DNA of 11,854 bases. Origin: Promethearchaeota archaeon. GTDB lineage: Archaea; Asgardarchaeota; Lokiarchaeia; Sigyniarchaeales; SOKP01. The translations under genes were made by a program, and so were the position numbers. A model generated the notes under the pieces. That model was not told the DNA's origin. It did no database searches and saw only the letters and a list, made by a program, of their open reading frames with translations. The stretch is from NCBI GenBank assembly GCA_048941015.1, contig JBHLNZ010000086.1, forward strand, positions 1-11,854, written 5' to 3'. Positions 1-11,854 of the stretch are shown in pieces (within the stretch, counting starts at the first letter, position 1; each line of letters opens with the position of its first letter).

Positions 1-24
1 TTTTAAAATTACTACAAATTAAAA

Positions 25-1287
25 ATGATTGATGAAAAATTAAAAAATTACATGTATAATTTCATTGAGGATGTTTGCAGCGATATAGGACCAAGAGAAT
101 CAGGTACTGAAGCAGAGATTCTTGCTGGTAATAAGATTGAAGATGAATTGAAAACTTTTTGTGATGAAACCTGTCAAGAAGAATATATAAGCAGTCCTCA
201 TGCTTTTCTAGGTGGGATAAGATATGGGGCTTTACTCGTTCTGGTTGCTGTGATTCTTTATTGGATGAGTTTACTTATTGATTTAAATGTACTTCAAATT
301 GAACCATATTTTAATACATTCTTTCTAATAATAGCAATAATATTGATTATAATCTCGGTAAGCTATTTCATATTGGAGACAATGAAATATTATGAAACAT
401 TTGATTTTATGTTTCCAAAAAAAAAGTCAAAGAATATTATTGGAACCATCAATCAATCAAGTGGAACTATAAAGACTACTATAATTTTTTCAGCACATCA
501 CGATTCTGCTTTTGAATTTAATACTTTCTATTATTTAAAAAGATATGGACAAATTATCATTAATGTGGGGTACCTAGCGGTAATTTTGATTTTAATTGGA
601 ATAATTTTTAAATTAATCTTCTTTCTTTTATCAATTAATTTTACAATATTCTTTTTTTCTGTAGGAATTCTGTATTTGTGTTTTACTCCTATTACAATCC
701 CCTATATTTTATTTCATAGTTATAAGCCAGTTCTAGGTGCTTATGATAATCTCTCCGGAGTTTCAGTTGTATTAGGAATAGGCAAATTTTTATTCGATAA
801 TAAAGAAAGTATACCAAAACATACAAGGGTTCATTTAATTTCTTTTGCTGGAGAAGAAGCAGGACTTAGAGGAGCAAAGCGATACGTTCTACAACACCAT
901 AAAGAATTAATTGATAATAAAACTATCGTTGTAAATCTAGATAGCATAGGTAAAAGAGAGATAATTATAATTCATAATAAAGAATCAGGAATAGGAGCTA
1001 AGCATGATCCAAAAATATATCAAAAAATTTTAAGGATTGCTAAAAATTTAAATCCAAATGCAAAAATCTTACCATTACCCTTTGGAGCTACAGATGCTGC
1101 TGCTTTTAGTAAAAAAGGGATTTCAGCGACTTCAATTGGCTCTCTCAATTTGAAAGAGGAATTAGCTCCTTACTATCATACTCGTAATGATACGCCAGAA
1201 ATTATCGATAAAGAAGCCTTAGGCCAATTTTTAGAAATATGTTTAAATTACCTTAAACATGTTGATGAAAATAAAGAAAATTCCTAA
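25..1287 (+). CDS. M28-family (clan MH) zinc metallopeptidase with inserted transmembrane hairpins
   Basis: Full M28 ligand set in order: FSAHHDS, GAYDNLSGV, FAGEEAGLRGA, NLDSIG, ATDAAAF, YYHTRNDT. Two long hydrophobic blocks (about aa 62-120 and 175-230) lie inside the catalytic domain. Confidence 0.9.
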   Translation: MIDEKLKNYMYNFIEDVCSDIGPRESGTEAEILAGNKIEDELKTFCDETCQEEYISSPHAFLGGIRYGALLVLVAVILYWMSLLIDLNVLQIEPYFNTFFLIIAIILIIISVSYFILETMKYYETFDFMFPKKKSKNIIGTINQSSGTIKTTIIFSAHHDSAFEFNTFYYLKRYGQIIINVGYLAVILILIGIIFKLIFFLLSINFTIFFFSVGILYLCFTPITIPYILFHSYKPVLGAYDNLSGVSVVLGIGKFLFDNKESIPKHTRVHLISFAGEEAGLRGAKRYVLQHHKELIDNKTIVVNLDSIGKREIIIIHNKESGIGAKHDPKIYQKILRIAKNLNPNAKILPLPFGATDAAAFSKKGISATSIGSLNLKEELAPYYHTRNDTPEIIDKEALGQFLEICLNYLKHVDENKENS

Positions 1288-1292
1288 TCAGC

Positions 1293-1679
1293 TCAATACA
1301 AAAATATTATTTTTCTAATATAATTCTCGATATTATCTAAAATTTTATTTATTTTTGAGTCTTTTTTCAAAATTAGTGTTAGAAATGTCTTTTTATCACA
1401 TTTTAAAATAATAATTGATTGTTTATCTAACTCTGCGATTACTTTTAAAATCTTTTTATCTCCTAAATTATTAGCAAGTCCTTCAGCGCTTTCTAATACC
1501 GAAGCACACATGGAAGAGAAAAGATCAGAATCTATTTCACCTTCAGGTTCTTCTCTTATAAGTTGTCCATCTCTACTAGAGAACAAAACCGCCTTAAAAT
1601 TTCCCTCCTTTCTTATCTCTTTTAGAATTCCTCCTAATTTTAGGGATTTAATTGTATCAGATGGTTCTATTTTATTCAT
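1293..1679 (-). CDS. Roadblock/LC7 domain protein (divergent paralog)
   Basis: 128 aa. The pattern helix - AVLFSSRDGQLI - DSDLFSSMCASVLESAEGL - three beta strands - helix matches the roadblock fold and aligns by eye with the paralog at 9656. Confidence 0.8.
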   Translation of the reverse strand: MNKIEPSDTIKSLKLGGILKEIRKEGNFKAVLFSSRDGQLIREEPEGEIDSDLFSSMCASVLESAEGLANNLGDKKILKVIAELDKQSIIILKCDKKTFLTLILKKDSKINKILDNIENYIRKIIFLY

Positions 1680-1745
1680 TTTTTATGAAGTAATCTATCT
1701 AATAATAAATAGTTTAATTAATGAGAGTATAAAATTCTATACTAT

Positions 1746-3158
1746 ATGGAGAACATAAAATTTGATAAGGAAATAATACAATTTATTCAAGCTAGTAATG
1801 AGCAGTTTATAAAGAACGATTTGCGAGAATTCCTAAAAATTGCAAGCTACTCTTTAAATAAGGAAGGCATTTTAAAAGCTAGAGATTATATAATTTCTTA
1901 TCTCTCTGAAATTTGTGATGATATCCAAGTAATTGAGGGTATAGTAAATCCTTTAATAATCGCTAAAGTTGAAGGTCAATTAAAAAAATTTTTACTCGTT
2001 TATTCAATGTATGACACTCAACCCATAAGCAATCAAAAAAATTGGATAAGTCCACCATTTGAAGCCGCAGTAAAAAAATTTTCAAATGAATTGAGTAAAC
2101 TTAATGATTGTATAATAGCAAGAGGCGCTTATAATTCAAAAACTCCTTTAATGTGCTTTTTAAATGTTATAAAAATTTTGAAACAAAAGAAAAAATTACC
2201 AATTTCCCTTCTCTTAATATTTGATGGTGAAGAAGAAATTGGTTCTCCTACTTTATTAAAATTACTTGATGAAAGAAAAGAATTATTTAACATTTGTATC
2301 GATGCTTATTATCCCTCATCCAAACAAGACTTAAAAGGTAAGTCTATACTTAAACTTGGCTATAAAGGGATTTTGTCATTAACACTTGAAGTAACTTCAA
2401 AGAATCAAGAGCCACACTCTGCATTTGCTTCAATGATTCCCAATCCAGCTATTGATTTAATAGATTTACTTAATAAAATCTATTCTTATGGCGAATTTCA
2501 TATCAATTCACTAAATAAACCATACCGTCTCTCAAAACAAGAGAAGTTATTAATTGATAAATTATTAGGAACAGTTAATATAGAAGATATTAAAACTAAG
2601 GCAGGAATTTCCCAAATTACTGAAAAGGATTATAAGAAAGCATTTTACAATTACATATTTAATCCCACTTTCAATATTTCTACTTTTAAATCAGGTTATC
2701 TAGGAGAAGGGATTAAAAATATGGTTCCTAATAAGGCATTATGTAACGTTGATATTAGATTTGCACATAACATCTTAATTGAGGATATTTATAGAGAAAT
2801 TAATGAAATTGTAAAAAATTTTATCCAAAATTCAAAATCTGATATTAAATTAATAAGAAATATAGGCTATGAAGGTTCGAGAGTCAATTTAAATTCAACA
2901 TTAGCCCAAAGTTTGTTAAAGAGTTTTGAAATATTAGATATATCAACAGAAATTTGGCCTATAAGTGCAGCAGCAGCACCTTTAAGCACAATTCAAAAGG
3001 CATTAGGCATTGATTTTGTGGTTGGTGGTTTAGGCATTGGTGGTTTTGCCCACGCTCCAAATGAATTTATTCAAATCAATTCAATAATCAATACACGTTT
3101 ATCTAATTACTACTTTTTACAGATATATGCAAATAATAGAAGTATGAATAATAATTAA
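1746..3158 (+). CDS. M20/M25/M40-family metallohydrolase (ArgE/DapE/dipeptidase-like)
   Basis: Motifs YSMYDTQP, ARGAYNSK, DGEEEIGS, LGYKG, PHSA...NPA, NMVPNKA...DIRF (dimerisation domain) and AHAPNE. Confidence 0.88.
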   Translation: MENIKFDKEIIQFIQASNEQFIKNDLREFLKIASYSLNKEGILKARDYIISYLSEICDDIQVIEGIVNPLIIAKVEGQLKKFLLVYSMYDTQPISNQKNWISPPFEAAVKKFSNELSKLNDCIIARGAYNSKTPLMCFLNVIKILKQKKKLPISLLLIFDGEEEIGSPTLLKLLDERKELFNICIDAYYPSSKQDLKGKSILKLGYKGILSLTLEVTSKNQEPHSAFASMIPNPAIDLIDLLNKIYSYGEFHINSLNKPYRLSKQEKLLIDKLLGTVNIEDIKTKAGISQITEKDYKKAFYNYIFNPTFNISTFKSGYLGEGIKNMVPNKALCNVDIRFAHNILIEDIYREINEIVKNFIQNSKSDIKLIRNIGYEGSRVNLNSTLAQSLLKSFEILDISTEIWPISAAAAPLSTIQKALGIDFVVGGLGIGGFAHAPNEFIQINSIINTRLSNYYFLQIYANNRSMNNN

Positions 3159-4318
3159 TATGAATGAAATAACCCACTAAATCCTCGTTGTTTGGATTTA
3201 ATAACTTGGTGTGGGCACACCTCCATGCAACAAAGACAGGAAATACACTGTTTCCTTAAAAACTTAGGATACTTATTATCATCCATTTCAATAGCGTTTG
3301 CAGGACATACTTCATAACATTTTTTACAGTGTTTGCATAATTTTTTTTTAACTTTTGGAATTCTCTTAGTAACTTTATATACAATTCGTCCTGTAATAAA
3401 ACTTGCAAGTTTAGTCATTCTCCTTCCTGGAACTTTAAATTTTGGAATTAATTTTTTTGCTTCTTCCAGCTTTAATCCTATAATTTCAATATTATTCAAA
3501 TTAGATACTCCTAATCCCCTTTCACATGCATTTTTTAGATGTGGAACAAATTTTTTCCCATTAAACCTTCCAAGCTCTAGAGCAACTAAATCTAAAGCTA
3601 ATTCATCAGTACCAACCATGAGAAGATTCCACTCTTTCATCGGACCAGAAACTGGACCCGTTGGACCTTGCATAACTTTTTGTAAATCGTATATGATTAA
3701 GCGATTAGGCTTATTTTGGACAATCCAAGAATAATTATCGACCAATGCTTCTCCAAATTCATCTGGATTTTTTCCTAATAAATGAAATTTAGCTTTTAAA
3801 CCGCCTGGAATGACGCCCCAATAATTTTTAATAGCTCCCGTAATTGTAGCTTCCCCATGAGTTTTTAGCTTTGGCAAATTTATTAATAAATCACAATCTT
3901 TAACAGGTTTTGATATATAATAATCATTTAGTCTTAAAGCTCCATTTATGGTTTCCTTAATAGGAACCTCTTTTGTAAAGTCGACAAAGGTTACTCCTTC
4001 CTTCTCACAGATGTCATATAATCCAACCTTTTTAGCAATTTCAGATGCAAAGGTATCGCTTTGACCAGGGGAATCTCCTATCTTTACATTTTCCATAAAA
4101 ACACCCGCTTGTTGTAGATATTTTATAACACCTTCTACAAACTCAGGTTGAGTACATGCATCTTTATTTGCTCTTAATAAATTTGGTTTTAAAAGTATAT
4201 TACTAAAATTTTTAGCATCAAAATCTATACTTTTTTCAATTAGCCTTATAGCTTCAATTACAGCATCAGAAATAGTTTCATATTCATCGATTTTTACAAT
4301 AGCGATTTGAGTTGACAC
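3155..4318 (-). CDS. DUF362 domain protein with C-terminal 2x[4Fe-4S] ferredoxin domain
   Basis: LLKPNL, T.PEFV, IGDSPG and INLPKLKTHG...ITGAIKN.WG are DUF362 motifs. Two CxxCxxCxxxCP motifs (CKHCKKCYEVCP, CISCLCCMEVCP). GTG start preceded by SD-like AGGGGA. Confidence 0.9.
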   Translation of the reverse strand: MSTQIAIVKIDEYETISDAVIEAIRLIEKSIDFDAKNFSNILLKPNLLRANKDACTQPEFVEGVIKYLQQAGVFMENVKIGDSPGQSDTFASEIAKKVGLYDICEKEGVTFVDFTKEVPIKETINGALRLNDYYISKPVKDCDLLINLPKLKTHGEATITGAIKNYWGVIPGGLKAKFHLLGKNPDEFGEALVDNYSWIVQNKPNRLIIYDLQKVMQGPTGPVSGPMKEWNLLMVGTDELALDLVALELGRFNGKKFVPHLKNACERGLGVSNLNNIEIIGLKLEEAKKLIPKFKVPGRRMTKLASFITGRIVYKVTKRIPKVKKKLCKHCKKCYEVCPANAIEMDDNKYPKFLRKQCISCLCCMEVCPHQVIKSKQRGFSGLFHSY

Positions 4319-4595
4319 AATATCCCCTATAAATAAGATATATTTCGATCAATTAAAATATGTCCCTTATAAAAGTCTCCCAATTAATTCGTAAATTAAA
4401 AAAAATCCTTTTCAAAAATATTTATTTGTACATTTAAAAAAAAAGTCTATCATTTCATAATACAGTAATAACTTATTTTTAAAAATAAACTAATATTATA
4501 AATATAATTATAAATTAAATAAGACCAAAGAATAAAGTATTTTAAAAGAAAAGCCAACACTAATTATATAGTAGCTTTTAAACCAGTTGATAGTT

Positions 4596-5135
4596 ATGAG
4601 CCAATCTGATGCGATGTTTAAGATCTGCCTATTTGGAGATGGAGGAGTGGGAAAAACCACATTAGTAACTAGATATCTTACGGGAGTTTTCAAAGGTAAT
4701 TCCACAATTACAATTGGTGTTGATTTTCATGTTAAAAAATTAGAAGTAGAAGATAAGAAAGTTTCCCTTCAAATATGGGACTTTGCTGGAGAAGATAGGT
4801 TTAGATTCTTATTACCAAGCTATGTTGTCGGTGCTTCTGGTGGAATCTTTATGTATGACATTACTCGTTATTCAAGTTTGAAAAATTTTGATGATTGGAT
4901 AAAGATATTTAAAAAGGGATTTATTGGCGATAAAATACAATTACCTGTAATTATGGTTGGAGGTAAATTGGATTTGCAATATAAACGTGCAGTTTCAACT
5001 AAAGAGGCATTTGAATTGGCAAAAGCACATAATCTTTATGGTTTTGTTGAATGTTCATCAAAGGACGGTCAAAATGTTGAAGAAATTTTCAATGAGATTG
5101 CTAAATTAATGCTACATAGAGCAGAATTAATTTAA
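4596..5135 (+). CDS. Rab-like small GTPase (Ras superfamily; Asgard eukaryotic signature protein)
   Basis: G1 GDGGVGKT, G2/RabF1 TIGVDF, LQIWDFAGE (G3), RFRFL, YVVGA, MYDIT, GGKLD (G4), ECSSK (G5). I prefer ATG 4596 over the track's TTG 4587. Confidence 0.95.
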   Translation: MSQSDAMFKICLFGDGGVGKTTLVTRYLTGVFKGNSTITIGVDFHVKKLEVEDKKVSLQIWDFAGEDRFRFLLPSYVVGASGGIFMYDITRYSSLKNFDDWIKIFKKGFIGDKIQLPVIMVGGKLDLQYKRAVSTKEAFELAKAHNLYGFVECSSKDGQNVEEIFNEIAKLMLHRAELI

Positions 5136-5163
5136 GAGTAAAGGTTTTTAATCAAATTAGAAA

Positions 5164-5499
5164 TTATTTTAAAATCATTTCTCCCTTATTAATTAGATAT
5201 AATAAATGGGAAGCATACATATTTTTATTACCAATATAGGAATACTCAACTTGATTTTCCTTTCTTTTCCTATAAATTGATTCAAAAATAAGCACATCCT
5301 GTCCTAAATTAATATTTTTTTTATAACTATGAATAATTAGATTATCAGAATAATATTCTACTCTTTTAAGATGATTTCGTGCATTATTAATTTCATTTTC
5401 TACTTCATTAGCGAATTTTTCTACTTTATCTTCAAAAACCACATTAATTTCGCTAAGGGAATTTAAATTTTGAATTTTATTCATATTTAACTTTTCCAT
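5164..5499 (-). CDS. Hypothetical protein (N-terminal helical/coiled-coil-like segment)
   Basis: 111-aa ATG ORF filling an otherwise empty gap, with a perfect SD AAGGAGGT 7 nt upstream. No family recognised. Confidence 0.7.
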   Translation of the reverse strand: MEKLNMNKIQNLNSLSEINVVFEDKVEKFANEVENEINNARNHLKRVEYYSDNLIIHSYKKNINLGQDVLIFESIYRKRKENQVEYSYIGNKNMYASHLLYLINKGEMILK

Positions 5500-5506
5500 C
5501 TAAATA

Positions 5507-5514
5507 ACCTCCTT
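5507..5514 (-). promoter_or_regulatory. Shine-Dalgarno sequence AAGGAGGT of the 111-aa ORF
   Basis: Minus strand reads ...tttAAGGAGGTtatttagATG. Confidence 0.75.
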
Positions 5515-5611
5515 AAAGTCGGCTCCTAAATACCTTATAACCACTATCAATAAAAAAGAGGTTATATTTAACTTTTTATTTATAGATAAAAGTTCTTAAA
5601 AAAATAATAGA

Positions 5612-6457
5612 TTAAGTGAAAATTTCACTTAAATTTTTAATGATTAAATCTGGAAATAAGTCTTTATCGATACCTTTAGCTTTTGAAACTTGCATTTTCA
5701 ATTCTTCAACCATCCTATAGTTAGTTACTCCTGTCAATACTAAAACGGTCTTAATTTTTGCACGATTTCCAGCCAATATGTCAGTATCTAAACGATCTCC
5801 GAAAATAGCTACTTGTTTTGGACTCATTTTATTTTCAGTTAAGATTGATTTAATTCCACAAGAATCCGGTTTACCAAAAATCTTAATTGGTTTAGTTGAA
5901 GTACATACTTCTATCGCTTTTACCATAACCCCCGCGCCTGGTAATAACCCATTCGCAATAGGTAATGTTGTATCTGTATTTGTCGCATAAAACTGTGCTT
6001 TTCCTTTCAAAATTGATTTCTGGGCAAAAGCAATATCATTATAATTAAAATTCCGATCTAAACCTACAACTACAAAATCTATTTCATCAAACTGCCCTTT
6101 ATTTGAGATAATAGTATGCCCCATTGCTTCCAATTCTTCTTGTAATCCAATTTCTCCTATTACGAATACTTTAGAGTTTTGCTTTATTTTAGTAATTTCT
6201 GATGCTGTTATTGAAGCACTAGTATAAAAATCTGAGACTTTACTATCAATATTATACTTTTTTAATCGATCTACATACATCTGACGCGTTGCTGTTGAGT
6301 TATTTGAATTATATACTACTCTAATTGAAAGTTCTTTTAAATCTTGAATCGTTTTATCTACAGAAGGTAATAATTTATCTCCGCGATAAATAACTCCATC
6401 TAGATCAAAGATTGCTAACTTTATTTCTTTCAAATCCTTAATTAATTGTTTTTTCAT
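5612..6457 (-). CDS. HAD-superfamily subfamily IIA hydrolase (NagD/pNPPase-like phosphatase)
   Basis: Motif I FDLDGVIY, motif II SNNS, C2a cap (VVVGLDRNF...ATNTD...PGAG), motif III GKP, motif IV GDRLDTDILAG, and VLTGV. Confidence 0.95.
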   Translation of the reverse strand: MKKQLIKDLKEIKLAIFDLDGVIYRGDKLLPSVDKTIQDLKELSIRVVYNSNNSTATRQMYVDRLKKYNIDSKVSDFYTSASITASEITKIKQNSKVFVIGEIGLQEELEAMGHTIISNKGQFDEIDFVVVGLDRNFNYNDIAFAQKSILKGKAQFYATNTDTTLPIANGLLPGAGVMVKAIEVCTSTKPIKIFGKPDSCGIKSILTENKMSPKQVAIFGDRLDTDILAGNRAKIKTVLVLTGVTNYRMVEELKMQVSKAKGIDKDLFPDLIIKNLSEIFT

Positions 6458-6487
6458 TTCAAAACTCTGAATAGATTAATTTATAGT

Positions 6488-7642
6488 TTAAAACCATCCT
6501 ACTGGTAACCCCAATAAGAGGATAAAAAGCTGAATTCCAATGGGAATAAAAATTGGATTTAAAATATTATCTGCGATATAAGTAGGGAAATAATCTGTAA
6601 CAAAGAAAATTATTGCTCCAATTATCGCATAAATCGGTCCAACAAAGATTAAACCGATAAGATAAGCAACAATTGTGCCAGCAAGAAATCCTTCGAGAGA
6701 TTTAAGACCTCTTTTTCTAAACTTAATTTTATGTTTTCCATATTTACGGCCAATTAATGCTGCTGAAGCATCTGATAGACAAGCAATTATTATTCCTGCA
6801 AAGAAAACTGAAATATCAATTAATCCAATCATATAAAGCATATAGGAAAAAACGAAACCAGTAATAATATAGATTTGAGGCCCTGCTGCATTCAATTCCT
6901 TATTCCTTAACATCGATTTTGTTAAAAAGTTAAAGACCGAATATTCAGGTCCCCAGATAATCCTTATCACATCAGATACTAAAGCAAATACTAAGGATCC
7001 AATAAGTGCCATCATTGTGAGATCAATTATGGCGCGGGGATCACCCATTACATAAGGAAAATCCAAAAAGCTCCCCCATAAAAAGTTATAAGAAGGTTCA
7101 ACTTGCTGTATTAATAAAATTACACCATCACTAATAAGTTGGGTGACTGGTGGAATAAAAAAGAAACCATAATAAGCTACCAAGATTAATAATCCCATTA
7201 GATGAAAACTCTTACGGATATATTCCATTTTTAACGAAATATCTTCTCGATAAGGATTTTCTTTTGTCATTCTTAAAATATATCTTTCTAATATAGATTC
7301 TTTTTCATTAAATCCCATTTTGTCATTAATATTTCCCTTTTTTAAGGATATTTTCTTCTTAACTCTCTTTATCATCCAAAAAAAGATAGCATTGAAAATT
7401 ATATTGAACCCTATCCACCATACAAAAAATCCACTATAAGGGAATGGAAAAAAAGATCTAATCGAATTAAAATAACCAAAAACAATGAAAAGTAAAGCGG
7501 TTAATGATGTTGAAATACAACCATATTGATTATCAGATCTATACCCTTTTCTTGCGATAAAAAACATCACTAAAGCAAGTAAGAAGAAGAATAGTGAAAA
7601 TGTGGTGTTATATAAACCTTCAATTACTTCCCAATATTCCAT
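6488..7642 (-). CDS. CTP-dependent diacylglycerol/polyprenol kinase family membrane protein (SEC59/DGK1/VTE5-like)
   Basis: Multi-pass membrane protein with RKSFH and the CTP-binding signature SDASAALIGRKYG...KSLEGFLAG, plus IADNIL. Start is ATG 7642 (or the track's TTG 7651). Confidence 0.85.
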   Translation of the reverse strand: MEYWEVIEGLYNTTFSLFFFLLALVMFFIARKGYRSDNQYGCISTSLTALLFIVFGYFNSIRSFFPFPYSGFFVWWIGFNIIFNAIFFWMIKRVKKKISLKKGNINDKMGFNEKESILERYILRMTKENPYREDISLKMEYIRKSFHLMGLLILVAYYGFFFIPPVTQLISDGVILLIQQVEPSYNFLWGSFLDFPYVMGDPRAIIDLTMMALIGSLVFALVSDVIRIIWGPEYSVFNFLTKSMLRNKELNAAGPQIYIITGFVFSYMLYMIGLIDISVFFAGIIIACLSDASAALIGRKYGKHKIKFRKRGLKSLEGFLAGTIVAYLIGLIFVGPIYAIIGAIIFFVTDYFPTYIADNILNPIFIPIGIQLFILLLGLPVGWF

Positions 7643-7760
7643 GACAAACAAATAAATGACTAATATTAATTATTTTTATAATTAATTATCAAATAATTAT
7701 TCTTTCATTTATTTAATTATTAAGTAATAAAAAAAAATAATAGACGTATGTTGAAAAAGA

Positions 7761-8315
7761 ATGAATGATTTAAGCAGAGAAAAAGAAAAGGGTTTTGATT
7801 CTGAATATCTAAATGATGTGTTAGATAAAAAAATTGAAGTTGGTGATCAATATCAAACTCCAGGATTTGGTTTAGCAGCTCAACTATTCTCTACTGTTGC
7901 TAAGCATGTAATGGAAAAATTAGGTCCTGAGGAAGGTGAAAAACTTCTTAAACAGGCTGTGGAAGATTTTGGTTATATGAGGGGTAAACATATTGCCAAT
8001 AAAGTAATAGCTGAAAATAAATTTTTAACTTTTAAAAACTGGTTAATATATACTGATATAGATTCTTTAAAAAACTTTAGACCCATTACGAGTACACCAA
8101 ATGGAGATTTTCTCGTAAAAGTTAAACATTGCACCTTCTATAACGCTGCTGAAGAATGGGGATTAGGTGAGTATGCTAAAATATATTGTAAATATGTTGA
8201 TTATAAAATCCTTGAAGGTTATAATCCTGATATAAAGATGCAACTAGAGGCTCGTCAATTTACGGGAAAAAATCGTTGCGTTTTTCGTTACATAATGAAA
8301 GAAGAAAATAAATAG
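7761..8315 (+). CDS. L-2-amino-thiazoline-4-carboxylic acid hydrolase-like protein (ATC_hydrolase; V4R/H-NOX-like fold)
   Basis: LGPEEGEKLLKQAVEDFG..RG helix followed by the three-Cys pattern HCTFY...W....YAKIYCKYVD...GYNP...G...CVFRY. Confidence 0.8.
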   Translation: MNDLSREKEKGFDSEYLNDVLDKKIEVGDQYQTPGFGLAAQLFSTVAKHVMEKLGPEEGEKLLKQAVEDFGYMRGKHIANKVIAENKFLTFKNWLIYTDIDSLKNFRPITSTPNGDFLVKVKHCTFYNAAEEWGLGEYAKIYCKYVDYKILEGYNPDIKMQLEARQFTGKNRCVFRYIMKEENK

Positions 8316-8328
8316 ATCTAATAAAAGA

Positions 8329-9384
8329 ATGAAAAATCTACAAAATAATTTCTTGAATACCTTATCAAAAGAAAAATCAGAACATATCTCTGTCTACTGT
8401 ACAGGTTTTCCAGAAATTGAATTTATTAAAAATTATAATAAAAAATTTGGATTATCTTCTAATCTTTCTGATCTAATTCTATTGCAAAGAGATTATAATA
8501 CAATTAAACAGATAGGTTTTGATGCTGTTTCTATATGGGATTTTAGACGAGGGGAAGGAGGCTATAAACTTGATGCAGATAAGAGAGTTGATAGTTGGGG
8601 GCGAATTTATAGAAGAGAATGGTATTTATGGGATGGTGTTTTTAAAAGTGAAAAGATCATCGATAATTGGAAACATTTAACACTTCCGTCTTTAGAAAAT
8701 TTAAAAGAGTTAGAGGGATTTCTTCAAAAATTAAATCATCAATTTAATGTAGTTCTCTCTTTACCTGGATTATTTGAAAAGACATGGCAATCTATGGGTT
8801 TTTTATATTTTTCTAAATGTTTGAAAAAAAATATTGATTTTATAAAATATGTAATTACCTTTTTCAATACTTATCTTAAAAAATTGATTAAAAAGCTTCA
8901 AGGCGCAGGAACAACACTATTTCTAATTGCTGATGACTATGGTTATAAAGAAAGAACATTTTTGCCAAATAGATTATATAGAGAATTATTTTTTAATGAT
9001 TATAAAGATATAATCTCCCAGATTCATCAACAAGATCATAAGATAATTATTCATTCTGATGGGTATATTTCAGAACTTATCGATACTTTTATTGAACTCG
9101 ATTTCGATGCTGTTCAAAGTTTAGAACCAAATGCAGGGGTTGATATTTCTTCTCTATTTAAAAAATTTAATAGTCAAATATGTTTTATTGGGAATTTAGA
9201 TCTTTCATTATTAATTTATGGAAATCAGAATGATATAAAACATTATACCCTTGATCTTATTAAAAACGCAAACAAATATGATGCTTTATTAATCGTTAGC
9301 CCTACTCAACAAATAAATTCACGTGTATTACCAGAAAATGTTAAAACTATGATTGAAACGACCAAAAATTACAAGCATTTATAA
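8329..9384 (+). CDS. Uroporphyrinogen decarboxylase-fold protein (URO-D / MtaA-CmuA methyltransferase superfamily)
   Basis: VDSWG, IADDYG, HSDG, DAVQSLEP and FIGNLD are C-terminal TIM-barrel motifs of the URO-D-like family. It lies 13 nt after the preceding gene. True HemE function is not supported. Confidence 0.85.
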   Translation: MKNLQNNFLNTLSKEKSEHISVYCTGFPEIEFIKNYNKKFGLSSNLSDLILLQRDYNTIKQIGFDAVSIWDFRRGEGGYKLDADKRVDSWGRIYRREWYLWDGVFKSEKIIDNWKHLTLPSLENLKELEGFLQKLNHQFNVVLSLPGLFEKTWQSMGFLYFSKCLKKNIDFIKYVITFFNTYLKKLIKKLQGAGTTLFLIADDYGYKERTFLPNRLYRELFFNDYKDIISQIHQQDHKIIIHSDGYISELIDTFIELDFDAVQSLEPNAGVDISSLFKKFNSQICFIGNLDLSLLIYGNQNDIKHYTLDLIKNANKYDALLIVSPTQQINSRVLPENVKTMIETTKNYKHL

Positions 9385-9655
9385 TTCTTTAACATGGTAT
9401 CTGCATTTTGATAAATATAAAATATTAGAAAGTAGCTCTTAAACGAAATATGAATCTAATTACAAAATAGTCTAGAAAATATTCTTTTATGTAGATATTA
9501 CAAGACTTAATAAACAAATAATAAGGAACATTTTTATATATAAAACGAATAAAAAAAAATAAATATATAGTACCAATCTATTTTAAATATAAGTGATGTT
9601 TTAACTTATTTAATTCAAAAAAAAATATTTATCTAATAAATAATCAATATTTACA

Positions 9656-10039
9656 GTGATAGAACGAGTGGAAGCGAGTACACCTGATTCATTGGATGAC
9701 CTCTTAAAGAAATTACTCGGTGCAATCCCTGAAGTCAAAGCTGCGGCAATAGTATCTGCTGAAGGGTTACCTATCGCATCTGCACTACCTCAAGGAGTAG
9801 ATGAAACCCGTATTGCTGCAATGACTGCCGCGCTTCTCTCATTATCTGAAAGAGCTATCATTGAGATGAATAAAGGTGATTTTGATCAGCTATATGTTAA
9901 AGGAAGCGATGGTTATTTATTAATTCTACAAGCAGGCCCAAATGCCGTATTAACAGTGTCCACTAGTAAAGATGTAAGATTAGGATTAATTTTATTAGAT
10001 TGTCGGAGAACATGTGAAAAGATTGCTCAATTAATATAA
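9656..10039 (+). CDS. Roadblock/LC7 domain protein (MglB/LAMTOR2-like, conserved type)
   Basis: AAAIVSAEGLPIASALP...RIAAMTAALLSLSERA...LYVKG.DGY.LI..AG.NAVL.V...LGLI is the classic roadblock/MglB signature. Start is GTG 9656 or GTG 9668; no N-terminal ATG in frame. Confidence 0.95.
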   Translation: MIERVEASTPDSLDDLLKKLLGAIPEVKAAAIVSAEGLPIASALPQGVDETRIAAMTAALLSLSERAIIEMNKGDFDQLYVKGSDGYLLILQAGPNAVLTVSTSKDVRLGLILLDCRRTCEKIAQLI

Positions 10040-10135
10040 ATGAACAGTTATTTTCATTAGTTAGATGTTAAAAAATCACAAATTATTAATTTTATGTTTC
10101 ATTTACTCATCCATCTAAGTCTCATTACTTTAACT

Positions 10136-10139
10136 GGTG
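10136..10139 (+). promoter_or_regulatory. Putative partial Shine-Dalgarno (GGTG) for rpo7
   Basis: GGTG 7 nt upstream of ATT 10147, in an otherwise G-poor stretch; matches part of the archaeal GGAGGTGA consensus. Confidence 0.45.
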
Positions 10140-10146
10140 TTAAATT

Positions 10147-10749
10147 ATTTTCAAACTATTTCAAATAAATGGAAAAATTGAGATCCCTCCATTTCTTTTT
10201 GACCAAGAAAAAAAAATAAGTGCTAGAATCATTCTTAGTGAAGATTATGAGGGGATTATCACTAAAGATTATGGATTTATTATAGCTATCGTCGATGTTA
10301 TTGACGTTGGACCTGGCATAATTATTCCCGGTAATGCTAATACCTTCCATGAAGTTGAATTTACGATATTAACCTTCAAGCCTGTTATTTCGGAGGTAGT
10401 TGAAGGAGATGTTGTAGAGATAGTTGATTTTGGTTCCTTTGTAAGGCTTGGTCCTTTAGATGGATTGGTTCATGTATCACAAATTTGTGATGATTATATT
10501 TCATATGAACAAGTAGGAAACCGCTTTATTGGAAAAGAGACAGGTAAAATTCTAGAGGTTAACGATCAAGTGAGAGCTAAAATTATAGCAGTCTCATTAG
10601 GTACAGGTAGAAGCGGTAAATTAGGATTAACTATGCGTCAGAGATTTTTAGGAAAAATGGAATGGATTGAAAATGATATTGAAGAAGAATATGCTGAAAA
10701 AGAACAAAAAGATGCCAAAAAACCTGAAGATGAAGAAAATGAAGAATAA
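10147..10749 (+). CDS. rpoE1: DNA-directed RNA polymerase subunit Rpo7 (E'; Rpb7 homolog), about 200 aa, putative ATT start
   Basis: Manual translation of the frame of ORF 10465..10749 is open back to TAA 10141: (I)IFKLFQINGKIEIPPFLFDQEKKISARIILSEDYEGIITKDYGFIIAIVDVIDVGPGIIIPGNANTFHEVEFTILTFKPVISEVVEGDVVEIVDFGSFVRLGPLDGLVHVSQICDD..., which is the Rpo7 N-domain plus S1 domain. Followed by spt4. Confidence 0.95.
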   Translation: MFKLFQINGKIEIPPFLFDQEKKISARIILSEDYEGIITKDYGFIIAIVDVIDVGPGIIIPGNANTFHEVEFTILTFKPVISEVVEGDVVEIVDFGSFVRLGPLDGLVHVSQICDDYISYEQVGNRFIGKETGKILEVNDQVRAKIIAVSLGTGRSGKLGLTMRQRFLGKMEWIENDIEEEYAEKEQKDAKKPEDEENEE

Positions 10750-10773
10750 ATTATAAAAAGTTGATAAAATAAA

Positions 10774-10962
10774 ATGAAAGAAAAAGCTTGTAAAAATTGT
10801 CATTTGATAACAAAAAATGAATCTCTTTGCCCTAAATGTAAAACTCATTCTCTTTCAGAAGATTATACAGGAGAGGTTATTATTATTAAGCCTCAGGAAT
10901 CAAAATTTGCCGAATATTTAAAGATTCATTTTCCCGGTAAATATGCCTTAAGAGTACGTTAA
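10774..10962 (+). CDS. spt4: Transcription elongation factor Spt4 (RpoE'')
   Basis: KACKNCH...CPKC zinc ribbon, S.DYTG.VII..P..S..A..L....PGKYALRVR; directly downstream of rpoE1. Confidence 0.96.
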   Translation: MKEKACKNCHLITKNESLCPKCKTHSLSEDYTGEVIIIKPQESKFAEYLKIHFPGKYALRVR

Positions 10963-11546
10963 TTTCTCTCCATAATCGAAATAAATTTTTTTACCGTTTT
11001 TTGGATCCTGTTATTAACCTCAACCATAACTATTCCTTGAGGTATTGGATGTTTAGAATCAGTTAAAGGTGGCTGACCATAAAACACAAAATTTTTAGTA
11101 TCCGCAGTTAAAGGTAAACTTGTTACTAATGGTAATACTAATAAATCTTCTTCTCCTTTGGTAATCTTTAATAACGTAATTTTATTCGATTTTATAATTC
11201 TTTCTAATAGTTTAAAGCTTTCAGGACTAATCGTACCTTGAGGATTTTCAAATTCTATGATGTCCTGAAAAAATTCTTCAAATTTCAGCTTAATTTGGCT
11301 TCGCTGAGTTTTTTCATCAATAATACATATTTTTATAAATGAACGTAAAAATTCATTTGTCAGGAAATCTTGAGATACAATATCTCCAACTAAATAGAAA
11401 TTAATATTTATATTTGCTTTATAATATTTTTTAATAAAATTCTCTACCTTAGGAATTGTTTCTTCTCTGGTTCCCACAATTAATTTACCTAGAGGTTGGG
11501 AAAATTTATGGCGTTCTTTATTAGGAATTTTTAATCCATTATTCAT
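10959..11546 (-). CDS. DUF359 family GTP-dependent dephospho-CoA kinase
   Basis: PLGKL, VGD.VS, IIDEKTQR, NPQGTI, GEEDLLVLP and YGQP...GIV are the DUF359 motifs. Start is ATG 11546 or GTG 11555. Confidence 0.9.
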   Translation of the reverse strand: MNNGLKIPNKERHKFSQPLGKLIVGTREETIPKVENFIKKYYKANININFYLVGDIVSQDFLTNEFLRSFIKICIIDEKTQRSQIKLKFEEFFQDIIEFENPQGTISPESFKLLERIIKSNKITLLKITKGEEDLLVLPLVTSLPLTADTKNFVFYGQPPLTDSKHPIPQGIVMVEVNNRIQKTVKKFISIMERN

Positions 11547-11559
11547 TATTTTCACATTT

Positions 11560-11760
11560 TTAGTTAACTTTCGCTTTATTATAAATACTCATCGTAATTA
11601 TTATTAGGAATAACCATATGAAAATCCCTACTATAAAAATAACATAAAAATATCCAACTATAACATTCTTTAGCCAAAACAAACTAATAATTGTTAAAAT
11701 TAATAAAATTGTTTCAATGAATAGCATGATTTTTGCTTTAATTAGATATTTTTTATCCAT
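11560..11760 (-). CDS. Small membrane protein with two predicted TM helices
   Basis: About 66 aa from ATG 11760 (track uses TTG 11769). Two hydrophobic segments flanked by Lys-rich ends; abuts the DUF359 gene on the same strand. Confidence 0.55.
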   Translation of the reverse strand: MDKKYLIKAKIMLFIETILLILTIISLFWLKNVIVGYFYVIFIVGIFIWLFLIIITMSIYNKAKVN

Positions 11761-11854
11761 AAAAACCAAAATTTTATTTTTTATCTATCTTTAATCTATA
11801 ATAACTTTAGAACTATCTTTAAAACTTTTTATTCCAAAATAAAAAATATATTAG

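Follow-up and report, generated by a model that had tools for sequence, protein, structure and literature searches.

The rpo7 (rpoE′) gene of this Promethearchaeota genome raises the question of which codon begins translation of a core RNA polymerase subunit whose frame has no ATG, GTG or TTG near its conserved N terminus, and of whether such a start belongs to the gene or to the organism. The window, i.e. the whole stretch of DNA analysed, is a complete 11.9-kb contig (11,854 nucleotides) of a 3.59-Mb MAG with 29.4% G+C, an estimated completeness of 95% and an estimated contamination of 5%. ATH denotes ATT, ATC or ATA.

The start region of rpo7 and its conservation

Reading of the sequence agrees with the frame described in the earlier note. 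On the forward strand an in-frame TAA (10141-10143) is followed by ATT 10144, ATT 10147 and TTC AAA CTA TTT CAA ATA AAT GGA AAA ATT GAG ATC CCT CCA, and the earliest in-frame ATG, GTG or TTG is TTG 10465-10467, which is residue 108 counted from 10144, lies 106 codons 3′ of the rpo7 start and falls within the S1 domain. The other two frames across the region are closed by stops. Because the TAA closes the frame, one codon before ATT 10147 (10147-10149), no start is possible further upstream in it, and no canonical codon lies between that stop and the conserved N terminus. Translation from ATT 10147 gives (M)FKLFQINGKIEIPP, with IPP at residues 13-15 as had been noted, and a coding sequence of 200 codons plus TAA (10147-10749, forward strand). 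The frame read from 10144, of 201 codons, includes both Pfam domains, SHS2_Rpb7-N (PF03876; E 7.7e-10, 39.2 bits versus a cut-off of 24.8, residues 11-63, nucleotides 10174-10332) and S1 (PF00575; E 4.6e-11, residues 83-155, nucleotides 10390-10608); a start at TTG 10465 would cost all of SHS2 and the N-terminal third of S1.

The product is thus like the ATG-started archaeal Rpo7/RpoE′ proteins (of the eukaryotic Rpb7 family) in its Rpb7-type SHS2 N terminus, its C-terminal S1 domain, its MF/YKL...IPP pattern and its neighbour spt4 (rpoE″), which lies immediately 3′ on the forward strand (10774-10962; Pfam Spt4, E 2.2e-13) and starts with ATG; adjacency of rpoE′ and rpoE″ is the usual neighbourhood. 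A Roadblock/LC7 gene ends at 10039, 5′ of rpo7, and Rpo4 (PF03874) is encoded apart, on contig C109. There is a single rpo7 match in the MAG (estimated 95% complete); an intact second copy, which the earlier note had held would mark this one as decaying, was searched for across the genome and not found. By contrast with the ATG-started genes, rpo7 here has ATT behind a strong GGTG Shine-Dalgarno (SD) sequence, the species sampled from other families of the order having ATG or TTG apart from one with ATA.

The codon at the Met1 position was read across 103 species of this family and 12 from other families in the order, a tabulation that the earlier note had proposed. The relatives do not all have ATG: ATH occupies this position in 49 of the 103 family species, a recurrence that indicates a pattern beyond chance. 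In the genus of the window (g1), 33 of 40 species have ATH (28 ATT, 5 ATC) and 7 have ATG, while all 10 species sampled from six other genera (g13, g14, g16, g17, g18 and g19) have ATH. The corresponding figures are 1 of 5 in g12, 1 of 8 in g21, 3 of 26 in g22, 1 of 7 in g23 and 0 of 7 in g15 and g20, and ATG is predominant in six other genera of the family. Outside the family, ATH was found in 1 of the 12 species (ATA, in a sister pair of which the other member has ATG), the remainder having ATG or TTG. For 41 of the 49 ATH cases the upstream sequence examined has no in-frame canonical start; four ATH-type species have an in-frame GTG inside the SD sequence and four more an in-frame TTG upstream, and in those eight the GTG or TTG could be the real start. 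On a tree of full-length rpo7, the earliest-branching lineages of the genus all have ATT, and ATG arose at least four times within it, on separate nested and mostly well-supported branches.

The coding signal opens at the same codon. Within the genus, the differences at codon positions 1/2/3 are 0.17/0.11/0.54 over codons 2-51, versus 0.54/0.52/0.52 in the same frame upstream; across the family they are 0.38/0.24/0.57 over codons 2-12 alone, versus 0.61/0.57/0.61 upstream. Pairwise identity among genus members averages 83% over residues 2-106 and 93% over residues 107-170. The presence of periodicity 3′ of the ATH codon and its absence 5′ of it argue that the N-terminal half is translated, that it is under purifying selection and that coding begins at ATH.

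These observations bear on a reading in which ATT is an assembly error for ATG, or in which the gene is a pseudogene that yields no more than the S1 part, from TTG 10465. The estimated contamination of the MAG and the finding of just 94 amino acids by a caller limited to ATG, GTG and TTG lend it something. However, 49 species whose genomes were assembled independently have the same ATH codon, purifying selection acts on the N-terminal half, the position of the first canonical codon downstream ranges in relatives from +3 to +109 codons, and the genome search gave no other copy. An artefactual or decaying start is accordingly given a very small probability and is close to refuted.

The Shine-Dalgarno sequence and its apparent coupling to the start codon

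The SD core GGTG (10136-10139, forward strand) lies 7 nt before ATT 10147, as had been noted, and is complementary to the CACC of the 16S rRNA 3′ end. The 16S gene is unassembled in the MAG from which the window comes; the 3′ end, GGAUCACCUCCU, was taken from four members of the genus and contains CACC, which pairs with GGTG. In the genome, GGTG is most frequent at a distance of 7-8 nt upstream from the first ATG in long ORFs, and before first canonical starts genome-wide it occurs 44 times at spacer 7 and 30 times at spacer 8. The SD sequence of rpo7 is therefore complementary to the 16S 3′ end of genus members and stands at the spacing that the genome prefers. Within the window rpo7 is the sole gene with an ATH start behind an SD sequence. 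The window has 14 other stop-to-stop ORFs that reach 90 codons, and just one of them, 5164-5499 (reverse strand), has its first canonical start in register with an SD word, so that rpo7 is locally conspicuous for its strong SD.

The spacing also bears on which ATH codon is used. Initiation at ATT 10144 or at ATC 10183 (10183-10185) would likewise be at an ATH codon, and both have counterparts in public proteins, P0001 and P0002 beginning MIFKLF and P0003 beginning MPPFLF. ATT 10144, however, is only 4 nt from GGTG and so outside the 7-8 nt peak, and the codon that precedes the aligned start differs between relatives (GCA, ACA, TTC, GAA, AAA, ATT, TAA), which places the N terminus at the 10147 codon rather than at 10144. 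ATC 10183 has no GGTG in register, encodes the conserved Ile of the EIPP motif and is preceded by codons 2-12, which show coding periodicity. Initiation at either of these codons is considered improbable.

Annotation of the gene varies accordingly with the codons that are allowed. The earlier note's statement that automated annotation truncates the protein by 106 residues holds for callers restricted to ATG, GTG and TTG, which return a 94-residue ORF, i.e. an S1 fragment, and does not hold for the public calls, which among them use three different codons for rpo7. The public call on the same contig (P0003, 188 residues) corresponds to Met plus the translation of 10186-10746, with ATC 10183 as its start, and is probably 12 residues short, since codons 2-12, which lie upstream of it, show periodicity family-wide. 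On near-identical contigs the public calls start at the ATT equivalent to 10144, and in some relatives at an in-frame GTG inside the SD sequence. None of them matches the conserved start at the 10147 codon.

A further possibility is that ribosomes start at GTG 10137, within GGTG, or at ATG 10094, in another frame, and reach the rpo7 frame by programmed frameshifting or by termination and reinitiation. Both codons are present, ATG 10094 begins an ORF of 24 codons overlapping the start of rpo7, and in four relatives the GTG of the SD sequence is in frame; yet the 7 nt between GGTG and ATT are variable and hold no conserved slippery site, and in several species the upstream ATG is replaced by ATA, ATC or ATT, the ORF ranging from 2 to 45 codons in differing frames. 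Such a route seems highly unlikely. ATG 10094 was also considered as the start of an upstream ORF and was rejected, ATG, frame and length not being conserved.

That ATG lies in a conserved promoter-like element, AAAATCACAAATTATTAATTTTATG (10072-10096, forward strand), which is near-invariant in 20 aligned genus members. The 25-nt element is usually about 50 nt 5′ of the start codon, has variable surroundings and occurs as one exact copy in the genome. This element probably serves as the rpo7 promoter (BRE/TATA), in which case the leader would be some 25-30 nt long and would contain the SD sequence. Its conservation is seemingly stronger than a TATA box alone requires. No stable RNA structure beyond that of shuffled controls was found around the rpo7 start (z = -0.27).

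On the conservation of the codon, the onset of periodicity, the Met1 alignment and the preferred SD spacing, the proposal of the earlier note that Rpo7 starts at a non-canonical ATT is upheld: ATT 10147 is very probably the start of rpo7 translation (a probability of roughly 80%), in an intact gene found once in the genome.

Comparison of relatives suggests that codon and SD sequence are coupled. Of 113 orthologues with enough upstream sequence, 48 are of the ATH type and 65 have a canonical start; GGTG stands at spacer 6-8 in 45 of the former and 3 of the latter, raw counts that overstate the statistical strength because the genomes are related by descent. Two of the three ATH-type exceptions that lack GGTG have another SD word in register (AGGAG, GAGGT). 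The largest ATG-type genus has mostly GGTA where the ATH types have GGTG. In the genus of the window, each gain of ATG is accompanied by loss of GGTG (to AGCG, AGTG or GATA) or by its shift to spacer 10, and a sister pair in another genus consists of one member having ATA with GGTG and one having ATG without it. Species L053 has ATG with GGTG intact, a state that may be intermediate. An independent-pairs test on a tree of a 141-nt fragment gave three changes in the same direction and none in the opposite one (p ~0.25); with only four well-supported pairs it was not significant.

In two of the ATG types, L017 (G002:C12) and L055 (G134:C119), the start region is apparently duplicated (ATG TTT AAG GTG TTC TGC ATA A ATG TTT AAA), so that a short upstream ORF extends across the ATG of rpo7 and GGTG is at spacer 10.

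From these patterns we infer that a weak codon with a strong SD sequence is approximately interchangeable with a strong codon and a weaker SD sequence, the combination of weak with weak being hardly seen. As the lineages that changed ATT to ATG have mostly weakened or shifted their SD sequence, the comparison points to selection on the total initiation rate of rpo7 rather than on the identity of the codon itself.

Probable ATH starts across the genome and the family

An initial count of GGTG before every codon of long frames gave no signal even for ATG, in-frame coding GGTG swamping it, and the genome-wide counts were therefore limited to the 5′ start-less stretch of long ORFs. They used 2620 stop-to-stop ORFs that do not overlap and have 150 codons or more, and within each the in-frame codons that precede the first canonical start by 12 codons or more. 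GGTG at spacer 6-9 precedes 54 such positions, of which 30 are ATH (15 ATT, 6 ATC, 9 ATA), ATH making up 15% of all positions; at spacer 7 it precedes 19 of 879 ATH codons versus 4 of 4855 other codons. Of long ORFs picked solely for a 5′ start-less stretch of 40 codons or more there are 45; an ATH codon in register with an SD word occurs in 28 of these and with GGTG in 13, the figures for control codons of similar frequency (TTA, TAT, AAT) in the same ORFs being 6 and 2. First canonical starts have any SD word in 17% of cases and GGTG in 3.5%. SD words are thus far commoner at ATH than at canonical starts, which implies that ATH starts are much more SD-dependent than ordinary ones.

At least 30 long ORFs have their 5′ end marked by an ATH codon behind GGTG at spacer 7-8, among them that of aIF1. 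Three sampled genes have a Pfam domain that reaches upstream of their first canonical codon: it begins at residue 7 in a MinD/CbiA ATPase, whose first such codon is at +19, at residue 23 in an alpha/beta hydrolase (+86) and at residue 6 in FolE2 (+60). ATH codons 7-8 nt after GGTG are seen in C20:7584-8348 (-), encoding a MinD-like ATPase, in C91:66320-67078 (-), an alpha/beta hydrolase, in C29:25809-26765 (-), FolE2, and in C64:72854-73861 (+), a 336-codon ORF with 129 start-less codons. The aIF1/SUI1 frame (contig C101:18540-18842, reverse strand, locus L132) has no ATG, GTG or TTG between the upstream TGA and the zinc knuckle and opens with ATA AAG AGT ATT after the TGA, so that aIF1, which proofreads start codons, seems to be translated from an ATH codon of its own (ATA or ATT).

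The habit extends beyond this genome. In 800 kb of a complete genome from a mostly ATG-type genus of the family, GGTG at spacer 7 precedes 6 of 277 ATH codons versus 4 of 2346 others; in 800 kb of G032, from another family of the order, there were only two ATH codons with GGTG at this spacer, few events in all. On this evidence, the ATH start of rpo7 looks like one instance of genome- and family-wide loose start-codon use rather than a switch specific to rpo7.

The initiator tRNA appears ordinary. Located by a pattern search for an initiator anticodon arm, its gene (contig C10:11613-11733, forward strand) has A1:U72, three G:C pairs in the anticodon stem (GGG/CCC), the anticodon CAU and an encoded CCA; the same search found no initiator-type anticodon arm with another anticodon in the genome. 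The T arm of the initiator gene is interrupted by an intron of ~33 nt, and the gene was missed by both other searches: ARAGORN, run with and without introns, gave 16-19 tRNAs, none with CAU, and the Rfam tRNA search gave 23 matches with no initiator. ARAGORN also reported a tRNA-Sec (anticodon TCA), and a TCA anticodon loop on contig C119 (~65081, minus-strand count) was taken as the same gene; this would imply selenocysteine use in the genome.

Initiation at rpo7 may then proceed as follows. GGUG would pair with CACC at the 3′ end of 16S rRNA, with the 7-nt spacing found before ordinary starts, and this anchoring would put AUU 10147 in the P site, where the ordinary Met-tRNAi (CAU) would read AUU despite a mismatch at the third position, as in bacterial initiation at AUU. 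The protein would then begin Met-Phe-Lys-Leu. Across the genome and the family, AUU, AUC and AUA would act as starts mainly behind a strong SD sequence, and for rpo7 the weak codon and the strong SD would balance one another.

Relation to known systems and wider meaning

Established AUU start codons include those of Escherichia coli infC, which encodes IF3, and pcnB. The infC product itself discriminates against AUU, giving a feedback loop, and infC/IF3 in bacteria, together with genes of poor start context that answer to eIF1 in eukaryotes, are the models for a reading in which rpo7 has a gene-specific regulatory device, the stringency of start-codon selection tuning Rpo7 synthesis, e.g. via aIF1 levels. 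The earlier note had suggested such an infC-like dependence for the RNA polymerase stalk. The likeness to infC and pcnB lies in the use of AUU or AUA behind an SD sequence, with an ordinary initiator tRNA and with an efficiency below that of AUG. By contrast with infC, the rpo7 product is by its domains an RNA polymerase subunit and not its own start-codon discriminator; to our knowledge Rpo7 has no role in start-codon choice, and aIF1 is a separate gene on contig C101. The setting is also archaeal, with aIF1 and aIF2 and no IF3, and the codon swaps with ATG, so that the strict codon conservation of infC is not seen: ATG has replaced ATH at least four times in the genus and dominates six other genera.

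A regulatory role would fit the retention of ATH in most of the genus (33 of 40 species) and in all 10 species sampled from six other genera, and, as aIF1 has no canonical start before its zinc knuckle, its level could set the output of all ATH-started genes. In Staphylococcus aureus, AUA and AUU starts give about 10% of the output of AUG, and one responds to growth medium (PMC13009471). Against this stand the lack of an evident feedback loop, the switching to ATG on at least 4-6 occasions in the genus, mostly with a matching change in SD strength, the dominance of ATG in six other genera, the lack of RNA structure around the start (z = -0.27) and the occurrence of the ATH-with-GGTG habit in dozens of unrelated genes. 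The stalk partner rpo4, checked for an odd start, has ordinary ATG codons. A device specific to rpo7 is consequently judged unlikely, and the stringency claim of the earlier note is not supported.

A more general version of the idea is that the AUH starts might form a translational regulon set by aIF1, which, itself AUH-started, would be autoregulated; low aIF1 would lead to a joint rise in the products, including Rpo7. This is a long shot. If true, it would tie start-codon stringency to transcription capacity, and would be an archaeal counterpart of IF3/infC and eIF1 start-context control in the closest archaeal relatives of eukaryotes.

The reading preferred here, of an ATT start at 10147 as part of a broader habit, has published parallels in bacteria. 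In S. aureus, AUU or AUA starts closely preceded by extended SD motifs occur in cvfC1, ccpN and citZ, and infC has an AUA start behind a strong SD sequence (PMC13009471); these resemble the present case in needing a strong, well-spaced SD sequence and in being conserved among relatives (PMC13009471). There, however, a few bacterial genes are concerned and the starts are proven by Ribo-Ret and reporters (PMC13009471), whereas here dozens of archaeal genes are concerned on comparative evidence alone. In Asgard archaea, an ATT start has been proposed for the AtubA tubulin of a Kariarchaeaceae MAG, where it is called 'rare' in a methods section (PMC13394414). As for rpo7, the deposited protein is N-terminally short, and the conserved N terminus is recovered by starting at an upstream ATT that is plausibly spaced from the ribosome-binding site; by contrast with the present analysis, a single gene is concerned, with neither a conservation analysis nor a genome-wide count (PMC13394414). 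In the literature on non-canonical start codons in Asgard archaea no systematic report was found, AtubA being the only published ATT start found, and in ribosome profiling of Haloferax volcanii near-cognate putative sites were set aside. What is new here is the apparent family-wide exchange of start-codon strength against SD strength, and that a core RNA polymerase subunit appears to be affected.

For annotation, the consequence is that start miscalling affects dozens of genes per genome in the family, and the Asgard protein sets used in studies of eukaryogenesis, structure prediction and phylogenomics therefore hold N-terminally truncated proteins. For the biology of the family, the presence of a weak start on an essential RNA polymerase subunit in about half of some 100 species suggests that AUH is routinely tolerated when accompanied by a strong SD sequence. 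The repeated exchange between ATT with GGTG and ATG with a weaker SD sequence is a natural experiment on the trade-off between the two elements, and has a bearing on how strict start-codon selection evolved toward eukaryotes.
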